A stretch of 64,000 bases of DNA. It comes from a virus. How positions within the stretch are numbered: position 1 is the stretch's first letter; each line of letters opens with the position of its first letter. The notes under the pieces are model-generated. The model did not search any database. It was not told where the DNA came from and worked only from the letters and a program-made list of their open reading frames with translations. Below are positions 1-64,000 of the stretch, piece by piece. The position numbers and the translations under genes are program-made. Location: the IMG/VR virus record IMGVR_UViG_3300025009_000094, positions 2,527 to 66,526 of that record, one strand, 5' to 3'.

Positions 1-13
1 GGGGGAAACAACA

Positions 14-487
14 ATGAAATCTTATCAAATCAATTTCCTAAACGCATATGGCGAAGAGTGCCAAACAATCGAAAGAGGATCAAGCGAAAGGGATGCTGTG
101 GAGAACTTCGAAAACTGGATGCCCGAAGGAACTATTCAAAAAGTTGTATCTTTGAGTGATAACCAAACGCGTAAAGCAGACATCATTTACACCGACATTC
201 TACCTAGAGACATCGAACTTTACGTTAACCTACCAGATGAGGAGTGCCACAAGTTGGAATCAGTCATGGTTAATGGAGAACAACGGTATAACGTCTTGAT
301 TTGGTACAAGGAAGATCAACCATCAGGGGTAAACTTACCAACGAAATGTATAATATGTGGTAGTGAGTACTTTGAGGACAATGGAATAGATCAGATAAAA
401 TACCCAACGATATGCTTTAATGGTAATAGCAAACTCATATGCGAAGAGTGCAGTATCGATTATGAAGAAACAAAAAGCGGAGTGTAA
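14..487 (+). CDS. hypothetical protein with C-terminal CxxC...CxxC
   Basis: 157-aa ORF, GGGGGA RBS upstream; CIICG and CEEC motifs. Confidence 0.6.
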   Translation: MKSYQINFLNAYGEECQTIERGSSERDAVENFENWMPEGTIQKVVSLSDNQTRKADIIYTDILPRDIELYVNLPDEECHKLESVMVNGEQRYNVLIWYKEDQPSGVNLPTKCIICGSEYFEDNGIDQIKYPTICFNGNSKLICEECSIDYEETKSGV

Positions 488-523
488 TTCAGACAGGATT
501 TACTAGACGATGGAGGTGCACTA

Positions 524-694
524 ATGGCTAAAGGTGGTAAGCGAACAGGAGCAGGAGTAAAACCTCGTTCGGGTGAAGTATCTAAAAATCATTCCATTAA
601 GTTCACTGACTCCGAATGGGAAACCATACGCCAACTAGCCACAGCATCAGGGCAAACAATATCAGACTACATCAGGACTAAAGCCACTAAATAA
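524..694 (+). CDS. small RHH/MobC-like DNA-binding protein (56 aa, not in ORF track)
   Basis: GGAGGTG RBS; MAKGGKRTGAGVKPRSGEVSKNHSIKFTDSEWETIRQLATASGQTISDYIRTKATK; followed by hairpin AAAGCCACT...GGTGGCTTTT. Confidence 0.7.
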   Translation: MAKGGKRTGAGVKPRSGEVSKNHSIKFTDSEWETIRQLATASGQTISDYIRTKATK

Positions 695-735
695 GGTGGC
701 TTTTCCTTTACCAAAAAATAATCGCTAATCCCCTC

Positions 736-764
736 TTGACATACTAGCCAACTAGCTATACAAT
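736..764 (+). promoter_or_regulatory. sigma-A promoter
   Basis: TTGACA-17 nt-TACAAT. Confidence 0.7.
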
Positions 765-1113
765 ATAAACAACACAAAGAACTGAAAACATCCTCTACTA
801 ACTCAGCCAAACAAAAGCGTCCCTCAGCTCAACACACCACCCCGAAATGTGAAGTCCTAATCGCCAACAACACCCACGTTATAGGTTATATCGAAGACCA
901 CGCAGCACAATGGGCGTATATTAGCGGCATCGAATTACAACCTGGTCAATCGGTAAAACTTTGCCAAGATGGTGACATATTCAGCGTCATGGGCGATGAA
1001 TACATTGTCGAAGAAGGCCAATGGGTTGATAATAGGTATAGTGGTCCAGTAGGGCCGGATAATTTTTAACCACAAGGCCAGCCGGAGCCAATTCGGCGAA
1101 AGGAGGAAACCCC

Positions 1114-1248
1114 ATGCAAGTAGTCCTAAACACTAAAATCTCCCTAGAACTAAGACAACAACTAGACGCACACTCCAAAGACTCAGGCAAAGCAATGGCT
1201 AAGATAGTAGCAGAAGCACTAGAAGCATACTTTAAGGCTCTCACGTAG
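1114..1248 (+). CDS. CopG/RHH-like small regulator (44 aa, not in ORF track)
   Basis: AAGGAGG RBS; MQVVLNTKISLELRQQLDAHSKDSGKAMAKIVAEALEAYFKALT fits beta-helix-helix pattern. Confidence 0.7.
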   Translation: MQVVLNTKISLELRQQLDAHSKDSGKAMAKIVAEALEAYFKALT

Positions 1249-1373
1249 AGAGTCTTTTCTCTGCCCCGTAAGGCCTACAATGCCACTGTAAGCTCACAGA
1301 TTAGCGTTGCAATCGCACTACAAAGCTAATTACTAAGCTCAAAACATCCCTGAAAATAATCTTGAAAAAGTAG

Positions 1374-1403
1374 TTGACAATCAAAACATGATTATGGTAC
1401 AAT
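1374..1403 (+). promoter_or_regulatory. sigma-A promoter with extended -10
   Basis: TTGACA-18 nt-TACAAT with TG before -10. Confidence 0.6.
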
Positions 1404-1479
1404 GAATCAAGATCAAGTTTGAAGGTAGAAAGTAACCCGACAGGCTACAAAGGGAGCCGGGGAAGAAGGAGTTTTAAAA

Positions 1480-1752
1480 ATGAAACTAATCATTGCATCC
1501 ACGCTGACCAGTGCTATCCAAGTAGTCAATCTGTACCTTGTCGATGAAAACGGAAATAGCCCATGCTTTGGAGTAGACGAAACTATCACCATCGAGGCTG
1601 AGAACCACGGGGTACTTGAGCAGAAAATAGCCGAAGCTAAGGAAGATTTTACTCACCACTTAGTTGCCAACGAAGGATTTTATTGGGGCGAAAAGGTTGG
1701 TTACGCCGTCGGGAAAAACGGGATAGACTACGAAGTTATGGCCGACATCTGA
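1480..1752 (+). CDS. hypothetical protein
   Basis: AAGAAGGAG RBS, 90 aa. Confidence 0.65.
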   Translation: MKLIIASTLTSAIQVVNLYLVDENGNSPCFGVDETITIEAENHGVLEQKIAEAKEDFTHHLVANEGFYWGEKVGYAVGKNGIDYEVMADI

Positions 1753-1799
1753 TACAGCCCGTCAGCTCGTAAGGAGCGGGGTAAGAAGGAGTTTTTAAA

Positions 1800-2171
1800 A
1801 TGACAAGCTTTAATTTTTCGGGATCTAACAAGACTAGCTTTTGTAAAATAGAGGGTCCTCACGCTCCACATATCATCGATTCGTATAAAACGGTTTGCCA
1901 TGGCACTCTGGATGAGTTTTGCACAGGTCGCAGCGGGAATGGTATCACAATCACGATAGACTCGGTGCGTCCTGGTAGTGCAGAATATCCCGCAACGGCG
2001 CGTGGTAACATTACTACCCACGGAGGATATCGACCCGGCTCAGGCCGCAAACCCTCCGGCCGCACTCGCCGAACATTCCATCTCACCGATAATGAGCACG
2101 CAAAACTAAAAGAGCTACTCGATCAAATGAGGGCTACTAAATCTAGCGAAGAAAACGAAAGAAGGAATTAA
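1800..2171 (+). CDS. hypothetical protein with C-terminal GGxRxGxGRK + RHH-like segment
   Basis: RBS like that of the 1480 gene; HGGYRPGSGRKPSGRTRRTFHLTDNEHAKLKELL. Confidence 0.6.
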   Translation: MTSFNFSGSNKTSFCKIEGPHAPHIIDSYKTVCHGTLDEFCTGRSGNGITITIDSVRPGSAEYPATARGNITTHGGYRPGSGRKPSGRTRRTFHLTDNEHAKLKELLDQMRATKSSEENERRN

Positions 2172-2351
2172 AATGAAGATTATCTCAGGCCAGCCAGTCG
2201 CAGAGGGAGTGCACGAAGGTCATTGGTGGTATCAAAACAGATTTCCGAATAGCCCTATGTTTGTCTGGCGCAACTTCGGAACATTCCGCAAGCACTACGC
2301 TAAATAATCCTAAAGCTAAGCCGGGCTAAATCGGCGTAAGGAGGATAACAC

Positions 2352-2738
2352 ATGTTTAATAGCCAGGAACACAGAACCGCTTTCCTATCCCTTTGTCCAG
2401 GTAAGTTGCTGAACGATACAGAATGGGTTGGACCAATCTTTATCCTCACATCTGACAATGAGCTACGAAGAAAAACCGCAAACCGTATCAACTCTAAAAA
2501 GCGTGAGATCAACTGGGAAGATATTTTAGATACAGACTTTGGCGGTGGTCACTATGCAATTATATATTGGGCCTTCGCTCTATGGGCTGGAAACTCATGG
2601 CGAATAGATAAAGAAGGAGGATACTGCGAGCCTATTGATACTATGAGCAGAGCCTATTCCATGGACGAAACTCTTCGCCGAACCGCGATAACAGCCCTCG
2701 AATTACGATGGGGAATTAAAGTTTTAGGGAATTCTTAG
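2352..2738 (+). CDS. hypothetical protein
   Basis: AAGGAGG RBS, 128 aa. Confidence 0.65.
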   Translation: MFNSQEHRTAFLSLCPGKLLNDTEWVGPIFILTSDNELRRKTANRINSKKREINWEDILDTDFGGGHYAIIYWAFALWAGNSWRIDKEGGYCEPIDTMSRAYSMDETLRRTAITALELRWGIKVLGNS

Positions 2739-2936
2739 AAATAGGGCTCCTTTTTTATCCCGGATCAACCCAAACCCCTTTATTATGCCTCATAGTTTTA
2801 TCAATCGCATTAAACATCTTACTATCCGCAAAATCAACAAGCCTAACGCAATTCCTAGGAGGCTTATCCTTATCGGGACAATGCTTCTGCCTAGTGCATA
2901 ATTTACAATCCACGATAAGTCACATCCCCTAAATAG

Positions 2937-2981
2937 AAAAGACGCTCCGAGCCACATTATAGGCCGAGAGCGTCTTTATTT
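2937..2981. terminator. bidirectional intrinsic terminator between convergent units
   Basis: AAAAGACGCTC...GAGCGTCTTTATTT inverted repeat. Confidence 0.6.
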
Positions 2982-3068
2982 ATGATATTGTCATTATGCG
3001 ATATTATTATTTTATCAGATTACCATACCCTTAACTTATAATATTGTAATAATAAAACAGTAACTATG

Positions 3069-3602
3069 CTACTTCCTGTAATATAGATACCTCTGAAGCA
3101 ACGGACCTAGTATCTCCCACAAAACCTCCAATGCCTCTTTGTTTATCTTTCCAAGCATCCCGGCTGTGATATATACTCTTCCAACATTATGACGCTCATT
3201 AAAGATAATCTCAATATTCCTCCATGTTTCTGATTCAAAATACTTCGACTCAATGACCGTCCTTTGCTCCCTGGTCAATGCCTTTAGTGCCTCGTCAATC
3301 TGTTCTATCTCTACCGTTTTATAACGCACCCTTGATTTATCCTCGTCAATCCATTCCTGCACCAACTCGGCAGTAACTTCCCTCTGCGCTGCAATGTGCT
3401 CCGTAGGTGACGTTGTGGTAGTCGCATGAGGCATTCCCTCAACCCGGCTCACACTATTCTCAAACATCCAGAGTTCTCCACTTTTCAAAGCATCCTGCCA
3501 TACTGCTATTCTCTGTGATGCTGTAGTTATTTCTGCCTTATGTTTTTTGTAGAGTTTGAGACGTTCTTCTAGTATGTTTTGTGACTCTTTTATCATTGCC
3601 AT
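3069..3602 (-). CDS. ArpU/RinA-like late transcription activator
   Basis: last gene of early/middle operon; IEQIDEALKALTREQRTVIESKYF sigma-region-4-like C-terminus. Confidence 0.65.
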   Translation of the reverse strand: MAMIKESQNILEERLKLYKKHKAEITTASQRIAVWQDALKSGELWMFENSVSRVEGMPHATTTTSPTEHIAAQREVTAELVQEWIDEDKSRVRYKTVEIEQIDEALKALTREQRTVIESKYFESETWRNIEIIFNERHNVGRVYITAGMLGKINKEALEVLWEILGPLLQRYLYYRK

Positions 3603-3604
3603 GG

Positions 3605-3871
3605 TTAACCCTCCTTAGTAACCGTCATAGCCATCAAGAAGGGTTTATGGACCTCATGCCCAAAAAGTATCACATTAGCGGCATTAGATAGCCTCTTGTT
3701 TCCCTCGTTAGGAACTAGGCAAGTAGTACAGAACATATTTCCTTGATCCTCAGTTTTCTCTTTCAGGAAAAAACTAGCTAGTACCTGAATACCGTTGACC
3801 TTGCAAATCTCTATTATCTTTGACATTAACGGAGCTATTTGCTCGTCATAGATTTGTTCTTTATCGTACAT
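3605..3871 (-). CDS. hypothetical phage protein
   Basis: 88-aa ORF with RBS in operon. Confidence 0.6.
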   Translation of the reverse strand: MYDKEQIYDEQIAPLMSKIIEICKVNGIQVLASFFLKEKTEDQGNMFCTTCLVPNEGNKRLSNAANVILFGHEVHKPFLMAMTVTKEG

Positions 3872-3992
3872 ATTTATCTCCCCTTCCTACCCCTTATAAA
3901 TTCCAGTATCCTCACCCTTTTGCACCCTGTAAATACTGTTGCTGTACGGGTCCAATATCATCACATCGCCACCGAATATTAGTTTAAGGATG

Positions 3993-4178
3993 TCACTCAA
4001 CTTCATGTGTAGTTTTATATTCATCGTTTTCCTCCTGTAGCTTTCTAATAATCCAATCAATCAAAATGCAATCCTCAACTTTATTACAAGCATCTTTTTG
4101 TTCTGATCCACAATCAGGGCAACAAAAAACCCAAGCGGCGTTAAGTAGGAAATTTAGTTGTCCTTTTGATAAATTCAC
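3993..4178 (-). CDS. small Cys-rich hypothetical protein
   Basis: abuts upstream gene; CCPDC. Confidence 0.5.
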   Translation of the reverse strand: MNLSKGQLNFLLNAAWVFCCPDCGSEQKDACNKVEDCILIDWIIRKLQEENDEYKTTHEVE

Positions 4179-4433
4179 CTATTTACCATCCTTCCTCAAC
4201 CCCAACCCCATGTCCTCCAACTTATTACTAACTTCCTGACATGTTGACCTAACGGAGTTTCTTATCCCGGCCAATTCCTGCCAGGATAGTTTTGTCAAAT
4301 CGCCAACAGTGGCGATTCCACCTTTTCTAAGTGTGTGGAAAGTGCGTGCCGTAAACCCGCAATCGATGATCTTTACCGTCAAATCCGTATTATACCTCTT
4401 GTCCAACTTTGCCCTAATTTTATCCATTAGCAT
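4179..4433 (-). CDS. stand-alone RNA polymerase alpha C-terminal-domain-like protein
   Basis: IIDCGFTARTFHTLRKGGIATVGDL...IRN...EVSNKLEDMGLGLRKD parallels the Bacillota RpoA CTD. Confidence 0.8.
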   Translation of the reverse strand: MLMDKIRAKLDKRYNTDLTVKIIDCGFTARTFHTLRKGGIATVGDLTKLSWQELAGIRNSVRSTCQEVSNKLEDMGLGLRKDGK

Positions 4434-4774
4434 TAGCAGTTCCCTCCTTCTAAAACCTTAGCCAGCACATTTGCCATTGCTCCGTTTTCCTTCTGCAACT
4501 TAACCCCTACTAAAATGTGGCTGTAATCCGATATTTTGCGTAAGTCCTGCAAGTTCTGAGTCTGCTTAAATCGTGCAGCATACTTGATTATATTCGATAG
4601 GCAAAAATCCTCCGCAAGCCCCTTGGATATTATCAAGTCAATGGGCTCCACCCCGTCAACCGCTTTATAGTGTGCGCTACCATCTGTAAGGCAGAATTCT
4701 TTTCCTTGTTCCCGAATTTCATAGATAGTTTTCATCTTTTTATTCCTCCAACTCTTTCCACCCAATTGTTTCAC
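4433..4774 (-). CDS. DUF3310 (SaV-like) protein
   Basis: HY...VEPIDLI...FCLSNIIKYAAR...QDLRKI. Confidence 0.7.
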   Translation of the reverse strand: MKQLGGKSWRNKKMKTIYEIREQGKEFCLTDGSAHYKAVDGVEPIDLIISKGLAEDFCLSNIIKYAARFKQTQNLQDLRKISDYSHILVGVKLQKENGAMANVLAKVLEGGNC

Positions 4775-5105
4775 TCAGAATCCCGGCAAATGTTCTTTTT
4801 ATTATTTTTTCGGTCTGCATTCTCCCACTTTTTAAGCTCAGTCCCTTGTTGTTTGGGCATTGCAACTCTCTTATCTGCCCGTATTGGCGACATACTGCAG
4901 GTCTGAAGTGATAGACCGAACATCGCTTAGTGTCCGTGTCGAGCAAGATGCAGGTTAATGGTTCCCTATATTGCCTTTTAAGCCTATCTATCGTCTCCAC
5001 GGACATTGCTTTAATTGCGGATTTCAGGGTTTCGAGTTGAGATCTAAGCAAATATAGTGGACCACAACAATCTCCACACTGCTTGCAGTTGAATTGTTTA
5101 CTCAA
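4740..5105 (-). CDS. YkgJ-family CxxCxxCC cysteine-cluster protein
   Basis: FNCKQCGDCCG...C..L....RCSVYHFRPAVCRQY; probable TTG start after GGAGG. Confidence 0.8.
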   Translation of the reverse strand: MSKQFNCKQCGDCCGPLYLLRSQLETLKSAIKAMSVETIDRLKRQYREPLTCILLDTDTKRCSVYHFRPAVCRQYGQIRELQCPNNKGLSLKSGRMQTEKIIKRTFAGILSETIGWKELEE

Positions 5106-5106
5106 T

Positions 5107-5646
5107 CTAATTCCTCCCTGTTGATCCAAATCCGTCCGCTCCTCGTTCGCTCTCTCCCAGTTCATCAACCTGTACAAACTCAGTCTGCAAATACGGCACC
5201 ACCACTAGTTGGGCTACCCGCTCTTTTGGGTTAATGACCACATAATTCGAGTCGAGAGGATTAAACACATTCATGAACATTTCTCCAGTAAATCCAGCGT
5301 CAATAGTTCCTGTGATAACAAGTTTCCCCTCGGATGATGCTCCAGACCTTGGCTGTATTAGCCCGACATACCCATCGGGAATGGATACACCGATTCCCGA
5401 GGGTATTTTAAGCATGTGTCCAGGATGCAGTAATACGGATGATTCTATCCTTGCTCGTAGGTCTGCCCCTGCATCTTTGGAGTGTTTGCGGTATGGGAGA
5501 AATATGGGGTCTGTGGTGTTCATTAGCTTAGTTGGGATAGTTGTTAACTTGGGTTCCCACTTCGGAAAACCATAGTGTTTATTACATACCCCACAAGTCT
5601 CTTCATATTGATTGTATACATGTTTGCAACTAGTGCAGTTTTTCAC
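5107..5646 (-). CDS. dut: trimeric dUTPase with N-terminal Cys-rich extension
   Basis: AGADL, PRSG, GTIDAGFTGE, RVAQLV, RGADGFGSTG motifs. Confidence 0.92.
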   Translation of the reverse strand: MKNCTSCKHVYNQYEETCGVCNKHYGFPKWEPKLTTIPTKLMNTTDPIFLPYRKHSKDAGADLRARIESSVLLHPGHMLKIPSGIGVSIPDGYVGLIQPRSGASSEGKLVITGTIDAGFTGEMFMNVFNPLDSNYVVINPKERVAQLVVVPYLQTEFVQVDELGESERGADGFGSTGRN

Positions 5647-5671
5647 TTCTCATCTTCCTCCCATTATTGCG

Positions 5672-6223
5672 CTATTTTTGTGTTGCTTTAGTTCTCTTTT
5701 TCACTTTTGGATTCTTAATGGCATCGATAGCCTCTTCCCTGAATACAGGTAAAGCGTCTACTAGTCCAAGGTATCCCCTACCGAATTGGCAAAGAGCATA
5801 TGCGTCAGTCTGGTCCGTAGTAGGGAAATCCTTACCCCATGACTTTAGGACTCCAATTGCCATAGCTACCTTATCCCCCATTCCCTTACCTGTCGTGTAT
5901 TTTTTCAGAGAAGTCGGAGCAATATCTATAAATGGTATTTTTTGTTCATATAGCATTAGCCGTATCACGCCTCCTAGTTCTCCGAGTTCCTCCCTGCCAT
6001 TTTTGCTACCATACGAATATCCCTCGATAAACACCGTTATTGCTTTGTCTATTGCATTGTGGTTGTGGCAGCACTTTTCTACTAACTTATTTTTGATGTC
6101 CTGCAGCCTTTTTACTCCATTAAACCTTGAATTAACGGCATATGTCTCTAGTAATTCGCCCTGCTTACTCATGACGCACAGGCCAGTAGAAGTTAACGAG
6201 GGATCAATGCCAATTATAATCAT
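5672..6223 (-). CDS. RuvC-like Holliday junction resolvase
   Basis: IIGIDPSLTSTG, VFIEGY, PTSLKKYTTGKG, DQTDAY. Confidence 0.85.
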   Translation of the reverse strand: MIIIGIDPSLTSTGLCVMSKQGELLETYAVNSRFNGVKRLQDIKNKLVEKCCHNHNAIDKAITVFIEGYSYGSKNGREELGELGGVIRLMLYEQKIPFIDIAPTSLKKYTTGKGMGDKVAMAIGVLKSWGKDFPTTDQTDAYALCQFGRGYLGLVDALPVFREEAIDAIKNPKVKKRTKATQK

Positions 6224-6675
6224 ATCTTACCACCTAAAAGTTCAGGGTTCTCGAACACGTTTCCGATTACTTCGATTTTCCAATCTCTATCCACAGGAAT
6301 CTCTATTAATCCGTTTGGCGCATCATTGCATTTTGTTTCAGCAACATAACGTGTGTACTTTGTGTTGAATCCGATAACATATTTCGGAAAGTAGTAGGAC
6401 TTAGTCCTAATATTAACCACATCACCCTCGTATACCTCCTGCCCCTCCGGATACTCATCGGTTCGCTTGTTGTCGCGTAGGCCCGTGAATTGCATCAAGT
6501 GACCATCTTTTAGGTATTGACACCTAGTGGCTCCATTTTCTACAACTACTTTATTAGCTGAATATATACATGGATTTTTATCGTATGTGGTATTAAGTCC
6601 TATGAGATTCATGTTTTCGTACATTTTATTTTCGATATTGCTGTAAAATCTGAATTTAATCTCTCTTCCACTCAT
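6220..6675 (-). CDS. YopX-family protein
   Basis: REIKFR, MQFTGLRD, VYEGDVV, EVIGNVFENPELL. Confidence 0.9.
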   Translation of the reverse strand: MSGREIKFRFYSNIENKMYENMNLIGLNTTYDKNPCIYSANKVVVENGATRCQYLKDGHLMQFTGLRDNKRTDEYPEGQEVYEGDVVNIRTKSYYFPKYVIGFNTKYTRYVAETKCNDAPNGLIEIPVDRDWKIEVIGNVFENPELLGGKI

Positions 6676-6680
6676 CGAAC

Positions 6681-7115
6681 TTAATTCCCCTCAACTTTCA
6701 CCAACACTTCATTTCTCCTACCCTGTATCTCCATCCATTTGTCGTATAGCGATTGCGTAAACCTTGGTAAACCATTCACCCATGCACTGTTATCCATAAG
6801 TAATTCAGCTTCCCATTCTTCGTATAGCTTTAGTATTTCGTACATTTCAGGAGCAGCCGCAATAAGATTGGCATTGCATTTAGTCATCTCAATCCACCAT
6901 TTTTGTGGAAATTGAACCCATGGTTCATATCCGATCAAGGGCTTAGGTTCTCCAACAGGAGTAATGGAAGTGCCTTCAGGAACTGTCCATATTACGCTTC
7001 CCTCATCATTAGACCTATATTTCTTTAATTCAGGTATCGCAGCCCTTATTTCCCATCCGGCACCAGGTGAATTATTTACCATCCATGGACCAGGCGTAAA
7101 TTTAAACTCTCTCAT
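6681..7115 (-). CDS. conserved phage protein (TPGPW...NANLIAAAPE family)
   Basis: FTPGPW and NANLIAAAPEMY motifs. Confidence 0.65.
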   Translation of the reverse strand: MREFKFTPGPWMVNNSPGAGWEIRAAIPELKKYRSNDEGSVIWTVPEGTSITPVGEPKPLIGYEPWVQFPQKWWIEMTKCNANLIAAAPEMYEILKLYEEWEAELLMDNSAWVNGLPRFTQSLYDKWMEIQGRRNEVLVKVEGN

Positions 7116-7128
7116 CTCAACATCCCCC

Positions 7129-7419
7129 TCATATCTTCGTTATCCCCATCCACTGATGGCATTTTCCAACCCCAACTACCCCTGCACTCTCAACAACCTT
7201 CCGAATATTCTCATCCAGTTCGCAATCCTTCATGTACCTCCTACCGCTCCGAATATTACCCTTTCCTCCCAAAGTCATCCTGTAGTCCGCAATGGTTGTC
7301 CGACTTATGCCCAAATGATAAGCAAGTCTTGATACGTTGCCAAACTTTTCTATTTCCTTTTCGAGATCCGTGAGCGTGGAGTAGAGGGTTTTTAGTCTGT
7401 TTGTTTTTGTGTTTTTCAA
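7129..7419 (-). CDS. HTH-containing hypothetical protein
   Basis: NVSRLAYHLGISRTTIADY. Confidence 0.5.
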   Translation of the reverse strand: MKNTKTNRLKTLYSTLTDLEKEIEKFGNVSRLAYHLGISRTTIADYRMTLGGKGNIRSGRRYMKDCELDENIRKVVESAGVVGVGKCHQWMGITKI

Positions 7420-7514
7420 TGTCGGCCTCCTCTGTTTTAGAATATAATCAAGAAGTATGGGAAGCCCGATAAGTAAGGGTTTCCCTTCTTCTTTGTGTAT
7501 AATTTAGAACAATT

Positions 7515-7916
7515 CTAAAAAGGAATTTCCGAGTCTATACTGACCTCTGTTCCATACGAAGGATTTCCGCTTGTTGCGTTGTTATTTCCTTGTTCTGCAT
7601 TCTTAGGACTCAAAAATTCAACTTCGTCAGCAATCACATCGCTAGAATACTTCTTATTTCCATCTTTGTCGGTGTACGAGCTAACTTGGAGCGATCCACT
7701 TACTGCGGCCTTATTTCCTTTCGCCAATGCGTTTGCACATAGCTCCGCGAGTTGCTTAAAGCACTTTATTTGGATAAAATCGGTTTCCTTTTCACCTTGG
7801 GAGTTTTTAAATCTCCGACCAACCGCTAATGTAAATGTCGCAATTGCGGTCCCTGAAGTTGCATAGCGTAATTCACAATCTCTTACTAAATTTCCTATTA
7901 ATGTAATTTTATTCAT
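7515..7916 (-). CDS. ssb: single-stranded DNA-binding protein
   Basis: MNKITLIGNLVRD, acidic tail ending EIPF. Confidence 0.95.
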   Translation of the reverse strand: MNKITLIGNLVRDCELRYATSGTAIATFTLAVGRRFKNSQGEKETDFIQIKCFKQLAELCANALAKGNKAAVSGSLQVSSYTDKDGNKKYSSDVIADEVEFLSPKNAEQGNNNATSGNPSYGTEVSIDSEIPF

Positions 7917-7917
7917 A

Positions 7918-8682
7918 CTATCTTCCTCCTAAAATTTGATCTAACCTCGCCTGAATATCTTCCTCAACCTGCCTTATCCCCTGTTGTTTAATTGCCCCAA
8001 TGTAATAAGCAACGTGTAACCACATCTGGTCAGGTGTTTCAGTCCTTACGTACTCAGAATTCCACTCCGGTTCCTGTTCAGCCAATCCTCCGAGATCATC
8101 CTTAGTTTCTTCAGGATGGTTTTTTGTAACATACTGACATATTTCCGATTCCCTGCATGTTCCACAAAAAGTATTCTCATTATTCTCATACGTTCCGAAG
8201 CAATGATAAGTAACTTCGCACTCCTTATTGAGTTCTTCCGTTTCCACCCCCTTATCGCCTCCTTCCCTAACAATCCCACCCTCATCCGCTTTACTCTCCT
8301 CTAATGATGCTTCTGTGCCCTCTGCTAGCCTATTTATCACCTCCCTCACCTGTTTAACCCCTGCGAAGTCCAACAACTTCTGGCAGGTCGGACATGGTAT
8401 AGGATCAACCTCATCCGAGCAGACTAGGTATAGCTCGGCACCTTGCAATAATTTTTTACGAGCGTTAATTAAGGCCATAGCCTCGGCATGCACCGACCCA
8501 CAATCCGCATAGTCACCTGTGTTATGATCGACATCAATCCTAGCGCACGTAGTACAAGCTTCTAGGCTTTCATTACGACCTGTCGCTATAATCCTACCAT
8601 CCGATACGATTACACAGGCGTATTGACGTTTTAAGCAATTACTAAGAGGTAGGAGGGTTCTTGATATGTCGAAGTAGTTCAT
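7918..8682 (-). CDS. dCMP deaminase-like protein with C-terminal extension
   Basis: HAEAMAL and PCPTC zinc-deaminase motifs. Confidence 0.85.
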   Translation of the reverse strand: MNYFDISRTLLPLSNCLKRQYACVIVSDGRIIATGRNESLEACTTCARIDVDHNTGDYADCGSVHAEAMALINARKKLLQGAELYLVCSDEVDPIPCPTCQKLLDFAGVKQVREVINRLAEGTEASLEESKADEGGIVREGGDKGVETEELNKECEVTYHCFGTYENNENTFCGTCRESEICQYVTKNHPEETKDDLGGLAEQEPEWNSEYVRTETPDQMWLHVAYYIGAIKQQGIRQVEEDIQARLDQILGGR

Positions 8683-9056
8683 CTCGCCACCTTACCCCTC
8701 ATCTCGCTCCGTCTTTCCTCTGACCACTTATTAGTTCTTCCGGCATAAGCATCCATGAACCCCATAACGTCCGGTTTAACTCCTGCCCTTACAGCTTGTT
8801 TTCCTGCTTTGAGAAAGTTGACAAGAAACTCACTCATTGCGTCAATTTGCTCAGGTTTCAACACGTCCCTATAATTCACTCCGGTAAGATATGTTCCATT
8901 CGCTAGGTTTCCGATGTTGGCCGGGAGATTATTCCTGTACCTCCAACACGCTATGGTGTTTGGTTTTATTCCGACAGCTTTTCCAATTTTGGTATCGTTT
9001 TTTCCGGAGTTGTAGAGCTGCAATATTTTTTGTTCGTTTAATTTTAGCTTTCGCAT
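8679..9056 (-). CDS. HTH protein
   Basis: LYNSGKNDTKIGKAVGIKPNTIACWR. Confidence 0.6.
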   Translation of the reverse strand: MRKLKLNEQKILQLYNSGKNDTKIGKAVGIKPNTIACWRYRNNLPANIGNLANGTYLTGVNYRDVLKPEQIDAMSEFLVNFLKAGKQAVRAGVKPDVMGFMDAYAGRTNKWSEERRSEMRGKVAR

Positions 9057-9162
9057 TTTGGTTCCCCCTTATCTCCCATCAGTTTTCTTCAACACGCCGA
9101 CCAACCGGGCTATGTCCTTCATGATCTCCTCGAATTCCTTATCCTTCACGATTTACCACCCC

Positions 9163-9405
9163 TTACCATAAAATCATCAAACAAGTATCAAATTTCCTCG
9201 CAATAATGCAATCCACTATGTCCTCATTTTCAAGGTCTGTCATTGTAAGTATTACCGTCAATTCCAGAGCATCGCTATCTTTTGTCATATTGTCGGTCAA
9301 TGATTCTAGTATCTCGAACTGTCTATCTGTGATTAATCCGCCTATATTCATTTCAAAGATTGTTGCCTGGAATCTAGTTATCGCTTCAGCAATCGGCAAC
9401 AACAA
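9163..9405 (-). CDS. hypothetical protein
   Basis: AAGGGG RBS directly after dnaB. Confidence 0.5.
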   Translation of the reverse strand: MLLPIAEAITRFQATIFEMNIGGLITDRQFEILESLTDNMTKDSDALELTVILTMTDLENEDIVDCIIARKFDTCLMILW

Positions 9406-9412
9406 TTCCCCC

Positions 9413-10708
9413 TTATAGATTAGCCACGTCTAATACCTGCATTTTTGGCTTGTCGAACTTAACAGGAATCATGACTTCTCCTTGCCCGTCCCTATTCTTA
9501 TCAAGATATACCCAATAATCAGGAGGGATTCTGTACCCCTTACTAAGTGCCTCAACCTTCTCATCTTCCGACATCGGCAAAAGTTTAATGAGTATGTCGC
9601 ACTCATTACGCATCTTCTTTGCAACTTGCAAGCTTCCGTCTTCATTCAACTGGGCCAAAACTATTATTGCTATTCCTAATTCTGATGCAATCGTTTTTAG
9701 GGTTTTACATATCAGGAAAAACTCCTGCCACTCGGTTGCGTCCTTGTCTGTCCTATCCATTCGCCCGATGTAGTCCACGAATGCCATCTTTATCCCTTTT
9801 TGCACATGTAGCTTACGGATCATACTTACCAATTTTGCTATATTCAGAGATGGGCACGGATAATGGTAAAATGGTGCTTCCTCGATAACTTCCATATGAG
9901 AAAAAATACTTAACTTTTGTAACTCAGTTATTTCGCCAAACTTAACTAGATCAGCCTCAACGCCAGAAAGCATAGAGGCGAAACGGAGTATAACCTGCTG
10001 CTTACTCATTTCAGAATTAGCGTATAAGGTCCCGGCTTCATGAAAGAAACAACCACTAGATATAAAGTTTTGAGCAAATGCGGTTTTCCCCTTGCCACTC
10101 TCGGCAGCAACTATGGCGAAATCTCCGCCCTTCCATCCACCCGTTAAGCGGTTCAATTTTCCTATGCCTGTACTTATACCTAAAAGCTCTCCCTTGTGAC
10201 TCATACGGTACTCTATGGTATCCCTGCCTATTCTAACGAGGTCCTTACCAGTGTCTATCTGCTCAGTATTATTTGTGATTAGTTCGGCAATGTCTCTTCC
10301 TGCGTTTTGAATAAGCTTGTCCACGTCAATAACTGGTTCCTTGATTTCTTCAGCTAGTTTCTTTAGTGTCATTCTCAGACTCCGAAGCCTGGCCTTGTCT
10401 TTTACGTTTTTAAACCAATAAGGAAGGGATACGGTCGAGACATGGAATCCGATGGTCTGCTTGGCGTATTCCCGATCATCGACGCTTGATAAGGTTCCTC
10501 TCTTAACTCCCTCCTTGAGCATCTCCAAGTAAGTCGGTTTAACTGCTTTTATAAGCAGTCCATTTAGTATGTCGTACATTGCTTGATGTCGTGGTTCGTA
10601 GAAATCGTTAGTTTGCATTGTGGCACATGTTTCGATCATGGATTCCTCACTCGCTAACATGGCGGCAATAATACATCTCTCGCTGTCTACGTCATAGTAT
10701 TGGTTCAT
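9413..10708 (-). CDS. dnaB: DnaB-like replicative helicase
   Basis: AAESGKGKT Walker A, SEMS, FVDYI, LAQL, KNRDG. Confidence 0.9.
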   Translation of the reverse strand: MNQYYDVDSERCIIAAMLASEESMIETCATMQTNDFYEPRHQAMYDILNGLLIKAVKPTYLEMLKEGVKRGTLSSVDDREYAKQTIGFHVSTVSLPYWFKNVKDKARLRSLRMTLKKLAEEIKEPVIDVDKLIQNAGRDIAELITNNTEQIDTGKDLVRIGRDTIEYRMSHKGELLGISTGIGKLNRLTGGWKGGDFAIVAAESGKGKTAFAQNFISSGCFFHEAGTLYANSEMSKQQVILRFASMLSGVEADLVKFGEITELQKLSIFSHMEVIEEAPFYHYPCPSLNIAKLVSMIRKLHVQKGIKMAFVDYIGRMDRTDKDATEWQEFFLICKTLKTIASELGIAIIVLAQLNEDGSLQVAKKMRNECDILIKLLPMSEDEKVEALSKGYRIPPDYWVYLDKNRDGQGEVMIPVKFDKPKMQVLDVANL

Positions 10709-10712
10709 TTCA

Positions 10713-11435
10713 TCACCACGCTTTCAATGGTCCGTCATCATTTTGCTTTACCATGTCAGCTTGATAGTTTTTATCCAAGTAATCTATATACCCACTATTA
10801 AAAAATGTACTCCCCATTTGCAGATACCTTTTTTCTTCTCCGCTCTTAGCTTTTGTGTACCTGTCAATAGCCCTAGTCATTTCTTCAATACCGATCTTGT
10901 GCAGCTTTTCCTTTTGAGATTTACTAACTCCACCCTTGCCCTCTTTTCTCGGATACGGTTTCCATAGTAATTCAAAGAAATCGACAAGATACTGATTGAT
11001 ATTCTCCTTGGATTGATATACTACTTGTGCTGTGTTGTCTTGACTACATAGCCCCTGTGTTGTCTCAGCTACATAGCCTATGTTGTCTGCGCTCACAGCC
11101 TTATCGAAGAACAGATTTTCAATGTTATGAGTGAATCTAAAATACAACGTATTATCCTTACTCTGGAATGTTTCAATCAGACTTAGTGACTTGAATTTCT
11201 TAATTCGATCACCTATTGAATGCTTATCCTTAAATCCCAGTAAGGGCATTTGCTCAAGCATATGATTGTAGTTGATCCAGATGTATTCCTTGCCATCAAG
11301 CGTCAATGTTTTCTTTTTAGTAGTAAATATCCAGTCTTTCAGATAGTCCAATATGGCCCAATCTATCAAGTCTGTCTTTTTATCTAATCCTAACTTTGTA
11401 ATGGCGTACTGATTAATTACTATGGTGTACTTCAA
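10713..11435 (-). CDS. lambda-O-like replication initiator
   Basis: N-terminal wHTH (YIWINY), C-terminal FELLWKPYPRKEGK...STFFN, internal iterons, upstream of dnaB. Confidence 0.75.
   Translation of the reverse strand: MKYTIVINQYAITKLGLDKKTDLIDWAILDYLKDWIFTTKKKTLTLDGKEYIWINYNHMLEQMPLLGFKDKHSIGDRIKKFKSLSLIETFQSKDNTLYFRFTHNIENLFFDKAVSADNIGYVAETTQGLCSQDNTAQVVYQSKENINQYLVDFFELLWKPYPRKEGKGGVSKSQKEKLHKIGIEEMTRAIDRYTKAKSGEEKRYLQMGSTFFNSGYIDYLDKNYQADMVKQNDDGPLKAW
11030..11100. repeat. three ~24-bp iterons inside the initiator gene (putative lytic origin)
   Basis: TGTGTTGTCTTGACTACATAGCC / TGTGTTGTCTCAGCTACATAGCC / TATGTTGTCTGCGCTCACAGCC. Confidence 0.65.
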
Positions 11436-11489
11436 TTATAAACACCCTCTTCAGTAAAACGGGGCAGCCGTAACCACCCCTTATTGCTT

Positions 11490-12203
11490 CTACTCAGTAA
11501 CGATAACCCTTCCGGCCTCAATTAATCCGGCAAGCGCAACATCGAAATACTGTTTAATATTCTGTCGTGCAGCCATCTTCCATGCTCCACCGTCTGCCTC
11601 AAATAGCGCGGCCTCTGGTCCTTTTCTTAAACGAAGTAAGAACTCTCCTTCAGGTTGAGGAACTTCGATAAACGTCCGATAAGGTGCCAACTTCACAATC
11701 GTAGGCATTTCCATCTTAGCAAGTGATCGAACCCCGGTATTAACGGTTACGGTCTGCGACATGCCATCATCAACGCTGGTTTTTATCGCATCCTCGACAA
11801 CTTGCCCAAGCACTTTAATAAGTTCGTCCCGTGTCCCGTTTTGCACAAATGCACTTTTTAGCAATATATTCATGGACTCAAGGTCGATATAACTGTCAAG
11901 TGTGATCCTCGGCAATTCAGCCGTTGCGGTATAAAGATTAAAGCGGTCAAGGTGTCCGCGAAGAGTTGTATGGACATTTACCTTAGTTGGGCTGTCAACG
12001 TGGACGATAAGGTCATTCAGGTAGTCGTGAGAGTGTTCCTTGAGTATTAACTCAACAAGGCTTGCGAGGGTTTTGGTGGAGAAAACGCTTGGCTCATCTT
12101 CGGGAAGTTGAAAAAGTTTGTCGTTTGTAAAACTGAACCCATTGTGAGGGACGACTTGAATATCACGGAAACTATTAATATATCTTAAAGCTGCTTCAAT
12201 CAT
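11490..12203 (-). CDS. conserved phage protein
   Basis: LAPYRTFIEVPQP...ALFEADGGAWK, common in Bacillota prophages. Confidence 0.7.
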   Translation of the reverse strand: MIEAALRYINSFRDIQVVPHNGFSFTNDKLFQLPEDEPSVFSTKTLASLVELILKEHSHDYLNDLIVHVDSPTKVNVHTTLRGHLDRFNLYTATAELPRITLDSYIDLESMNILLKSAFVQNGTRDELIKVLGQVVEDAIKTSVDDGMSQTVTVNTGVRSLAKMEMPTIVKLAPYRTFIEVPQPEGEFLLRLRKGPEAALFEADGGAWKMAARQNIKQYFDVALAGLIEAGRVIVTE

Positions 12204-12599
12204 TTATTTAACACTCCCAAATTTTAATACTTTCGATTCCTGGGCTTCAGGTTGACCGTCTTCCGGTTCATCGAAGATGCGGACTTGGTTCGGATCATCG
12301 CGAACAATCTCCGTGGCGACAGGAATTCCGTCTTTATCTGTGCCCAAAAAGAACCTTGTTGCAATCGGCGTGACGGGTGCAAGGGTAGATTTGGCTTGAG
12401 CTTCCCACCCAATAAATTCACGGTTCTCATCAGGTTTAAAGGTTAACGTCAGGGTGATTTTACGGGCCTTGGTGGCATCGGTATTCGGGTCGAGGATATT
12501 GGAGCCGATCTTTACGAATTCAGTATTAAATTGCTCGATTAATGCACCCTTTGCCATTTCAAGAACGCTTTTTTCTATAGTTTTTGACAATTTCCTCAC
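12204..12599 (-). CDS. conserved phage protein (usual partner of the 11490 gene)
   Basis: NILDPNTDATKARKITLTLTFKP. Confidence 0.7.
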   Translation of the reverse strand: MRKLSKTIEKSVLEMAKGALIEQFNTEFVKIGSNILDPNTDATKARKITLTLTFKPDENREFIGWEAQAKSTLAPVTPIATRFFLGTDKDGIPVATEIVRDDPNQVRIFDEPEDGQPEAQESKVLKFGSVK

Positions 12600-12804
12600 T
12601 CCTTATTTTTTATTATTTAGATTGCTTTAATTAAGGTGGCAAGGACTCCTTATGTTCCCCAATTGCTCGTTTTCACCTCGTTCCTTCCTATATTAATATT
12701 ATACCATTTCTGAGCCTTAAGCACAATAGGCACGCGAATACCTTAAGGGCTTATTGCGTATACTACGTCTAATATGGTATATTTGTATAAAAGGAGTTGA
12801 CGAT

Positions 12805-12978
12805 ATGGAAAAGGATTCAAAGCGTATAGGGATAATCTTTTCTAAGGAAATATTGGATATGGTAGATGATTACAGAAAGGGTGTTCCAGGGATACCGGAT
12901 CGGACTAACACGATAAGGGAAATGATCAAGTTGGGATATGAGGCTCATAAGAATAAGGAGAAGGAAAGCAAGGGATAA
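12805..12978 (+). CDS. CopG/RHH-like regulator, divergently transcribed
   Basis: AAAGGAG RBS before MEKDSKRIGIIFSKEILDMVDDYR...RTNTIREMI. Confidence 0.65.
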   Translation: MEKDSKRIGIIFSKEILDMVDDYRKGVPGIPDRTNTIREMIKLGYEAHKNKEKESKG

Positions 12979-12996
12979 TAAGCCCTTGCTTATTTT

Positions 12997-13278
12997 TTAC
13001 CCCTGTTTTATCAGTTCCTTTTCAGCCTCAGCTATAAGCCCGCCCAAATACTCTGCATTAGCCTTAACGTTAGCCGTTTGTAATTCCTCCGCCCCTTCCC
13101 ACCAATCGTCAAAGGAGTTATTTTCCTCAAGTTGTCGTTTATAGGTCTTAATTCTATCCTCATACTTCGTTTTCTCATCGAATATTCCGCAACAATTACA
13201 TTTTACGCATATTTCACCGTAGGAATCTTGGATATTTACGCAATCATTACTGACCGAGAAGTCGATATGGTTGGCCAT
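12997..13278 (-). CDS. hypothetical protein
   Basis: GGGAGG RBS; CVKCNCCG. Confidence 0.6.
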   Translation of the reverse strand: MANHIDFSVSNDCVNIQDSYGEICVKCNCCGIFDEKTKYEDRIKTYKRQLEENNSFDDWWEGAEELQTANVKANAEYLGGLIAEAEKELIKQG

Positions 13279-13341
13279 TGCTTACCTCCCTTAGTAGTTA
13301 AAAATGCACTTTATTATTAGGCATCTATTTTCTTGCACGGC

Positions 13342-13656
13342 CTACTCGATTATCCATTTTCCGTTGATCATTTCAAGGTTGAGGTCCCATTGGTTAAATT
13401 TAAGGAAACCGTCAATAGTATGACAAACGGGATGTATCTTCTTACCGCTATTTACTGCGGTCATAAAATCGACTTCCTCGCGAACTAGTTCCCAATCATC
13501 ATTAGCCTTTGGTAATGGATAAGAATAAGTATTACCCTCAGCTTTTAGTTGCCCGTCTTTATCAACTAAGACAATGGTATTATCTTTCACTCTCTTGAAC
13601 TTAGCGTTAGGATTTCCTAATGCAATCTTGAATACTTCCCATGTCTTTAATATCAC
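13342..13656 (-). CDS. hypothetical phage protein
   Basis: coupled to upstream AbrB-like gene. Confidence 0.55.
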   Translation of the reverse strand: MILKTWEVFKIALGNPNAKFKRVKDNTIVLVDKDGQLKAEGNTYSYPLPKANDDWELVREEVDFMTAVNSGKKIHPVCHTIDGFLKFNQWDLNLEMINGKWIIE

Positions 13657-13919
13657 CCATCAACACCATCCTTAACACTCTTCGCTAAAATATCAGCAGC
13701 GCATGCCCTGCAAACGACTGACCCATGCCACGCCACAACCTTATCGTCTGATCCGCAAAACATGCAGCCTAACAAGTGCTTCTGGATACGTAATCCTTTT
13801 CCGTCAGCCAACATTTCCAGGGGTGTAGTTGGCTCGTATCCCATAGAAATTCTAAGCGATTTAGGGACTGTAATCCTTCCAAAAGAGTCCATTGTTAATG
13901 AGATACCTATTGGTTTCAT
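13653..13919 (-). CDS. AbrB/MazE/SpoVT-family regulator with C-terminal Zn ribbon (clostridial AbrB-like)
   Basis: MKPIGISLTMDSFGRITVPKSLR...CMFCGS...VCRAC. Confidence 0.85.
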   Translation of the reverse strand: MKPIGISLTMDSFGRITVPKSLRISMGYEPTTPLEMLADGKGLRIQKHLLGCMFCGSDDKVVAWHGSVVCRACAADILAKSVKDGVDG

Positions 13920-14527
13920 TGATTTACCTCCGGCTTGCATTCACCACACTTCTTACAAGGATGTGCCTTTAACACAATTGGAAATAGCTCGGTTATCACA
14001 TGCCACATGTCCAATGCCATGCGATAATGCTCGTCTTGAACGTGATTTTTGCAGAGTCGCTTTTGAAAGTATTCAAACCATATTCGGATATTTCCAGCCA
14101 TAAAGAAGGAGGTTTCAATGCCAAGCGGAAGAACATATGATGAATCTTCGAGTGTTTCGTCTGCTTCGTTAAAGCGGTCATATATATGCATCGTTCTCCC
14201 TAACTCTCGCTTCATAGCGTTGGGGCTTTTTGAAGTTTCGGGGACAATGCATTTAGCCTCACTCATATCAATACTTCTGGTTGACCTCTCCATCGTACTA
14301 AACAATCTACTCCGCAATACCTGCAACCTCGCCTTAACTGATACCCCTTCAATCAACAGGCACACCCACCCAAACTCAAGAACGCTCGCATGGGGCACAG
14401 GCTTGGCCTCTAACGCCTTATCCAGTGTAGCCGGTGTACATTCCTTACCCCTGCATATTCCAAGGGCTTGTAGCATCGTATTTACCCCGTTAGCGTTATG
14501 ATCAATTAATGTTACTCTCATAAACAA
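13916..14527 (-). CDS. thyX: ThyX-like FAD-dependent thymidylate synthase (atypical motif)
   Basis: HASVLEF, QVLRSRLFSTMERSTR, YVLP, NIRIW...RLC. Confidence 0.7.
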   Translation of the reverse strand: MFMRVTLIDHNANGVNTMLQALGICRGKECTPATLDKALEAKPVPHASVLEFGWVCLLIEGVSVKARLQVLRSRLFSTMERSTRSIDMSEAKCIVPETSKSPNAMKRELGRTMHIYDRFNEADETLEDSSYVLPLGIETSFFMAGNIRIWFEYFQKRLCKNHVQDEHYRMALDMWHVITELFPIVLKAHPCKKCGECKPEVNQ

Positions 14528-14856
14528 ACCTTCCTTCTCTCGATAGCCTTATCTCTGGCCTTCATCACACCTATGATGATTTCGTGCCTATTCTGCAATG
14601 GTTCAGTTGCAGCACTTTCCTGTTCCCATCCGTAAATATTTACTCGCTTCTGAAATGCTCGATACGGGATGCCGTTTTTCTTTGCTAATTTTCTCCACTT
14701 TATATCTGTTGTTTTTCCCTTTTGAGGTGGTTCGGTTATCGCTCTCTCCATATCCCATGCAAGGTTACGTACTCGATACTCAAGAGTTGCTTTTTTGATG
14801 CCGTTTTTCTCTGCTTCTTGGTAATTGTCGGGAGAGATATAATATTGATAAGCCAT
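14518..14856 (-). CDS. conserved phage protein with duplicated WxxExAxTxP repeat
   Basis: YYISPDNYQEAEKNGI...WDMERAITEP...WEQESAATEP. Confidence 0.7.
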   Translation of the reverse strand: MAYQYYISPDNYQEAEKNGIKKATLEYRVRNLAWDMERAITEPPQKGKTTDIKWRKLAKKNGIPYRAFQKRVNIYGWEQESAATEPLQNRHEIIIGVMKARDKAIERRKVCL

Positions 14857-14858
14857 GC

Positions 14859-15080
14859 CTACCTCCGATATTTAGGCGGTATCTTCGCCAATTCCGATTC
14901 CTTCAAGCCCTTCTGCCATGCGAAAATGTCCTTATTAGGTGGTAAATCCAGCTCATTTCGCTCTTTCCATATCTTAGACTTGCCACAGCCGATTATTTTT
15001 CCAACTTCTATGTCTGTTAGGCCGGACATGTAGAGTTCTGAGAATAGGATGGGGTCTATTTCTGTTGCTGTGCTTTGCAT
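14859..15080 (-). CDS. small HTH protein similar to the 8679 N-terminus
   Basis: LYMSGLTDIEVGKIIGC...LPPN. Confidence 0.6.
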   Translation of the reverse strand: MQSTATEIDPILFSELYMSGLTDIEVGKIIGCGKSKIWKERNELDLPPNKDIFAWQKGLKESELAKIPPKYRR

Positions 15081-15123
15081 TTTATCCTCCTTTTGGTGGG
15101 CAGTGGTTAGCTGCCCTTTATTT

Positions 15124-16023
15124 TTACTGCGCTGCCTTCGATGCCTTTAGTTCGAGGTATAATTTATCAACAGATGGCTTGTCCCAATCCTTGATACTGT
15201 CAATACCTGCCGCTTTGTGAACTTCTTCTTCAGATATGCCAAGTTTCGCAATTTCACCCCAAAACGCTTGCCAATTTATTTTAGGTCCATCATTAGGTGC
15301 TTTATCTGCGCCTGTTTCTAGCCACGCTAAGAAGTTCTTGCCCGTATCTACCCCAGGACGGAATACTAACCCGTCTACGAGTGATGTACGGTCCTTGGAC
15401 GACGTTGCATTGTGGTCCTGATCTACGTCAATGAACACTGTAAACTCGTATTCCATGCCATCGCGCTGTATCGGGTTCATGCCTATCTTTTTTACAACAG
15501 TTTTTCCGGTAGGATCTTTTTCCTGAACGTGTTCCATCTTCGCCCTAAGAGTTGCGACAACGTGACACTTGCTTGTCAGGATAGATTCAACAAGTCGATT
15601 GTGCATTGGGGTTATATCTCTCCACGCTGTCCATGAGTTAACACCAGGTCTGCCGGATTTCTCTATTTGACCCTTCTTGTCAAGTAAACCACCCTCCCCA
15701 GCCCACGCATGAGTCAGGCTGTCAATGATTATTACCGAATCCCCTGCATCCTCGCACTCCTTGATGGCTGCAATGTATTTTTCAGGAGTATATGGCGTTG
15801 ATATAGGGCAGACGTTGAATACTCCTATTTCGATACCATTGTGGCGGTAATCTGCGTATAGATCCGCGCTGTTGTTCTCCGTGTCAATAACGCTAATCTT
15901 GGACCAGTCCCCCGTAATTCCATAAGCCATTAAAAGAGAACTCATGCTTTTTCCGCTACCCGCCGGACCGCTAATACCTAGTCTTAATTTAGCTTTACTG
16001 CGTTGTGCTGTTCGTCTTGCCAT
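15124..16023 (-). CDS. AAA_24/Sak4-like recombination ATPase
   Basis: GPAGSGKS Walker A, IDTE, IIIDSLTHAW, YEFTV. Confidence 0.85.
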   Translation of the reverse strand: MARRTAQRSKAKLRLGISGPAGSGKSMSSLLMAYGITGDWSKISVIDTENNSADLYADYRHNGIEIGVFNVCPISTPYTPEKYIAAIKECEDAGDSVIIIDSLTHAWAGEGGLLDKKGQIEKSGRPGVNSWTAWRDITPMHNRLVESILTSKCHVVATLRAKMEHVQEKDPTGKTVVKKIGMNPIQRDGMEYEFTVFIDVDQDHNATSSKDRTSLVDGLVFRPGVDTGKNFLAWLETGADKAPNDGPKINWQAFWGEIAKLGISEEEVHKAAGIDSIKDWDKPSVDKLYLELKASKAAQ

Positions 16024-16026
16024 TAT

Positions 16027-16584
16027 TTACCCCTCCAATTTGATAGTGACATCTTCGGTTTCCTCGACAGTAATCGGCAACACCTCACCCGTACTCGTAA
16101 ATATTGCCTTACCATCAACTATGGTTAATGCCTTTTTTAACTCCGTCTTAATAGGAGTTTTCACAACCTTGACAAACTCGCCCATACCATTATCAGACAG
16201 ATATTTGACGAGCTTTTCCTCATCTCCATAGTCGTATTTCTTCCCCTTACGGAAGCTCACAAGGCCGTATGGTGTCCTGAATCTTGCCTTTGGGTCAATT
16301 ACCCTCTGCGCTGTTGCGTACTCCCTTATAAGCCCTTCTAGGTATTGCTTGCTCTCTTGATAAGTAACGTCCTGCTTGGCAAACCATGCGTTGATTCGTT
16401 CGAGTTCGGAATTCGCTAGATTTACTTCTTCCAGACGTTTTTTGTCTAGTGAGGATAGTTTCCGTAATGCCCAATTGAGAGAGGATAAATCCGTGATACT
16501 GAACCGTTCTTTTGTTTCTCCGTCTGCGGTAGGTGTTAGGTGTTCATTTAGTTCTTCGAGTTCTTCATCTTGTAGCCAGTTGAT
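16027..16584 (-). CDS. Mu Gam-family host-nuclease inhibitor (longer than track ORF; apparent ATC start)
   Basis: frame open 108 codons upstream of 16260: INWLQDEE...FSITDLSSLNWALRKL...RTPYGLVSFRK; AAGGGGGA RBS 6 nt before ATC. Confidence 0.8.
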   Translation of the reverse strand: MNWLQDEELEELNEHLTPTADGETKERFSITDLSSLNWALRKLSSLDKKRLEEVNLANSELERINAWFAKQDVTYQESKQYLEGLIREYATAQRVIDPKARFRTPYGLVSFRKGKKYDYGDEEKLVKYLSDNGMGEFVKVVKTPIKTELKKALTIVDGKAIFTSTGEVLPITVEETEDVTIKLEG

Positions 16585-16598
16585 AAAAATTCCCCCTT

Positions 16599-17141
16599 TT
16601 ATACTCCTGCAACATTAGAAGCTAACATATCTGCATGATGCGTCCATAACACGTTCGGATATTTACGAATAGCCCGAGTGTAATAATTCCACTCTTCCTT
16701 ATCCGTAAATGCTCCCATGTGGTAACGAATACACAGCACTTCTTCCTCTGTAAGCTGCATAAGTGTTGACAAGATCATAACCGACTTATCGCCATGCCCC
16801 TTTATTAATAAGTCATCGTTATAATCCCAACCAAATGGCTTTTCGGGATTTACTTTATAAGCGTCCATTTTGCATAAATCATGGAACATACCGACAATAT
16901 AAGGACTTTCGGGCCGAGTCCATGCGAGTCTGTTTCGCAAGGAGAGATCAACGAGTTCATCCATGGTTTGCAATGAGTGGTCGAATAATCCACCCTCGTA
17001 ATTTCCGTGATACTTTTTTGACGCAGGAGAGATAAAAAAACCGTTATTTTTCAGGGAAATCATTATTCCAAGTGAATTGCGTACTATCCCCGACATTGCC
17101 GAAGTAAACTCCTGTTCCCTAACCTCTGACGTCTTATCCAT
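16599..17141 (-). CDS. HD-domain phosphohydrolase
   Basis: HGNYEGGLFDHS, FHDLCK, GHG, HMG, HHAD. Confidence 0.85.
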   Translation of the reverse strand: MDKTSEVREQEFTSAMSGIVRNSLGIMISLKNNGFFISPASKKYHGNYEGGLFDHSLQTMDELVDLSLRNRLAWTRPESPYIVGMFHDLCKMDAYKVNPEKPFGWDYNDDLLIKGHGDKSVMILSTLMQLTEEEVLCIRYHMGAFTDKEEWNYYTRAIRKYPNVLWTHHADMLASNVAGV

Positions 17142-17152
17142 GTCCTTCCTCC

Positions 17153-18061
17153 TTAAAATATCCGATTAATAACTTCAAACAGGTAATTATTGTCAACCTT
17201 GAACTCATGTTCTCCTTCGGTTTTTTTCTTTATGGCATCTATTGCCATTGAAAAGTAAGCGCTGTCCACTCCGGTTAGCTGTTCCTCTAAAATATTTACA
17301 TCTAGTAAATCCATGATATTGAGCTGCAACGCCATCTTCAGGAATTGACCTGCATTTATCGACCAACCCCTCTGAATAAACTTCCTAGTTCGCATTATTG
17401 ATGCTAACGGGTACTTACTGCCCTGATAAATTAACTCCTTAGTCAACATAGCCTCTAGCGCTTTAGCGGGAAGAACAAGGTTTCCGTTCTTCGATTCCCA
17501 ATAGCAAGTGGCATGGACAAAATCATAGTTGCTGTGAATTTCCTCTGCTTCGCCATAGAAACGAATGATTAGCTGGACTTTATTTGTTAAGGTGATTGCG
17601 TTTGATGATAGGAAAATCGGTCTGTATTCGGGTTTTTCGTCCGCTTTAACCTTTTGTAATTCCTTTAGGCTTAAATCCTCTAGCCCGTTATCGTCAAACT
17701 CAGTAGTTGGCTCAACTGAATTTGTTCCATCCTCATCCTGAATATCATCGTCTTCTGCGATTCCAACGCTTTTGATAAATACTCTCACCCTACCATTTTC
17801 CATAGTCTGAACCTCAACCGATTTTCCGGTTAGTTGGTTGAATTGTTTGGCGAAATAATGAGCAACCTTTTCACAAGTGTTCTTATCGGTGAAGTAATAA
17901 TCGAAATCATTAACTTCTTCACCGAGTAACATAGAAACGATCGAACCGCCTGTTATAATGGAGTTTTTATCAACCAGCTTACGTACTTCCTCATCTTGGA
18001 TAGTGGCAATAAAGTCCTTGTGCTTTTTAGTTAGAACCGCCTTGGTTGTCTTAGCTTTCAT
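17153..18061 (-). CDS. putative Pol-beta-like nucleotidyltransferase
   Basis: ITGGSIVSMLLGEEVNDFDYYF (GG/S..DxD), YDFVH, RTRKFIQRGW. Confidence 0.6.
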   Translation of the reverse strand: MKAKTTKAVLTKKHKDFIATIQDEEVRKLVDKNSIITGGSIVSMLLGEEVNDFDYYFTDKNTCEKVAHYFAKQFNQLTGKSVEVQTMENGRVRVFIKSVGIAEDDDIQDEDGTNSVEPTTEFDDNGLEDLSLKELQKVKADEKPEYRPIFLSSNAITLTNKVQLIIRFYGEAEEIHSNYDFVHATCYWESKNGNLVLPAKALEAMLTKELIYQGSKYPLASIMRTRKFIQRGWSINAGQFLKMALQLNIMDLLDVNILEEQLTGVDSAYFSMAIDAIKKKTEGEHEFKVDNNYLFEVINRIF

Positions 18062-18087
18062 TCTTTAATTACCGCCCTTCATTTCCA

Positions 18088-18501
18088 TTAAACAGAAGAT
18101 TCACATGGCCCACGTAGTTCTAAAGCATTACCCAATATGGTAGAATAGTTTTGAGTAGTAATTTTTCCATCCGGGGCCTCTGTTAGCGCAGGAGTCCCCT
18201 CTTTTTGCCCAATCGTCTTCTTAATCACTAAATTAATCAGCGTTTCTCCATCCACGTCTATCGAAAAATACTCCGAAATAACTCCATCCTCTACGCTAAT
18301 CCCTGCCTTGCCACGGTATTCCATCTCAGGAAATATTGCATTCAGTAAGACATCTATCTCGTCCCAATCTGCATTGACCTTGGATATTATCGTGACGCGT
18401 CTCAGTGCGTTGGAGTGACCATCGATGGCCCAATGTTCGATGAGTGGGCTGTCTCCCAAGTCTTGGATGGCAGAGAGTTCATCTTTGGTTAATTTTCTCA
18501 T
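18088..18501 (-). CDS. hypothetical protein
   Basis: 137-aa ORF in operon. Confidence 0.55.
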   Translation of the reverse strand: MRKLTKDELSAIQDLGDSPLIEHWAIDGHSNALRRVTIISKVNADWDEIDVLLNAIFPEMEYRGKAGISVEDGVISEYFSIDVDGETLINLVIKKTIGQKEGTPALTEAPDGKITTQNYSTILGNALELRGPCESSV

Positions 18502-19287
18502 GGTGATTGCTCCTTTCTATGTCTGCTATAGCTTGGAGTATTGGGTAATATTGTTGCGGTGGAACTGAATTTCCTATACATTTAAATCGCTCCATCCTAT
18601 GGGGTATCCCATGAGCCACTCTCCGAATTCTGGTTTGGCGTGGCCAAATTCTCCCTTTGTAAAGCGCTCCATCAAAACCATGTGAGGCCATTTTGATTGA
18701 TGATTTTTCATCTGCCTTTGAAGTGTCTCGATGCTCTTGAAGCATTCCTTGTGATCTACGGTCGTTGGCGTGGGCCACAATAAATAACCTAGATCTTTGA
18801 TGAAAGGCTCCGACTGCGTTAGCCCCGTAAGTAGCCCATCCGACAGAGTACCCCAACTCGGACAAATCTCTGAGAATTCCTCTAAAGAATTGTCCAAACT
18901 CGCTTGTGAGTAGCCCTGGTACGTTTTCTCCCAAAACCCATCTTGGTGTAACTTCGCTAATAACACGCCGGTATTCAGGCCAGAGGTCACGCTCATCGTC
19001 AGACGCTTTACGTTTTCCTGCAACGCTATGCGGCTGGCAAGGGAATCCCCCCGATAGGAGTGTAATTTCCTTGATACCTCGTTCTCGAATAGACTCTCCT
19101 GTGACATCTCGAACATCCCTCCATCTTGGCACATCCGGCCAATGCTTTTCTAATACTTTGGTTGGATAATCTGCAAACTCGCATTGACCAACTGACTCAA
19201 ATCCTGCCCATTCTGCCGCTAAATCAATTCCTCCGGTCAAATGCCTGAGAACAAACTAAAATGTGTTAGCTTTTTCTCTATTGGCAT
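18479..19287 (-). CDS. C5 DNA cytosine methyltransferase alpha chain; motif I interrupted by TGA/frameshift at 19235-19239
   Basis: FSGI*...GGIDL, GGFPCQPHS, ENVPG, QRSRLF, IGNSVPP; ATG at 19287 with GGGGTGG RBS. Confidence 0.8.
18574..19134 (-). CDS. overlapping alternative-frame methyltransferase beta chain carrying motif IX
   Basis: LWPTPT...PEFGEWLMGYPIGWSDL; nested in alpha frame as in M.EcoHK31I. Confidence 0.7.
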   Translation of the reverse strand: MCQDGGMFEMSQESLFENEVSRKLHSYRGDSLASRIALQENVKRLTMSVTSGLNTGVLLAKLHQDGFWEKTYQGYSQASLDNSLEEFSEICPSWGTLSDGLLTGLTQSEPFIKDLGYLLWPTPTTVDHKECFKSIETLQRQMKNHQSKWPHMVLMERFTKGEFGHAKPEFGEWLMGYPIGWSDLNV

Positions 19288-19360
19288 ATAAGACCACCCC
19301 CTCTTGTTTTATACTGGTATTGGTGGTATATTAATTTATGGTATTCCACTAATTTAAGGA

Positions 19361-19936
19361 GTGATTATATTGTCAAACAAGTATACTTACACCGCTCCAT
19401 ACACCGAGGAACAACTATTTGACTTATACATAACTAAATCAATGTCTCAGGCTGAAATAGGGGAAATGTTTGGGTTTAGTCAACATAAGGTATGGCGCGA
19501 CCTTAAGCGTATGGGCATCAATTCAAGGACAGCCGTCAAGCGTAATCAACTAGGAGAAAATAATTCATCTTGGAAAGGAGGAAGAACATTAGTTAATTAC
19601 AAAACACCTGATGGTCATAAGTATCTTTCTGATAGAAATGTTACTAAGGGTTACTACATGGTCAGAGATCCTATCCATCCAAACGCTGGTAAAAACGGTT
19701 ATGTCTTTGAGCATATTGCCACTTCGTTGAAGTATGTTGGTAGAGATAGGTTAGAGGCATCGGAATGCGTCCACCACATAAATTTTATTAAAACTGATAA
19801 CCGACCTGAAAATCTCTGTGTAATCTCTAAGGAAAAGCATAGGGAGTATCACGGAAAACTGGAGAACGTCATCGGAGAGTTATTTGATAATGGAATAGTT
19901 GGTTTTGATTCCGAGCTGGGCTACTTTGTCAAGTAG
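19361..19936 (+). CDS. HNH homing endonuclease with N-terminal HTH, antisense to the operon
   Basis: SWKGG, HPNA..GYVFEH, ECVHHINFIKTDNRPENL...HREYH. Confidence 0.9.
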   Translation: MIILSNKYTYTAPYTEEQLFDLYITKSMSQAEIGEMFGFSQHKVWRDLKRMGINSRTAVKRNQLGENNSSWKGGRTLVNYKTPDGHKYLSDRNVTKGYYMVRDPIHPNAGKNGYVFEHIATSLKYVGRDRLEASECVHHINFIKTDNRPENLCVISKEKHREYHGKLENVIGELFDNGIVGFDSELGYFVK

Positions 19937-20005
19937 TCCTTTTCTTTGCGCTAAATCTATGCCACCAATTCCCGAAAACAAACTAAAGTGTGTTAAGTTG
20001 CTCAA
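19880..20005 (-). pseudogene. orphan 5' end of the methyltransferase (intact motif I) truncated by the HNH insertion
   Basis: TTG overlapping upstream TGA; MSNLTHFSLFSGIGGIDLA then runs into HNH antisense and stops after 41 aa. Confidence 0.8.
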
Positions 20006-20322
20006 TACCTATCCCCAACCTTCTTAGACTTCTCCGCCCAATTAACACAGTCAATCCTTGAGAACATCGGATTGAACGGCTCCCCAACTCTCCCCCTGCC
20101 AACATAATCCATCACTACAGCCTTCATCCTGCCCTCATCCTTATCCTCACCCCGAACCGTATTACCGCACCGCATTAGCTCTGTAAAATCAGCCTTATTT
20201 CGCTTAATGCGTTCCTCGATAACCTTCTTCCCCTGCTCGATTTTGTAGGCTTGGATTTCGCGATTAATCCAGCCTATTTTTGATGCTTGGTATCCGATAG
20301 CCTTGGCGAATCGTTCTAACAT
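20002..20322 (-). CDS. hypothetical protein
   Basis: 106-aa ORF in operon. Confidence 0.55.
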   Translation of the reverse strand: MLERFAKAIGYQASKIGWINREIQAYKIEQGKKVIEERIKRNKADFTELMRCGNTVRGEDKDEGRMKAVVMDYVGRGRVGEPFNPMFSRIDCVNWAEKSKKVGDRY

Positions 20323-20552
20323 CTTGAACCCGCCTTCCTCTTCCGCTTATTCCTCACCCTCGCCACTTTTGGCACAATCGTCTGTCTAGAACATTCTCCC
20401 TGACAAAATGGAAACATTAAATTAGTGAACCATATCCCCTCTGTGCTAATCTCCCATACGCGAGAGCATTGGCAGACTGTCTTAATTTCTCCGTCTGGAA
20501 AGTTCATTGTGCGACCACATAGGCAGGTTTGAGTTGGTTGTGGTTGTACCAT
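20316..20552 (-). CDS. small Zn-ribbon protein
   Basis: CLCG...CQCS; AAGGAGG RBS before MVQPQ. Confidence 0.55.
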   Translation of the reverse strand: MVQPQPTQTCLCGRTMNFPDGEIKTVCQCSRVWEISTEGIWFTNLMFPFCQGECSRQTIVPKVARVRNKRKRKAGSRC

Positions 20553-20574
20553 TTGGCATCCCTCCTTAGTTTTA

Positions 20575-20856
20575 TTAAAGAGTAGAATCGCTACCAAGCA
20601 ACTTCTCGATATTCAACCTCACCGCAAAGATAGCGGCTAATTCCTTCGCGAATTCTTCATCCTCCGCCTTGAGATTATCCATGATTGCTCCCATTTCTGA
20701 TCGAACATCCTTCAGGACAGCTTCCTCTTCCCTTAGTCCGGTCAGTGTGTTTTGGAGTCCTGAGAGAAGATTAGTTTTTCGAGTCCTGGATTGTGTACCT
20801 TTTAATAAAACCTTCTCGATTGAACCACTTACCTTTTTAGCTGGTAATAAATTCAT
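20575..20856 (-). CDS. coiled-coil hypothetical protein
   Basis: AGGAGG/AAGGA RBS, heptad pattern. Confidence 0.55.
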   Translation of the reverse strand: MNLLPAKKVSGSIEKVLLKGTQSRTRKTNLLSGLQNTLTGLREEEAVLKDVRSEMGAIMDNLKAEDEEFAKELAAIFAVRLNIEKLLGSDSTL

Positions 20857-20875
20857 TTCCTTTTCCTCCTAAAAT

Positions 20876-21058
20876 TTATTTAATCAGTTTAGATGTAAAA
20901 ACTTTCACTTGACCATCAGTTAACTGCACCGACTTCAGAACATCCTTAAAGCTTGGAATGGACTTCGAGTTGATGCGTTGTTCCTCCTGATACTTCAACC
21001 TACGAGCTGTGTCTTTACGCAATAACTTCGCCCCTTTATGGTGATGCAATGTGATCAC
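20876..21058 (-). CDS. hypothetical protein
   Basis: 60-aa ORF in operon. Confidence 0.45.
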   Translation of the reverse strand: MITLHHHKGAKLLRKDTARRLKYQEEQRINSKSIPSFKDVLKSVQLTDGQVKVFTSKLIK

Positions 21059-21061
21059 TCC

Positions 21062-21310
21062 TTAATATGCGTTTCTCCCGATCAAACTACGCATTTGAGC
21101 AAACAACTTCGCCATTGGATTACCTGAGCTACCGAGATGAGAGATAACCTTGTCCGTTGTCTCTCGCTTCTCCTTGCGCGTTTCCTTCTTGCCACCCCAA
21201 ACGAACTTTTGCACAAAACGGGGTTGAACTGACTCGATGTACTCCCAATAGGATAGGCCACGTGATTTGGCTGCTTGACTGATTTGGTTGGATGGATTGT
21301 TAGATTTCAA
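21062..21310 (-). CDS. hypothetical protein
   Basis: 82-aa ORF coupled to upstream gene. Confidence 0.5.
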   Translation of the reverse strand: MKSNNPSNQISQAAKSRGLSYWEYIESVQPRFVQKFVWGGKKETRKEKRETTDKVISHLGSSGNPMAKLFAQMRSLIGRNAY

Positions 21311-21999
21311 TTTGATTCCTCGCTTTCCCCATTTGTAATAACATCGCTCAAGTCGATCTGCTCTTTAGCTAATTGAATAGCAAGTTTATACACTCTTTCG
21401 TGCCTTGTTCCTGCGTGGGTATCGATAACAGATTTTTCAAAATCATCTATGCTCCCAAGGAAGCAGCCACAAACAACGTGAATATGGTTTGTCTTGACTC
21501 GAAAAAATGTTGTGAATCCATTTCGTGATCCGATAGCCCCGAGTTGAAATAGGTGGTTTACCTTAGACACCCGAGCATTGCCAGAAACCTGAGCATCGCC
21601 AAACACCCGAGCATTGCCAAACACCCGAGCATTGCCAGAAACCTGAGCATTGCCAAACACCCGAGCATTGCCAGAAACCTGAGCATCGCCAGACACCCGA
21701 GCATTGCCAAAAACCTGAGCATCGCCAGAAACCTGAGCATTGCCAAACACCCGAGCATTGCCAGAAACCTGAGCATCGCCAGACACCCGAGCATTGCCAA
21801 AAACCTGAGCATCGCCAGACACCCAAGCATCGCCAGACACCCAAGCATCGCCAGACTGATCAACATTTTCTTCCTTCTCGACATATCCACCTAGTTCTCC
21901 AAGTTCCACGTTGCCGAATTTGATGAGGGCCTTAATCCTAAAAAGTTTTCTGCCTAAAAAGGTCACGAACTCACTTGTTAATTCAAATTTCTTTTGCAT
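21307..21999 (-). CDS. phage hexapeptide-repeat (left-handed beta-helix) protein
   Basis: LFRIKAL...GELGGYVEKEEN, about 16 x V[SF]G[DN]A[RQW], then FFR...CGCF. Confidence 0.85.
   Translation of the reverse strand: MQKKFELTSEFVTFLGRKLFRIKALIKFGNVELGELGGYVEKEENVDQSGDAWVSGDAWVSGDAQVFGNARVSGDAQVSGNARVFGNAQVSGDAQVFGNARVSGDAQVSGNARVFGNAQVSGNARVFGNARVFGDAQVSGNARVSKVNHLFQLGAIGSRNGFTTFFRVKTNHIHVVCGCFLGSIDDFEKSVIDTHAGTRHERVYKLAIQLAKEQIDLSDVITNGESEESN
21566..21855. repeat. 18-bp coding tandem repeat
   Basis: variants of ACACCCGAGCATTGCCAG / AAACCTGAGCATCGCCAG. Confidence 0.9.
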
Positions 22000-22330
22000 T
22001 TAATTCACTTTCTTTCATTTAATTTAGACCTGTACCCTACTTTGCTAACTTCTTAGATTTGGCATCAACCGCCGCCCAGTAGCCAAGCCCTCCCTTGTTC
22101 TCGCGTAATCTACGCTCTATTGCTTTTAATTCCTCAGCCTTAGTCATTGACGCTAGTGATTTACTCATTCAAATTCCTTCTTTCTCTTAATTAATACCTC
22201 GTTAAAATCCCATGACTAATCTCTGCCACTCGGATAACATCCGATAGACTTGTCCTACGCTTAAAACTAATGTTGTTGACCATAATGTCAGTCGTGGTTA
22301 GGTCCATGAGGTGTGCGAATTGGGTTGTGG

Positions 22331-23134
22331 TTAGCGGACCTGTACGAGATTCGAGGATTGTTCTGAGCATTGGGCTGATCCTCCCTTGAATTTATTAATA
22401 AAGTAGACCATCCCTTTTCCTGTAACTTTTGTGGTCGTCGTAGCCCTAACGCTTCCGTCTGGATTATTGATAGTTCGCTTTTTGATCTCGAACAGTCCAA
22501 GTTCCATACTGTATTGAGTTGGTTGGTTGAAACTCTCACCTTTCTTTTTGATGAGGTATCCTTCTTCGCGAAGTTTTTCAAACAAACGATTCTGCCCAAC
22601 TTCAATTCCGTTTTGCCTGAGTATTTTAGCAAGTTCACCGATGAGGATCGTGTTATTCGATACTTCCAGGGCTTCAGCAAAGATAACCTTCGGACGTTGG
22701 GCTTCAAGTTGAAGGGTAAGTGATTTGGTTTGCTCTGCCTCAATAATCCACGCCTTTGCTCTTTCTATTGGGTCTTCAATCATGTAGGAGTCGTTTGCAC
22801 GTAATAGTTTTACTGCGTAATAATCGTCAACCAGCATTTCGTATGCTTCCCACGCTTTGTCAGTGTTCAAGGATTTTGCATGAAGCCACGCTCCTTTTTC
22901 GGGCCATAGATAGAGCTTGTTAATATTCGGCGGCAAATCAATTTGATTTTTTGCCCTAAAATCCTTTAGTGCTGCGCCTTCGAGTAAAATATAATGCTTT
23001 CCTTCGGTATACCGTTCTTTGTTGCGATTAAAGTTGTTTACTATAAGTTGAGCGTCAGACTCGTATGATTCCGCTAATTGAGACGTGGTTAGAATTCTTT
23101 GTCCTTGATATTCGATTGGAATTAAATTACTCAT
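22331..23134 (-). CDS. phage antirepressor (ORF6N + ANT/KilAC)
   Basis: RILTTSQLAESY...LYLWPEKGAWLHAKSL; PKVIFAEAL...GQNRLF...TKVTGKG. Confidence 0.9.
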   Translation of the reverse strand: MSNLIPIEYQGQRILTTSQLAESYESDAQLIVNNFNRNKERYTEGKHYILLEGAALKDFRAKNQIDLPPNINKLYLWPEKGAWLHAKSLNTDKAWEAYEMLVDDYYAVKLLRANDSYMIEDPIERAKAWIIEAEQTKSLTLQLEAQRPKVIFAEALEVSNNTILIGELAKILRQNGIEVGQNRLFEKLREEGYLIKKKGESFNQPTQYSMELGLFEIKKRTINNPDGSVRATTTTKVTGKGMVYFINKFKGGSAQCSEQSSNLVQVR

Positions 23135-23426
23135 GCCTGTCCTCCCCATTCGCTACACTACCCTCGATACTGAGTTGCAAAAACTCCAAGTCTCGCACCT
23201 GCTTTTTCAGCGACGAAATCTTTTCGCCGATCATCGAATTAATAAGAAATGCTGAACTTGCCTTATGTGTCAACGAGTTATTATTAAATGTCTGATGAAC
23301 ATACTGGCGACTAACCCCGTACCTTTCGGCAACATCGCCGCCATTAAAACCCGTCAGTCGTTTGAACTCATCCACTAGTGTTTTCTCCGTTGTCTTCACC
23401 TCCTTGACGAAACGATTCCAAAACAT
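23127..23426 (-). CDS. HTH-like hypothetical protein
   Basis: DVAERYGVSRQYVHQ. Confidence 0.55.
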   Translation of the reverse strand: MFWNRFVKEVKTTEKTLVDEFKRLTGFNGGDVAERYGVSRQYVHQTFNNNSLTHKASSAFLINSMIGEKISSLKKQVRDLEFLQLSIEGSVANGEDRHE

Positions 23427-23820
23427 TCATTTTCTAATACTTTTTTGCAAATTTGTAATAAATTAATTGAAAAACCTCTTGTAAAGCTAGTTCAAATGAT
23501 GTATATTAGACACAGTTAAACAAGAGCGTAGCAAACAAGCCCCTTGGGTTACGGTAGTGTTTAATGCAGGTACTTCAATACCTGAATCGTTCGTTGGGAC
23601 GGACAAATTATTTAGAGCTTAGGCTCACTAGGCATATTCTCGTTCTCACAATGTTGGTAGCATTGTTAGGATGGGAATGTGCCAAACTGGTAAACAAATC
23701 TGAATGCGATCAATCTTCCTCTTTTTGCCTGGTAAGCATTAAGGGGATGATTGTGGTTGAAAAGATTTACGAAAGTAAGAATAAAATAATGCGCTAGGCT
23801 TGATATCCTAGCTTCATTGG

Positions 23821-24339
23821 CTAACACTTGATACTCGTTAGGTCATCCTTGTCCATTGGTCTGAAGTCTCCGAAGTATTTGATCTCAGCTTCCTTTCGGA
23901 CAGCTATGGCATCTTCGATATTTCTAAATGTTCCCAAATATTTATTCTTCCCCCCTGTCCCTATCATAACCACCCATTTTCCTTGATTTTTAATAACTCC
24001 CGTTGTTCCTGATGTGTTATTAGAATGGGTACTCCTGTTTCTATAGTTTTCAGTAGGTGTACAAATTCTTAAATTGCTTCTCCGGTTATCCAATGCGTTT
24101 CGGTTTATGTGGTCTATCTGCATACCGACAGGGGCATCAATTAGCCACCCTTGGAGTCCTTTTTTACCTCCAGTAACGCGTACTCGGCGATATGGGTGCT
24201 TATACGCCCTCCATGAAGCCGTAAGCTCCATAACTCGTGGCAAGTCATCCGTATCAATGATTGCTTCATAGCTAACATCATCACACGTCTTTAGGAATAC
24301 AACCGTGATATCTCCTGCAATAACAAAACAGTTTTTCAT
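23821..24339 (-). CDS. HNH endonuclease with C-terminal AP2 domain
   Basis: IDHINRNALDNRRSNLR; NTSGTTGV...YLGTF...AIAVRKEAE. Confidence 0.9.
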   Translation of the reverse strand: MKNCFVIAGDITVVFLKTCDDVSYEAIIDTDDLPRVMELTASWRAYKHPYRRVRVTGGKKGLQGWLIDAPVGMQIDHINRNALDNRRSNLRICTPTENYRNRSTHSNNTSGTTGVIKNQGKWVVMIGTGGKNKYLGTFRNIEDAIAVRKEAEIKYFGDFRPMDKDDLTSIKC

Positions 24340-24554
24340 TATTCCTCCTTAAACAAATCTGCCATACTGCATCCGAGGACCTTAGCCAACTTACCCAAGA
24401 ACTTAACAGTTGGCATCTTCTTTCCTCTGATCGTGTCGCTAATTGGAGGGTTAGACACTCCTGCTAGTCTTGCTAACTCAAACTGCTTCAGGCCCCTTTG
24501 ATCCATATACTTCTTTACGTTCTTTCCGACCACAGAAGTCTCTAATGTTTGCAT
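24339..24554 (-). CDS. Cro-like XRE HTH regulator
   Basis: LKQFELARLAGVS...ISD...KLAKVLGCS; first gene of leftward operon. Confidence 0.85.
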   Translation of the reverse strand: MQTLETSVVGKNVKKYMDQRGLKQFELARLAGVSNPPISDTIRGKKMPTVKFLGKLAKVLGCSMADLFKEE

Positions 24555-24584
24555 TTTTATAATTCACCACCTATCTATTCTCTA

Positions 24585-24664
24585 TTAGCGAACGTCCTGT
24601 TAAAAAATATGGGACGTTCGCTTGTCCATAGTTATATTATATTCGCTAATGGATAATTAGTCAA
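24585..24664 (-). promoter_or_regulatory. genetic switch: sigma-A promoter for cro plus operator-like repeats
   Basis: minus-strand TTGACT-17-TATAAT (24664-24636); ATTAGCGAA/TTCGCTAAT copies; inverted repeat AGCGAACGTCC...GGACGTTCGCT. Confidence 0.7.
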
Positions 24665-24694
24665 CAGATATTCTACTATAGATAAAGATTATTT

Positions 24695-25144
24695 ATGACG
24701 TTTTGTTTAAGGAAATTTATTGGGCATACTACTACTGTAATAATTGATAAGGAGGTGATTAAAATAAACATCGGGGAAAAGGTTAGGTATTTACGAGAGA
24801 TACGCGGATACTCACTGACCAAGCTTTCTGAGTTAAGCGATGTCTCGCTTCCTTATTTAAGCGAAATTGAGAACCACAAGAAGACTCCCTCGAATAAAGC
24901 GTTAACAAAAATAGCCAAAACCCTCAATGCCAACACGTGGTTCTTTATGGATGACAATGCGTTAAGCTTTGAGGAGATGATAAAGCTATCAGATTATGAA
25001 CCGCCGGAGGATATTGTTGAATTCTTCGCTACGCGCGAAAGTCTACCTTACGCTATACTTGCCCGCGAATTTCATGATGAAAAAATAGACCCAATTTTCC
25101 TCCGCGAACTCCTAGAGTCAATCAAGAAAATGAAATCTAAATAG
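24695..25144 (+). CDS. cI-like XRE repressor (start possibly ATA at 24764)
   Basis: IGEKVRYLREIRGYSLTKLSELSDVSLPYLSEIEN; divergent from cro; GGAGGTG RBS at 24751. Confidence 0.85.
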   Translation: MTFCLRKFIGHTTTVIIDKEVIKINIGEKVRYLREIRGYSLTKLSELSDVSLPYLSEIENHKKTPSNKALTKIAKTLNANTWFFMDDNALSFEEMIKLSDYEPPEDIVEFFATRESLPYAILAREFHDEKIDPIFLRELLESIKKMKSK

Positions 25145-25337
25145 CATATATTTATTACGAATATACTGATTCCTCAGTCGGAATATAAGGTATATTCTAT
25201 TTTTTTTGAGTATTAATAGATAAAATGTAATATCAAATCAGAATTATTGTTTCGATGACCCCCTAAAAGAATTTAGTTATATTGTATCATAATGGTAATA
25301 GTGGTAATTATTCTGACAAGAAAGGAAGTTTTGCTGT

Positions 25338-25550
25338 GTGGTAGTTGCAAAGGATTTGGGGGGATACTTTCATTATGTGGTAGTTGATAAGGATTTAGTT
25401 CTGGTTGATCCATCGTACATGCAGGAGTATTTAGAAAAGCATCAGGTCGAGAAATTACCGTTCCGCAAGAGAAGGCCTATGTTGTGTATTGCCCTTAAAG
25501 CATTGGTCTGTGTTTATGTCGTTGGCGTAGTGATTCACATTATTCTTTGA
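25338..25550 (+). CDS. small protein with C-terminal TM helix; paralog of 38785-38958
   Basis: AAAGGAAG RBS; DLGGYFHYVVVDKDLVLVDPSYMQE. Confidence 0.6.
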   Translation: MVVAKDLGGYFHYVVVDKDLVLVDPSYMQEYLEKHQVEKLPFRKRRPMLCIALKALVCVYVVGVVIHIIL

Positions 25551-25555
25551 AATTT

Positions 25556-25583
25556 GAAGGATTGAAAGGTTAACCTGTCGAAT
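25556..25583 (+). promoter_or_regulatory. sigma-H-like promoter overlapping a Spo0A-box heptamer
   Basis: GAAGGATTG-12 nt-GTCGAAT vs consensus RNAGGAWWW-11/12-RNNGAAT; TGTCGAA at 25576-25582. Confidence 0.55.
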
Positions 25584-25723
25584 TAGGCATAAGGGAAACC
25601 CCCTGAGACTCCACCGCCAAAGTGATTCTCAAGGGGCTTACTAGACAGGGGTAACCTGTGCTTTATGTTGTGATTACATTATAAGGCATAAGGTCAACCC
25701 TTGTCTATCCTAAATGGATTTGA

Positions 25724-26140
25724 TTGGGGTTTTTTATTGTGCAAAAAGATATTCCTAAAATGTCATCCGAGTACAAGTCTGATTTACTCATACATGACGG
25801 GCACCTGGTCGTCATTCAGGAGAGGCTAGTTAAGGTTCTAGGACTCGATAAAGCCGTGTTCGTACAAAAGCTACACTATTGGCTCAACACTGAATCGGGG
25901 GTCGTTATAGACCGCAGGAGATGGGTGTATAACACCTATGAACAATGGCGCAAACAATCTCCCTGGTGGTCAGCCATGACAATAAGGAGAATGGTTAAGG
26001 ACCTTGAGGGGTTAGGGGTAGTTGTTAGCGTTGAATTAAACGGAGATAAGGGAGATCATACCAAGTGGTACACCATTGATTATGGCAAGTTAAACAAGTT
26101 ATGGGAAGACTATTTAGAGAAGAATAGTGAGCATTTATAG
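25724..26140 (+). CDS. short wHTH replication initiator (Rep)
   Basis: AVFVQKLHYWL...RWVYNTYEQW...WWSAMTIRR...TKWYTIDY; immediately followed by origin. Confidence 0.75.
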   Translation: MGFFIVQKDIPKMSSEYKSDLLIHDGHLVVIQERLVKVLGLDKAVFVQKLHYWLNTESGVVIDRRRWVYNTYEQWRKQSPWWSAMTIRRMVKDLEGLGVVVSVELNGDKGDHTKWYTIDYGKLNKLWEDYLEKNSEHL

Positions 26141-26152
26141 GGGTTGCAGGAC

Positions 26153-26309
26153 TTATCCACAGGTGATAGTGGTCGTCTGATCAAAATGAACAGACGGTGC
26201 CTGATCAAAATGAACAGACGCGTCTGATCAAAATGAACAGATCTACTAATACATAAATAACTACGCATAAATAACTTATACATATTATCTTAACAATGAG
26301 TTATCCACA
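26153..26309. other. plasmid-type replication origin
   Basis: TTATCCACA at 26153-26161 and 26301-26309; CTGATCAAAATGAACAGA x3 at 26177, 26201, 26224; AT-rich CATAAATAACT x2. Confidence 0.85.
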
Positions 26310-26325
26310 GGGGAGATGAAATATT

Positions 26326-26871
26326 ATGTATTTAACGCTAAAGCAGATAGCAGAGAGAGCTGGAATTGGAGCCAGCCTTGCCGCCTTCTACCGTGATCGA
26401 TTTGGAGAATATCTAAAAGTATCGGGTGAAGGACGGAATCGTAAGTACGATGAGTCAAATATCGAACTATTTATGCTTGTCGCTCGACATTACAAAGAAG
26501 GTTTAGACTACGACCAAATAAAGCAGAACCTTGATAATAAGTATGGATACTCCGTGCCGAATTCAACTGAATTAGCAGGGAACAGTAATACAAAAGTAGC
26601 CCAACAAGAAGATTTAGCGCATACTATCCGTCACGTCCTCCTCGAAGAACTTACTAAGCAGAATAGAATTATCCTCCAACTACAAGAGGAACTCGATGAT
26701 ATGAGGGCAGAGTTTAATGAAGGGTTTGCAGGGGTCAATAAGAAGGTCGAGGATGGACATAGGGACGTAGAGAGTAGGGACATTGAGGTATTACAACGAC
26801 TCAATGATATTAAAGTGATACAACAACAACGCAATAAGCCGCTATGGAGGAGGATATTCAACCGGACATGA
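26326..26871 (+). CDS. MerR-like HTH + coiled coil + C-terminal amphipathic helix (pSK1 Par/RacA-like segregation protein)
   Basis: LTLKQIAERAGI...GRNRKY; coiled coil; KPLWRRIF end. Confidence 0.7.
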   Translation: MYLTLKQIAERAGIGASLAAFYRDRFGEYLKVSGEGRNRKYDESNIELFMLVARHYKEGLDYDQIKQNLDNKYGYSVPNSTELAGNSNTKVAQQEDLAHTIRHVLLEELTKQNRIILQLQEELDDMRAEFNEGFAGVNKKVEDGHRDVESRDIEVLQRLNDIKVIQQQRNKPLWRRIFNRT

Positions 26872-26985
26872 TATGTCTGGTTTCTTTTTTGCATAAATTT
26901 AACAGGAATAACGGACAAATAGTAAGGAGTATTGATAATCATTAAACGTTTATTGAGACGTTGAAGGGATGGTGTTAAACGTTGA

Positions 26986-28347
26986 ATGAAGAAAGATAAC
27001 AATTTTGCAAAGGAAATAAAGGAAAGCGTTATGCGAGCCATTTATCGTGGTCCATCGGAAGAGATCCCTTCGTTGGTGTGGGATTGTATAGAAATTCTCT
27101 ATCAGAAAGCCCCCATGAAACCCTTCATATTCAAGCGCACCCTACTTTCCCCAAAAGAAAAACAAGGCATGAATCCGAGTCTTCCCAATAAACTCAATCC
27201 TCAAGAAATAGTCCGTTGGGTAATACACAAGCCGAAACTAAAGCAAACATGGTTGTTGGTTGTTTATCTGCCACCAGGATGTAGTTATGAGGAATTTATC
27301 AGCAAGAAACATTACTTTTCTAGTGCCGTAGGAGGTTCTTGTCAGATAGAACGCAATGGCGAAGCGATTTATATGACCATCTCAAATATTCACCTATCCA
27401 GTAAGTACACCTATGAATTTGATCCGCGACCATACTTAAAAAAGATGGCGATCCCCATCTATCTTGGAAAAACGGCCAATGGGATCATCGTTGAAGACTT
27501 TACCAAGATAGTATCCCTGTTCGTTGCAGGATTAAGGGATACGGGCAAAACAGTCACATTCCATCAAGCTATCTATACTTGCCTAAACATCGATCGGATC
27601 ATGAAAGGAAACTACATCCAAGTCGCTATAATTGACCCAAAACTTAAAGAGCTTCAATACTTCGAGGATTATGGAGCGGTATGGACGCATGAACCGGAGG
27701 AGTCCATTCAATTGCTCAAATTAATCCAAGAAGCAAATAAGCAACGAAAGAACATCATCGGAACCAAGGCTAATAATATCATTGAGTACAATTCGGTAGC
27801 CAATGACCCCATACCCTATATTATGCTGTTTGTGGATGAGGTTGACATGGTTGGTTCGGACAATGATTGCGCCAAAATACTCATAGAATCTGTGCAGAAA
27901 TATCGTTCGCAGGGGATATATTTAATCGCATCGACACAAAGGCCGGATGCCACATCTTTTGGTAAAGGAAACTCATTTTCAAAGTTCAAGTCTCAATTTG
28001 AAGCAAGAATGTGTTACCGGATGACCGATGAGCTTAATAGTCGTATGGTTATCGAAACCGGAAGCGCAGCGCATTTGCCAAAGATACCAGGCAGGGCAAT
28101 TTATAAATACGACAGGGAGGTTGAAATCCAAGCACCTTATTTTCCTAGTAGAATCAAGGATGAAGAGCAATTCCACCAACTAATGTCCCAACTCCCACAA
28201 ATACCCCTACCATATCACGACATAGAAGGAGAGGTATATAATCATGAACCAAACTACCCACGTCCAAGGCAGAGTACGCGATCAACGAGTCCTAGCGCAT
28301 CTAAGAGCTTGCAGCGTCTTGTCTCAGGAGCAAATCCATTTGCTTGA
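26986..28347 (+). CDS. FtsK/SpoIIIE-family ATPase
   Basis: GLRDTGKT Walker A, IIDPK, FVDE Walker B, STQRP, PGRAI. Confidence 0.9.
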   Translation: MKKDNNFAKEIKESVMRAIYRGPSEEIPSLVWDCIEILYQKAPMKPFIFKRTLLSPKEKQGMNPSLPNKLNPQEIVRWVIHKPKLKQTWLLVVYLPPGCSYEEFISKKHYFSSAVGGSCQIERNGEAIYMTISNIHLSSKYTYEFDPRPYLKKMAIPIYLGKTANGIIVEDFTKIVSLFVAGLRDTGKTVTFHQAIYTCLNIDRIMKGNYIQVAIIDPKLKELQYFEDYGAVWTHEPEESIQLLKLIQEANKQRKNIIGTKANNIIEYNSVANDPIPYIMLFVDEVDMVGSDNDCAKILIESVQKYRSQGIYLIASTQRPDATSFGKGNSFSKFKSQFEARMCYRMTDELNSRMVIETGSAAHLPKIPGRAIYKYDREVEIQAPYFPSRIKDEEQFHQLMSQLPQIPLPYHDIEGEVYNHEPNYPRPRQSTRSTSPSASKSLQRLVSGANPFA

Positions 28348-28945
28348 ATTTTGGAATGTCAGCCGAGAAATGTCTCATCGCTGTACAAAAAGATTGGAAA
28401 GGGATAAGCTGATCCGCAGAATCAGGATATCGTGGAGCGATATGCCTGACTGGTTCTATCTTTATGACGAGAAAAGGCCGGACCAAATTCAGCACAGACT
28501 AGGAAAGTCTTGGATTTATGTCGCCTGGCACATGAAAGTATTAGACTCTTATGGTATCCAATCTCTCAACTATTTCAAGTCAGAGAATAGGAAGTTTTAT
28601 GAGCAAGACAAATCATTTCCCATCCCGGACTGCTATGGAGTTATTAATCACAAGGTATATGGTGACATCTTTAGTTTTGGGGAGTTCCAGGTAAATGAAT
28701 CTAGTAACTCATGGAATAAGAACTATCGAGCATTATTTGATACTCTCGCGTCAGACCAATACCTCTCCTTAATTGTAGTCACAACCGGATCATATGACGC
28801 GATTAAAGAGCAGGTATACAAGGAATTTTCAGGCACCAAGAATGTCAGGCTAGAATTTTACACCATCGATAAATTAAGGGATTTATGTTGGAGAATCGTA
28901 CTCATCAAAAGGGAGGAAGTAAGAAGAAAGGAGTTGACGGAATGA
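28244..28945 (+). CDS. replication-relaxation (Replic_Relax-like) protein
   Basis: RDQRVL...LSQEQI wHTH, QHRL, IPD...GEFQ PD-(D/E)xK-like; typical position after FtsK. Confidence 0.7.
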   Translation: MNQTTHVQGRVRDQRVLAHLRACSVLSQEQIHLLEFWNVSREMSHRCTKRLERDKLIRRIRISWSDMPDWFYLYDEKRPDQIQHRLGKSWIYVAWHMKVLDSYGIQSLNYFKSENRKFYEQDKSFPIPDCYGVINHKVYGDIFSFGEFQVNESSNSWNKNYRALFDTLASDQYLSLIVVTTGSYDAIKEQVYKEFSGTKNVRLEFYTIDKLRDLCWRIVLIKREEVRRKELTE

Positions 28946-29163
28946 ATCCTGCTGAAATAGCCCTCAAAAACATGCACCTAGTTTTGAAGATCGCAGCCGC
29001 ATTATTTGTGTTCGGAATCGGGCTGGATATCTTTGGCTATAGTCGCTTTAAAATATACGTCAACATATTTGCTATAGCAGCACTCGCAGTAATGGTTATA
29101 AGTGCTTTGTCTGGATTCATGGGAGCCGCCGAATCGGTAAGCAATGGAACATGGCCCAAATGA
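28942..29163 (+). CDS. two-TM small membrane protein, SpoIIIAC/AD-like
   Basis: ATGA-coupled; LKIAAALFVFGIGLDIFGYSRFKIYVNIFAIAALAVMVI resembles SpoIIIAC pattern by eye. Confidence 0.5.
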   Translation: MNPAEIALKNMHLVLKIAAALFVFGIGLDIFGYSRFKIYVNIFAIAALAVMVISALSGFMGAAESVSNGTWPK

Positions 29164-29813
29164 TTGCCGACTTAATTAGACTATCAGCCCTTTACGTTTT
29201 AGTCAGAGTATTTGTTGAAATAGCTATGCCAAACTCAAGGCTAATTGTTAAGTATCTTTTCTGGTCAGGTGTAGCACTTACAATAGTTACCGCCATAGGC
29301 CCACAAATTAAACAAGTGACCACAGACTTGCATGAGGTAGCGATTACCTACACTAGAGGAAGGGAGTCCTTAGATGGTGTACTAGGAGTTGATCAAGGGC
29401 AGAAGATGGGAGTCGGATACCAAGGACCATGGGAAAGAATGACAGGCAGCGCAAAGTTTGATTGGCCCCTAAAAGGTAAGGTTACACAGGAATTCAAAGG
29501 CGAGGATCACCACGGTATAGACATTGCCGGAAGAGTTGGGGATAAAATCAAAACTAGTAGACCAGGCAAGGTTAAAAAGATTATTCAAGATGATCCCATT
29601 TACGGCCTATATGTTATCGTTGACCACGGCAACGGATACGAAACGATTTATGCTCATTGCTCAAAGATTGTGGTTACGGAGGGGGAAACGGTGTTTAGTA
29701 GTGATAAGATTGCAGAAGTAGGCAACACGGGAACTAATTCCACAGGACCACATTTACACTTAGAGCTTAGAGTTAATGGGAAAGCAATTAATCCTGCTGA
29801 ATATTTTAAATAG
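29151..29813 (+). CDS. membrane-anchored M23/LytM peptidase with SpoIIIAF-like two-TM N-terminus
   Basis: HHGID and GPHLH zinc motifs, YAH, INP; N-term VFVEIAMPNS..KYL. Confidence 0.85.
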   Translation: MAQMIADLIRLSALYVLVRVFVEIAMPNSRLIVKYLFWSGVALTIVTAIGPQIKQVTTDLHEVAITYTRGRESLDGVLGVDQGQKMGVGYQGPWERMTGSAKFDWPLKGKVTQEFKGEDHHGIDIAGRVGDKIKTSRPGKVKKIIQDDPIYGLYVIVDHGNGYETIYAHCSKIVVTEGETVFSSDKIAEVGNTGTNSTGPHLHLELRVNGKAINPAEYFK

Positions 29814-29829
29814 GGAGGGATGTTATGCT

Positions 29830-30000
29830 ATGAAATACATGACATTATTTAAGCCAAAAGAGTATTTACCTATTGATATAAGCATGTCTGAATTAATTTA
29901 TTTCATCGAAAAGCAAACTGGAATAAGCCCCATTATTATAGCTACTGTTCTGGATGCAGAGGATATTTACTTAAGAGAGAAGGGTGTGATTATAGATTGA
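29830..30000 (+). CDS. small conserved phage protein
   Basis: GGGAGGG RBS; ELIYFIEKQTGIS..IIATVLDAE..YL. Confidence 0.55.
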   Translation: MKYMTLFKPKEYLPIDISMSELIYFIEKQTGISPIIIATVLDAEDIYLREKGVIID

Positions 30001-30227
30001 ATAAGCCAACTGCTGTTTCGATTAATTATTCTAAATTCACTAGCATTATCAGCGATGCTGTACCGGGACGCGAAGTTGACTATCTGCTATATGAAATTAA
30101 TAATAGAATTGGATTCATTAGGCTCAATCAAATTGATAACCGGTATGTTCAGCGAATGATTAACGACATTGAGGCCATCATTGAGACTCTTGAGTTTTTT
30201 CTAAAAAGGAGTGAATTGGATGACTAA
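29997..30227 (+). CDS. hypothetical protein
   Basis: TTGA-coupled 76-aa ORF. Confidence 0.45.
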   Translation: MNKPTAVSINYSKFTSIISDAVPGREVDYLLYEINNRIGFIRLNQIDNRYVQRMINDIEAIIETLEFFLKRSELDD

Positions 30228-30888
30228 AAGCATTATCATCCTCTGTAAATCCTCAATCCGCAGAACTCTCGTCTTATCCCTTATAATGATCTTGGTCGGC
30301 TTATCCCTTATAAACCCCTTCAAAGCTCAAGCAACAACCCCACAGGCCTACCTCAAGCCATCTGCGTTCATCTTCTACCTGTATCCACACATCAACGGAA
30401 TGTTTTGGCTAGAATCAAGTCCAAAGTCGGGCTATGCGACATTAGAAGAATGGAGTAGTGTGCTACCGGATGGCGAAATGATCGTTGCGGCTAAACCGGA
30501 TATACAATTGGCAAGCCTTGGAGGACTGGACAGGATTGGTAAGTATGTTCAAGGAAAACTAATGGGAAGGTCATACAACGGAAGATACGATAAGGATATT
30601 TTCAAGTATCGTCGGACGGTAACGGCAGAAGGGGTTACAGATGAGGTTGAGGTTGAAATTGGAAAGCATTTTAAGGATAATGATAATCTTGAGAAGTTGA
30701 TTGGCAATGTCAGGAAGCATCTAACGACTGACGCAGGGGAGACTAAGGACATAAAGGATATTGTGGTTGCGCCTGAACCGACTAAGGATACAAAGGAAAG
30801 CCAGGCTGCCAAAATACAAATACTTGGAGGAGCTTCGTTATTAACAGGTCTATATATGTTCGGGAAGATCCTGATCCTCTGTCTTTAA
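30211..30888 (+). CDS. exported/membrane protein (signal peptide and C-terminal TM)
   Basis: hydrophobic N-terminus ending AQA; C-terminal hydrophobic helix. Confidence 0.6.
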   Translation: MNWMTKSIIILCKSSIRRTLVLSLIMILVGLSLINPFKAQATTPQAYLKPSAFIFYLYPHINGMFWLESSPKSGYATLEEWSSVLPDGEMIVAAKPDIQLASLGGLDRIGKYVQGKLMGRSYNGRYDKDIFKYRRTVTAEGVTDEVEVEIGKHFKDNDNLEKLIGNVRKHLTTDAGETKDIKDIVVAPEPTKDTKESQAAKIQILGGASLLTGLYMFGKILILCL

Positions 30889-30891
30889 AAT

Positions 30892-30924
30892 AAAACCTCC
30901 GTCATTAATTTGATGGAGGTTTTT
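30892..30924. terminator. intrinsic terminator
   Basis: AAAACCTCCGTCA-TTAATT-TGATGGAGGTTTTT. Confidence 0.8.
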
Positions 30925-30982
30925 GTATATTCTCAATAAATCAGGGTAATATAACTTCAGGCAAACAAGAAGGAGTAAAAGA

Positions 30983-31240
30983 ATGAGGAAATTAATCTTA
31001 GTTTTAGTTCTCGTAGCGTTGGCATATACAAACCCACCTAAGGGTAACTATATCGAATATACAAAGCATAGGATAACCGGGCACACTACGTCCGGCCTGG
31101 TTTCATTCTTTGCCGATCCGCTAATTGATAGGACAACGACTGAGCATAATTTATTGTTCGCTACTATTTATCGGACTAAGTTTGGGGATGGCGAAGTTAC
31201 TACGTTAGGCATAATGAATCAGTTTATTCCCCTAAAATAG
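30983..31240 (+). CDS. DUF4359-like small exported protein
   Basis: signal peptide then TNP...Y...NLLFATIY...TLGIMNQF. Confidence 0.6.
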   Translation: MRKLILVLVLVALAYTNPPKGNYIEYTKHRITGHTTSGLVSFFADPLIDRTTTEHNLLFATIYRTKFGDGEVTTLGIMNQFIPLK

Positions 31241-31242
31241 AG

Positions 31243-31272
31243 AATACCATCCGAATTGGATGGTATTTGTTT
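31243..31272. terminator. bidirectional terminator
   Basis: AATACCATCC-GAATT-GGATGGTATT. Confidence 0.75.
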
Positions 31273-31279
31273 GTGCTAT

Positions 31280-31615
31280 TTATTCAGTGGATGTGTTTCC
31301 AGTTTGGGATTCACTCATAAACCTCAACGAGCTTGTAACTAGTTTTCGCAAATATGGTATATCCTCTAGTGTAATATCTATATGACCCCAAAGCATAGAA
31401 ACAACTCTTGGCATAATAACCAATGCTGTTATGCTTAGGTATTTTAGTTCGCCACTAGAAAAATATTTCTCAAGATCATCCAGTGTTCCATAAGTGCCAT
31501 GAACTCCGCTTGTTGATAGCACGCACCAATTTAAATCGTTAGCATCCCCATCAGGGAATATTTTCTTCAAATGATTAATTCCTTCGAGACAATGGTTTTT
31601 ATAGTAATTACTCAT
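31280..31615 (-). CDS. hypothetical phage protein
   Basis: 111-aa ORF with RBS; LSTSGVHG. Confidence 0.6.
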   Translation of the reverse strand: MSNYYKNHCLEGINHLKKIFPDGDANDLNWCVLSTSGVHGTYGTLDDLEKYFSSGELKYLSITALVIMPRVVSMLWGHIDITLEDIPYLRKLVTSSLRFMSESQTGNTSTE

Positions 31616-31801
31616 CTTTATTCACATCCTACAATATTACTTAACCCTAAAATGGCAACTTCACGAACCACCAATCATCCATATACCATTCCCTATCTCC
31701 CCTAAACGGAAATGCTATCACTATGTTTATTTTCACTTTTCTCTTACCGCACATTTGCCTGCCTATGCCGATGGATATTTTGCGAAGTCTCATTCTTTCA
31801 C

Positions 31802-31999
31802 CTACAGTATTGATCTCAATAAATTATTCAACCTAGCCCTATACTCATGGAGATGCTCTTTTTCTTTTACCGTAATACCTCTCCCTTTGACTAGATTACG
31901 AGTTCCGTACTCGAAGTTTCCACCTCTGTATTCTCCCTCTAGGTCATTAAGGACCTCGTTGAATATCTTGCATATTTCCATGTGATTTTCTTTATCCAT
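31802..31999 (-). CDS. hypothetical protein
   Basis: RBS present, 65 aa. Confidence 0.5.
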   Translation of the reverse strand: MDKENHMEICKIFNEVLNDLEGEYRGGNFEYGTRNLVKGRGITVKEKEHLHEYRARLNNLLRSIL

Positions 32000-32035
32000 C
32001 CCTACTTCTTCCTCCTTCGCTTAGTTCCTTAATAA

Positions 32036-32326
32036 TCAATACCCATCAAATTCAGGCAAACTATCATATTCCTCTTGTGTCATTTCTTCAGCCTGTATCA
32101 TATATGGGCCAAAAGAAACAATTGCGGTAGCATCGTTAATATCTCCTACTATGGGCAATGATTCTAGGGATTTCTTCAACTTGGATAGATTATCCTTAGT
32201 GAATCCTCGCCCTTGGTCTTCGCCGGATTCATCTAATTCGGTTTCTAGTTCTATAATAACATCGCCCTCATTTGTTGTTATTGGACCGTAACCGTGGTTC
32301 ATATTACACATTCTGTAGACTCTCAT
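32036..32326 (-). CDS. hypothetical protein (ends EMTQEEYDSLPEFDGY)
   Basis: common phage C-terminal motif. Confidence 0.6.
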   Translation of the reverse strand: MRVYRMCNMNHGYGPITTNEGDVIIELETELDESGEDQGRGFTKDNLSKLKKSLESLPIVGDINDATAIVSFGPYMIQAEEMTQEEYDSLPEFDGY

Positions 32327-32581
32327 TTATTTTCCATCCTTCTTATTTATCATTCCTTTATCAATAATAGTATGTGTCGGACAAAAATGAATATCTTGCC
32401 ACTCTGCACCCTGCTTAATGGAGTGCTTTTCACAAAGTGGTTGATCGCATGTTTTGCGTGGTCCTACTGGATAATCGCACAAGGATATTGAAACATCACC
32501 GCATACTGAGCAAGGTTCTATGCCACTACCACACCAAAATATTGTTGATCCGTCTGAACATTTTTCCATTGCACATCCCAA
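32327..32581 (-). CDS. small Cys/His-rich protein
   Basis: CSVC, LCDYP, TCDQPLCEKH, FCPTH. Confidence 0.6.
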   Translation of the reverse strand: MGCAMEKCSDGSTIFWCGSGIEPCSVCGDVSISLCDYPVGPRKTCDQPLCEKHSIKQGAEWQDIHFCPTHTIIDKGMINKKDGK

Positions 32582-32663
32582 GGTTTATTCTCCCTTCTCA
32601 ATCTTAGTGTACTGATTCAAGTATCAAGTTAGTCATTATCCCTCGGTTGTGGAGTGGTTGGGG

Positions 32664-33083
32664 TTAACGCCATTCAATCTTTGTACCATCAGAAAAAATA
32701 TCCTTCAAATCTGACATTCCGGCACAATAACTTCTGCCACTATAGCCAAACGAGGTATTATCGTCACAATCTTTTATTAACATATATATCCGTTTAGCTT
32801 GCATTCTGTCTATCTTTCCATTGCAATCACTTTGATATAGGAAATTTGCAACATCTATAGTTACTTCACCTTGTTCAATAAGTTCCTCGGTAGCAGCGTT
32901 GTACTTTCTAAAAAACTCTGTCCTTTTATCTCCACTTGAAAACATAACTTCTGGAACATCCATGCTCGTGTAATGCTCATGAAATTTAACACTAATTTTT
33001 TCAGCTACCATATTTCTAAATCTACCAAAACCACCATATCCCATATCGCAACTATGTCTTTTTGAGCTTATTGTTATTCCCAT
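32664..33083 (-). CDS. hypothetical phage protein
   Basis: MGYGGFGRFR...FLYQSDCNG. Confidence 0.6.
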   Translation of the reverse strand: MGITISSKRHSCDMGYGGFGRFRNMVAEKISVKFHEHYTSMDVPEVMFSSGDKRTEFFRKYNAATEELIEQGEVTIDVANFLYQSDCNGKIDRMQAKRIYMLIKDCDDNTSFGYSGRSYCAGMSDLKDIFSDGTKIEWR

Positions 33084-33089
33084 GCTTAT

Positions 33090-33275
33090 TTATTTTCCCT
33101 TCTTCCCAATAATCCTTCTGTACTCCTTTAGGCTAAGTAGCACCCATTGAACTTCTTGACCCCTTTGGATAAACAACGGATACCTAGATGCCGTTTCAAG
33201 ATAGTGAGACAGTTTCTTAACAAGTTGGGTGCTGGATACTAATTGTTCGGGAGAAAACTTGTCTTTATCACTCAA
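33090..33275 (-). CDS. Phd/YefM antitoxin-like protein
   Basis: VSSTQLVKKLSHYL...PLFIQR...VLLSLKEY; own TTGCTA-17-TATAAT promoter. Confidence 0.7.
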   Translation of the reverse strand: MSDKDKFSPEQLVSSTQLVKKLSHYLETASRYPLFIQRGQEVQWVLLSLKEYRRIIGKKGK

Positions 33276-33348
33276 TTTGATACCTCCTTTATATATACAA
33301 TTATATACGTTATCGTGTGTACTAGCAAGGTAAAAAAGAGAAGTGTTA

Positions 33349-33702
33349 CTAAACTAAAATAACCCTGACAAGTAAACCCCTCTTCTTGGCGTTCTCGATC
33401 ATGTCATTCGTGCCACGACTTTTACCGTCCCAAAACGCAACCAAAGCATCTGTATTATCAGCCATTTGTTCATTTCTCAACGGTCCTGCGCGTTTACCAA
33501 ACTTATCCCAGTCGGCAGGAAATCTATTAATAGGGTAGTTATTTTCGAGTCCATACCTTTCGCCTAATAAATCCGCACCATTACAAGTTCCGGAAACAAT
33601 TTCGATGTCGTTTTTATTGGCTAGTAGGGAGTCGAGTTTATTTTTAAGCAATTCGTAGTTATTGAAGTCTCTTGAACCTGCGATTATGATTCGGAATGGC
33701 AT
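33349..33702 (-). CDS. DUF2493/YspA-like SLOG protein (start likely 33702)
   Basis: IIIAGSRDF, VSGTCNGAD, AGPLRNEQM, AFWDGKSRGT. Confidence 0.85.
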   Translation of the reverse strand: MPFRIIIAGSRDFNNYELLKNKLDSLLANKNDIEIVSGTCNGADLLGERYGLENNYPINRFPADWDKFGKRAGPLRNEQMADNTDALVAFWDGKSRGTNDMIENAKKRGLLVRVILV

Positions 33703-34085
33703 TTTTTGTATCCTTCTTTCACAAACATAGTTCAATGGTGGATTTGGAAACGGCTTTACTCCCCCCTGAAAATCGATAGCTCGACTTTCAAGAGAGAAAA
33801 ATACAGTTCGACGGAGCCATTTGGTATCCGTATTTATCTCAAGCTTATTCAATATATTCACTTGCATCCTATTCAGCGCTTGCAATTCCGATAACAGCGC
33901 GCGATAATCAATCGACTCTAGGAACCCCCCATGACGGTAAATGCAAAAAATACAATGTGCCTCTAACGCGTGTCCCCCCATGATTAGTGGTGGCAGTTTT
34001 TTAACGTGTGTTACTTTAACCACGGGACAAAACACAAAGCGACAAACCTTTTGACGGCCTGTCGCTGAAATTCCTTAAATTACCC

Positions 34086-34192
34086 TTGTCCTAAGTTTCC
34101 CTAGAAGGTATAATAAGTTAAGTTGTTTTCCTGTTGCGATCAGGTTAACGCCAGAAGTCACTTGAGGGTCCAATCTCAGGTGGCTTTGTTTA
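34086..34192 (+). ncRNA. candidate small RNA (promoter, ~70 nt, terminator)
   Basis: TTGTCC-17-TATAAT then hairpins CCTG..CAGG and AAGTCACTTGAG...CTCAGGTGGCTTT. Confidence 0.4.
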
Positions 34193-34271
34193 TGTAATTA
34201 AGAATAGTATATCAAATTTATGACAACATGTCCATAATAAAATTTAATATATGAGCCTATATTTGAACATA

Positions 34272-34310
34272 AAAATAGCCCTCCATCCAATTAAGGACAG
34301 AGGGTTATTT
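34272..34310 (-). terminator. terminator of lysis cassette
   Basis: AAAATAGCCCTC...GAGGGTTATTT. Confidence 0.65.
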
Positions 34311-34337
34311 CATATCGTTAACTTCAACGGAATGATA

Positions 34338-34535
34338 CTATTCTGCTTTATTGGACTTCAGTGCAGAAGCCACCATGTTAGCACCTATTCCACCGGAAAA
34401 AGCTAACAGGCCCGTTACTACCTGCTGAACAAACTGACTGTCTACAGCCTGTTTATTGAGTGCTGAAGAGATAATGACAGTTAAGGCAATTGAAATAACT
34501 CCCCCTATCGCAAGGAGTGTTGACTTGTTCTCCAT
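34338..34535 (-). CDS. small two-TM membrane protein (holin-like)
   Basis: AAAGGA RBS before MENKSTLL; downstream of amidase. Confidence 0.55.
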   Translation of the reverse strand: MENKSTLLAIGGVISIALTVIISSALNKQAVDSQFVQQVVTGLLAFSGGIGANMVASALKSNKAE

Positions 34536-34599
34536 GGAGATCAATTCCTTTCTTAGTTGGTATACTATTTGTTTACAGGTATACCAAAGTATACTTTTT

Positions 34600-35301
34600 C
34601 TACGGAAGCATAAGTTTGGAACACGCATACCCCATTTTGATAATCTGTGCTTGCACTTCAGCCGATTTTGAGTCTAAAACTCTCACCAAGAGATAACCGT
34701 CTTTGTCTGGCTTAACTTCTGCCACCGTAACCCCTCCATCCCTATACTGCATACCAAAATAATCACAAATTCCCTTCGCATGAGCAACCGCTATTCCTTG
34801 TCTAAACCCTGGGCTACTCAACTTCACCGCATCGCTAACGGTATCAATGAATCCATTCTCTGTCAAAATAGCCGGGGCGATAGTATTCTTCAATACATAA
34901 TCATTGGCTGTCTTAACGCCACGGTTCGTCCAACCACAAGATGCAATCAGACGAGCCAGAACAGCCTTTGCAGCCTTCTCAGCCCTTCCACCTTCCGATA
35001 CTATCCAAACCTCTGAACCTGTTCCATGACCAGCGTTGCAATGGATACTGACGAATAAATAAGCCTTGGCATCATTGGATATATCACAACGAGCTTGGAG
35101 GGAACCTGCTACATCAGGGTAATCACCGGGAACCCTATCGCCTGTTCGTGTCATGACTACTTGGATGCCGTTTGATTCTAGGAGGGGTTTTAGGCGTATG
35201 GCAATATCGAGGGTTATGTCTTGCTCGAAAAGACCACATCCTAGGGCACCGGAGTCAATTGTGTTTTTATTATGACCTGCGTCAACGCAGCATATTGGCA
35301 T
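34600..35301 (-). CDS. N-acetylmuramoyl-L-alanine amidase endolysin (Amidase_3)
   Basis: VDAGH, E, FVSIHCNA, PAILTENGFID. Confidence 0.92.
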   Translation of the reverse strand: MPICCVDAGHNKNTIDSGALGCGLFEQDITLDIAIRLKPLLESNGIQVVMTRTGDRVPGDYPDVAGSLQARCDISNDAKAYLFVSIHCNAGHGTGSEVWIVSEGGRAEKAAKAVLARLIASCGWTNRGVKTANDYVLKNTIAPAILTENGFIDTVSDAVKLSSPGFRQGIAVAHAKGICDYFGMQYRDGGVTVAEVKPDKDGYLLVRVLDSKSAEVQAQIIKMGYACSKLMLP

Positions 35302-35303
35302 GT

Positions 35304-35579
35304 TTAACCCTTCCCCTTCAACTCTTCTACATCCCTTTGGAGATAACCCATGGACTTATCGAGTGAATTCATAGTGTCCCCTATCTTCTCTAAGCTTGAC
35401 GCGAACTTGTTCATATTTTCATCAGATTTTCCGATATGTTCCATGAGTTTAACTTCTCTGCACTGAGATTTTTCTCGTTCATCTTTGCGTTCCTTGCGAT
35501 CACTGTAAACTAAGAAAACTAGCAGAGTAGGCACAACCCCAATGCTAAGTATCATTTGAGCTATCACTTCAGGAGTCAA
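35304..35579 (-). CDS. BhlA/UviB-like holin
   Basis: one N-terminal TM, RE..LM, coiled coil; precedes amidase. Confidence 0.75.
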   Translation of the reverse strand: MTPEVIAQMILSIGVVPTLLVFLVYSDRKERKDEREKSQCREVKLMEHIGKSDENMNKFASSLEKIGDTMNSLDKSMGYLQRDVEELKGKG

Positions 35580-35842
35580 TCTACATCAACCTTCCCCTCT
35601 AGTCCTTCTATTGTTTTTGGGCCAATTCCCTTTACCCTATCCAACTCCCAAATGTCATGGAATGGACGTTCTTGTACGATTCTATTAGCAAGCACATTTC
35701 CGATGCCTGGAAGGGATTCTAGGGCCTGTATGGACGAGGTATTGATATTAATCTTGGGGGAATCCCTGCTATGGATAAATAGAAAGAGGGAAACGAATAA
35801 AGATATTATCAGTGCGATAATAATTAGAGATTTTTTCAACCT
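35576..35842 (-). CDS. ComEA-like helix-hairpin-helix protein with N-terminal membrane anchor
   Basis: ININTSS...LPGIG..LA.RIV..RPF..IWELDRVKGIGPKT. Confidence 0.85.
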   Translation of the reverse strand, partial: RLKKSLIIIALIISLFVSLFLFIHSRDSPKININTSSIQALESLPGIGNVLANRIVQERPFHDIWELDRVKGIGPKTIEGLEGKVDVD

Positions 35843-36049
35843 GCACCCTCCTTTTGGGTATAGGAAAGAGGACACTCGATCTCTCGAATGTCCTCTTAGG
35901 TGCTGATATCTTGCACCATCGCCCTAATGGTAGCCCGAATTACGACTAGGAGAAGCCTTGGGCTAAAGCTTTGTCGCAGAGGTTGTCAGGCCCGACTTGC
36001 TCTGTCTATTCTGCTAGTTTGATACGCATTAGCAGTCTTTAGCGAAGGC

Positions 36050-36181
36050 CTAATCTAGTATTTTAATAGTAAAAGTTGTGTCTGTTTCTGAGACAACAAT
36101 ATAATTAGTAAACTCCACATTAGGCCTTATGGCCGTTTCAACACTTAGTCCATCACCTTTTTTATCAATTGTAATAATCAT
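36050..36181 (-). CDS. 43-aa small protein (not in ORF track)
   Basis: ATGA-coupled; MIITIDKKGDGLSVETAIRPNVEFTNYIVVSETDTTFTIKILD. Confidence 0.5.
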   Translation of the reverse strand: MIITIDKKGDGLSVETAIRPNVEFTNYIVVSETDTTFTIKILD

Positions 36182-36741
36182 AAAACCTCCGCTTTGAAGT
36201 TATCAAATCTACAATTAGGTTTATTTCCACTTCGAATCCCAACTTTTGTTGCTGTCATAAATGTTTCTGTATCTACGCTTAATACTTGGCGACCATCTAT
36301 TATTAGGACAATATTTCGATCAGAAACGCGTACTGATACAGTATAAACCGTTCCGGCGACACCAGAACCATAGCTACCTAAAAGTGTATAAACATTTGAT
36401 ATCTTTTTATAGATTGCAAATACGCCTACTGCAATCCCTGCAAATAAATAATTGTCATGGTCAACGCATCGAAACACTAACTCATTGTCGGTATCATCTG
36501 TTATTTGACAAGATAGTAAGTATTTATCGGCAATTCCTATGTCAATTACTGCTTCATCCCCAGATGTATAAGGAGCGATTGAATAAGCTTTCCCATCACT
36601 AACCCTCCAATTACCATTTAATACTGACCACGCTTGACCAGTTTCCGCATTGCCTAATATTATTGCATCCGAACGCGTAAAACTATCAAATATAATAGGT
36701 CTTTTTCTGCTTAATAATAGTTGTTGTAATACAGGATTCAT
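36178..36741 (-). CDS. beta-sandwich (lectin-like) virion-associated protein
   Basis: IFDSFTRSD...LG.AETGQAW...RFDNF. Confidence 0.6.
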   Translation of the reverse strand: MNPVLQQLLLSRKRPIIFDSFTRSDAIILGNAETGQAWSVLNGNWRVSDGKAYSIAPYTSGDEAVIDIGIADKYLLSCQITDDTDNELVFRCVDHDNYLFAGIAVGVFAIYKKISNVYTLLGSYGSGVAGTVYTVSVRVSDRNIVLIIDGRQVLSVDTETFMTATKVGIRSGNKPNCRFDNFKAEVL

Positions 36742-36753
36742 TAAATATACCCC

Positions 36754-37824
36754 CTACACTACGGCTATTTTAAGTTTAATGGTAATAATTTTACCTGTAA
36801 CCGTTGTTTCCCCGCCAACACAAGCTAATTTACCATAAAGTTTAGTATCGCCACTTGCTAATTTAAACGGGAAGTTTTGATTCAAGTCAGTTATTGCGCA
36901 ATTACTACCCAAATCTTGCAGTGTTGAGATAGGTATTTTACCAATGTACGATGTGAGATCTGCATCGACTAAATCAAATGCCGCGTTTGTCGCCTGTACT
37001 ACAGGCGAGGTATCAAATAAATATAAAGTGTACCCAGCGCCCCCAGAAAATACAGCATTTTGCCCTAACTTTACTAAACTACTTAATATTACACCGCTCG
37101 ACCCTGCTGGAAGTCCAGTATCTAATTGTAGTATCTGTCCTACGTCGGTAGATACCACATCTCCTGCCGAATGTGCTGCTCCCGTCCCTATCGTAATCGT
37201 TGCACTTGGATTCGCTAAACTCCCAACTATCGAAACAGGGGCCGCCTTCCCCACTGGCCCATCCCCTTGCCACTGCTTTAATAATCCTCCCAATCGAGCC
37301 GTAACACTAGCGGATGCAGTTGGGTCAATTACTGCTGTTTCGTTTTTTGCTCCCTGTGTAACATCTGCACCATCTGCTACCATTACGGGTGTTACGCCTA
37401 CGCCTTGCGTATAATGATTCAGGATGAATTCAGTTTGAGCAACGGCACCATTCACAAACTTGAAGCGCATGTACTGTTTAGTCAATGTAGACCAGGCCAT
37501 AAGTGCCGAGACTGTTGCAGAGACGGTTACGGTTGCCAAGGTTGTCCATCCAGTGTCGGGATTAGCGGGATCGTAGTTGTTGTGTTCTTCTAGGTATAGG
37601 ACACCACTAGAGCTTGATTTTATCCAAAGGCGGGTCATTCCATCAGGGATAATTTGCCGAGGTCTATCGATAACAGGAGATTTGTAGGTTGCATTGGCAC
37701 CTAATAAGTGCGATGGATCTATCTTTGAATCTCGCATTACCATTGCAGCATCACCGTGGATCATTGTGGGCATTGGGTTTTCTTGAGTGATTGAGTTACC
37801 ATTACCGTCATGTAAAATTGTCAT
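36754..37824 (-). CDS. putative virion/fibre protein
   Basis: G/T/A-rich beta protein in late operon. Confidence 0.55.
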   Translation of the reverse strand: MTILHDGNGNSITQENPMPTMIHGDAAMVMRDSKIDPSHLLGANATYKSPVIDRPRQIIPDGMTRLWIKSSSSGVLYLEEHNNYDPANPDTGWTTLATVTVSATVSALMAWSTLTKQYMRFKFVNGAVAQTEFILNHYTQGVGVTPVMVADGADVTQGAKNETAVIDPTASASVTARLGGLLKQWQGDGPVGKAAPVSIVGSLANPSATITIGTGAAHSAGDVVSTDVGQILQLDTGLPAGSSGVILSSLVKLGQNAVFSGGAGYTLYLFDTSPVVQATNAAFDLVDADLTSYIGKIPISTLQDLGSNCAITDLNQNFPFKLASGDTKLYGKLACVGGETTVTGKIITIKLKIAVV

Positions 37825-37825
37825 A

Positions 37826-38050
37826 CTAAATCCCCCTCTTCATTTTTGCTTCTGCTGACTTTTGGGATGGAACACGCTTTACTACTTTTGGCGGGTCAGG
37901 TTTTGGGGTTGATAGGAGTTTGATTATGTCTTTGAGGAGGGAGTTTTGTTCTTTTAGTTCTGCGAGTAGGGAGGATTGAGTGCGTAGTTCGTTGAGGATG
38001 GAGTTTTTATAGCGTTGTTCTGGGCCGGATGCGTTGTCGAAGTGGTCCAT
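37826..38050 (-). CDS. hypothetical protein
   Basis: AAGGAGG RBS before MDHFDNASG. Confidence 0.55.
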   Translation of the reverse strand: MDHFDNASGPEQRYKNSILNELRTQSSLLAELKEQNSLLKDIIKLLSTPKPDPPKVVKRVPSQKSAEAKMKRGI

Positions 38051-38108
38051 GGGGTTCCTCCTTTTTTGGGATATAGAAAAAGACACTGGGTTGCAGTGCC
38101 TTGGGACT

Positions 38109-38792
38109 TCATATAAGTGATAGTTGCTGAATGCCATCTTTGGAATAACCTAAGTATTTGTATATCTTCTCTTCTCTGGTTGGAGAGTAGAAGGGTTGTT
38201 TCCTGAACCATGTTTTGAAATCGCGGTTCCCTCTTGAACAGTTACAGGATAAGCAAATAGGCAAAACGTTATCAACGGTCAGCTCCCCCATTTTACTCAA
38301 GGGTATGAAATGTTCAATTGTTAGCTTTTTCGATTCTCCGCAATAAGCGCATGTATTGCCAAAGTTAAGCTTTATGTTTTCCCACTGTAAAGAAGTGAGC
38401 GTATGTGGTAGCTTCCGCTTTCTAGCCTCACGTCTGTGCTTAAGCCTATTGACTGCGTCCTTATTTTCTCGCTTATACAACTTAATATGTTCCAGTGTGG
38501 ATTCCTTATTGGTTTCGTAATACTGTTTGCTCTTCTTGGCAATATCAGTTAAATGTTCTTTCCTGTATAACTTATGGTATTTAGCAATAGATTCCCTATT
38601 TACTTTGTGGTAATTTTCTTTATATTTGGCAATTGATTCCTTATGTTCTTGGTAATATCGGTCTGTACGTTCAGCCCAGCAAATCTTACAATCATTCCTT
38701 AGACCGTCCTTACTATCTTTCCTTTTGTGAAAATACTCGCTAGTTGCCAACTTGTCTTCCCCGCACTTAGTACACCTCTTCATCTCACTCAC
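38109..38792 (-). CDS. HNH endonuclease with N-terminal Zn finger
   Basis: CTKC...CKIC; CAYCG...EHFIPLS..G..N..P.C.SCN. Confidence 0.9.
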   Translation of the reverse strand: MSEMKRCTKCGEDKLATSEYFHKRKDSKDGLRNDCKICWAERTDRYYQEHKESIAKYKENYHKVNRESIAKYHKLYRKEHLTDIAKKSKQYYETNKESTLEHIKLYKRENKDAVNRLKHRREARKRKLPHTLTSLQWENIKLNFGNTCAYCGESKKLTIEHFIPLSKMGELTVDNVLPICLSCNCSRGNRDFKTWFRKQPFYSPTREEKIYKYLGYSKDGIQQLSLI

Positions 38793-38958
38793 AAGTAACC
38801 ACCCCCGGCGGTATGTAGGAGAAGAGTTCTTCTAAATAATTTTGGTCAACTAAGACAATGCCATCAGCCACCGCCCATTTAAAATAACCCTTCATGTCAT
38901 AAGTAGCCACCGCCTTTTCTTCTCCATCCATAGTGATCGTGTTTGGGTAATTAGTCAT
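38785..38958 (-). CDS. 57-aa small protein, paralog of 25338 (not in ORF track)
   Basis: AAGGAGG RBS; MTNYPNTITMDGEEKAVATYDMKGYFKWAVADGIVLVDQNYLEELFSYIPPGVVTCE. Confidence 0.6.
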   Translation of the reverse strand: MTNYPNTITMDGEEKAVATYDMKGYFKWAVADGIVLVDQNYLEELFSYIPPGVVTCE

Positions 38959-39090
38959 GGTAAAATCCTCCTTCTTCTTACCCTTGTAGGAGAGACTTTA
39001 CCGTGTTAGAATAGCAGGTGAAGCATCCCTCAAGGGTTTGTTTTCGTTAGGGAAGTTTGTAACTCTTAGTCGGGTGAGCAAACTTCCCTT

Positions 39091-39258
39091 TTAATTCTTT
39101 TTGGTTTCCTCTAGCCACTTTTGAACTTTTACTTTTTCATATCTGACCGTGTTGCCGAATCTAACAAAAGGGAGTCCGAGTCTGCGCCAGTTGTTGGCTG
39201 TGTTTTTACTAATCTTCAACCACTGACATAATTCTTCGGTTGTGATATATTCATTAAT
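39091..39258 (-). CDS. excisionase-like (HTH_17) DNA-binding protein, ATT start (not in ORF track)
   Basis: NEYITTEELCQWLKISKNTANNWRRLGLPFVRFGNTVRYEKVKVQKWL; TTGACT-17-TATAAT promoter 39310-39282. Confidence 0.75.
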   Translation of the reverse strand: MNEYITTEELCQWLKISKNTANNWRRLGLPFVRFGNTVRYEKVKVQKWLEETKKN

Positions 39259-39342
39259 AATAATTCACCCCTTCCTTTATAATTATATGTCACAACTTAT
39301 CACAAGTCAACACATATAATACAAGAAGGGATTTGATTAATT

Positions 39343-39525
39343 ATGGATAAGCGAAAGAGGGAAGCACTCGGAACAGGGATATTTATAATTTTGGTTCTGC
39401 TCGGCGATATGTTCGGCGGAGAAGCGTTTAAGTGGGCATGGATACTATTGATAGGAGTCCTATTCGTGTTTTTCTCATTTATCACAGACGATAATAAGCC
39501 TAAAAAATTTGAAGAGAGGAAGTAA
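39343..39525 (+). CDS. small two-TM membrane protein
   Basis: GAAGGGA RBS; two hydrophobic helices. Confidence 0.55.
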   Translation: MDKRKREALGTGIFIILVLLGDMFGGEAFKWAWILLIGVLFVFFSFITDDNKPKKFEERK

Positions 39526-39532
39526 TTCCTCT

Positions 39533-42500
39533 CTATTTTAATTTAAACTTACTATTAGCGGCCTTGGCTATGTTGAGCATTTTTATTTGGAATGCTCTTA
39601 TTTTTGCTTCTTTTTCAGCATTTGACGCTTGACTAGCTTGAACCTTGTCAATCTGCTTACGGATGTCACTAAGCTGAGTGCTTGCTTTAGCAAAAATGGG
39701 CTTATATTTTTTACCAACCTCTAAGGACTTATCTCCTGTCGCCTTTGCGTCACTGGAACTTGTGTCGATCTTATCCTTAGTGTTATAGAAATCTCCGATA
39801 ATGTCATTTGAGAAAGTAGGGTCTGCCATTATCTGCTTCCCCAACGTACCCAATACGCTAGAGTTTTTGGTTGTCGCAGGTATTCCAAGTTGGGCAACTC
39901 CACCTAAATAACTACGCGCCAAGTAATCGATTTGCTGCGGAGATTGGTTCAGCTTTTTACCTATAAATTTAGCTGGCTCACTTGTTTTCTCATCAAATTG
40001 ATAAGGCGGAGAGAGTTTGGATACTTCACCCGACACAATAGGAGCGTCTACGAAGTTTTTGTTGGAGCGAATATCGCTCAGTGGCGCAAGAATCGACCTA
40101 GTTGGAGGAGTGAAATTTGTCTTTATCGTCTCCATAAATCTGTTAAATGGTTCCGGATCGTTATCTTGCCATTGCCTCAAAGCTCTTTCTACCGAACTGC
40201 CAAACACAACCCCTATTTCCCTGGGTTTCGGAATCTTTACAAAAGTGCCGTCATTCTTAGGGAATAGGAAGTTATTGTCCTTGATATAATCGCTCAGTTG
40301 TTGATATGCCGGGTTACTGTGGTTAAGTTGGTATAATACTATAGTTGGCAACGTTACTGCCATAAGAGCCTTTACGGGAGCTTGTACGGGGTTATCCTTG
40401 AAAGCCCTACTAAGCTTAGATATCCCCTGCCAGGCCGCATTTAGGTAAGGAAAGATAGAATCAGCTTCCTTGATCACATTGCCATATCTACTAAAGTTTG
40501 TTGTTACATCATTTGCTTCGTATAAACCTTTTACCTTGCTGGAATAATCACCAGGCTTTGAGAATCGCTTATATTCACCAAGCCTAGGGGCCGTCTCCAC
40601 GGTATTATTAAGACGTTCTAAACCTCCCAGTGCCGACTTGAAGGGGTGTTTGATGGCGTAACCAGGTAAGAGCCTAGCCTTGCTTTCGGCTAAAGTATTT
40701 CGACTAGCAGAAACGGAACTAGAAGCATGACCGCCGCCAAGTGCCTTGTAAGATTTGTATACTTCCTTGTTCCCTGCAATATCAACTATTGAGCCGAGTA
40801 AATCCTTACCAAACACAAAGGGATTATTCGTACTCTTCGAGTTAATGAAAGCTGTCGGAATATCTCTCCAAATATTTCTCGCCAAGCTAAAGACTGGATT
40901 AATGCCAGTCGTAAGATTTTTCATTACCCTCGTAACTTGACCGAGCGCAGAAATAACAAACTGTTGGCCTTGTGGCTTGAGATTAGTAAGGGCATCGAGT
41001 AATAAAGGATCGCTTACCCTAACATGTACCTTTTCCCCATTAACTAGGCCTGTGACAATATTTCCAAGGTCAAGGCGTTGTTTTTTCGCTTGAAAGATAT
41101 TGTCAAATTGTTTGTTGAAGGCTTCCGCAACTCCGTTAATTCCATCCGTTTCGAGGATTTTATTTATATCCCCCATTAACCCTTCCTTAAGCTGTCCGTC
41201 CGAAGGGATTATCTCGGCCCATCCCTTGAATTCATCAGGATTTTTCTCAAGATTACGAATAAGGGTTTGCATCACCTCATTCCTCTTTGCGACCTTAACA
41301 TATTGGTCAACATGCTCCATGATGGATTCCATTGGGCTTATTACTTTGCGTTGAGAAGTTGAGCGCGCCTTTACTGGATTAGATTGACTAGCAAATCCTC
41401 TCTTCGTCGATCCGCTAAATCCCGGTTGTTCCAGTTCACTAAAGAGACGATTATTAGGAACGTAATGAGGATTATCCATTATCCATTTCCCGTAGGCTTC
41501 AGGGGAAACGATTCCGGTATCGACTAACCACGCCTTACTTAACTTGTTTTGAAACTCATAGATCTTATTTGATAAATCCTTAAATTCGGGATGAACGGAC
41601 TCAATCCGTTTCACTATGGCTCCTGACATACCAGGAGTCATTTTCATTTCATCAGGGAATACTTTTTCCCCTAATCTCATCCTCGTAATAGCGTGTTTGT
41701 TCACTAGGTAATTATCAAATTCTTTCAATACTTGCTTATCTTTAAGTTGGCTAGTGATGGATTTTAAGGATTCTCCAACATTATCGCCCTTTGGACCAAC
41801 AAGTCCTTCCTCAAGAATATAACTAGCTGTCGTTCCCGTTCCCCTGCTATTTAGGGCCAGCATATATGTTTTGTCTTCAGGAGATAACTTTTTACCAGTT
41901 GTTACTTCAACATACTTATCAAGTTGGTCAAGGCGGTGCAGATTGTCAGTTGTCTTTATATACGCTTTTGTCCTTAGCTTCCTAAGCGTATCGAGTGTCA
42001 TTGGCGGCTTATCTGTCTTTGACACAATATGGCTAGATGTATCAGGGAGATCAGGGAGGCTATCATTGAAAGCCTGTAGCCTCATTGCTAATTTTGGTTC
42101 AATTATTTCCGAACCGAAACCTTTTCCCATTGAGTTAATTCCCGAATTATCAACCCCCACCTTATCCCCTAATCTCCCATAAGGTAAATCAGCCTTGGGT
42201 ATCTCATCCTTATTAGTCCACCGTAAGGGTGCGGGTTTCTCCGGCCTCATAGTTGGCACATCCTGAACGGGTTCCCCTTTCACTTCCCTCGGCTTCAACG
42301 ATATTGGTCCATTAACCTTCTTGACGGTCGACATAGATGTCTTCAGTGTATCCAGAGTATTACTTAAATTTTGATATTCTGGATTATTATGAGCAACGCG
42401 ATACGCTTCTAACTCATAATCTTTCGGCTTATACGCAGAGGAATCAACCGCCTTTAGTAACTCATCCGAAGACATCCCTAACGTATCGGCAACCTCATCC

Positions 42501-43654
42501 AATGACCTCCCGTTTCGATTGCGAATCCAATTCGGTATAACCTTTTGTTCCTCGAAAATATTCGCGTTACCAGGGGATATTCCGCCCATATCCTTTACCC
42601 GATTACGGATAGTCTCTATCCTTGTCTGCCCATCAGCTTGTTTTAGACTTGCGGCAATATCCTTAACCCGCTTGTCCATCATTGCTTCTATCTCGGATAT
42701 GTCATTGTTGATTTTATAACTCTTTAGCGGTCCACCAAACGCGCTCATGGCATCAGCTTGTTTTTGCTGAAATAGATCTTCAGGAGTTGCGCCCTGCCTC
42801 GGTAGCGTTTGACCAGTTTTGCCTAAATTATTAGTAGGGTCTGAGAATGTTTTATTAAGTTCTTGCGCTTTAACGTCTCTGAGGGTAGCAGAGGTCTTAT
42901 AAGCATTTTGCACATTTTGGAGAGGATTAGACTTTATTTCAGGATAAGTAAGCTTTCGCTCTGCGAGTATATTCCCAGCCTCCCCAATTCCCTTTCCGAC
43001 CAATTGACCAGCCCCATGCAATGCGGTTCCACCCAATGCCATAACGGGCACCCGCTTCAATCTATCCGCGAATCCACTGGCACCATCACCATTAATTGCT
43101 GTTTCTGCTGCGTTAATTGGTAGTCCGTAGGTAGTCCCGGCCCTAACTCCGGTCCCCAATGCAGAGGTAATAGCTTTAGGCAGTATTCCTATCCCCTTAG
43201 CAACAGGTGCAGTCTTAGCTAATGCCGCTAAAGGTTTAGCGAGTAGAGCATCGCCCAGAAGCCACATCGGCAATTCCGAAAGATTACTTCCTGCAAAGGA
43301 TACTGCTTTTTCTCCAAACGTTTTAGGTTGCGGAAGAGTCGATAAGTCAACTTTCTTTCCAGTAATATTTTCAGCTAATGGAGTCAACGCTTTCCCAAGT
43401 AACGATCCGAGCGTTCCGCTTATCCATGCTGACTTATAATCAGGCCGTGAAGATTGAACAGGTTGAGCAACGGGCTCGCTAACCGCATGTGAAGTAGTTA
43501 GATATTTTGAGAAATCAACAGGGGAATTATCGTAGAACTCAGGCTGTCCACTTACCTGCTTTGACTCAGGAGGGAGGAGATCGGCAAACATATTCTTTCT
43601 TACATTCGAAGAACTTGGCTTATCAAGTAGATCCGCAAACATATTAGTAGCCAA
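39533..43654 (-). CDS. large internal virion/DNA-ejection protein with C-terminal LPD38-like region
   Basis: 1373 aa; NP.F...N..RD, FPYLNA..QG, KIPKPREIG, SPQQIDYLARSYLG. Confidence 0.7.
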   Translation of the reverse strand: MATNMFADLLDKPSSSNVRKNMFADLLPPESKQVSGQPEFYDNSPVDFSKYLTTSHAVSEPVAQPVQSSRPDYKSAWISGTLGSLLGKALTPLAENITGKKVDLSTLPQPKTFGEKAVSFAGSNLSELPMWLLGDALLAKPLAALAKTAPVAKGIGILPKAITSALGTGVRAGTTYGLPINAAETAINGDGASGFADRLKRVPVMALGGTALHGAGQLVGKGIGEAGNILAERKLTYPEIKSNPLQNVQNAYKTSATLRDVKAQELNKTFSDPTNNLGKTGQTLPRQGATPEDLFQQKQADAMSAFGGPLKSYKINNDISEIEAMMDKRVKDIAASLKQADGQTRIETIRNRVKDMGGISPGNANIFEEQKVIPNWIRNRNGRSLDEVADTLGMSSDELLKAVDSSAYKPKDYELEAYRVAHNNPEYQNLSNTLDTLKTSMSTVKKVNGPISLKPREVKGEPVQDVPTMRPEKPAPLRWTNKDEIPKADLPYGRLGDKVGVDNSGINSMGKGFGSEIIEPKLAMRLQAFNDSLPDLPDTSSHIVSKTDKPPMTLDTLRKLRTKAYIKTTDNLHRLDQLDKYVEVTTGKKLSPEDKTYMLALNSRGTGTTASYILEEGLVGPKGDNVGESLKSITSQLKDKQVLKEFDNYLVNKHAITRMRLGEKVFPDEMKMTPGMSGAIVKRIESVHPEFKDLSNKIYEFQNKLSKAWLVDTGIVSPEAYGKWIMDNPHYVPNNRLFSELEQPGFSGSTKRGFASQSNPVKARSTSQRKVISPMESIMEHVDQYVKVAKRNEVMQTLIRNLEKNPDEFKGWAEIIPSDGQLKEGLMGDINKILETDGINGVAEAFNKQFDNIFQAKKQRLDLGNIVTGLVNGEKVHVRVSDPLLLDALTNLKPQGQQFVISALGQVTRVMKNLTTGINPVFSLARNIWRDIPTAFINSKSTNNPFVFGKDLLGSIVDIAGNKEVYKSYKALGGGHASSSVSASRNTLAESKARLLPGYAIKHPFKSALGGLERLNNTVETAPRLGEYKRFSKPGDYSSKVKGLYEANDVTTNFSRYGNVIKEADSIFPYLNAAWQGISKLSRAFKDNPVQAPVKALMAVTLPTIVLYQLNHSNPAYQQLSDYIKDNNFLFPKNDGTFVKIPKPREIGVVFGSSVERALRQWQDNDPEPFNRFMETIKTNFTPPTRSILAPLSDIRSNKNFVDAPIVSGEVSKLSPPYQFDEKTSEPAKFIGKKLNQSPQQIDYLARSYLGGVAQLGIPATTKNSSVLGTLGKQIMADPTFSNDIIGDFYNTKDKIDTSSSDAKATGDKSLEVGKKYKPIFAKASTQLSDIRKQIDKVQASQASNAEKEAKIRAFQIKMLNIAKAANSKFKLK

Positions 43655-43665
43655 TTAAACCCCTC

Positions 43666-45273
43666 CTATCCATCCCACTCAAAAGCTTTGTCGGCCCAAT
43701 CCCTTAGATAACTCGAACTTGCCCCACTTGCCTCAAATCTTCCTGAATTATCGTTAATAAATTTCATAATCTCTGATTTTGTTTTATGTTGATTAGCCAA
43801 CTGATTTAGAATATCCATTGCATCAGCAGTCGCCGCATCTGTTTTTTCGGGACCAGTTAACTTCTTTGTAGGAGCAGGCCCAACAGTCGTTGCATCTTTA
43901 TTGAGCTGTTGATAATCCCTCCACACAGCATTGGCCCAGTTCTTGTCACCCGGTTTCCAGCTATTATTCATGAAGTCAGTCAGGTTTTCTAAAGTAACAT
44001 CTTTGTTGCCCAAATACCCAGCAATTTGCTTAGCAGCAGATAAGGTTTGATTGCTGAATTCACCAGGAGCATCTTGATATTTAGCGTTACCTTGGCCGGG
44101 AGCTGGATACCCATAACCTAAGCTATATCCTTCTCTCCCTGCCCCAAGCGTACCGTAACCTGTCTCATGTTTGCCGATAGCGGCAATCAAAAGAGGGTCA
44201 ACCCCCGTAGCGTTCCCGGCATTAGTAGCAGCCTCCATGAATGATTCTGGAACACTTGCAGAAGTTCTCCCGCTAGGCATATTGCCAGTCGAGTCGAATT
44301 CGTTCACGTTAGCGTTTTGTTGCGCGATAGCGTTCGATCTACCAAACTGACTTTCATCCTGTGCCATCCTCTGTCCAAACTGATAACCACCTTGATCAAG
44401 TTGCTTCTGCGACATAGTGGGTTGCCCCATGTAATTCCCGATTACTTCTCCTTGCTTCAACCCAAACTCATTATTCCACTGTTCGCCATCCCTCGTAAAC
44501 TTCTGCCCTTCCAACGTCTGCTCTCCACCGAAAGTCCCCATCAATTTAGCAATCGCCTGTTCTCTCTCAAAGTTTGCTATTTCAGCATCAGAACGCTGCT
44601 TATCATAAATACTCTGCGCCAACTGCGGAATCTGAGCCATCAACCCCGCCTTCTGTCCTTCCAAATCCCCTACATTAGCCTGACCAGTCTCATTAACTCC
44701 ATTCAGCCACGTTTGTATTCCCGCCAACGTCTTTCTTAACTCAGCCTGATTATTCTGTAATCCTGCACCCTCAGCAGCGTTGATCTGTCCTTGAGCAGAA
44801 TCATTAATCCCTGAGTTCATTAAACCCCTAGTATTCATCGTCTCATTCGTGCGGCCCCTGTTGTTATCCTGTAGTCTTCTAATTTGATTAACATTGTCCA
44901 AGGATAGGTTATTCGCCGCTAATTTTTGAGCTTCTGCTTGTCGTGCAGCCTCAGCCATAGAAGCCTGTATCCCTTGAATCTTCGAGCTGATAGGGTTAAT
45001 CTGTGGAGCATATTGAAGATTTGCCGTTGCAGTTGCGTTGTTCAGCCCTTGATATTTCTGTATCTCATTGGCTGTTCCTGCCGCATCATACCCGCCCAGT
45101 GCTTGACCGCCCGAATAGGCAGAGTTGGGGATTACAGCATTACCACCTAATCCAAGTTGTCCCTTCTTGATTCTTGTGCCCGGTGTCCACTTTATATAAT
45201 TTACATCACTTCCGAGATATTTTCTGCCATTCGCTAAGTCCTCATCATTATTATAATAAGCTGTAGTTGGCAC
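43666..45273 (-). CDS. internal virion protein with lysozyme-like domain
   Basis: Q/A/N-rich coiled coil; GVDPLLIAAIGKHETGYG. Confidence 0.65.
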   Translation of the reverse strand: MPTTAYYNNDEDLANGRKYLGSDVNYIKWTPGTRIKKGQLGLGGNAVIPNSAYSGGQALGGYDAAGTANEIQKYQGLNNATATANLQYAPQINPISSKIQGIQASMAEAARQAEAQKLAANNLSLDNVNQIRRLQDNNRGRTNETMNTRGLMNSGINDSAQGQINAAEGAGLQNNQAELRKTLAGIQTWLNGVNETGQANVGDLEGQKAGLMAQIPQLAQSIYDKQRSDAEIANFEREQAIAKLMGTFGGEQTLEGQKFTRDGEQWNNEFGLKQGEVIGNYMGQPTMSQKQLDQGGYQFGQRMAQDESQFGRSNAIAQQNANVNEFDSTGNMPSGRTSASVPESFMEAATNAGNATGVDPLLIAAIGKHETGYGTLGAGREGYSLGYGYPAPGQGNAKYQDAPGEFSNQTLSAAKQIAGYLGNKDVTLENLTDFMNNSWKPGDKNWANAVWRDYQQLNKDATTVGPAPTKKLTGPEKTDAATADAMDILNQLANQHKTKSEIMKFINDNSGRFEASGASSSYLRDWADKAFEWDG

Positions 45274-45285
45274 GTTAACACCTCC

Positions 45286-47265
45286 TTAAACTGCCGAACC
45301 AAGTAATTTAGTAATCGCCTTATCTACGCTCGTATCCTTTGTAAGAACAAATTTAGCAGTAACCTTGCTCGCCGACACGGTTGAGGTTCCAACCAATTCT
45401 TCTAGGATTAAATCACTACTAATCTCTGTGGTTGTTTTTGTCATAGAAGAATAACTCTCAGGGTTAGCGGAATCCACGATCGACAAACTAGGCGCTATAG
45501 AAAAGCTGGCATCCTTTTCGCGATATAGCCACACATCAACTTCTTTTGTCGGATTAGTAGGAGTTACATTGTACCGAACGTCAACGGTAGCAACCTTTGT
45601 TCCGCATTTATACGTTGAGATATACGGATTACCGTCATGCCCAATGGTTAAGAATAAGTCATCAAGGCCAAATGTAACACACTTAGCATCGTCTGTTGGT
45701 GGTGTGATTGGGTCAGGCATAGCAGAAAACGTATCGTTTAGCCTATCGTACATTGTGACAAAGGGGGTAACCGCATGAGCTATTACTAAGTAGCTTCCAT
45801 CCTTACTAAAGGCCGCCCCAAACCCATTTCCTGTAGGCAGGGTTGAAGGATTAGCAAGCTTCGCAAAGGTATCCGATGTTCTTTTGTAAATCGTAACGAA
45901 TGGAGTTGCTTCGTGCGCCACCGCTAAATATTCGTCGTTTTTCCCCCACGCTAGACCGTTCCCATCACCAGTTGGTAATGATGCAGGATTACTAATCTTA
46001 TCAAATACATCTCCTGTTCTCTTATAAACAAGCATATAGGGAGAAGCGTCCGACGATACGGCAAGATAAATTCCATTATGAGAAAATTTAATCCCATGAC
46101 ATGCCGCAGTTGGTTTAGTCTCAGGATCAGGAAGTTTAGTGAAAACAACATCGTCTATTTTGTAGATCACTAGATATGGGGATGAGGACTGAGAAAGGGC
46201 TAGATAGGTTCCGTCCTCCGAGTAATCAGCACCATACACCGTCCCTGATGGATACGAGACAGGTCGAGTAAGCTTAGTGAATACATCGTCTACTATTTTA
46301 TAGTGAACAGTCGTTGAACCGCTTGTTCCAACCGTGAAGTATTTTCCATTTGGTGAAAAAGCAACACAATAGCAATCAGAGGTTGGTTTTCCGTCAAGGT
46401 CTGGCTGCTTTAGAAACACGTCACCAGTTCGCTTGTAAAGGATTAGATATGGAGTTGAACCACTAGCCACAGCCAACCATTTACCATCAGGAGAATAAGC
46501 AACTCCATTGACTGTTCCAGCAGGGAGTAGTGACGGGTCAGTTATTTTAACAGGGAAGGTTCCGCTCTTTACTGTTCCAAACACCATTCTTCCTTGATCA
46601 AGTATGACATTTGAACGATACACGGCGGCCCCAACTCCAAAGTCATTTACTAACGCAGGAACAGTAAGCACTTTGCCGGACACAGATGTTACAACAAAAC
46701 TTTGCATCTTATTGTATTGCTGAATAGTGTACTCATTATTAGCCACAATTCCGGTAGCATCATCGACTGTTATACTAGTAGCACCAACGCTTAACGGAAG
46801 GGTTGTTATAGTCTTCAAGGTATCCAGCTTTCCGCAAGAATACGAGTTCGTATTATCTAGTAAATCATAAATATTGTTTGTGCTTGGGATAGCAAGTCCG
46901 TTTTTATCATGGATAGCCATGCTGTTTGCATTTTCCTTGCGCGTGCTTTTAAGGAATCTCTGAAATTCAACGACTAGCTTAATCGCCTCTAGACTTGCAT
47001 TAGGTATCGTACCCGTAACCGCAATACCCAACTGGCTTTTAATATCAGCCAGCTTTTCGTAAATAGTCCCATCAATAAGTCCGTCAATCGGGGCACAATT
47101 CATCTTTTCAGCAATACTTTCCCCTATCGACGCGCTACTAAACGCATATAGTATTTCAGACAACTTTGTGTAGAGTGCGTCAAAATCAGCATCTACAGCT
47201 TCAGCGTCAGCGGGTGTACCGTTAACGAAGTTATTGGCTCTAGTTATGTTTTGTATCATACCCAA
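45286..47265 (-). CDS. tail fibre/receptor-binding protein with WD40-like propeller
   Basis: repeats of VAFSPDGxYLAVA...PY..IYKR.GD.F.KL. Confidence 0.7.
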   Translation of the reverse strand: MGMIQNITRANNFVNGTPADAEAVDADFDALYTKLSEILYAFSSASIGESIAEKMNCAPIDGLIDGTIYEKLADIKSQLGIAVTGTIPNASLEAIKLVVEFQRFLKSTRKENANSMAIHDKNGLAIPSTNNIYDLLDNTNSYSCGKLDTLKTITTLPLSVGATSITVDDATGIVANNEYTIQQYNKMQSFVVTSVSGKVLTVPALVNDFGVGAAVYRSNVILDQGRMVFGTVKSGTFPVKITDPSLLPAGTVNGVAYSPDGKWLAVASGSTPYLILYKRTGDVFLKQPDLDGKPTSDCYCVAFSPNGKYFTVGTSGSTTVHYKIVDDVFTKLTRPVSYPSGTVYGADYSEDGTYLALSQSSSPYLVIYKIDDVVFTKLPDPETKPTAACHGIKFSHNGIYLAVSSDASPYMLVYKRTGDVFDKISNPASLPTGDGNGLAWGKNDEYLAVAHEATPFVTIYKRTSDTFAKLANPSTLPTGNGFGAAFSKDGSYLVIAHAVTPFVTMYDRLNDTFSAMPDPITPPTDDAKCVTFGLDDLFLTIGHDGNPYISTYKCGTKVATVDVRYNVTPTNPTKEVDVWLYREKDASFSIAPSLSIVDSANPESYSSMTKTTTEISSDLILEELVGTSTVSASKVTAKFVLTKDTSVDKAITKLLGSAV

Positions 47266-47276
47266 GGTTATGCCAC

Positions 47277-48989
47277 CTACCTAATTCGTTTTAGTTTGTA
47301 GAGAATTCCAAACCCGTAAAACTGAGAAGGGATAGAATCACTCCCTATTTTCACTCGAAAGTAATTGTCTTTCTGGATTATGGCTTGAGATTCTTGACCA
47401 GGGGATGATTGCCCGCCCCACAGTCTTCCCCACAGGCTATTGGGGCCCCATTCCATATACCCATTAGCTAATCCAATGGTTAGTTTTTCACCATAACCCA
47501 CCTTGTCCGTACCAAATTGGACATATAGGCTATCGCTAATAGTTTCTTTTCTGTAGTAAACAAATATCTTCCTGATCTTTTTTAATTGACTACGACTTCC
47601 CATGTCAAAGTCCTTGCCAACAACAAACGAGCTAATTGTTACGCCGTTAAAGTTTTTACTCAATCCGAACTGCATCGTTCCCTTGATCGTTCCAAAAAGA
47701 AGTTTATTTAAAGTTGTTACAGAAAAGGACTTCGGAGCATCAGGAAAGACATACTTCGTGAAGTAATTCCTTCGATAATCGTAAATAATGATTGACTTAC
47801 CGATTTTGAGCCAATACCTTCCGTCATAATCAACACTAATAGGAGACAGTTCACCAGCTAGGAGGCTCTTGACCCTCATTCCTACAGGAACAATACTCCG
47901 TTCATCTTGAACCAATGTGGGTTGAATTTGATAGAGATCATCAACGCCCATGAAGATTATATTGTTGTCCAAGAGTTGAATCGTTTCAGGATAAGGGCAC
48001 CCCCGACTATCATTAATCGTTTTGAAATTCCAAGAAGACGGTTCTCCTTCCACGGAAAGCATTTGAATTGATCGTTCCTTTAAAATTACAACCCAATCAT
48101 TTAAAACTTTTATTCCCGTAATCCTATCCCCACCATCATTACAGAGGATGTAATTGGTCAAAGGGAACGATTCCGGTTTATTCAGTTTAGAGAAGTAAAG
48201 AAAAGAACCTTGAGCCAAGAACAAACGGTTCTTGTGTTCCAAGATGTAGCTAGACTTAATAGGAGGATCATTATCAGTCTCTAGAGCGTTACCGATAATA
48301 AGGGAACTTCCAGCCATATTGTCGGTATACGTTGTTGTTGCGTTATCCGCTATCTCAACAAGCAACCATGTGTCTGTTGTACTTCCAATGGTAGCAGAGG
48401 CGTATATCCTTCGTTTTACGGTGTTTAATCCACCTGTCGGTATATCCGTTAGGTCAATCTTTTTCAATGAAGGAGAAGCAACGTTAGAAGCAGGAGAAGG
48501 GTTACTTTCTTGCCCTCGATCATTAACAAAGGTTACATAATAAGAACGTTCTTCATCCGGTAATCCGACATCACCGGACACTGTTGCCGTACAAGTTGTC
48601 CCGGGTTTTTCTATTCCCCATACCGATATGAGTCCATTCCAGACGAAAGACGTTTCGACGTTTGTGCAGAACAATAAATCCTGATAAGTCTCAAAGGAAA
48701 GAAGCCCGACAATGCCGGACTTCACTAGGGTTCCATCAATATATAATTTATCCATTACTTGCTGAACAAGCTGTACCGTTCCATCCCGTTTAGCGTAGTT
48801 GTAAATTCTGTCTGCCGATAAGTAATCTATCGTTCCATACCCCTCGCACGTTGCCGCCTGACCGGGTAGGAAGTCAATGTTTTGGCAATCCTGAACTTCA
48901 TTTTCGTTAATCAAGTGTGGCCTTGCCCCAACATTCAAGCCGCCGGACATATCCTTGACCTCATAAAGTAACTTTTCAGACATCACCAC
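47277..48989 (-). CDS. podovirus tail nozzle/tubular protein B-like
   Basis: DMSGGLN...CQNIDF, HKNRLFL, LYFSKLN.PESF; position after adaptor. Confidence 0.65.
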   Translation of the reverse strand: MVMSEKLLYEVKDMSGGLNVGARPHLINENEVQDCQNIDFLPGQAATCEGYGTIDYLSADRIYNYAKRDGTVQLVQQVMDKLYIDGTLVKSGIVGLLSFETYQDLLFCTNVETSFVWNGLISVWGIEKPGTTCTATVSGDVGLPDEERSYYVTFVNDRGQESNPSPASNVASPSLKKIDLTDIPTGGLNTVKRRIYASATIGSTTDTWLLVEIADNATTTYTDNMAGSSLIIGNALETDNDPPIKSSYILEHKNRLFLAQGSFLYFSKLNKPESFPLTNYILCNDGGDRITGIKVLNDWVVILKERSIQMLSVEGEPSSWNFKTINDSRGCPYPETIQLLDNNIIFMGVDDLYQIQPTLVQDERSIVPVGMRVKSLLAGELSPISVDYDGRYWLKIGKSIIIYDYRRNYFTKYVFPDAPKSFSVTTLNKLLFGTIKGTMQFGLSKNFNGVTISSFVVGKDFDMGSRSQLKKIRKIFVYYRKETISDSLYVQFGTDKVGYGEKLTIGLANGYMEWGPNSLWGRLWGGQSSPGQESQAIIQKDNYFRVKIGSDSIPSQFYGFGILYKLKRIR

Positions 48990-50983
48990 ACCATCCTTGG
49001 CAATGACGGATAAACCTTCCCTTGCACTTGGTCAATCATTAAGTCCTTTTTCTTCTCAAAGGCTTTTTCAAAGGATAACGCTTCAGGCAACAACTTCTTC
49101 GATTGCTTGTACCTCATAGCCGCATAGAGAACCAAAGCGTATCGAGAACTGACCGGAATATCTACAGGTAAATCGATCACATTAACCAAATACACTGGCT
49201 TGCGATAATAGTACAAATCAACGGTTCCGTCACCGGGATCTTCGTCGAATGTTATATTGCTTCCCCAAACCTCAAACGTTGGTTCTGCTTTTATTACTGA
49301 TAGGCAATCAGAAGGTATTGCATAGCTAAGAGTGCCTTCCACGGTTTCTATTTGCGCCATAGTTTCTATGTCTAAATCCCCGGTCAACTCGCTTATTCCA
49401 TCATTGAACCACTCTTTTGCCGCATCCCATAAAACAACATCTTCAACTAATTTATTAAGAGAGGACAGCAACGTATTGTCTGATGATGCTATCTTGAGCT
49501 TCCTATCCTTGATAAGTTGAATCATCGAAATCTTTTTCTGCTCAAACTCTTTCCTGAAAACTAAGGCTTGATCGAACTCGTTCTTAGATTGCTTATACCG
49601 CATAGCGGCGTACAGGATAAGCGCATAATGTGAACCCTCTGGTATATCTTCGGGATAATCTTGAATTCCTTCGATATATAAAGGCTTGCGATGATAATAA
49701 AGTTTTACCGTTCCATTACCCGGATCTCCGTAAAACACAATGTCGCTTCCCCATGTATCGAAAGGGAGATCGGCCTTAACTATGGACAGACAATCGGATG
49801 GGATAGGATACTGAAGAGTCCCTGCTATCGTTACTATTTGTGCGGTTGTCTCAATATCAAGTTCATTGGTTAATTCATTTATGCCATCATTAAGCCACTT
49901 TTTAGCTTCAGGCCACAAAACTATATCACCCACAAGTTTATTTAAGGATGATAGTAAAGTGTCCCCTGATGATTCCTTGAGCTTCTTGTCCTCGATATAA
50001 TCGACCAATAATGACTTCTTTTTCTCAAACTCTTTTTCAAAAGCTAAAGCTTGGTCAAAGTCTCTTTCCGATTGCTTGTATCGCATTGCAGCGTATAACA
50101 CAAGGGCATAATGCGAGCTGACCGGAATATCAGATGGCAAGTCCTGCACGTTAACAACATAAGCAGGTTTCCTGTAATAATAAAGATTCACAATGCCGCT
50201 ACCGGGATCGCCATAGAAAATTATATTATTTTCCCACGTATCGAATGGTAAATCTGCCTTGAATATTGATAGACAATCAGAGGGTATTGGATATTGAAGA
50301 GTCCCTGAAGTTGTTTCAATTTGTGCAGTGGCTTCTATTTCTAGTTCATTTGTTAGTTCATTGATACCATCGTTAAACCATTTGGCGGCAATATCCCACA
50401 AGACAATATCTCCGACTAGTTTATTCAGTGACGATAACAACGTATTACCAGAGGATTCTTTCAATTTCTTCGCTTTAATATACTCGACCATTAAGGCTTT
50501 CTTTTTCTCAAAAGCCTTCTCGAATTCCGTTGCCTGATCGAAATCTTCCTCTGATTGTTTGTACCTCATGGCAGCATACAGAGCTAATGCGTAATGTGCG
50601 TTACTCGGTATATCAGCAGGGACATCGTAGACGTTGGATAGGTACAAAGGTTTTCTGTAGTAGTACAGATTGAACAAGCCATCCCCTGGATCGCCATATA
50701 GGATAATATCCGTTCCCCATGTGTCGAAAGGTAAATCGGCTTTGTAGATAGATTGACAATCGGCAGGTATGGGATAATTTAATATCCCAGCAGTGGTTAC
50801 GACTTGCTTTTTAGTTTCAATTTCAAGGTAATTCGCTAACTCGTTAATACCATCGTTAAACCATTTGACAGCATCAGACCATAACACAGTATCCCCGATA
50901 AGCTTATTCAGTGCATCAAGAAGGGTTGTTCCGTCCGTTATGTTTATCTCTTCAGTTGCTATATCTGCTCCATACGTAGGCAT
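48983..50983 (-). CDS. head-tail adaptor/tubular protein A-like with four tandem ~161-aa domains
   Basis: 4 x TLL..LNKL...WFNDGINEL...YPIPSDC...YYRKP...HYALVLYAAMRYKQS. Confidence 0.7.
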   Translation of the reverse strand: MPTYGADIATEEINITDGTTLLDALNKLIGDTVLWSDAVKWFNDGINELANYLEIETKKQVVTTAGILNYPIPADCQSIYKADLPFDTWGTDIILYGDPGDGLFNLYYYRKPLYLSNVYDVPADIPSNAHYALALYAAMRYKQSEEDFDQATEFEKAFEKKKALMVEYIKAKKLKESSGNTLLSSLNKLVGDIVLWDIAAKWFNDGINELTNELEIEATAQIETTSGTLQYPIPSDCLSIFKADLPFDTWENNIIFYGDPGSGIVNLYYYRKPAYVVNVQDLPSDIPVSSHYALVLYAAMRYKQSERDFDQALAFEKEFEKKKSLLVDYIEDKKLKESSGDTLLSSLNKLVGDIVLWPEAKKWLNDGINELTNELDIETTAQIVTIAGTLQYPIPSDCLSIVKADLPFDTWGSDIVFYGDPGNGTVKLYYHRKPLYIEGIQDYPEDIPEGSHYALILYAAMRYKQSKNEFDQALVFRKEFEQKKISMIQLIKDRKLKIASSDNTLLSSLNKLVEDVVLWDAAKEWFNDGISELTGDLDIETMAQIETVEGTLSYAIPSDCLSVIKAEPTFEVWGSNITFDEDPGDGTVDLYYYRKPVYLVNVIDLPVDIPVSSRYALVLYAAMRYKQSKKLLPEALSFEKAFEKKKDLMIDQVQGKVYPSLPRMVW

Positions 50984-51011
50984 AGTATCGCCACCTTTAT
51001 ATCATAGTTTC

Positions 51012-52013
51012 CTATGATGTTATCGTATAAGATAAATCCTCATTAATCTTGATTAATCCCATGTTGTTGCTATATATAGAACTTATAGAAGCAATATACA
51101 CATTGCCTAATGAGTCAGGGGCTACATCGCGTGCGCCGTTAATTGGGAAATACCATATATCGTTTCCTGAAGAATCAAGTTTCCTAATACCAAACGGGGG
51201 ATATGCAGCATAAACGTTTCCCGAAGAATCTACTGCTACGCTATAATTACTACCTATCTCTTTCTTATACCACAATTCTGTGCCTGATGAATCAAGTTTG
51301 CGTAAAGAAGGATAGTTGTATGAAGCGGCAGTTGAATAGGCAACATAAACGTTATCTGACGAATCTACTGTTATATCATATCCGTTAGGATAATCAGTTT
51401 TAGACCATAATTCGTTTCCTGAAGAATCTAGTTTGCGCACTTTTTTAGTCGAAGAGCTATAGGCAACATAAACGTTATCTGAAGAATCTACTGCTATACT
51501 ATTAGCGGAAGTTACATCAGTCTTAGACCAAATAAGTGTTCCACTAGAGCTATACTTTCTCACTCCTGAGTTATAGGCAACATAAACGTTACCCAAAGAA
51601 TCTACTGCTATACCGTTAGCATAACCAACCGATGTATTAGACCATAATTCTGTTCCTGATGAATTTAACTTGCGCACAGTTTTAATACCAACACCTTGAT
51701 CATATGCAACATAAACGTTACTAGAAGAATCTAAGTCTAAATCAACCGCATGTCCAACCTCAATATTTTCCCATAATAAAACTCCATCAGAATCGTATTT
51801 GTACACACCCTCGTTATATGACGCATATACATTTCCATCTGTATCTACTTTTACGCTGTTATAACTAGTATCAAGGGACCATACTATCGGTGATATAGAT
51901 TCCATGTTAGATGATAGTATGATATCTCCTATATTATAACCACCTTCAGTAATAGCAGTTGATCCTACTGCTATTCCCGTTGAAAATCCATCTTCCCAAT
52001 CTTTTTCTGACAC
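51012..52013 (-). CDS. SBBP/NHL-type beta-propeller protein (copy 2)
   Basis: repeated IAVDSSGNVYVAY...RKL.SSG.ELW. Confidence 0.8.
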   Translation of the reverse strand: MSEKDWEDGFSTGIAVGSTAITEGGYNIGDIILSSNMESISPIVWSLDTSYNSVKVDTDGNVYASYNEGVYKYDSDGVLLWENIEVGHAVDLDLDSSSNVYVAYDQGVGIKTVRKLNSSGTELWSNTSVGYANGIAVDSLGNVYVAYNSGVRKYSSSGTLIWSKTDVTSANSIAVDSSDNVYVAYSSSTKKVRKLDSSGNELWSKTDYPNGYDITVDSSDNVYVAYSTAASYNYPSLRKLDSSGTELWYKKEIGSNYSVAVDSSGNVYAAYPPFGIRKLDSSGNDIWYFPINGARDVAPDSLGNVYIASISSIYSNNMGLIKINEDLSYTITS

Positions 52014-52069
52014 AACAAACCTCCTTGCAGAGACGTATAAAAAACCAAGATTAATCAGCCGTGAGTTCC

Positions 52070-53065
52070 CTATGATGTTATCGTATAAGATAAATCTGCT
52101 TTAATCTTAGTTAATCCCCTTGTAATATCTCCAACAGCAATGTATGCATTACCTAATGAGTCAGGGACTACGGCGTTTGCGTAGTTAATTGGGAAATACC
52201 ATATATCGTTTCCAGAAGAATCAAGTTTCCTAATACCAAAATAGTGATATGCAACATAAACGTTTCCTGTTGAATCTACTGCTACGCTATAAACATAACC
52301 CATCCCGTTTTTATACCATAATTCTGTGCCTGAAGAATTAAGTTTGCGTAAAGAAGGATAGCCATATAAACCGGTAACATTATAGGCAACATAAACGTTA
52401 TCTGAAGAATCTACTGCTATATCATATCCGTTAGCGGAATCGTTTCTATACCATAGTTCTGTTCCTGAAGAATTGAGCTTGCGCACAGCTTTTCCAGCTG
52501 ATGCATTATAGGCAGCATAAACGTTTCCCGAAGAATCTACTGCTACGCTATAAGCGATAGCGGTTACATCAGTATTAGACCAAATAAGCGTTCCAGAAGA
52601 GTTATATTTACGTACTGCTGAGCTATATGCAACATAGACATTGCCTGAAGAATCTACTGCTATACCGTTAGCATCATCAGTAGATGTTGTGTACCATAAT
52701 TCTGTTCCTGATGAATTTAACTTGCGCACGGTTTGAAGTGCAACGCTTTTCCTGTGAGCAACATAAACGTTACCAGAAGAATCTACCGCTACATCATTTG
52801 CGAATTCAACATCCGTTTTTTCCCACACCAAGACTCCATCAGAATTGTATTTGTGTACACCATAACTACTCGACACATATATATTTCCGTCTTCATCTAC
52901 TGTTACGTTTTTATAGGTAATATCAAGGGACCACACTACCTGAGATGTAGCTTCCATGTTAGATGATTTAATGGTGTCTCCTATGTTGTAATCACTTCCA
53001 GGCTCAGCAGTTGATCCCACTGCTATTCCTATGAAAAACCCTTCTTCCCAATCATTTCCAACCAA
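52070..53065 (-). CDS. SBBP/NHL-type beta-propeller protein (copy 1)
   Basis: same repeats; tandem paralog of 51012. Confidence 0.8.
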   Translation of the reverse strand: MVGNDWEEGFFIGIAVGSTAEPGSDYNIGDTIKSSNMEATSQVVWSLDITYKNVTVDEDGNIYVSSSYGVHKYNSDGVLVWEKTDVEFANDVAVDSSGNVYVAHRKSVALQTVRKLNSSGTELWYTTSTDDANGIAVDSSGNVYVAYSSAVRKYNSSGTLIWSNTDVTAIAYSVAVDSSGNVYAAYNASAGKAVRKLNSSGTELWYRNDSANGYDIAVDSSDNVYVAYNVTGLYGYPSLRKLNSSGTELWYKNGMGYVYSVAVDSTGNVYVAYHYFGIRKLDSSGNDIWYFPINYANAVVPDSLGNAYIAVGDITRGLTKIKADLSYTITS

Positions 53066-53067
53066 GA

Positions 53068-53391
53068 CTACACCTCCGTTGGGTAAGTTATACTAATTGT
53101 TCTTTCTCCCCTTGTTAGCGTTGAAAACCTATCGCGCGAATCCCTTGTTGCTACCCACGACTCTTGCTCTCCATCCCTGAAGATATTGATTGATGTCGCT
53201 CCGATTACGATTTGAATATTAGTAGCTCTAGTAGTAGATATATTTCCAACTTCTTCCACGGTATGAGTCAGAAGAGTTTCAACCGCTACAATAGCGTCCT
53301 GAACGTCATTCATATCTTTTGCGATAATAGGGCTAACGTAGTCAATTTTAGTTGTAAATGTATCTATTGCGCCAGGATATACAGTAGGCAT
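53068..53391 (-). CDS. small virion protein
   Basis: YPGAIDTF...AKDMNDVQDAIVAVETLL fibre-anchor-like motif. Confidence 0.55.
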   Translation of the reverse strand: MPTVYPGAIDTFTTKIDYVSPIIAKDMNDVQDAIVAVETLLTHTVEEVGNISTTRATNIQIVIGATSINIFRDGEQESWVATRDSRDRFSTLTRGERTISITYPTEV

Positions 53392-53511
53392 TGCTTCACC
53401 GCCTTGAATGTATTGGGTCATTTATCCAACTATATTTAGAATATTTCTCGAAAAATGATCCATAGGGGAAGGAGGGGATAGAAACCCCTCCTTGATTAAT
53501 TCTACTATTTC

Positions 53512-54393
53512 TTAGCCAGTAGACCCAACGACCTGTCTCCATGATTCTATAGCTGTACTGTGCCTAAAGTAGCCATTCCATACCCACGACCCATTCTGAC
53601 GCATTTCTTTCTCACGGAGGAACTCAGGTTTTACGCGGAAATAATGAACCATCCGATGTCTTGCCCCCTGCAAGAACCATGCAGTTTGACTTGCCACGAA
53701 GTCAAGGTCAACAATCTCAAGGGCAGGTAGTACGTTCTTGTCGTTCAATTGACCTCCTGCAACCTGTGAGGACTGAAGGATTGTCGCCGCCAAAAACTGT
53801 TTCGTTTGGTGGATAATAAGCTTTTTAGGACGAGAAAGAATCTGCTTTCCGGCCTCGTCTTTTTGCTGACGGAATAAGGTAATACCTGTTTTCAATGTGG
53901 CATCAGACAACGCACCGGAATGAAGGTTATCCTGGGTTCCCCCGGCATCACCCCTGTTAGGATGAGAATCTGAGCAAAGAGGAACACCGTCATATTGGTT
54001 GACGGTGAAAGCCCCATCAAGAACCAACGCACACTCAGCCTCAAGCGTTTCGCGCCCGGCATGTCCAGCATCGCGGGTCATGTTTTCTACTTCCTTGTAC
54101 TTGGAATCGTCCACTTGCTCGCGAGACATGACAACTGTGACAGCAAACGGTTGATGGGTAGTCGTGATAATGTCACCGAGCTTGAACTTTTGTTCAGTCG
54201 GATTGGCAAGCTCGTCTTTCTTATTCCACTTTGCAATTCCAGCAAAGTTCTGAGTTACCTCAGCATTTTGGGTTGAGGTTTCAGCTTGCAGAAATTTGGA
54301 CCATTGTTCGGCCTCTTCATCCCACGCCTCAAAGAAGGTTCGGTCAATCTTTTTAAGATAAAGGTTTTGGAATTGGGCTGTATTAGTTGGCAT
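53512..54393 (-). CDS. major capsid protein (Mu gpT-like, HK97 fold)
   Basis: SREQVDDSKY, DGVPLCSDSHP, PKKLII, TAWFL, WRQVVGSTG; downstream of scaffold. Confidence 0.8.
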   Translation of the reverse strand: MPTNTAQFQNLYLKKIDRTFFEAWDEEAEQWSKFLQAETSTQNAEVTQNFAGIAKWNKKDELANPTEQKFKLGDIITTTHQPFAVTVVMSREQVDDSKYKEVENMTRDAGHAGRETLEAECALVLDGAFTVNQYDGVPLCSDSHPNRGDAGGTQDNLHSGALSDATLKTGITLFRQQKDEAGKQILSRPKKLIIHQTKQFLAATILQSSQVAGGQLNDKNVLPALEIVDLDFVASQTAWFLQGARHRMVHYFRVKPEFLREKEMRQNGSWVWNGYFRHSTAIESWRQVVGSTG

Positions 54394-54410
54394 TATTAAT
54401 CATTCCTTTC

Positions 54411-54854
54411 TTAGTAAACTAAATTTGCATCGTCGAAAACGACATCACAGGTTAATGCGGTGTTGTCATAGTCGAGAATGTGACACATACCACCTGTGGT
54501 GTCGTCAGGGGCAACGGACGTTTTATCCAGAAGGTCGAACTTGGTGATAAACTTGTCTGTAGACGCAAAGGTTTTCTTTGTCCCTGCATCAGTGAATGGA
54601 AGACGGACAACAGCATCCTTTAATAATGTCACTGGAATCTTGTCTGCCGCCGTTGGGCTTGCGGTGGTAGTGATAGATGCTCCTGCAATAGCGTATAAAG
54701 CAGCAGACGCGGCAACCGCAGCAATTCCGAGCTTAGAAGTTGCGTCAATAGCAAGGAGATTTCCCTCTGCAATTGTTTGACTTGCCCCGATATTGAGCCA
54801 GTGTGTTTTCGGGTCATTGGTCCCCGTGGTTGCGGAACGTAAATAACGAGCCAT
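54411..54854 (-). CDS. capsid decoration/cement protein
   Basis: small A/T-rich protein between scaffold and capsid. Confidence 0.55.
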   Translation of the reverse strand: MARYLRSATTGTNDPKTHWLNIGASQTIAEGNLLAIDATSKLGIAAVAASAALYAIAGASITTTASPTAADKIPVTLLKDAVVRLPFTDAGTKKTFASTDKFITKFDLLDKTSVAPDDTTGGMCHILDYDNTALTCDVVFDDANLVY

Positions 54855-54864
54855 TTAAAATCAT

Positions 54865-55538
54865 CCCTTCTTAATTTAACTTTTTTCGCTATAAATTAGA
54901 TTTTTTAGTGAAAATAATATTGGTACAACAAAGAGAATGCAAGATTACAGTCGATCAAGGATAAGCAAGATATTAAGGGGACTACCCTAAAACAGGCGAT
55001 CATCACCATCAATCGTAATAATGCAGTGAATGATTATCTTAATAAAACTGCCAGAACGATTATTGATTACTGCATTGAAGGCGAAATTGGAAACCTTGTC
55101 ATTGGGTACAACCTGGATTGGAAGCGCAATATTGACATCGGCAAAAAGAATAACCAAAACTTTGTACAAATACCTCATGGCAAGCTTAGGAGTAAGCTGG
55201 AATCACTCGGCAAAAGGTACGGTATCAACTACGTTGAACAAGAAGAAAGTTATACTTCTAGGGCAAGTTTTTTCGACGATGATGTTATGCCGACTTTCGA
55301 TGCAGATAAACCACAGAAATATCAATTTAGTGGTAAGCGCATTTCCAGAGGACAATACAGGACTTCTACCGGCTTAAAACTCAACGCCGATTGCAATGGA
55401 GCGTTAAACATATTGCGTAAAAGTAGACTGATAGACTTAACTGTCTTACGGTGTAGCGGTTGCTTGGCACAGCCCTTGAGAATAAGGCTTCGGTAGACTT
55501 CTCAAAAATACCCCGGATTCATCCGTGGGGAATGTCAA
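54865..55538 (+). mobile_element. 5'-truncated IS200/IS605-type tnpB element
   Basis: TnpB frame from ~54918; right-end hairpin CCCCGGATTCATCCGTGGGG then AATGTCAA. Confidence 0.8.
54918..55496 (+). pseudogene. tnpB: TnpB C-terminal fragment lacking RuvC-I and N-terminal lobe
   Basis: NQNFVQIP, QEESYTSRASFFD, NADCNGALNILRK; in-frame TAA at 54915. Confidence 0.85.
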
Positions 55539-56381
55539 CCCTTCTTTTGTTTGAGTTGTTTTTGTTTCCGGTAATCATCAATATTTGCATAATCTGAACC
55601 GAGTAGGTCAAGGGCTTCTTGATGAGACAAGCCCATTTGTTTGCGCTGTGCTTCAAGCTCGGACGGTAATGCCGGCAATGTCCCTGCATCCCCTGTCGCA
55701 CTATCTGACTGAACAGTACGTTTTGGTTGAGCTTTCTTAACAATTGCCCTTTGCTCTGCTTCTCGTTTGAGCTGTTGTGCCCTTGCTTCTCCACCTATTG
55801 CCCAATATGCTTCTTTGGCTGTTGAACCAGTTCGAGTCATAAAGGCTTGAATCTCTTTCTCCGAACCCTTAATTCCGGCATAAAGGGGATCGTCCTTCAA
55901 TTCATTGATTTGCACTTTGACTCGGAGTTCATTAAGTTCGGCCTGTTGTTTCTTTTGGGCAATGTACCAAGCAGACTCTTCAGGCTTTTCGTACCCTTGG
56001 CTTTGCGCTTCCTTAGTCCATTCCTGTTCCTGAAATGCCTTTTCGATTGCGTCAGGGTCGCCACCAAGAGAGTCGATAATCCTTTGATGCTTGGCGTACT
56101 TTGCAATTGATTCTGCTTCGACTTGATCACGAATCTTCTTTTGTTCTCGCTCAAGGCGTTTTTGGAAGGCGTTTTTCTGCTCGGGAGGGAGTTCAGGAAT
56201 GTCGTCTTCAGTCGGTTCAATTGGTTCAGTCGGTTCTTCAATAGGATCAACTTCAATTGGTTCAGTCGGTTCATCTATGGGTTCAATAGGTTCAATTTCT
56301 AAATTTTGCACCCCGTCGTCAGGCACGTCTACGACCGTTTCAGCGAATTTCTGTAAGTTCATGGATAAAAGTCTTTTCATT
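55535..56381 (-). CDS. capsid scaffolding protein
   Basis: MNLQKFAE prohead-processing-type motif, acidic PIE repeats, coiled coil. Confidence 0.8.
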
Positions 56382-56490
56382 GTAATTCCTCCGTAATTTG
56401 ATGGCGGCATCCCATCATTTCGCCCGTCTCGTCTTTCCGAGTGTCAAAAATGGCATAATAAAAGAGCTATTACTAGCTCGTCAGTTGGCT

Positions 56491-56910
56491 TTATTTAACT
56501 ATTCGCCAATCTTCCGCGAGAATATCTGTTATGCTTGGAACCCAAGTATTGTACTTACCATCAACATTGAACAGTAAAAGGCAGTCATTATTCACCTGAA
56601 TGTTATCAGGAGTATAAAGTTTGCTTCTGGTAACGTGCATATTTTTGCCATTCCATCCTTCTCGGGCAATACAAAAACCTTTTCCAGTTGCCTCAACGGC
56701 TAAACCAAACGTCATGCCATCAATTTTGCGATATGCCTCGTCAAATGCTTCCTTTGGCGACCAACTAACGTAATCATCTGAATACTTAACGAGATATCCG
56801 TTTCTTTTTGGGTCTTCATTTTCAGGGATTATCCAACCCTTATAGTCGTTATAATCTCCTAGATTCATAGACTTGGCATCAATAATTTTTACACCGATAT
56901 ATTTTTCCAT
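56491..56910 (-). CDS. DUF2829/Tad2-like protein
   Basis: YVSWSPKEAF, MTFGLA...AREGWNGK, WVPSITDILAEDW. Confidence 0.8.
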   Translation of the reverse strand: MEKYIGVKIIDAKSMNLGDYNDYKGWIIPENEDPKRNGYLVKYSDDYVSWSPKEAFDEAYRKIDGMTFGLAVEATGKGFCIAREGWNGKNMHVTRSKLYTPDNIQVNNDCLLLFNVDGKYNTWVPSITDILAEDWRIVK

Positions 56911-56917
56911 TATTTAA

Positions 56918-57232
56918 TCATTCCTCTTCTTTCTCATTAAACATACTCTGGTTATCTTTAATCACCTGATAAAGATTTTCAGTGAATCCTGTCACGAAAT
57001 TCTCGTTAGAGCACATCTCATGCCCCATGTTATAGAGAATACCGTGAACAACTTCATGGAGAAGGGTAACAACCTTTTCTTCCTTCTCCAACTTTTCATA
57101 AAGATATATTTCGCGGTCTTCGTAGAATATCTTACCTAACAGATCTCCACCATTATCCCCTGTGCGGTGTTCGCTCTGCGTAATGGTGTAATTTCTCCAA
57201 CCTATCTTTACGGTTTCGGGGATATTTAGCAT
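56918..57232 (-). CDS. HExxH metallopeptidase-like protein
   Basis: TLLHEVVHGIL. Confidence 0.7.
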   Translation of the reverse strand: MLNIPETVKIGWRNYTITQSEHRTGDNGGDLLGKIFYEDREIYLYEKLEKEEKVVTLLHEVVHGILYNMGHEMCSNENFVTGFTENLYQVIKDNQSMFNEKEEE

Positions 57233-57354
57233 CCCTTACCACCCTTTTTCATAGGACCTTTCTTTGTTCCCTTGCCCTTCATTGGCATCATTCCACCCTT
57301 CATCATAGGGATGCCAATCATTGGTGGTTCCTTTTTGGTTGGTTTCTTTGCCAT
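57226..57354 (-). CDS. 42-aa basic K/G/M/P-rich peptide (not in ORF track)
   Basis: AAGGAGG RBS; MAKKPTKKEPPMIGIPMMKGGMMPMKGKGTKKGPMKKGGKGC. Confidence 0.55.
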   Translation of the reverse strand: MAKKPTKKEPPMIGIPMMKGGMMPMKGKGTKKGPMKKGGKGC

Positions 57355-57369
57355 GCAATTAGCCTCCTT

Positions 57370-57744
57370 TTATTTAATTAAATCCTGAAGAGCAATACCT
57401 TTGTTAGAAATTACCTGAACCGCCCTATCGTCCCATAATTCAATCATTCCATAATCTTTAGTACAGACAACCGGAAGAACCACCCCAATATGCTCCTTAC
57501 ACCAGTTCTCAATAACTTTTACCACTTCTCTCTTAGTCATTGGTTCGACATGGAAATCAACGTAATGAGGGTCATATGCCCTTGCTGTAAATATCTTCAC
57601 TATCTTTCCATCGGATAACCATTGCCTTACACGGTCAACCATTAATGGTATTGGTTTTCCAATATGGTTTTCACCTAGCCATCCATGATATTCAGCTAAA
57701 GTTCCGTCAAGGTCTACGCCAATCCAGCCTTTTATTTCTGACAT
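57370..57744 (-). CDS. HAD-family phosphatase (PNK-phosphatase-like)
   Basis: IGVDLDGTL, IFTAR, ELWDDRAV; start likely MSEIK. Confidence 0.8.
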   Translation of the reverse strand: MSEIKGWIGVDLDGTLAEYHGWLGENHIGKPIPLMVDRVRQWLSDGKIVKIFTARAYDPHYVDFHVEPMTKREVVKVIENWCKEHIGVVLPVVCTKDYGMIELWDDRAVQVISNKGIALQDLIK

Positions 57745-57745
57745 T

Positions 57746-58006
57746 TTACTTATACCCTCCATTTTTAAGATGATCTTTAATCCTAATCTTTTGCTCCGAA
57801 CCGCTATAACCACAGGTTGGACACGTAACTCCATGCTCTGAGTGAAAGGAAAGTCGCTCACAGCGGGGGCAGAGTGGTTGGCGTAGGGCACGTTGTCTCC
57901 AATCCCCAAACATCCCTTGTGTCCTCAAGAAACTCCCAATCAAAGGATCGCCACTTAACGAATGCAACCAATATTGTTCCTCCTGCGCTGTCATTTCGTT
58001 TGGCAT
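57746..58006 (-). CDS. Zn-ribbon hypothetical protein
   Basis: CPRCE...CPTCG; coupled to portal. Confidence 0.6.
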   Translation of the reverse strand: MPNEMTAQEEQYWLHSLSGDPLIGSFLRTQGMFGDWRQRALRQPLCPRCERLSFHSEHGVTCPTCGYSGSEQKIRIKDHLKNGGYK

Positions 58007-59883
58007 TATGCACCACCTCGCAATGAGGACATGATGTTTTGCATCTGCCCTTGTTGCCCATTCATATTATCGGTATTCGGAATAGGCATTTGACCAGGTA
58101 TCTGTCCCGGCATCGTAGGTTGTCCCGGCATGCCAGGCAATTGTGGTTGAGGAATATTTGCGTCATCATCCAACGGCAATCCAACTTCACCTCGTAAGTA
58201 TTCGCGGAATTCTTTCCATGTAATAACCGAACGACCATCAATGATCGCCTTGGATAATTCAACAACCGTCTGATACATAAACGCCTTATCACTTGGTAAG
58301 CCATTGCCCATAGATAAAGAGAGGTCTAGCTGTACCTCTCTTGTCATTTGATTTCCTTCTTCGTCCTCCAAGGGTTTGATAAAATGCTCCATCTCTGGAC
58401 CATCAAGCCCAAAAACAGGTTCATTATTCTCATCCAAAACAGGTCTTTGGTCAGGAATCATTTGAGGAACCACGCTCAATCTTGAGGGGTCATAGAATCT
58501 AAAATCAGGCTTCTCTCCCTCAATCCTAAACCACATTTCGGTATCCCAATTAGTTATTATCTCATCCATAAGGAGTTCAAGGACTTCACCCCATCCGGTC
58601 TTGAACATTTCAGCCTTATGGTTAACTCCTTTTTGGCCTTGCTGTTGGACAGCTATAATAGCACTTGCCGCCCTAACTGCTCCATAGGTTTGCTCAGTGG
58701 TTAAATCTGTTCTCCCTGATATAAGGTTAGCTTCCTGAAATCCCTTTTCACGCCTGTTGATGATGTCGGCAGAAACACCGGACGGTTCGACTATACGCCA
58801 AGCATTGATGTCTCTCATTGGTATCCTAAGCCCAGGCATGTTTGTCCACTTGCGATAATCAAAAGAACGTCCAGCCCCCATTCCTACAACAACTTGAGGA
58901 TTACCCATAAGGCGTGCTGTGATTCTTATGTTATCGTCCATCTCGTTAATGATGTCCTGAGTAGGAATAAGCATTTCAATGTCCGATTGGCCCCAAATCT
59001 GCCCTCTTTGGATGTAGCAAGGGATTAAGACGAAGGGGAAATGATCACGTCTGTTGACCTTTTTACCGTCCAGAACCTTCCTTGAATCTTCCAGCAGGAT
59101 ATGATTCGCTACATGTAGACAATAAGTAGAACCATCATTATCCTTCATGTAACACTCAAGGAGCAATGCCTTCTGACTAGTCGTTACTTCGGTTTCATCA
59201 GACCCTTGATCTTCGAATATTTCAGGATTATATGGAACAGATATTTCTCGTTGAACATATTTACCACGCTCCGGCCATTGCTTCCGGAACCATGATAGAG
59301 GCCTCGGCACAGCGTGAATCATGAACTCGCCTTCTTGGAGCAGGTGGGAACTCTGTACCTTGGGGTCGGGGAAGAAATTTGCAGGTGAAATTGGTTCAAC
59401 GATCGGTAGCCCTCTGCCACCTAAAGCGTCATGGTCGAAGTATACTTTCAGTATTGTTGTTCCTAGCTCTAAACGATCATGTTCAGACTGATTGAGCTTT
59501 AACTTAATACGGTTTCTGTTTAGCACGAACTCAAGCATATGCTTTGATTGTTCAGCTAATACATGGTCCGATGGCTCGTGACCTTTGGCTTCTACCGAAA
59601 TAGGTTTATCCACTAAGTCGGCAATCATCGCCTCTATAATGGAGTGAATGATATTCGTCACGCTCCCTGGGTCTATATCACTCTTCGGAGGATTCTGCCT
59701 ATTGTGCTTATAATCATCGCACTTTTTCCATATGTCGGGCTTTCTCAGTTGGTTTTTGGTATTATAAGAGGCTGTAAATAGCTCTTGTACTCGCATTGCT
59801 AGTTTCTTTTCTTCTTCGGATTGGATTAGCTCTTTAACGTCAGCATCAGTATCTATTATGTCAATTGGCTTGTCTCTGCTCAT
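58006..59883 (-). CDS. portal protein (P22-like podovirus type)
   Basis: 625 aa after terminase; NFFPDP, FPFV, QDIIN, AASAI, Q/P/M-rich tail. Confidence 0.8.
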   Translation of the reverse strand: MSRDKPIDIIDTDADVKELIQSEEEKKLAMRVQELFTASYNTKNQLRKPDIWKKCDDYKHNRQNPPKSDIDPGSVTNIIHSIIEAMIADLVDKPISVEAKGHEPSDHVLAEQSKHMLEFVLNRNRIKLKLNQSEHDRLELGTTILKVYFDHDALGGRGLPIVEPISPANFFPDPKVQSSHLLQEGEFMIHAVPRPLSWFRKQWPERGKYVQREISVPYNPEIFEDQGSDETEVTTSQKALLLECYMKDNDGSTYCLHVANHILLEDSRKVLDGKKVNRRDHFPFVLIPCYIQRGQIWGQSDIEMLIPTQDIINEMDDNIRITARLMGNPQVVVGMGAGRSFDYRKWTNMPGLRIPMRDINAWRIVEPSGVSADIINRREKGFQEANLISGRTDLTTEQTYGAVRAASAIIAVQQQGQKGVNHKAEMFKTGWGEVLELLMDEIITNWDTEMWFRIEGEKPDFRFYDPSRLSVVPQMIPDQRPVLDENNEPVFGLDGPEMEHFIKPLEDEEGNQMTREVQLDLSLSMGNGLPSDKAFMYQTVVELSKAIIDGRSVITWKEFREYLRGEVGLPLDDDANIPQPQLPGMPGQPTMPGQIPGQMPIPNTDNMNGQQGQMQNIMSSLRGGA

Positions 59884-59887
59884 TCAA

Positions 59888-60163
59888 TCACCTTCTTTCT
59901 GAGCTAAGAGGGTTCGACGGGTCCCATCCTTGCTTTTGTGGTTGATACCCTACTTTTTCCCTTTTGTCGTTATCGAGTTGATAATTTAGCTGTTCAATAG
60001 CCTCAGCCATTTCCTCGATTTGCTTTGTGGCTAGGTTGATACGAGTTTGGTTATCGGTAGAGGTTTTTAGGGTTATGCCGATGAATTTACCCCAATAAAA
60101 AGCCCCTGCTGTAATAGCAAGGGTTAGAGCTAGGCATATTGATATTGTTAAGGGAGTTGGCAT
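59888..60163 (-). CDS. small membrane-anchored protein
   Basis: N-terminal TM then coiled coil. Confidence 0.55.
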   Translation of the reverse strand: MPTPLTISICLALTLAITAGAFYWGKFIGITLKTSTDNQTRINLATKQIEEMAEAIEQLNYQLDNDKREKVGYQPQKQGWDPSNPLSSERR

Positions 60164-60475
60164 TTAAGCATCCCACCCTTTCATAAAGCTTCCTTCTTCG
60201 TCTTGCTCATCTTCTATCTCTGACCAGTGTTTTCCGTTTTGGTAGGAATGGTCATGCGGTGCAGGAGAGATATACCTTGGCGTTGCTGTGCCGATTTCCT
60301 GCTCTTTTAGCTCAGGCTTGGACATAATGTAATAACGCATTTCGTCTAATGAATTATGGACAATAAGACCACCGCAAATACTGAAATTGTGGTGTTCCTT
60401 AACTTCCATATTATAAACATCTTCAAGCCCACAAGGTTTAATTGACTTGATTTTTACACTTGTCACGGTGCCCAT
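60164..60475 (-). CDS. terminase C-fragment: split intein C-half (41 aa) + C-extein
   Basis: VKIKSI...DVYNMEV..HHNF...LIVHN|SLDEMRYY; GGAAGGGA RBS before ATG 60475 (track start 60499). Confidence 0.85.
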   Translation of the reverse strand: MGTVTSVKIKSIKPCGLEDVYNMEVKEHHNFSICGGLIVHNSLDEMRYYIMSKPELKEQEIGTATPRYISPAPHDHSYQNGKHWSEIEDEQDEEGSFMKGWDA

Positions 60476-60989
60476 ATGTGTAATCCCTTCCTTGCTCATT
60501 AAACCTTTTGCGTAGTTGTTTCATTTTACAGTTATCTCCGCAATACTTGCTTCTTAAAGGGAATGCAGTTTCGTATTCATTACCACAGACAGTACACTTC
60601 TTCGCTACTTTGTTTTTGTTCCTCTTTTCCCAATTGTTTTTTCCATGCTCACTATGCCACTTCCTACCCTCTTCTGATCCGTGCCATTCTTTTGCCGCCT
60701 CAATTCCGGCAGATTGAAACCTCTTTATATGCTCATCAGTAATGGCTTTACCATGCAACGATAAATGATCACTTCTTTCCTTTAACTCTAGGTTATCTAT
60801 CTCGTTATTGCTTTTGTCAGTATCCTTATGGTGGACATCGTAACCTTTTAATATTGGACCATTATAAAACTCCCATACGTAACAATGTAAGCGTGGGCGT
60901 CTGCTATTAATATTTTTACTGCAAAGATAATACCCAGTTTTTTCGTCCCTGTTAAACCTTAACCCATTAAACTCAACTATCTTTTCCGT
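60438..60989 (-). CDS. free-standing HNH endonuclease between the split intein halves (apparent ACG start)
   Basis: open frame upstream of track ORF: IVEFNGLRFNRDEKTGYY...RLHCYVWEFYNG...DVHHKDTDKSNNEIDNL...H; C-terminal CTVC..YC..C. Confidence 0.8.
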   Translation of the reverse strand, partial: TEKIVEFNGLRFNRDEKTGYYLCSKNINSRRPRLHCYVWEFYNGPILKGYDVHHKDTDKSNNEIDNLELKERSDHLSLHGKAITDEHIKRFQSAGIEAAKEWHGSEEGRKWHSEHGKNNWEKRNKNKVAKKCTVCGNEYETAFPLRSKYCGDNCKMKQLRKRFNEQGRDYTYGHRDKCKNQVN

Positions 60990-61010
60990 AAAATCACATC
61001 TTTTCGTGGC

Positions 61011-63515
61011 TTATTTATCGGATATGTCAATTATAGAATCATCCGCGGTTAACTCTTTTACCATCTTCCATCCATTAGGAGTTAATATAGGATGGGTATC
61101 GGTGGCTTTGAATTTTCTTCCATCCTCAGTTTCAATCTCGAAAACAGCAACATTCTTCTTGGTCATTCTGACATCGTGGAACGATGATGTGGTGGGATTA
61201 CCATTATTCAGATCATAACAATGAACAAATCCAACCTTGCCAACCAAGTCCTTTATGGTGATGTCTCCATGCAATGTATTGACTATTGTATCACCCGTTA
61301 AGCAGTGATCATTCTTCTTAATCGGCTCGTCTCCATCAGGCTTCCATCTATAAGACTTAATCTCCTTGATCATATTAACGCACGTTCTAAAGATAAATAG
61401 CTTAGGCTTACCCTTGGGCCATACTTCCGTTTGTGGGTGTGGCCTGAGCTTGAGGTATTGCTTAACTCTCTGAATTCCTGACCACTTATTCTTGTCTACA
61501 ACAGTGTCGGCCTCAATACCATGTTCAGTAAATAACTCTGCCACCGACTTCTCAGCCGCTAAAGTTTTCTGATTAGCTGCACTATCAAATAGGGCATCTA
61601 GATAGCCCTTATGTCTAGGCCAACCCAAACTATTAGCAATGGCATGTATGCGCTTAGAGTGCCATTCTATCGTCTCTCCTGCCTTGTAATGCTCTGCTAT
61701 AACATATATATTTCCTTCTCCATCATAGGCGTAGAAATGACAGGCTAGGGGGGCTGCAAGGCCAGGGTCGATACTTATGTTGTCATACCAGTCGAGAGGA
61801 ATTTGAATAGGGTCAATAACATGTATTTCCTCGTTGAACTCCTTATAAACCAAACCTGACATTGCAACGAACTTACCGTATTGGCGGGATTCCCTTTCTT
61901 CTTCAGTCATCGTTTCCATGAGGGATTTGATTTCATCAGGAGATAAGTGCGGATTATCAGCCCACTCCATGAGCCAGTACTTTACGTTGGGGTCGTTCAA
62001 TTCATTAATGTAGATTGTATCGTATATCCATGTTAGACCTTGCAATGGAGTCATTGTACCCCATATTTCGCCACGGGTATCAATAATCCGCATCTTGCAC
62101 TCATCGTATATCTCTTTTGGCGGTTCCTCGTCGAACCATATCCAGCCTTGGCTAGTACCCTGGAATTTAGCTCTGCCTTGATCGCATGACTTAAACCCTA
62201 TGGTGTGCCCATTCTTCAGGACAATAAAGTCAAGGATAGCATTTTCGGGGTCATCTTTTCGCCCTGACCTGACATGAATATCCGCTATTTCAGCTTTTGG
62301 TAGCCATTTAAGAACTTCCTTTTGAGCAACGTCACGCTGTACCTCGTTTGTAAGGGATACAACCCAGCCATTACTAGGTTTTTTGTCAGGCTTATGTGGA
62401 TGTGTACCCGTTGCCATCCATACCGCTTCTACAGCTCCACAGACCGTTTTTCCGGTATTGTGATGAATAACTCCATCCATGTAATAGTTCTCGTACTCAG
62501 GAACAGTAAAGTCCCATTTGTAATCTTTCCTATTAAGTGATATACTTATTACAACCGAAAAGTTTTTACTATTATGGGAGGAATTATCTAATGTCGAGGT
62601 GTAACAAATTGATTCTCTCGGATGAACAAGTATCTCAGATTCGCATATGGGTTGAGGTTGAGAAAAAGACTCTAAAGTGGGTTTCTGAACAAATTGGATG
62701 CGTGAATCAGAATGTGACAAAAATATGTCGCAAGCATGACATCCAGACGCAACGCACTGGTCCAAGGAGTGGAGAAGGTCATCCAAATTGGAAGGGCGGG
62801 CGTCAGTATGACAAACATGGTTACGTTCTAGTTTACGCGAAAGGTCATCCTCGCGCCCGCAAGCCTCGTTGTGCCTATACCTATGAACATATTCTTGTAA
62901 TGGAGAGACATCTTGGACGCTACTTGCTTCCCGGAGAGGTTGTTCATCATATAAATGGAGAAAATGGCGATAATCGAATTGAGAATCTTGAACTCTTTGA
63001 ATCAAACGCTCAACATTTGCGCCATGAATTAACTGGTCATACACCTCAATGGACCGAGGATGGTAAAGTTCGCATCCAACTTGGCATTGAGAAATCTGCT
63101 CGTATAAACCATTCGAGAGCAAAACACGATGATTTAGTGATGCTGTAAATTTACTGCCATCGCTTAGGGATATATCATACAAAGAATCTATATCATCATG
63201 ATGAAACGGTCTTAACGCTTTTGTAATAACAAGGGCGTTTTTCTTTTCGTCATATGCGTATACATGGAAATCTTCATTTATGTTTTGGACTTCCCTATAT
63301 TCTTTCATAATGGGATCGTATATTTTACTTTCCCCCGCTATGCAACGATTGCCCCCCCATACCCAGCGATTGCGATTAACAGACTTATGAAAATCCTCCT
63401 GCTTCTTATGGGGAATATAATAGCGAAGGGCTTCTTCTTTTCGCCTACGAGCTAGTTCTTGCCGGACAACCTCAAGGGAAGGGATATCCTTATTTGTTAG
63501 TTTTGGTTTAGCCAT
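61011..63515 (-). CDS. terminase large subunit N-fragment with cis intein and terminal N-intein
   Basis: GGNR|intein|TGKT Walker A, WFDEEPP Walker B, TMTPL, SIDPG, KKNDH|CL. Confidence 0.92.
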   Translation of the reverse strand: MAKPKLTNKDIPSLEVVRQELARRRKEEALRYYIPHKKQEDFHKSVNRNRWVWGGNRCIAGESKIYDPIMKEYREVQNINEDFHVYAYDEKKNALVITKALRPFHHDDIDSLYDISLSDGSKFTASLNHRVLLSNGLYEQISQCQVGCELYHPRSIEVYDQLIHGANVERLIQRVQDSQFDYRHFLHLYDEQPLREASSVQDVSPLQEYVHRYRHNEACGREDDLSRKLERNHVCHTDARPSNLDDLLHSLDQCVASGCHACDIFLSHSDSRIQFVQKPTLESFSQPQPICESEILVHPRESICYTSTLDNSSHNSKNFSVVISISLNRKDYKWDFTVPEYENYYMDGVIHHNTGKTVCGAVEAVWMATGTHPHKPDKKPSNGWVVSLTNEVQRDVAQKEVLKWLPKAEIADIHVRSGRKDDPENAILDFIVLKNGHTIGFKSCDQGRAKFQGTSQGWIWFDEEPPKEIYDECKMRIIDTRGEIWGTMTPLQGLTWIYDTIYINELNDPNVKYWLMEWADNPHLSPDEIKSLMETMTEEERESRQYGKFVAMSGLVYKEFNEEIHVIDPIQIPLDWYDNISIDPGLAAPLACHFYAYDGEGNIYVIAEHYKAGETIEWHSKRIHAIANSLGWPRHKGYLDALFDSAANQKTLAAEKSVAELFTEHGIEADTVVDKNKWSGIQRVKQYLKLRPHPQTEVWPKGKPKLFIFRTCVNMIKEIKSYRWKPDGDEPIKKNDHCLTGDTIVNTLHGDITIKDLVGKVGFVHCYDLNNGNPTTSSFHDVRMTKKNVAVFEIETEDGRKFKATDTHPILTPNGWKMVKELTADDSIIDISDK
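61014..61304 (-). other. split intein N-half (97 aa)
   Basis: CLTGDTIV block A, ATDTHPIL block B, then stop. Confidence 0.9.
62457..63344 (-). other. cis intein (296 aa) in terminase Walker A
   Basis: CIAGESKI block A, ASLNHRVL block B, WDFTVPEYENYYMDGVIHHN|T blocks F/G. Confidence 0.9.
62591..63148 (+). CDS. HNH homing endonuclease encoded antisense inside the intein
   Basis: GGGAGG RBS; HTH, HPNWKGG, HPRA...YEHILVME..LGR, EVVHHINGENGDNRIENL. Confidence 0.9.
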   Translation: MSRCNKLILSDEQVSQIRIWVEVEKKTLKWVSEQIGCVNQNVTKICRKHDIQTQRTGPRSGEGHPNWKGGRQYDKHGYVLVYAKGHPRARKPRCAYTYEHILVMERHLGRYLLPGEVVHHINGENGDNRIENLELFESNAQHLRHELTGHTPQWTEDGKVRIQLGIEKSARINHSRAKHDDLVML

Positions 63516-63699
63516 GATTACACCACTCTATCCAAGTTGGTATCCAGATCATTTCTCTACACTTACTACTCTCCCATCTTGTACATGAAGCACAGTTTGT
63601 TTTGTCGTAATGTTTATCTAGGGGGATGAATTGTTTACATGCTCTGTTTTCATTTGACATAATTTCACTCCTGAATAGCTTATCCTTAACCATTGGCAA
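63508..63699 (-). CDS. small Cys-rich hypothetical protein
   Basis: overlaps terminase start; CASCTRW. Confidence 0.45.
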   Translation of the reverse strand: MPMVKDKLFRSEIMSNENRACKQFIPLDKHYDKTNCASCTRWESSKCREMIWIPTWIEWCNHG

Positions 63700-63796
63700 T
63701 ACGTTTAACAGTACGTTTGTAGTATCATCGCCTGTCCTTAACGGTGGACATGGTTAAAATTGCTTATAATCAAGGGTTTGAGTTTGGAAGAAGGAA

Positions 63797-64000
63797 TCAA
63801 GGGGTTTGTGGCTTCAATAACTTAAACTTCTGCCGAACATACTCAGGAATAAACGGGTCCAAGTCCCTCTGGAACAACAGGTAAAGATTCAATGATAATC
63901 GATTCGATGAGAAAAAGTAAATAGGGTTGAAGTAATATTGAGTGACGATATCATCCTCGCCAATCTTTACCTCTACCCTAGCAATAATCCTATGTTTAAT
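63797..64000 (-). CDS. partial ORF running off the window
   Basis: open frame IKHRIIARVEV...QYYFNPIYFFSSNRLSLNLYLLF...*. Confidence 0.5.
   Translation of the reverse strand: MKHRIIARVEVKIGEDDIVTQYYFNPIYFFSSNRLSLNLYLLFQRDLDPFIPEYVRQKFKLLKPQTP

What the first reader, a model, noticed from the sequence alone, without database searches (positions are those of the whole stretch)
26986..30888. Candidate sporulation-coupled DNA transfer module: FtsK/SpoIIIE + relaxase-like + SpoIIIAC-like + SpoIIIAF-like/M23
Seen: an overlapping or ATGA-coupled operon of an FtsK ATPase, a Replic_Relax-like nuclease, a 73-aa two-TM protein, a two-TM M23 peptidase with intact HxxxD/HxH, two small ORFs and an exported protein. 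It lies directly behind a plasmid replicon in the lysogeny region. By eye the two-TM segments resemble SpoIIIAC (KIA...LD..G......V......MV) and SpoIIIAF (E..MP.S...KY). Known: SpoIIIA-SpoIIQ (a LytM/M23 fold) bridges mother cell and forespore, and SpoIIIE pumps DNA across the septum. FtsK + Replic_Relax pairs occur in Bacillota phages with unclear function. Inference: a minimal apparatus that moves the extrachromosomal prophage into the forespore, or between cells. No VirB4-like ATPase is visible.
Basis: partly seen in the sequence, partly recalled or inferred. Interest (0 to 1): 0.85.

Follow-up and report, generated by a model that had tools for sequence, protein, structure and literature searches.

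The report
Phage DNA-pump operon with wall-cutting enzyme
A temperate phage that probably persists as a plasmid carries a tightly coupled gene set for a DNA pump, a DNA-cutting protein, small membrane proteins and a cell-wall-cutting enzyme; it is an enlarged form of a phage "DNA translocation operon" described in 2012, its job is still untested, and its supposed likeness to the spore-feeding channel does not hold up.

Summary
The operon is real: one transcription unit (26986-30888) encoding a soluble FtsK/TcpA-like ATPase, a wHTH + PD-(D/E)xK nuclease, a 73-aa two-TM protein, a two-TM-anchored intact M23 peptidase, two non-conserved small ORFs and an exported, C-terminally anchored protein. 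It follows a Rep/iteron/DnaA-box unit in a 66.5-kb phage record with no detectable tyrosine or serine recombinase.

The nuclease misses Pfam Replic_Relax directly, but 55 of 64 members of its HMMER-extended family match it.

The SpoIIIA reading fails. The 73-aa protein shows no similarity to SpoIIIAC/AD. The M23 N-terminus shares only a marginal 28-residue helix match with SpoIIIAF (hhalign P 0.016; 2 of 200 shuffles) and lacks its soluble domain.

The core order recurs in 12 close relatives and one distant phage. One close relative has an integrase fragment upstream.

The closest print precedent is the "DNA translocation operon" of Bacillus phages (Pathria 2012). This scan has already met the cassette on other DNA several times.

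Most likely it is a VirB4-less, conjugation-like DNA-processing and translocation module with envelope parts. Function is untested. I rate it a new variant of a known kind, of moderate interest.

The parts
25724..26140 (+). Context: 138-aa Rep-like initiator (N-terminal DnaD-like/replication-initiator domain only)
   Evidence: phrog_6493 E 7.4e-30 and phrog_428 E 4.6e-16. No Pfam family. Not found in any of 10 related viral loci.
26152..26308 (.). Context: iteron-like repeats (3 copies of about 21 nt at 26174-26241) flanked by two TTATCCACA boxes
   Evidence: the repeat finder families D1 and D10.
26326..26871 (+). Context: MerR-type HTH / coiled-coil protein (181 aa), followed by a terminator-like hairpin at 26860-26882
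   Evidence: PF13411 E 1.5e-5. Terminator-like site. Homologue in 4 of 10 related viral loci.
26939..26989 (+). Cluster of AACGTT-core repeats (three + strand copies of AAACGTTGA with at most 1 mismatch, at 26944, 26956 and 26977) directly before the FtsK start. Candidate operator or cis site (oriT/clt-like) of the cassette.
   Evidence: (I6, D11). Two adjacent copies at the same place in 8 of 12 aligned upstream regions, including L007, which lacks the MerR gene. The role is inferred.
26986..28347 (+). Soluble FtsK/TcpA-like P-loop DNA translocase (453 aa)
   Evidence: phrog_1358 E 2.7e-41. PF01580 21.1 bits, below the cut-off of 24. Best solved relative 6o1w 'DNA translocase coupling protein' E 5.4e-10 over residues 149-387, against FtsK 2iuu at 1.9e-7. 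Walker A at 182, Walker B-like at 280, no hydrophobic stretch.
28244..28945 (+). Divergent Replic_Relax (MOBC-type) protein: N-terminal wHTH plus PD-(D/E)xK nuclease fold (233 aa). Its first 104 nt overlap the FtsK gene out of frame.
   Evidence: No direct PF13814 match. Family profile finds 78 proteins at E<=1e-3, and 55 of 64 aligned members match PF13814. AF2 model pLDDT 75; top VIA matches are all PD-(D/E)xK nucleases, best N.BspD6I Z 8.4, rmsd 3.6, 143 aligned. D129 and E147 invariant; H84, K159 and Y161 nearly invariant. N-terminal 50 residues conserved in homologues.
28942..29163 (+). 73-aa two-TM protein, translationally coupled on both sides
   Evidence: Two hydrophobic stretches. An ORF of 73-74 aa at the same place in all 12 relatives, in two sequence variants, with invariant F59 M60 A63 S67 G69 W71 near the C-terminus. 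No family above threshold.
29151..29813 (+). Two-TM-anchored M23 metallopeptidase (220 aa; alternative start 29160 gives 217 aa)
   Evidence: PF01551 E 4.9e-28, 97.6 bits. H120, H121, D124, H169, H201 and H203 invariant in 12 of 12. Hydrophobic stretches 4-26 and 31-50. The 217-aa form is the database representative P0037.
29830..30000 (+). Small ORF (56 aa), variable slot
   Evidence: No family. No homologue in 10 related viral loci, where this slot holds 0-3 other small genes.
29997..30227 (+). Small ORF (76 aa), variable slot
   Evidence: Same as the 56-aa ORF.
30220..30888 (+). Exported protein (222 aa from ATG 30220): N-terminal signal or TM segment, about 150-aa ectodomain, P/T/E-rich linker, C-terminal TM anchor
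   Evidence: Hydrophobic stretches 12-36 and 201-222. AGGAG lies 9 nt before ATG 30220. Homologue in 10 of 10 related viral loci plus L015 and L016. No family. ESM Atlas gave nothing. AF2 model unusable at pLDDT 48.
30892..30923 (+). Terminator-like hairpin ending the operon
   Evidence: 13-pair stem followed by a T-rich tail.
30983..31240 (+). Separate small gene: DUF4359-like 85-aa protein with a hydrophobic N-terminus, its own RBS, and a bidirectional terminator at 31242-31268
   Evidence: PF14271 E 2.2e-10, 41.5 bits against a cut-off of 27. Present in 9 of 10 related viral loci. Terminator.

Best explanation
The operon is an enlarged, lysogeny-side version of the phage 'DNA translocation operon' known from Bacillus and Geobacillus phages.

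Proposed mechanism:
- A sequence-specific wHTH + PD-(D/E)xK protein of the Replic_Relax/MOBC kind binds and nicks or cuts the phage-plasmid DNA. The candidate site is the conserved AACGTT-repeat cluster just upstream.
- A soluble hexameric FtsK/TcpA-like ATPase pumps that DNA.
- Co-translated envelope proteins prepare the passage through membrane and wall. These are the 73-aa two-TM protein, the membrane-tethered active M23 endopeptidase and the surface-anchored 222-aa protein.
- The purpose is to move or mobilise the episomal prophage DNA across a cell boundary without virions, to a neighbouring cell or across a septum. This may happen alone or with a helper's channel.

Shown: gene content, coupling, conservation, folds and motifs.
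Inferred: nicking, pumping, the cis site, expression in lysogeny, and any transfer.
For: - It is one unit between terminator-like sites at 26860-26882 and 30892-30923, with overlapping or ATGA-coupled genes.
- It is co-oriented with the CI-like repressor and the Rep/iteron unit, and opposed to both lytic arms.
- The ATPase is closer to a solved 'DNA translocase coupling protein' (6o1w, E 5.4e-10) than to FtsK (1.9e-7).
- The nuclease belongs by transitive homology to PF13814 (55 of 64). That family is PD-(D/E)xK + HTH (PMC3424549, passages) and is CONJscan's MobC relaxase family (PMC5357655, passages).
- Its predicted fold agrees.
- The membrane-anchored M23 has all catalytic residues.
- The order FtsK-RR-2TM-(2TM)M23 recurs in all 12 close relatives that cover it. 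It also recurs in a distant 65.7-kb phage (L042) whose nuclease matches PF13814 directly.
- FtsK-RR plus small TM proteins also stand in L043, behind an actin-like partition gene, and in phage Bolokhovo.
- Pathria et al. 2012 (PMC3357382, abstract and passages) described a relaxase (MobC-related) + coupling ATPase + membrane-anchor operon in 0305phi8-36, SPO1, GBSV1 and Gamma-like phages.
Against: - No VirB4-like (AAA_10) or TcpC match in the record, and no polytopic channel protein was seen. No known conjugation channel is therefore encoded.
- The ATPase has no membrane segment. By the positive-inside rule both hairpins would leave only 4-9 residue cytoplasmic loops, so how the motor docks is unexplained.
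- The FtsK/Replic_Relax pair also occurs in integrating and in lytic Bacillus phages.
- In phage Fah the ATPase is a delayed-early lytic gene (PMC4113786, passages).
- Deleting the 0305phi8-36 operon gave no laboratory phenotype (PMC3357382).
- The envelope genes could be unrelated lysogenic-conversion genes that merely share a transcript.
- No RNA data and no host are at hand.
Confidence: 0.4

Rival explanations
1. Plasmid-prophage maintenance. The FtsK-like motor and the site-specific nuclease act inside the cell on the episome, in segregation, dimer or catenane resolution, or replication start. The M23, the TM proteins and the exported protein are separate lysogenic-conversion or superinfection-exclusion genes sharing the transcript.
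For: - The operon directly follows a Rep/iteron/DnaA-box unit.
- In L043 the same pair directly follows an actin-like (PF17989) partition gene.
- In pMU3262 a ParM/StbA gene lies about 4 kb away.
- Authors of Bacillus phage genome papers place the pair with plasmid replication or segregation genes (PMC9658697 and PMC11526630, passages).
- Replic_Relax is annotated for plasmid replication and relaxation (PMC3424549, table passage).
Against: - The pair also stands in phages with integrases (BtCS33, A16R4, L007) and in lytic phages.
- Translational coupling of the nuclease to the 73-aa protein and then to the M23 is kept in all 12 relatives, and the order also holds in distant L042. That is not expected for unrelated passenger genes.
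Confidence: 0.25
2. One reading: a sporulation-coupled apparatus built from SpoIIIA-like parts (SpoIIIAC-like 73-aa protein, SpoIIIAF-like anchor on a SpoIIQ-like M23) that, with the SpoIIIE-like motor, loads the episomal prophage into the forespore.
For: - M23 residues 3-31 align to residues 5-33 of a SpoIIIAF: BLASTP 23.5 bits, E 0.002 for the single pair. hhalign against 20 SpoIIIAF gave score 19.4, P 0.016, and 2 of 200 column shuffles reach it.
- A Bacillota MAG that holds a related 67.7-kb phage contig has a spoIIIA operon, and 25 of the 26 genomes searched (that MAG and its relatives) have SpoIIIAF.
- In Thermoanaerobacterium plasmid pMU3262 a true SpoIIIAC-family gene (PF06686 49.8 bits) lies two genes upstream of an FtsK/Replic_Relax pair and a Spo0E-like gene follows it.
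- Reviews have speculated that phage FtsK/SpoIIIE relates to sporulation (PMC4113786, passages).
Against: - The 73-aa family shows nothing against SpoIIIAC or SpoIIIAD: Pfam no match; BLASTP none; hhalign probability 0.9% and 0.1%.
- PF06686 matched 1 of 18 related records, and none of the window's relatives.
- The SpoIIIAF signal is one transmembrane helix at hhalign probability 2.9%, picked after the fact.
- The Pfam model gives no match at E<=0.1, and the soluble domain that defines SpoIIIAF is absent.
- The SpoIIQ model scores 60.5 bits against a cut-off of 250, below generic wall hydrolases.
- Binning of a phage contig into a MAG is weak host evidence.
Confidence: 0.1
3. Prophage-encoded defence or superinfection exclusion: an FtsK/HerA-type ATPase with a PD-(D/E)xK nuclease attacks incoming DNA, and the surface and membrane proteins block injection.
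For: - Its position in the lysogeny block is typical of such genes.
- ATPase + PD-(D/E)xK pairs are common in defence systems (general knowledge, recalled).
- The ATPase has weak PADLOC hits to SspH (E 3.5e-13) and mad8 (3e-9).
Against: - The PADLOC hits cover only the P-loop domain. The nuclease and the other eight proteins scanned match no defence model below E 0.001; only weak rows appear (mad1 E 0.0015, Csx15 E 0.038).
- The nuclease belongs to a family tied to plasmid and phage DNA processing.
- The same pair is carried by lytic phages.
Confidence: 0.1
4. Auxiliary lysis or wall-remodelling pair: the 73-aa protein acts as a holin-like partner of the membrane-tethered M23, unrelated to the DNA proteins.
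For: - There is a weak Pfam hit to Phage_holin_Dp1 (E 0.012, 16.4 bits against a cut-off of 25).
- M23 domains occur in phage endolysins and tail proteins.
Against: - The phage already has an amidase endolysin at 34600-35301 (phrog_435 E 3.5e-50), with a small membrane ORF beside it, in the late arm.
- The pair is translationally coupled to the nuclease and lies on the opposite strand from the late genes.
Confidence: 0.05

Closest known systems
Phage 'DNA translocation operon' (0305phi8-36 orf200-207; partial versions in SPO1, GBSV1, Bacillus virus 1, Gamma/Cherry/Fah/Wbeta), Pathria et al. 2012, PMC3357382 (abstract and passages read)
   Same: A MobC-related relaxase-like protein with an N-terminal HTH, an FtsK-type coupling ATPase and membrane proteins in one phage operon. 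Function unknown. Non-essential for plaque growth.
   Different: - Here the nuclease is too diverged for the Pfam model.
- The membrane parts are two 2-TM hairpins, one fused to an active M23 peptidase, plus an anchored exported protein. No VirB6-like or MreB-like gene was seen.
- It sits in the lysogeny block of a phage with a plasmid-type replicon.
FtsK/SpoIIIE + Replic_Relax gene pair of temperate Bacillus/Geobacillus phages (BtCS33, vB_BanS-A16R4, vB_GthS_PK5.1) and Bacillus megaplasmids
   Same: Same gene order. The ATPase is 24-28% identical over about 65-75% of its length. The partners are true PF13814. A long out-of-frame overlap is also seen in PK5.1 (95 nt).
   Different: Those loci show no coupled 2-TM/M23/exported set. 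They lie between the lysis cassette and an integrase.
Mobilisation modules of Firmicutes elements: TcpA (FtsK-like) coupling protein plus non-canonical relaxase in IMEs/ICEs, and MOBC relaxases with their own coupling protein (PMC5357655 passages; CloDF13 MobB/MobC and pAD1 TraX recalled)
   Same: A coupling-type ATPase gene directly upstream of a relaxase-type gene, forming a compact module without a mating channel. PF13814 equals CONJscan MobC.
   Different: - In the streptococcal IMEs studied, TcpA was never found with PF13814, which paired with VirD4 (PMC5357655).
- TcpA-type proteins of conjugative elements are membrane-anchored (recalled), and this ATPase is not.
- Here a wall hydrolase and membrane proteins are part of the unit.
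Streptomyces TraB/clt/Spd double-stranded DNA transfer (recalled; NCBIfam plasmid_TraB hit E 2.1e-4, 20 bits against cut-off 800)
   Same: A VirB4-less transfer concept: one FtsK-like motor, a cis site, and small membrane proteins.
   Different: TraB carries its own membrane and wall-binding parts and needs no nuclease. Sequence similarity is limited to the P-loop domain. The host phylum differs.
SpoIIIA-SpoIIQ channel and SpoIIIE of endospore formers
   Same: An FtsK-family motor, an M23-fold protein anchored in the membrane, and small 2-TM proteins.
   Different: No detectable homology to SpoIIIAC/AD. There is only a marginal single-helix likeness to SpoIIIAF, without its soluble domain. The M23 is generic and catalytically intact. 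The motor has no membrane domain.

Membership tests
FtsK/SpoIIIE ATPases (PF01580) | Pfam model above its gathering score | tested here: inconclusive
   21.1 bits against a cut-off of 24, E 2.3e-4. PHROG 1358 'FtsK/SpoIIIE-like' E 2.7e-41. PDB FtsK 2iuu E 1.9e-7.
FtsK/SpoIIIE ATPases (PF01580) | Walker A and Walker B motifs | tested here: met
   GLRDTGKT at 182 and MLFVDE at 280.
TcpA-type conjugative coupling proteins | Closest solved relative is a coupling protein | tested here: met
   6o1w 'DNA translocase coupling protein' E 5.4e-10 over residues 149-387. That this entry is pCW3 TcpA is recalled, not stated in the output.
TcpA-type conjugative coupling proteins | N-terminal membrane anchor (recalled as typical) | tested here: not met
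   No hydrophobic stretch in 453 aa.
TcpA-type conjugative coupling proteins | Partnered with a type IV secretion channel (VirB4-type ATPase, TcpC/VirB8-like) | tested here: not met
   PF12846 and PF12642: 0 matches in the 66.5-kb record. VirB6-like models were not searched.
Replic_Relax / MOBC (PF13814) | Direct match to the Pfam model | tested here: not met
   No match at E<=0.1 or at E<=10 in six frames. None of 36 close homologues carries a precomputed Pfam domain.
Replic_Relax / MOBC (PF13814) | Homology through intermediate sequences | tested here: met
   The profile of 17 family members finds 78 proteins at E<=1e-3 in 1.84 billion. 55 of the 64 aligned rows (63 hits plus the window's protein, which matches no family) match PF13814, best 9.9e-21. 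15 short or partial hits were left out of that alignment.
Replic_Relax / MOBC (PF13814) | HTH plus PD-(D/E)xK fold with conserved acidic residues | tested here: met
   - AF2 model pLDDT 75.
- VIA top rows are all PD-(D/E)xK nucleases, Z 8.4-7.3. Z under 8 can be a common arrangement, and Foldseek found none at E<=1e-3.
- D129 and E147 are invariant across 64 sequences.
- The N-terminal 48 columns align to the BtCS33 partner at probability 44%.
Replic_Relax / MOBC (PF13814) | Site-specific nicking (relaxase) activity | not testable with these tools
   Needs biochemistry.
SpoIIIAC/AD (PF06686) | Match of the 73-aa protein to the family model or to members | tested here: not met
   - No Pfam match.
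- BLASTP against a MAG SpoIIIAC gave none at E<=100, and against SpoIIIAD gave E 13.
- hhalign probability 0.9% and 0.1%.
- 0 of 12 relatives' records match.
SpoIIIAF (PF09581) | Match to the family model, including the soluble C-terminal domain | tested here: not met
   No Pfam match at E<=0.1. Residues after the two TM segments are an M23 domain.
SpoIIIAF (PF09581) | N-terminal TM hairpin similarity | tested here: inconclusive
   - BLASTP 23.5 bits, E 0.002 for the single pair.
- hhalign score 19.4, probability 2.9%, P 0.016.
- Shuffles average 12.3 (sd 2.6), and 2 of 200 reach the observed score.
- The 20 SpoIIIAF used are close kin of each other.
SpoIIQ | NCBIfam equivalog score | tested here: not met
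   NF053738 scores 60.5 bits against a cut-off of 250. Seven generic wall-hydrolase models score higher.
Peptidase_M23 (PF01551) | Model match and the zinc/catalytic residues HxxxD, H, HxH | tested here: met
   97.6 bits against a cut-off of 28.7. H120, D124, H169, H201 and H203 invariant in 12 of 12.
Phage 'DNA translocation operon' (Pathria 2012) | MobC-related relaxase-like gene + coupling ATPase + membrane proteins in one phage operon | tested here: met
   compared with passages of PMC3357382. No direct sequence comparison with 0305phi8-36 orf200/201 was made.

The most novel reading that the evidence does not exclude
The cassette is a self-sufficient, VirB4-less trans-envelope DNA translocator. 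A soluble FtsK/TcpA-like motor and a MOBC-like nuclease feed the episomal prophage through a passage made by two 2-TM hairpin proteins and opened in the wall by the tethered M23 peptidase. This lets a temperate phage spread or be inherited as naked DNA across a septum, to a sister cell in a chain or biofilm or into the forespore, without making virions. The true SpoIIIAC-family gene and Spo0E-like gene beside the same ATPase/nuclease pair on plasmid pMU3262 would then mark repeated recruitment of sporulation-channel parts by such modules.
Probability: 0.15. Interest if true: 0.85.

Novelty: new variant of a known kind. Interest (0 to 1): 0.5.

Why it matters
Phage-borne FtsK + relaxase-like operons are widespread in Bacillota. 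The ATPase alone matched 262 phage and 635 plasmid records here. They have been in print since 2012, yet no function has been shown.

This variant couples the two DNA proteins translationally to a wall hydrolase and membrane proteins. It also places them next to a plasmid replicon in the lysogeny block. That sharpens the hypothesis that they move prophage DNA across an envelope or septum.

It gives concrete handles for a test:
- a candidate cis site;
- invariant nuclease residues;
- an intact M23 active site;
- culturable carriers of the core pair, such as Geobacillus phages and Thermoanaerobacterium pMU3262.

If true, temperate phages would have a virion-independent route of spread or spore inheritance. 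If the envelope genes are only passengers, it is an ordinary accessory module.

Tried and rejected
- **DNA-level search.** The 5.6-kb region found nothing in phages or plasmids. A single-protein scan of viral contigs with the ATPase found nothing.
- **Solved structures.** A profile of the nuclease family against PDB sequences gave only chance-level rows. Foldseek gave no match at E<=1e-3.
- **Nuclease against known partners.** hhalign against the Geobacillus Replic_Relax protein was null.
- **73-aa family.** hhalign was null against Bolokhovo's annotated 'TrbC/VirB2' protein and against L042's 78-aa protein. Bolokhovo's protein itself only reaches T4SS_pilin at E 0.0072, below cut-off.
- **My own by-eye likeness.** I thought L043's 68-aa protein resembled the M23 N-terminus. 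hhalign did not support this.
- **Exported protein.** ESM Atlas gave no usable hit. The AF2 model had pLDDT 48, so no fold search was made.
- **Complex prediction** of M23 with the 73-aa protein: no verdict, score 0.00. This is no evidence either way.
- **RNA.** No RNA holder was listed for the region, so expression could not be examined.
- **SpoIIIAC-like hits in 'phages'.** Seven UNVERIFIED faecal 'Bacteriophage sp.' contigs matched. The three I fetched hold spoIIIAA next to spoIIIAC, i.e. the chromosomal operon, so they are not mobile-element examples.
- **Genome-contig scan.** Only two stand-alone phage-sized contigs in MAGs were found, so no integrated copy and no firm host.
- **Not examined.** A sporulation-type promoter upstream of the operon was not tested.
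- **Supplements.** Supplementary tables of PMC3424549 (Replic_Relax fold assignment) and PMC5357655 were not asked for and might refine the MOBC link.
- **Recalled, not read.** Francia et al. 2013 on MOBC relaxases.

Full report
**Where the window lies.** The window is bases 2527-66526 of a 66,526-base IMG/VR virus record. CheckV rates it 100% complete, and no end repeats were found.
- PHROG scans place terminase, portal, capsid, tail and an amidase endolysin on the minus strand from about 63.5 kb down to 34.6 kb.
- Anti-repressor, methyltransferase, DnaB-type helicase and a replication initiator lie on the minus strand from about 24.5 kb down.
- Between them a plus-strand block runs from a CI-like XRE repressor (24695-25144, PF01381) to 31240.
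- No tyrosine or serine recombinase is found anywhere in the record.
- The region occurs in groundwater, sediment and soil metagenomes of ten coded studies. Four holders may be the source sample.

**The observation.**
- The unit is bracketed by terminator-like hairpins at 26860-26882 and 30892-30923.
- Gene junctions are tight:
  - 104-nt out-of-frame overlap between the ATPase and nuclease genes;
  - ATGA between the nuclease gene and the 73-aa gene;
  - a 13-nt overlap, or ATGA from the alternative start 29160, into the M23 gene.
- ATPase (453 aa): PHROG 1358 at E 2.7e-41; Walker A at 182; a Walker-B-like motif at 280; no hydrophobic stretch. Pfam FtsK_SpoIIIE is just under its cut-off (21.1 against 24 bits).
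- M23 protein: clear (97.6 bits), with every catalytic residue invariant in 12 homologues. Two N-terminal hydrophobic stretches precede the domain.
- 73-aa protein: two hydrophobic stretches.
- Last protein: best read from ATG 30220. It has a signal-like N-terminus and a C-terminal anchor.
- Upstream unit: a Rep-like gene, three ~21-nt repeats and two TTATCCACA boxes are there.

**The nuclease.**
- Pfam's Replic_Relax model does not see it, even at E<=10. None of its 36 close homologues has a precomputed Pfam domain.
- A profile of 17 family members, searched with HMMER against 1.84 billion representatives, found 78 proteins at E<=1e-3.
- I aligned 63 near-full-length hits with the window's protein. 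Of these 64 rows, 55 match PF13814 on their own, best 9.9e-21. The window's protein matches none.
- D129 and E147 are invariant across that alignment. H84, K159 and Y161 are nearly so.
- An AlphaFold2 model (pLDDT 75) gives a helical N-terminal domain and an alpha/beta core. Its best VIA-align matches are all PD-(D/E)xK nucleases, from N.BspD6I (Z 8.4, rmsd 3.6, 143 residues) down to BstEII (Z 7.3). Foldseek has nothing at E<=1e-3, and Z near 8 alone is not proof.
- Steczkiewicz et al. 2012 assign Replic_Relax to the PD-(D/E)xK superfamily, usually fused to HTH domains (PMC3424549, passages).
- Coluzzi et al. 2017 equate PF13814 with CONJscan's MobC relaxase family (PMC5357655, passages).
- I therefore file the protein as a divergent Replic_Relax/MOBC-type protein. 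The direct HMM test was not met, and nicking is untested.

**The ATPase.** Among solved structures its best relative is 6o1w, a 'DNA translocase coupling protein' (E 5.4e-10, residues 149-387). FtsK itself scores 1.9e-7. tblastn finds relatives at 23-28% identity (top listed rows) in 262 phage records, 242 of them named Bacillus, and in 635 plasmid records.

**The SpoIIIA claim.**
- Material for the test:
  - a Bacillota MAG (G001) that holds a related 67.7-kb phage contig supplied a full spoIIIA operon;
  - 25 of the 26 genomes searched (G001 and its relatives) have SpoIIIAF.
- 73-aa protein:
  - no BLASTP alignment to that SpoIIIAC, and E 13 to SpoIIIAD;
  - hhalign of its 13-member family against SpoIIIAC gives probability 0.9%;
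  - PF06686 finds nothing in the record, and nothing in the 12 relatives' records.
- M23 N-terminus:
  - residues 3-31 do align with residues 5-33 of SpoIIIAF (23.5 bits, E 0.002 for that one pair);
  - profile against profile (12 phage proteins, first 75 columns, against 20 SpoIIIAF) gives score 19.4, probability 2.9%, P 0.016 over 28 columns;
  - column shuffles average 12.3 (sd 2.6), and 2 of 200 reach the observed score.
- That is one transmembrane helix, chosen after the fact, tested against closely related SpoIIIAF sequences. The soluble domain that defines SpoIIIAF is replaced by M23.
- The SpoIIQ equivalog scores 60.5 bits against a cut-off of 250, below seven generic hydrolase models.
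- I treat the SpoIIIAC likeness as not supported and the SpoIIIAF likeness as inconclusive.

**Conservation in close relatives.** Ten related viral loci (rr identity 70-90%) and two MAG contigs were compared.
- ATPase: in 9 of 10 viral loci. The tenth is cut.
- M23 and the exported protein: in 10 of 10.
- DUF4359-like gene: in 9 of 10.
- A 73-74-aa two-TM ORF: at the same place in all 12 relatives, in two sequence variants.
- The two small ORFs: in 0 of 10. That slot holds 0-3 unrelated small genes.
- The Rep gene: in 0 of 10.
- The MerR gene: in 4 of 10.
- The nuclease (70-90%) is better conserved than the ATPase (50-63%).

**Upstream context and more distant carriers.**
- In L007 the upstream neighbour is a tyrosine-integrase fragment and an XRE pair, not a replicon.
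- The complete relative G030, which has direct terminal repeats, has no integrase.
- L042 (65.7-kb contig) has ATPase, a true PF13814 protein, a 78-aa two-TM protein, a two-TM M23 and an exported protein. Its record holds tyrosine and serine recombinases.
- L043 has an actin-like partition gene, a 71-aa ORF, the ATPase, a true PF13814 protein and two small two-TM proteins, but no M23.
- Phage Bolokhovo has the pair followed by a membrane protein annotated TrbC/VirB2.
- Bacillus and Geobacillus temperate phages have the pair alone.

**A cis element.** Three plus-strand copies of an AACGTT-core 9-mer lie at 26944-26985, between a weak promoter-like site and the ATPase start. The 9-mer is not enriched genome-wide (22 found against 18.5 expected). 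Two adjacent copies do stand at the same place in 8 of 12 aligned upstream regions, including L007, which lacks the MerR gene. It may be an operator, or the site the nuclease acts on. That is inference.

**What it most likely is.** Pathria et al. 2012 (PMC3357382, abstract and passages) described a 'DNA translocation operon' in phage 0305phi8-36. It holds a MobC-related relaxase, a coupling ATPase and membrane anchors.
- They found partial versions in SPO1, GBSV1 and the Gamma group.
- Deletion gave no growth defect in the laboratory.
- They raised cell-to-cell spread of phage DNA as a possibility.

The lead to this paper came from earlier follow-up notes of this scan. I read the passages myself.

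The present operon is that kind of module. It differs by a translationally coupled envelope set and by its position in the lysogeny block beside a plasmid replicon. Co-translation of DNA-handling and envelope proteins, kept across distant phages, is the main argument for a trans-envelope DNA function.

Counter-arguments:
- There is no VirB4-like or TcpC-like gene.
- The motor has no membrane anchor.
- The pair occurs in integrating and lytic phages.
- It shows delayed-early expression in phage Fah (PMC4113786, passages).
- The one deletion in print had no phenotype.

PADLOC offers only P-loop-level hits for the ATPase.

My odds:
- conjugation-like processing/translocation module: about 0.4;
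- intracellular plasmid maintenance with passenger envelope genes: 0.25;
- the sporulation reading: 0.1;
- defence or exclusion: 0.1;
- auxiliary lysis: 0.05.

On Thermoanaerobacterium plasmid pMU3262 an FtsK/Replic_Relax pair is preceded, two genes upstream, by a true SpoIIIAC-family gene (PF06686, 49.8 bits). A Spo0E-like gene follows the pair. This is one element, filed for two strains, out of 18 records tested. Its small protein shows no likeness to the window's 73-aa family. It keeps a sporulation link alive as a minority possibility for this class of module, not for this window's proteins.

**Novelty and score.**
- The kind is in print since 2012. The pair is routinely annotated.
- This scan has already followed up the same or very similar cassettes on other DNA. 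These include e1-3428805, e1-4951324, e1-6132276, e1-6130071 and e1-6201863.
- The M23/2-TM/exported extension in a plasmid-type prophage is a variant, and the function remains open.
- I rate it a new variant of a known kind, with interest 0.5.

Noticed in passing
L045:5221-8032 (Thermoanaerobacterium saccharolyticum plasmid pMU3262, NC_017998.1): A true SpoIIIAC-family gene (PF06686, 49.8 bits) and a 120-aa ORF precede an FtsK/Replic_Relax pair, and a Spo0E-like gene (PF09388) follows. Gam and ParM/StbA genes are annotated upstream, and dUTPase and HNH genes downstream. The identical locus is in NC_019956.1.
   Followed up: partly
window 28244-28347; L004 5230-5330; L001 7016-7110: The roughly 100-nt out-of-frame overlap between the ATPase tail and the nuclease N-terminus is kept in close relatives (101 nt) and in Geobacillus phage PK5.1 (95 nt). 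The nuclease N-terminus is conserved at protein level, so both frames seem to be read.
   Followed up: partly
L043:3922-4925: An actin-like partition gene (PF17989, E 2.8e-28) and a 71-aa ORF stand directly upstream of the ATPase/nuclease pair in a 46.6-kb record classed as provirus.
   Followed up: partly
L009:5538-6659 (minus strand): A 373-aa ORF with a C-terminal cysteine-rich motif sits between the MerR-like gene and the ATPase gene in the complete relative G030. By reading it looks like a TnpB-type insertion. It was not scanned against any family.
   Followed up: no
record G028 (behind L042), contig positions 22075-26047: Four or five tyrosine-recombinase matches lie in a 4-kb cluster of one 65.7-kb phage record, plus a 546-aa serine recombinase near the cassette.
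   Followed up: no
L047, L048, L049 (MT835785.1, MT835629.1, MT835955.1): UNVERIFIED 'Bacteriophage sp.' contigs from faecal samples carry spoIIIAA next to spoIIIAC, and spoIIIAE in one. They look like chromosomal spoIIIA operon pieces rather than phage DNA.
   Followed up: partly
window 33349-34035 (minus strand): A 228-aa protein with a YspA/cpYpsA-related SLOG domain (PF10686, E 7.6e-17) lies between the cassette and the lysis genes.
   Followed up: no
window 29151-29813 (protein P0037): The identical M23 protein (from residue 4) is on record on 19 contigs, the longest of 164,428 bases. That is far longer than the phage, so it could be an integrated copy, a concatemer or a misassembly.
   Followed up: no
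L044:10566-13205 (B. cereus plasmid pRML01): A lysozyme-family gene and an SLT transglycosylase gene lie 2-5 kb downstream of an FtsK/replication-relaxation pair on a 435-kb megaplasmid. No linkage was shown.
   Followed up: no

Follow-up and report, generated by a model that had tools for sequence, protein, structure and literature searches.

The window, a 64,000-nucleotide stretch of DNA from an uncultured phage of approximately 66 kb, carries the gene for the sole DNA-packaging enzyme of this phage, the large terminase (TerL), in separate open reading frames (ORFs). All the TerL pieces, together with an HNH open frame, lie on the minus strand. The TerL N-fragment ORF (61011..63515) encodes 834 residues followed by a TAA stop. 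It consists, in order, of extein residues 1–57, a first intein (intein 1), extein residues 354–737 and the N-terminal half of a second intein (IntN). Extein residues 354–737 (61305..62456, minus strand) comprise the ATPase and most of the nuclease, end in KKNDH, and match Pfam Terminase_6N (5.3e-16). The TerL C-extein is found in another ORF (60164..60352, minus strand). Its 62 residues, SLDEMRYY...GWDA, are followed by TAA, and the first of them is the serine that serves as the +1 nucleophile.

The TerL pieces are colinear with the TerL of an intein-free relative (L002; 89–90% identical), which reads KKNDHGLDEMRYYIMSKPELKE. Extein residues 354–737 share 89% identity with this protein over 388 residues, and the C-extein shares 67% identity with its residues 446–507. 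When the inteins are removed, the Walker A sequence GGNR|TGKT is restored, and the three pieces span residues 1–504 of L002 TerL. At the insertion site of the second intein, intein-free TerLs read NDH|GLDEMRYY (L002), NDH|ALDELRYY (L003) and NDH|AMDDLKYY (L004), and the nuclease motif lines up with NDHQLDADRY of a solved terminase (5oe8). A second, intact TerL elsewhere was considered and rejected, as the whole genome has only one TerL, in three pieces. Given this single, divided TerL, the sequence is most simply read as that of an enzyme that matures by splicing once in cis and once in trans.

Intein 1 (62457..63344, minus strand) comprises 296 residues (58–353) and sits in the Walker A loop, GGNR|C...HHN|TGKT. 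Its boundaries were set by colinearity with L002 TerL, and the best stretch matching Pfam Intein_splicing covers residues 77–353. As intein 1 is contiguous, it is expected to splice in cis. An HNH_3 endonuclease gene runs antisense within it (62591..63148, plus strand), with an ATG at 62591 after GGGAGG, in an open frame that begins at GTG 62537. The gene was identified by Pfam HNH_3 (2.4e-10) and by PHROG HNH families. Across its length, the TerL frame contains no stops, against 8 and 19 in the other minus-strand frames, and none of 20,000 synonymous shuffles reached zero stops.

The second intein is split. IntN (61014..61304, minus strand) is made of 97 residues (738–834 of the TerL ORF), starts directly after KKNDH in ...GDEPIKKNDH|CLTGDT..., and is closed by a TAA stop (61011..61013, minus strand). 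The C-terminal half (IntC; 60353..60475, minus strand) lies in a different frame and consists of 41 residues, MGTVTSVKIKSIK...GGLIVHN, starting from an ATG at 60475. The product of the IntC ORF has 103 residues, the 41 of IntC and the last 62 of TerL. Each half of the intein is thus encoded in an ORF of its own, together with a different part of TerL. A Shine–Dalgarno-like sequence, AAGGAAGGG (60485..60493, minus strand), lies 9 nt upstream of the IntC ATG, within the 3' end of the HNH frame. There is a weaker alternative ATG at 60499; the start at 60475 is also that of a database gene call (P0001) and of relatives P0002–P0004. The whole element (61304..60353) measures 952 nt, which is not divisible by three (3n+1). 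A preliminary description of this DNA had placed the 97-residue IntN between KKNDH and the TAA stop, and a 41-residue IntC with its own ribosome-binding site and the junction VHN|SLDEMRYY in a separate ORF. Both are found at these positions, and the joined motif that it proposed, DH-SLDEMRY, agrees with the unbroken NDH-GLDEMRYY of L002.

Pfam Intein_splicing is found in both the TerL ORF (E 1.4e-17) and the IntC ORF (E 4.6e-05). The score of the latter, 23.7 bits, is below the Pfam cut-off of 35.8, as expected for a 41-residue piece that covers no more than the final 38 positions of the profile. By sequence, the element has the features of a class-1 intein: Cys1 (Cys738 of the TerL ORF, in CLTGDT), a block B Thr-x-x-His (T-D-T-H in IntN), and a C-terminal His-Asn followed by Ser. 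The HN that ends ...LIVHN lies at 60355..60353, immediately before SLDEMRYY. Cys1 and the block B Thr and His are invariant columns in an alignment of 35 IntN sequences (A2), and the terminal His40-Asn41 pair is invariant among 37 IntC sequences (A3); all are present in the window. The +1 residue is Cys or Ser in every row of the IntC alignment. Most of the family has Cys at this position, and the Ser of the window is the minority state. At the break, the last strand of IntN is acidic (...ADDSIIDISD), and the first strand of IntC is basic (VKIKSIK). A contiguous relative (L070) reads ...IIDISD-STSIS-SVKIKAI... through this region, which in the window corresponds to ...IIDISDK(stop) and MGTVT-SVKIKSI.

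The HINT assignment comes from sequence matches to Pfam Intein_splicing and to solved inteins. The solved inteins nearest by sequence are 4o1r and 1mi8 for IntN, and 7cfv and 4qfq for IntC, and the class-1 HINT blocks are common to all four and the window intein. The closest solved relative of IntN is the mini-intein of PDB 4o1r (E 4e-8). Residues 3–37 of 4qfq chain B, a 37-residue chain that is the second of a two-chain intein entry, align with residues 7–41 of IntC, which suggests that the two inteins are broken at equivalent points. The distance to the solved inteins is large (E 4e-8 and 7e-4), which points to a separate intein lineage. The searches of solved inteins gave no match to gp41-1 at E up to 1. 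According to the accessible part of one report, gp41-1, a characterised split intein, also combines Cys1 with Ser+1 (native junction SSS; PMC7090010).

Between the halves is an HNH_3 open frame (60438..61010, minus strand) of approximately 190 codons (189–190) plus a TAA at 60438–60440, which continues in the frame of IntN directly past its stop. The HNH_3 domain lies at approximately 60765–60890 (residues 40–81; Pfam 8.4e-14) and includes the HNH catalytic motif. The frame also matches phrog_15471 (2.7e-30), and homologues with 36–57% identity lie between the intein halves of 67 viral loci (tblastn; best 80 of 176 relatives). The frame has no ATG, GTG or TTG before a TTG at 60758, which is itself past the HNH motif; thus, the HNH reading frame is intact but lacks a canonical start. 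A canonical start is present in 56 of 57 distinct HNH frames, and 55 of these 56 are ATG. The commonest position of this ATG (23 cases) coincides with an ACG codon in the window (61005..61007, minus strand). We looked upstream for a Shine–Dalgarno core, present in 42 of 56 relatives, and found none. The preliminary description had called this a free-standing HNH gene. An intact HNH_3 frame between the halves is indeed there, but it has neither a canonical start nor a Shine–Dalgarno site. Because the expected ATG is an ACG and a ribosome-binding site is missing, the nuclease is probably either silent or translated at a very low level. We lean slightly towards a recent silencing of the HNH gene in the window phage. 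Weak translation is conceivable from the sequence, either through near-cognate initiation or through ribosomes re-initiating past the IntN stop, which lies 3 nt upstream, although we somewhat doubt it.

The IntN stop and the frame change could have been errors, as the preliminary description had cautioned, and both were compared with other assemblies. Contigs from runs X5, X6 and X14, which are filed under three studies other than that of the probable source run (X1), show 0 differences and 0 gaps relative to the window. The matching contigs are record 14 of X6 (60227–61367), records 7, 9 and 10 of X5, and records 4 and 6 of X14. The IntN stop at 61011–61013 is reproduced in X5 (record 10) and X6 (record 14), and the zone of the frame change (60438–60524) is covered by X5, X6 and X14. 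The stop and the frame change are thus not assembly errors, and a sequencing or assembly artefact was rejected. The confirming runs are assembled contigs, in which rare variants are hidden, from groundwater and sediment of 2014–2016, and they may stem from one sampling campaign. A related intein-free allele coexists in run X6.

A census of the family was made with a profile of IntC. It found 176 relatives, of which the best 80 viral loci were kept; 74 of these hold both intein halves, and the other 6 are cut by contig ends. Among these 74 loci (best 80 of 176 relatives), 67 have a split intein with a homologous HNH between the halves, four are split without an HNH, and three are contiguous mini-inteins. 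A contiguous intein with an in-frame HNH was found at none of the 74 loci (best 80 of 176 relatives). The bare mini-inteins are those of L055, L070 and L071, and split inteins without an endonuclease were seen in Brochothrix phage BL3, L075 and L087. In relatives L103, L106, L114 and L118, an HNH is nested out of frame within a contiguous intein. Over the length of the HNH, stops are scarcer in the IntC frame than in the third frame at most split loci. We did not take this as the remnant of a contiguous linker, since such a pattern could arise from codon structure alone.

The family also occurs in cultured phages. When the whole locus was searched as DNA against cultured phages, the sole match was one of 92 nt, in phage BL3; a protein search found a broken TerL in both Lactobacillus phage CL2 (NC_028835) and Brochothrix phage BL3 (NC_015254). 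Both have the same intein family in the same TerL motif, which reads KAHDH|CLTGDT...HN|CMDATRY in CL2 and DKDNH|CVTGDT...HN|CIDATRY in BL3. CL2 has a homologous HNH gene between the halves, and this gene has an ATG, unlike the HNH frame of the window. BL3 has no HNH gene. Both phages have Cys at +1, unlike the Ser of the window. In GenBank, the IntC ORF of CL2 is unannotated, and that of BL3 is labelled just 'gp3'. The literature searched on CL2 and BL3 contained no paper discussing an intein in either phage.

From the gene structure, the independent assemblies, homology, the conserved catalytic residues, the family-wide layout and the occurrence in cultured phages, we infer that a naturally split class-1 intein interrupts the sole TerL gene and that its halves trans-splice to give an intact TerL (probability approximately 0.85). 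The insertion separates the His from the Asp of the conserved nuclease motif NDH-x-L-D-E-x-R-Y, and two polypeptides would be made. One is TerL-N, with a P-loop intein that needs cis-splicing and with IntN at its end; the other is the 103-residue IntC-TerL-C protein, predicted to be translated from its own Shine–Dalgarno site and ATG. IntN, with its acidic strand, and IntC, with its basic one, would associate, and trans-splicing through Cys1 and Ser+1 would yield a TerL of approximately 503 residues with the sequence ...KKNDH-SLDEMRYY.... The type of HNH_3 homing-endonuclease gene that accompanies the intein family presumably spreads the element into empty TerL alleles. As context for homing, an HNH occurs with the intein at 67 of the 74 loci (best 80 of 176 relatives), and X6 holds an empty allele.

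The TerL pieces could instead form a non-covalent complex, in which the intein halves only dimerise and no peptide bond is made. Such a case is described, in the accessible part of the report, for the two NrdA chains of phage Aeh1, which are active without splicing after fracture of the gene by a homing endonuclease (PMC2677866), and splicing at the present locus is deduced from its sequence. Against such a complex, Cys1, the block B Thr and His, the terminal His-Asn and the +1 Cys or Ser are kept throughout the family and here. An unspliced intein of approximately 140 residues would also separate the His from the Asp of a nuclease motif that both intein-free relatives and the solved terminase 5oe8 have unbroken. 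We consider this arrangement unlikely. The locus could also be a dead gene of a defective phage, in which a nonsense mutation and a frameshift disrupted an intein that used to be contiguous. The length of the element (3n+1) fits such a history, as does an HNH without a start of its own in the frame of IntN past a single TAA. The absence of an in-frame HNH from all 74 family loci (best 80 of 176 relatives) argues that this was not the ancestral form, and a broken intein with an in-frame HNH was rejected as the ancestor. The Shine–Dalgarno site and ATG of IntC are located as in the relatives, identical sequence occurs in runs of several studies, the IntC protein is present on 20 contigs, and cultured phages of the same layout are viable. 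Moreover, the phage record has a completeness rating of 100%, and two copies lie 66,392 nt from each other on a 164-kb contig, an arrangement suggestive of replicating concatemers. A dead gene is therefore quite improbable.

Recoding would unite the three parts in yet another way, by read-through of the TAA and a ribosomal frameshift near 60438–60524 that produce one contiguous IntN-HNH-IntC intein. The frame does stay open past the TAA into an HNH that lacks a start, and IntC is in the +1 frame relative to the HNH at 51 of 58 distinct junctions. A simpler explanation for this constant relation is an overlapping HNH-IntC junction that family members share and that also occurs in the contiguous relatives with a nested out-of-frame HNH. 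In 49 relatives, the HNH frame relative to IntN is 0 in 11, 1 in 15 and 2 in 23; read-through is thus not a mechanism of the family, and there is no conserved recoding that links the HNH to IntN. Reassignment of TAA or a suppressor tRNA was rejected, since TAA also ends the neighbouring portal ORF and the IntC ORF, and no tRNA gene was found within the window. We regard recoding as hardly credible. Returning to the split intein, we suggest only tentatively that the window phage has been caught at the step where a fractured gene loses its endonuclease. The HNH frame would have stayed intact while its start codon (ATG to ACG) and ribosome-binding site were lost, possibly leaving the element midway between HNH-carrying mobile split inteins and fixed endonuclease-free ones. 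With the nested-HNH and mini-intein relatives included, the family might then show the full life cycle that has been proposed for split inteins. It would also supply at least 50 distinct natural IntN/IntC pairs as candidates for orthogonal trans-splicing tools.

The known terminase inteins AceL-TerL and GOS-TerL have an atypical split site that leaves the N part very short, and the window intein is set apart from them by this description only. Like the window intein, both are natural split inteins in large-terminase genes of metagenomic phages, and they serve as tools, according to the accessible parts of the reports (PMC7891396, PMC7090010). The layout itself has been known since 2009 as that of fractured genes (Dassa et al. 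2009) and is common in phages; the preliminary description likewise noted it from metagenomic phages, TerL included. In the accessible part of that report (PMC2677866), as here, a host gene is divided over two ORFs with intein halves and an endonuclease ORF between them, the facing strands have opposite charges, and the hosts are phage-like enzymes acting on DNA. The IntN and IntC lengths of the window fall within its ranges of 88–105 and 33–54 residues. The endonucleases described there are GIY-YIG or Vsr-like, with HNH gene fracture merely predicted, and its single terminase locus is gp17-like, with an unusual break point and a C part of 122 residues (PMC2677866). Another known system has IntN, an HNH homing-endonuclease ORF and IntC in an essential phage gene, with HN followed by S at block G; by its description, both the host protein and the intein are different. 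Non-canonical inteins with an antisense or out-of-frame endonuclease are described by Gosselin et al. 2025 (bioRxiv 10.1101/2025.01.02.630785), as far as the accessible part of this preprint goes. The antisense endonuclease of intein 1 and the nested HNHs of the four contiguous relatives match this type, whereas the HNHs in that part of the preprint are in frame only. A split intein at the TerL nuclease site with an HNH gene was not described in the literature searched, which included few subscription journals and no supplements.

The fractured-gene concept itself is unchanged by these findings. If the main reading is right, DNA packaging would hinge on two splicing events, a cis event at the ATPase P-loop and a trans event within the active site of the nuclease. 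The family of putative trans-splicing inteins is large and escapes recognition in annotation; with the IntC ORF absent from the CL2 record and labelled 'gp3' in that of BL3, such terminases look truncated in genome records. The inteins at the TerL nuclease site (nested HNH, mini-intein, split with or without HNH) would form one homologous series, from which one could follow homing endonucleases as they enter inteins, split them and finally leave them behind. Many of the diverged natural pairs of the family, with Cys1 and either Cys+1 or Ser+1, could be screened as orthogonal tools for ligation. The protein database holds 28 more free-standing proteins made of IntC plus a C-extein, with lengths of 71–142 residues.

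All genes of the split large terminase (TerL) locus lie on the minus strand of the window, which takes in bases 2527-66526 of a virus record that is 66,526 bases long and has a completeness rating of 100%. The TerL N-fragment is encoded by an ORF of 834 codons (61011..63515) with Terminase_6N and intein-splicing matches in Pfam. Its C-terminus reads ...GDEPIKKNDH|CLTGDTIVNT...IIDISDK and is followed by a TAA (61013..61011). The final 97 residues are the N-terminal intein half (IntN), with Cys as the first residue and T-D-T-H as block B. The C-terminal half (IntC) and the C-extein are encoded by a small ORF that reads MGTVTSVKIKSIKPCGLEDVYNMEVKEHHNFSICGGLIVHN|SLDEMRYYIMSKPELKE... and starts at an ATG at 60475, 9 nt past AAGGAAGGG; a weaker alternative ATG is present at 60499. 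This ORF is in a different frame from the HNH frame between the halves and overlaps its end. The preliminary description of this split layout proved exact to the residue when the ORFs were read; its observation is confirmed and its interpretation supported. Judged from the sequence, the TerL locus very probably (about 0.85) encodes a working split intein.

Three related phages have an uninterrupted TerL, namely L002 (89-90% identical), L003 (77%) and L004 (71%), and their intein-free junction stretches read KKNDHGLDEMRYYIMSKPELKE, VNDHALDELRYY and KNDHAMDDLKYY, respectively. In BLASTP alignments, window TerL residues 1-57 and 354-737 and the C-extein of the small ORF correspond to residues 4-60, 61-445 and 446-507 of the L002 protein. 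The pieces are colinear with an intein-free TerL, and the nuclease motif proposed earlier from joining them is real. The closest solved terminase (PDB entry 5oe8) has DKPVKQNDHQLDADRYFV aligned with the junction stretch. In the terminase nuclease, the junction-motif His and an Asp three positions further on are presumably metal ligands. A search across the genome found no other TerL. The stretch from the TerL C-piece to the portal gene contains an ORF of 91 aa whose N-terminus is hydrophobic (59888-60163, minus strand); this ORF showed no match in Pfam or PHROG and is conserved in L002 (4828-5103).

An error in the assembly could have produced both the stop and the frame change, and the preliminary description had itself named read errors at these points as the finding that would overturn it. 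This source is ruled out by identical contigs from runs of three other studies. Logan contigs from runs X5 (records 7, 9 and 10), X6 (record 14, spanning 60227-61367) and X14 (records 4 and 6) agree with the window at every aligned position (0 differences, 0 gaps), with the provisos that contig matches can conceal minority variants and that the three studies may all come from a single campaign on groundwater and sediment. The TAA and the ACG codon that follows (61007..61005) are covered by X5 and X6 contigs, and the zone of the frame change (60438-60524) by contigs of all three runs. Contigs of X1, which may be the source sample, span the whole locus. The exact 103-aa IntC protein is on record in 20 contigs. 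Two copies of the locus, both identical to the window, occur 66,392 nt from each other on one metagenome contig of 164,428 bases (L091 and L092). This contig has the appearance of an assembled concatemer, and the spacing gives a unit genome length of approximately 66.4 kb.

The TerL/IntN reading frame continues open for 190 codons past the TAA and contains an HNH_3 domain (Pfam, 8.4e-14; phrog_15471, 2.7e-30). Reassignment of the TAA is unlikely, because TAA also terminates the portal and IntC ORFs and the window holds no tRNA gene. Read-through of the stop, giving an IntN-HNH fusion, is an unlikely mechanism to judge by the relatives, since their HNH frame is in register 0, 1 or 2 relative to IntN (11, 15 and 23 of 49, respectively). 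The preliminary description had placed an HNH gene between the halves. The frame is indeed there, full length and intact, without a canonical start: no ATG, GTG or TTG occurs from the TAA to a TTG at 60758, which falls past the HNH motif. A canonical start is present in 56 of the 57 distinct HNH frames with an alignable N-terminus (ATG in 55), the window being the sole exception. The most frequent ATG position (23 cases) is that of the window ACG, which is codon two past the IntN stop. In 42 of the 56 relatives, a GGAG or GAGG core lies no more than 20 nt upstream of the ATG, and the same 20-nt search found none upstream of the window ACG. We read the window frame as probably a homing-endonuclease gene that was recently silenced, or whose product is made at a very low level, with initiation at the ACG or re-initiation past the IntN stop. 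The start-less HNH frame is a feature particular to the window phage.

The split layout with an HNH between the halves characterizes the family. A profile was built on free-standing IntC-plus-C-extein proteins (28 besides that of the window, 71-142 aa), and its search of IMG/VR gave 176 related stretches; the best 80 went into the analysis. PHROGs places these ORFs in phrog_28563, 'unknown function'. Both halves are present in 74 of these best 80 loci, the other six being cut by contig ends. Among the 74, the halves are separated by a homologous HNH ORF (36-57% identical) in 67; four are split without it, three are contiguous mini-inteins and none has an in-frame HNH. Counted as distinct elements, with six metagenome loci included, 50 of 55 are split with HNH, two are split without it and three are mini-inteins. 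Nearly all loci share the insertion site (N/H)DH|C...HN|(C/S)xDxxRY. One TerL clade (L060, L066, L078 and L082) has its split intein and HNH gene four residues further on (...THSPEE|C...HN|CRYAVM), so the family uses two neighboring insertion points. Cys1 and the block B Thr and His are invariant in 35 aligned IntN, as is the terminal His-Asn in 37 aligned IntC. By sequence, the TerL split intein forms a separate lineage. The mini-intein of PDB entry 4o1r is most similar to the window IntN (E 4e-8), and in the two-chain intein 4qfq the second chain (37 residues) aligns through its residues 3-37 with window IntC residues 7-41.

At 51 of 58 distinct HNH-IntC junctions, IntC is shifted to +1 relative to HNH, whose stop falls within the IntC coding sequence (4-65 nt inside, loci L011-L123); HNH and IntC thus share a conserved overlap, and the window junction (60438-60475) conforms to it. 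Upstream of IntC, its frame continues open for 30-100 codons in many loci and in gp3 of phage BL3, and peptide motifs recur in this extension. Four metagenome loci (L103:1520-3544, L106:749-2686, L114:1-2037 and L118:1637-3724) have a contiguous intein at the NDH|C...HN|C site with a homologous HNH ORF of 178-217 aa nested in the -1 frame of the same strand. Both frames are open, the intein frame having 0 stops over 134-181 codons compared with 14-21 in the third frame. The family therefore spans bare mini-inteins, contiguous inteins with an out-of-frame nested HNH, and split inteins with and without HNH. In place of the window's IIDISDK(stop) and MGTVT-SVKIKSI, contiguous L070 has ...IIDISD-STSIS-SVKIKAI... 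With 10 stops in the IntC frame across the HNH span, the window intein is thoroughly split, more than one mutation from a contiguous form. An empty allele is present in the same community: a 201-nt X6 contig (record 15) of a related phage, with flanks approximately 90-93% identical, joins 61305 directly to 60328, and its 24 other letters between the exteins encode ALDELRYH on the minus strand (eight different codons, no intein). Its depth in X6 is 17.7, versus 11.2 for the intein-bearing contig.

The concept of fractured genes, in which a free-standing endonuclease gene lies between split intein halves, is already known. In the 2009 ocean metagenome study (PMC2677866), the nucleases were of the GIY-YIG or Vsr-like kind, and one terminase locus had its break at an unusual point; the study predicted that HNH enzymes could fracture genes as well. 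Naturally split TerL inteins serve as tools (a mention in PMC7891396 and a title among the references of PMC7090010). An actinobacteriophage survey (bioRxiv 10.1101/2025.01.02.630785) reports contiguous inteins whose endonucleases are antisense or out of frame; the HNH examples described from it are in-frame domains. In the literature searched, no description was found of a TerL split intein at this canonical site together with an HNH_3 gene.

Two cultured phages have their TerL in pieces. That of Lactobacillus phage CL2 ends in KAHDH|CLTGDT...VRVR(stop), followed by an annotated HNH endonuclease and an unannotated ORF, ...VRVKSVRPIG...FIVHN|CMDATRY. In Brochothrix phage BL3, TerL ends in IntN, and the next ORF, gp3, consists of IntC and the C-extein; no HNH gene separates the two ORFs. 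Since both phages were isolated and propagated, a TerL encoded in pieces can evidently work. Among the indirect lines of support for trans-splicing, their viability is the strongest. In GenBank, the IntC-plus-C-extein ORF is missing in CL2 (L128:2490-2774) and is only 'gp3' in BL3 (L129:2311-2607).

The Walker A loop of the window TerL is also interrupted, as GGNR|C...HHN|TGKT, by a contiguous intein of 296 aa (62457-63344, minus strand). With this element and the split intein, the sequence implies, as had been proposed, that both cis and trans splicing would be needed in one terminase. Having both intein types in one terminase is particular to the window phage. Antisense to the middle of the Walker A intein lies an HNH_3 homing endonuclease gene (62591..63148, plus strand) with an ATG after GGGAGG. 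Across this gene the TerL frame has 0 stops, compared with 8 and 19 in the other two minus-strand frames, and synonymous-codon shuffles of the antisense gene kept the TerL frame open in 0 of 20,000 cases. The same antisense-HNH intein architecture is found in the TerLs of two other viral loci (L130 and L131).

What the first reader, a model, noticed from the sequence alone, without database searches (positions are those of the whole stretch)
62457..63344. Intein whose interior is a complete HNH endonuclease gene on the opposite strand (dual-coded ~560 nt)
Seen: the terminase Walker A (GGNR|TGKT) is split by a 296-aa intein with blocks A, B, F and G. Between B and F the minus-strand translation has no recognisable endonuclease motif yet is stop-free. 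The plus strand of the same DNA (62591-63148) encodes a full HTH-HNH nuclease with its own GGGAGG RBS. Known: intein homing endonucleases are normally in-frame domains of the intein. Inference: a free-standing HNH invaded a mini-intein in reverse orientation and was tolerated because its antisense frame is open and is spliced out. This gives a composite mobile element whose nuclease can be expressed independently of the late terminase transcript, and whose mRNA is antisense to terL.
Basis: partly seen in the sequence, partly recalled or inferred. Interest (0 to 1): 0.9.

Follow-up and report, generated by a model that had tools for sequence, protein, structure and literature searches.

The report
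Terminase intein with antisense HNH gene
A phage DNA-packaging gene is interrupted in its ATP-binding loop by a self-splicing intein whose DNA-cutting "homing" enzyme is a separate, intact gene on the opposite strand; the layout is real and kept by selection, but it is an HNH version of an arrangement already published for other nucleases.

Summary
The minus-strand terL ORF (61011-63515) carries a 296-aa class-1 intein (62457-63344) between GGNR and TGKT. The plus strand of its interior (62591-63148) encodes a 185-aa HTH-HNH_3 nuclease behind a GGGAGG.

- Recurrence: the same layout, in the same relative frame, occurs in 17 DNA loci from viral and metagenomic contigs.
- Open frame: the intein frame has 0 stops across the HNH gene in 15 loci and 1 stop in 2. 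About 4-11 are expected; P(0)=1.2e-5 for the window.
- Selection: codon-position divergence shows selection on the HNH frame in the insert and on the intein frame in the Hint lobes.
- Fold: AlphaFold folds the Hint lobes (pLDDT >90) and the HNH (mean 81), but not the in-frame insert (29-47).
- Empty allele: a roughly 90%-identical phage in an independent study lacks exactly the 888 nt and reads GGNRTGKT.

Antisense homing-endonuclease inteins are already published for LAGLIDADG and VSR-like nucleases (bioRxiv 10.1101/2025.01.02.630785). Seven searches found no HNH version in print.

This scan met the same family before on other DNA. Expression, splicing and cleavage are untested.

The parts
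61011..63515 (-). terL first ORF, 834 aa. It holds the N-extein, intein 1, the ATPase and most of the nuclease domain, and the N-part of a second intein, and ends at TAA.
   Evidence: Pfam Terminase_6N E 5.3e-16 and Intein_splicing E 1.4e-17
63345..63515 (-). N-extein, 57 aa from the ATG, ending GGNR (first half of Walker A)
62457..63344 (-). Intein 1, 296 aa, class-1 type: Cys1, SxxH block B (H72), block F Asp, terminal His-Asn, +1 Thr
   Evidence: The model matches 16 solved inteins at E<=0.001, best the Ssp DnaB mini-intein at 2.3e-6.
63048..63344 (-). Hint N-lobe, intein residues 1-99
   Evidence: pLDDT 76-97 per 10-residue block; third codon position the most variable among 6 loci
62565..63047 (-). 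In-frame insert, intein residues 100-260. It is stop-free but has no confident fold and no family match. It is read here as a linker whose only constraint is to stay open.
   Evidence: pLDDT 29-47; 0 PHROG families; second codon position the most variable; stop depletion
62457..62564 (-). Hint C-lobe, intein residues 261-296 (blocks F and G)
   Evidence: pLDDT 91-95; D274, D278, N296 invariant in 11 sequences
62591..63148 (+). HNH endonuclease gene, 185 aa plus stop: N-terminal three-helix HTH (about residues 11-48), HNH core (about 68-149), C-terminal helix
62576..62581 (+). Shine-Dalgarno GGGAGG, 9 nt before the HNH ATG, inside the intein coding sequence
   Evidence: read. A GGAGG-type site 7-11 nt before the HNH start is clear in 14 of 17 loci, weak in 2 and absent in 1 (no shuffle control).
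62518..62575 (+). Two overlapping sigma-70-like promoter matches just upstream of the HNH ribosome-binding site (candidates only)
   Evidence: 9 of 12 matches each; the count in the region is not above shuffles
63214..63249 (+). Terminator-like hairpin plus T-run, 66 nt after the HNH stop, inside the Hint N-lobe coding sequence (candidate only)
   Evidence: L034 has one at the same place with one compensating pair; 5 of 15 loci have one within 200 nt against a background of 68 of 718 windows, P=0.010
63048..63148 (.). Zone where both strands encode predicted structured protein: the HNH C-terminal tail (residues about 153-185) and Hint residues 67-99 with block B
62445..62456 (-). First four C-extein codons, TGKT. 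Together with 63345-63356 (GGNR) they form the insertion (homing) site.
   Evidence: The empty allele joins these two sides.

Best explanation

Proposed working:
- terL is translated straight through the antisense of the HNH gene. This gives a roughly 160-residue unstructured loop between the two Hint lobes.
- The lobes fold, splice and release the loop with the intein, restoring GGNRTGKT.
- The HNH is made from its own plus-strand message, using a Shine-Dalgarno site embedded in the intein coding sequence.
- The HNH nicks or cuts intein-less terL alleles near the P-loop codons in co-infecting relatives. Repair then copies the intein plus HNH in.

Selection acts on the HNH frame for protein sequence. 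On the intein frame across the insert it acts only against stop codons.

Shown: the anatomy, recurrence, the selection signatures on both strands, the predicted folds, the presence/absence polymorphism and the decay products.

Inferred: splicing, separate transcription, nuclease activity and target.
For: 1. Recurrence
- 17 DNA loci have the antisense HNH inside a terminase P-loop intein, all in the same relative frame. That is 14 lineages if the close trio L043/44/45 and the pair L046/48 count once each.
- Four protein-only relatives read through an alignable insert.

2. Stop avoidance
- There are 0 intein-frame stops in 15 of 17 loci and 1 in each of L040 and L047. Expected numbers are 4.1-11.3, with P(0) from 7e-7 to 5e-3 per locus.
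- 0 of 88 at-risk dicodons use a stop-making codon in the first six loci. In 21 relatives outside this layout the figure is 454 of 982.

3. Which frame is selected (6 loci)
- Hint lobes: third intein-codon position most variable (0.52-0.78), second least (0.24-0.44).
- Insert columns 106-225: second position most variable (0.39-0.67), third least (0.15-0.48). The intein second position is the HNH wobble position.

4. HNH integrity
- H119, H120 and E99-H100 are invariant, and N132 and H142 nearly invariant, in 16 sequences.
- Pfam and PHROG hits.
- Model mean pLDDT 81; I-HmuI Z 6.9 over 78 residues.

5. Intein integrity
- C1 nearly invariant; H72, D274, D278 and N296 invariant.
- Lobes have pLDDT >90 and match solved mini-inteins, while the insert is at 29-47.

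6. Translation signal
- A GGAGG-type site precedes the HNH start in 14 of 17 loci.

7. Mobility
- Run X5 (another study) holds both a contig with the intein (1 difference in 1351 nt) and a roughly 90%-identical contig lacking exactly 888 nt.
- Between terminases only 21-30% identical, the HNH is 35-61% and the Hint N-lobe 33-58% identical.
- L041 keeps the intein but has lost about 420 nt of HNH core.
Against: - No RNA or protein data; no RNA holder was listed for this stretch.
- Splicing with a 160-residue unstructured insert is assumed from what inteins are known to tolerate at this site. It is not tested for this one.
- Two loci (L040, L047) carry one stop in the intein frame. The frame is therefore not always intact, unless these are errors, dead copies or split forms.
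- The Shine-Dalgarno tally has no shuffle control.
- Promoter-like and terminator-like hits in the window are no more numerous than in shuffles.
- L003 and the L043-48 group lack the penultimate His.
- The empty allele rests on one Logan contig of 463 nt.
- The null model used the window's codon usage for all loci.
- All relatives are uncultured contigs; no host or phage is in hand.
- Structural matches of the HNH are modest. Foldseek finds nothing at E<=0.001, and the tool warns that a Z under 8 may be a common arrangement.
Confidence: 0.8

Rival explanations
1. The HNH ORF is a relic. The endonuclease no longer works or is not expressed, and the intein is now inherited vertically. The ORF is intact only because it is recent or because the intein frame constrains it.
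For: - No expression data (no RNA holder listed).
- Promoter and terminator matches in the window are not above chance.
- Decay does happen in this family: L041 lost the HNH core.
Against: - The substitution pattern in the insert is that of purifying selection on the HNH frame, not the intein frame.
- Catalytic residues are invariant across 16 sequences that are only 31-72% identical to the window's.
- The ribosome-binding site is kept in 14 of 17 loci.
- The element is more conserved than its hosts.
Confidence: 0.08
2. The HNH works for the phage rather than for the intein. It could be a terminase-associated HNH needed for DNA packaging, or a weapon against competing phages. Its place inside the intein would then be incidental.
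For: - HNH genes next to terminase genes are common in phages (abstract of PMC3592412, seen in the listing).
- The gene sits inside terL.
Against: - The closely related empty allele lacks the HNH together with the intein. L041 lacks the HNH core. The HNH is therefore dispensable.
- The same HNH-plus-intein unit sits in terminases only 21-30% identical, and in an AAA_5 ATPase.
- A competitive benefit to the phage through marker exclusion is not excluded and would be compatible with homing.
Confidence: 0.07
3. Intein 1 does not splice in cis. Either terL is a dead gene in a defective element, or the two halves are made separately and work as a split intein, as in fractured genes.
For: - The same gene's second intein is fractured: an in-frame TAA, and the C-part in another frame.
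- L040 and L047 have one stop in the insert.
Against: - One uninterrupted ORF spans intein 1 in the window and in 15 of 17 loci, with P(0 stops) of 1e-5 or so each. A split form would not need this.
- The genome is rated 100% complete.
- The sequence recurs unchanged in several studies.
Confidence: 0.04
4. The in-frame insert is itself a functional, so far unknown domain, and the plus-strand HNH likeness is secondary.
For: It is stop-free and alignable among relatives.
Against: - Its second codon position is the most variable.
- pLDDT is 29-47, with the same kind of alignment that folds the other strand's product.
- No Pfam or PHROG family matches.
- Only 3 weak or close hits among 1.84 billion representatives.
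- Its conserved patches are the mirror of conserved HNH motifs.
Confidence: 0.01

Closest known systems
Non-canonical inteins with an antisense homing-endonuclease ORF. These include antisense LAGLIDADG (Synechocystis DnaX and a Chloroflexus SpoVR-like protein; Gorbalenya 1998 and Gogarten 2002, as cited in the preprint). They also include antisense LAGLIDADG and VSR-like endonucleases in actinobacteriophage inteins, terminase among them (Gosselin, Arsenault and Gogarten, bioRxiv 10.1101/2025.01.02.630785; abstract, sections 8 and 15 and passages read).
   Same: - The endonuclease ORF lies on the opposite strand in the endonuclease slot.
- The intein frame stays open.
- The in-frame insert has no recognisable structure.
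- The terminase large subunit is a host.
- There are signs of continued transfer.
- The proposed origin is a free-standing endonuclease gene.
   Different: - The nuclease here is an HTH-HNH_3 protein. In that survey HNH occurs only in frame.
- The hosts here are uncultured groundwater, sediment and other environmental phages, not actinobacteriophages.
- This report adds a measured stop-avoidance signal, a codon-position test, a conserved Shine-Dalgarno site and an empty allele.
- The preprint's supplements were not open to me and may list cases that I could not see.
[quoted passage not shown] 1997, as cited in the preprint). Examples fetched here: L008, L010-L013, L015, in another P-loop protein (...VVHN|CGKT).
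   Same: The same HNH_3 family (47-56% identity over 75-93 residues), a P-loop insertion site, and the same slot in the intein.
   Different: - There the HNH is a domain of the intein polypeptide on the same strand.
- Those HNHs form their own clade (SH-aLRT 95), apart from the antisense ones, in a quick tree.
- They carry a zinc-ribbon-like segment instead of the N-terminal HTH (by eye).
Fractured genes: split inteins with a free-standing endonuclease gene between the halves (Dassa et al. 2009, PMC2677866; abstract seen in the listing)
   Same: A free-standing endonuclease gene occupies the endonuclease slot of an intein in phage-like environmental DNA. The window's second terL intein has this layout.
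   Different: Intein 1 is one continuous ORF, and selection keeps it so. In fractured genes the intein is in two ORFs and the endonuclease is VSR-like.
ShiLan element: a hidden out-of-frame HNH inside a phage methylase gene (Arsenault, Gosselin and Gogarten 2025, PMC11855218; abstract and section 4.3 read)
   Same: An HNH gene is overprinted on a host reading frame that stays stop-free, and the element is mobile.
   Different: - It lies on the same strand in another frame.
- There is no intein, so the insert stays in the host protein.
- No ribosome-binding site was detectable there, whereas one is conserved here.
I-HmuI, an HNH homing endonuclease of a phage group I intron (PDB 1u3e)
   Same: It is the best nuclease match of the HNH model: Z 6.9, rmsd 3.4, 78 residues aligned to model residues 64-150. 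That it nicks one strand is recalled, not tested.
   Different: - It is intron-encoded.
- Its DNA-binding extension is C-terminal, whereas here an HTH is N-terminal.
- Sequence identity is 19%. Foldseek gives E 0.23 only.

Membership tests
Class-1 intein (Hint splicing domain, Pfam PF14890) | Score above the curated Pfam cut-off | tested here: met
   64.4 bits for TerL and 36.9 bits for the intein alone, cut-off 35.8
Class-1 intein (Hint splicing domain, Pfam PF14890) | Catalytic set: Cys/Ser1, block B [TS]xxH, block F Asp, terminal (His)-Asn, and a nucleophile at +1 | tested here: met
   - The window has C1, S69-x-x-H72, D274/D278, H295-N296 and +1 Thr.
- H72, D274, D278 and N296 are invariant and C1 nearly invariant in 11 sequences.
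- The penultimate His is absent in L003 and in L043-48.
Class-1 intein (Hint splicing domain, Pfam PF14890) | Hint fold | tested here: met
   - Residues 1-99 and 261-296 have pLDDT >90.
- There are 16 PDB matches at E<=0.001, all inteins. The best is the Ssp DnaB mini-intein, E 2.3e-6, TM by target 0.76-0.85.
Class-1 intein (Hint splicing domain, Pfam PF14890) | Precise in-frame insertion: an allele without it restores the host motif | tested here: met
   The X5 contig lacks a net 888 nt and reads GGNRTGKT across the joint (translated by hand).
Class-1 intein (Hint splicing domain, Pfam PF14890) | Protein splicing | not testable with these tools
   Needs expression.
HNH (His-Me finger) endonuclease, Pfam HNH_3 PF13392 | Score above the curated cut-off, and catalytic His...Asn...His kept | tested here: met
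   - 40.5 bits, cut-off 24.8.
- H119/H120 invariant; N132 and H142 in at least 90% of 16 sequences.
- 13 PHROG families named HNH endonuclease, best 9.3e-24.
HNH (His-Me finger) endonuclease, Pfam HNH_3 PF13392 | Beta-beta-alpha-metal fold | tested here: inconclusive
   Core pLDDT 80-96; I-HmuI Z 6.9; but no Foldseek match at E<=0.001.
HNH (His-Me finger) endonuclease, Pfam HNH_3 PF13392 | Site-specific cleavage of the empty allele (homing endonuclease in the strict sense) | not testable with these tools
   Needs enzyme assays.
Non-canonical intein with an antisense homing endonuclease | A complete endonuclease ORF on the opposite strand between the splicing blocks, with the intein frame uninterrupted | tested here: met
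   15 of 17 loci have 0 stops
Non-canonical intein with an antisense homing endonuclease | The in-frame insert has no recognisable domain | tested here: met
Non-canonical intein with an antisense homing endonuclease | Endonuclease of the LAGLIDADG or VSR-like type (the published cases) | tested here: not met
   It is HNH_3. Hence a variant, not a further member of the published types.
Split intein / fractured gene | N- and C-intein parts in separate ORFs | tested here: not met
   Intein 1 is one ORF. The feature is met only by the second intein of the same gene.

The most novel reading that the evidence does not exclude
Antisense-endonuclease inteins may be the standing pool from which natural split inteins arise.

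- Once the endonuclease slot is filled by a gene read from the other strand, the intein's middle is a linker whose only requirement is the absence of stops.
- One nonsense hit then yields a two-piece intein that survives if translation restarts.
- This terL would show the states side by side. Intein 1 is contiguous with an antisense HNH. L040 and L047 are relatives with exactly one stop. Intein 2 is already fractured around an HNH gene.
- A second bold reading: the conserved plus-strand expression signals make the HNH message a natural antisense RNA to terL, tying endonuclease expression to packaging-gene expression.
Probability: 0.2. Interest if true: 0.7.

Novelty: new variant of a known kind. 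Interest (0 to 1): 0.5.

Why it matters
- Annotation: these elements are invisible to gene callers that allow one gene per stretch. The terminase is called as one long protein and the nuclease is lost, or the intein is taken for a decaying one.
- Scope of the layout: an HNH version, spread over very different terminases and at least one other ATPase, shows the antisense layout is a general solution. It is not a curiosity of LAGLIDADG genes or of actinobacteriophages.
- Overlapping genes: the family is a clean natural case in which one strand is selected for protein sequence and the other only for the absence of stops. That can calibrate methods that look for overlapping genes.
- Expression: the conserved ribosome-binding site offers an answer to the question, raised for hidden endonucleases, of how they are translated.
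- Engineering: it suggests this Hint scaffold tolerates about 160 unstructured residues in the endonuclease slot.

Tried and rejected
Searches that gave nothing useful
- Phage records: megablast of 60000-63600 and tblastn of the intein found nothing.
- Genome collection: an intein profile found no relative among 43 pattern matches.
The DNA of P0005-P0008 was therefore never seen, and their antisense HNH is inferred only from the alignable insert.
- P0008 in viral contigs gave only intein-less homologues, L051 and L052.
- Expression: no RNA holder listed.
- The in-frame insert searched alone against 1.84 billion representatives gave 3 hits (P0005 at 1.2e-15, two weak ones). Family size cannot be measured that way.
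- The HNH profile against PDB sequences gave one match to a designed repeat protein, which I disregard.
- Foldseek of the HNH model gave no match at E<=0.001.
- Cluster look-up gave no names.

Weak or corrected analyses
- Promoter and terminator scan of 62000-63600: 4 promoter-like and 1 terminator-like sites, against 4.3 and 1.4 in shuffles. They are position-compatible candidates only.
One search replaced it with an exact calculation.
- In one search I tested 6 of 15 loci with a hairpin. The right count is 5 of 15. One search gives P=0.010. window/L034 and L027/L042 are relatives, so this is weak.

Rows left out
- One search used the first 6 loci only.
- One search used 10 of 17 loci (those with both junctions and enough C-extein).
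- The tree left out L040 (partial), L045, L014, L020 and L025 (near copies). It used the quick method. Several rows have long branches.

Readings considered and rejected
- An alternative genetic code: all frames are ordinary under table 11.
- An intron instead of an intein: the Hint blocks and the in-frame 888-nt difference argue for an intein.
- The insert as a degenerate in-frame endonuclease: no motif, and the wrong codon-position pattern.


Full report
**1. What is there**

The window is 64 kb of a 66.5-kb virus record rated 100% complete.
- On the minus strand, ORF 61011-63515 (834 aa) is a large terminase subunit: Pfam Terminase_6N, E 5.3e-16.
- Its Walker A loop is split, GGNR|...|TGKT, by 296 residues (62457-63344). 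They begin with Cys and end in His-Asn. Together with the exteins they score 64.4 bits on Pfam Intein_splicing, cut-off 35.8.
- On the plus strand, 62591-63148 encodes 185 residues that hit Pfam HNH_3 (E 2e-10) and 14 PHROG families, 13 of them named HNH endonuclease, best 9.3e-24.
- GGGAGG lies at 62576-62581, 9 nt before the ATG.
- GC and AT skew change sign over about 62500-63100, as expected if that stretch codes on the plus strand.

**2. More than chance**

Across the HNH gene the intein frame has no stop. The other two antisense frames have 8 and 19.
- A stop in the intein frame arises when an HNH codon ending in TT, TC or CT is followed by a codon that starts with A.
- With the HNH protein fixed and codons redrawn from the window's usage (12,050 codons), 8.6 stops are expected. 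The exact probability of none is 1.2e-5.
- In 21 loci where relatives of this HNH stand free or are in-frame domains, the same relative frame carries 4-80 stops. There, 454 of 982 at-risk dicodons use a stop-making codon.
- In the first six loci with the antisense layout the figure is 0 of 88.
- Some of the 21 are near copies of each other, and six of them are long ORFs counted whole.

**3. A family, not a singleton**

Searches with the HNH, the intein and an intein profile fetched 17 DNA loci with the same layout. They ran in viral contigs and metagenome contigs.
- The 17 loci are the window (= L032/L033), L034, L040, L003 (= L028), L004, L026 (= L035), L027 (= L038, L039), L023, L036, L037, L042, L043, L044, L045, L046, L048 (= L049) and L047.
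- In the six loci checked for this, the antisense codon starts at HNH codon position 2. The stop counts of all 17 were made in that frame.
- Fifteen loci have no stop in the intein frame across the HNH gene. L040 and L047 have exactly one. Expected numbers are 4.1-11.3 per locus (window codon usage for all).
- In the L043-L048 group both strands are open for about 290-314 codons.
- A protein search with the intein region found three more terminases (P0005-P0007, 44-54% identical over the whole intein). It also found an AAA_5 ATPase (P0008, 30%) with an alignable insert in its own P-loop.

**4. Which strand is selected where**

A codon alignment of six inteins gives mean pairwise differences by intein codon position.

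| Region (alignment columns) | Position 1 | Position 2 | Position 3 |
|---|---|---|---|
| N-lobe (1-90) | 0.41-0.66 | 0.32-0.44 | 0.58-0.78 |
| Last block (301-315) | 0.28 | 0.24 | 0.52 |
| Insert (106-225) | 0.18-0.46 | 0.39-0.67 | 0.15-0.48 |

- The N-lobe and the last block show the usual pattern of a selected protein.
- In the insert the order flips. Intein position 2 is the complement of HNH position 3, and intein position 3 the complement of HNH position 2.
- The insert therefore evolves as an HNH gene. The intein frame there is constrained only against stops.
- The HNH tail (residues about 153-185) overlaps Hint residues 67-99, including block B. There the intein pattern prevails or the two are mixed.

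**5. Structure predictions agree**

- Intein model, with an 11-sequence alignment: residues 1-99 and 261-296 have pLDDT 76-97, and residues 100-260 have 29-47.
- The folded part matches 16 solved inteins at E<=0.001. The best is the Ssp DnaB mini-intein, 2.3e-6.
- HNH model, with a 16-sequence alignment of the other strand's product: mean pLDDT 81. It has a three-helix N-terminal domain, a core at 68-149 and a C-terminal helix.
- Best structural neighbours: an HTH domain (GcrA, Z 7.5, 48 residues) for the N-terminus, and the homing endonuclease I-HmuI (Z 6.9, rmsd 3.4, 78 residues) for the core.
- Foldseek alone gave no match at E<=0.001. The tool warns that Z under 8 can reflect a common arrangement.
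- H119/H120 and E99-H100 are invariant, and N132 and H142 nearly so, in the 16 HNH sequences.
- In the inteins, H72, D274, D278 and N296 are invariant and C1 nearly so.

**6. Signals for separate expression**

- A GGAGG-type site lies 7-11 nt before the most likely HNH start in 14 of 17 loci. It is weak in L040 and L023 and absent in L047. I ran no shuffle control.
- In the window, two promoter-like matches lie at 62518-62575. One terminator-like hairpin with a T-run lies at 63214-63249. The counts in the region do not exceed shuffles.
- A hairpin plus T-run lies within 200 nt after the HNH stop in 5 of 15 loci. The background is 68 of 718 windows, P=0.010.
- The window and L034 have the hairpin at the same place, with one compensating base-pair change. 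They are close relatives.
- No RNA run holds the stretch (recorded under Tried and rejected).

**7. Mobility**

Contigs of four runs from four other studies were laid on 60000-63700.
- Run X5 holds a 1351-nt contig that contains the intein, with 1 difference.
- X5 also holds a 463-nt contig, about 90% identical in the flanks (43 differences in 450 nt). It joins 62453 to 63355 with 13 other letters between. That is a net loss of exactly 888 nt, the length of the intein.
- Translated by hand, the joint reads Gly-Gly-Asn-Arg-Thr followed by Gly-Lys-Thr: an intact Walker A.
- Six of the 13 junction letters differ from the window's flanking extein codons, and all six are synonymous (my reading). 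That is more than the flanks predict (P=7e-4).
- This excess fits either a target site that has drifted out of the nuclease's reach or co-converted donor flanks. It rests on one contig.

Between terminases whose first 230 C-extein residues are only 21-30% identical, the HNH is 35-61% identical and the Hint N-lobe 33-58%.
- The reverse also occurs. L044 and L046 have exteins 89% identical and Hint lobes 76% identical, but HNHs only 48% identical. This suggests that the nuclease module can be exchanged.
- L041, a relative of L026, keeps the Hint lobes, the ribosome-binding site and both ends of the HNH ORF. It lacks about 420 nt of HNH core, which makes it a mini-intein in the making.
- L037 has the element three codons further along the P-loop (after GK) than its relative L003.

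**8. Origin**

The same HNH_3 family occurs in three states:
- free-standing (for example L005-L007, L009, and a paralogue in this genome at window 19457-19816);
- as an in-frame intein domain in another P-loop protein (L008, L010-L013, L015);
- antisense in terminase inteins.

A quick tree of 33 rows puts nine antisense HNHs in one group (SH-aLRT 89) and four in another (93), and leaves L023 and L047 unresolved. The in-frame ones form their own clade (95). One origin of the antisense state is not ruled out. This does not decide between invasion by a free-standing gene and inversion of an in-frame domain.

**9. What is known**

Seven full-text searches found no paper describing an antisense HNH gene in an intein. 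The layout itself is published.
- The preprint of Gosselin, Arsenault and Gogarten (10.1101/2025.01.02.630785; abstract, sections 8 and 15 and passages read) describes actinobacteriophage inteins, terminase among them. [quoted passage not shown]
- It cites Gorbalenya 1998 and Gogarten 2002 for earlier antisense LAGLIDADG cases. In that survey HNH occurs only in frame.
- The same group described a hidden out-of-frame HNH in a methylase gene and asked how it is translated (PMC11855218; abstract and section 4.3 read).
- This scan has noted the same terminase-intein-with-antisense-HNH family on other DNA: 62 notes in at least 47 genomes hold the search words. One note reports an SbcC host. I did not test those.

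**10. Verdict**

The finding is real and well supported as a selected, two-strand selfish element. It is an HNH variant of a known, rare-in-print architecture.

Splicing, separate transcription, nuclease activity and target remain inferences.

Noticed in passing
window 60164-61304: The same terL has a second intein in the nuclease motif (KKNDH|C...VHN|SLDEMRY).
- It is not one ORF. An in-frame TAA (61011-61013) is followed in the same frame by an HNH domain without an early start codon.
- An ATG-started C-part then lies in another frame.
- A relative in run X5 lacks the region: it skips 976 nt with 24 letters between, a net 952 nt, which is not a multiple of 3.
   Followed up: partly
L040:2-500 and L047:3-1150: Two relatives have exactly one stop in the intein frame inside the antisense HNH region, with the rest of the frame open through to the C-extein. 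L047's HNH looks intact; L040's is cut by the contig end. They could be sequencing errors, fresh knock-outs or nascent split inteins.
   Followed up: partly
L041:2494-2873 against L026:1560-2420: A mini-intein derivative. About 420 nt of HNH core are deleted, while the Hint lobes, the antisense ribosome-binding site and both ends of the HNH ORF remain. The contig ends inside block F.
   Followed up: yes
L037:2306-4600 against L003:356-2632: Related terminases carry the element at two sites of the same P-loop, three codons apart: GANRIGK|C...HHN|ST against GGNR|C...NRN|SGKS.
   Followed up: partly
L043-L046, L048: - A subgroup has a longer HNH (290-314 aa) with an extra C-terminal region. Both strands are open for about 290-314 codons, and the intein ends ...AN|C or ...EN|C instead of ...HN|T.
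- L044 and L046 share 89% extein identity but only 48% HNH identity.
   Followed up: partly
P0008 (protein only); L051:1501-2502, L052:5-925: An intein of the same kind, with an alignable insert, sits in the P-loop (GESG|C...HHN|TGKT) of an AAA_5 ATPase. Two viral contigs encode intein-less homologues, 72-77% identical. The DNA of P0008 was not available, so its antisense HNH is not verified.
   Followed up: partly
L008, L010, L011, L012, L013, L015: [quoted passage not shown] They were found as relatives of the window's HNH.
   Followed up: partly
window 62454-62456 and 63345-63354 against the X5 contig: At the empty allele's junction, 6 of 13 letters differ from the window's extein codons, all synonymously, against 43 of 450 in the flanks (P=7e-4). 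This could be a homing-resistant target or a co-conversion tract. It rests on one contig (comparison by hand).
   Followed up: partly
window 19457-19816: A free-standing HNH paralogue in the same genome: 33% identity over 122 residues by tblastn, 47% over residues 61-139 by HMMER.
   Followed up: no
L032 and L033: The same 5.9-kb stretch occurs twice, 66,392 nt apart, on one 164-kb metagenome contig. This suggests that the phage genome was assembled as a concatemer.
   Followed up: no
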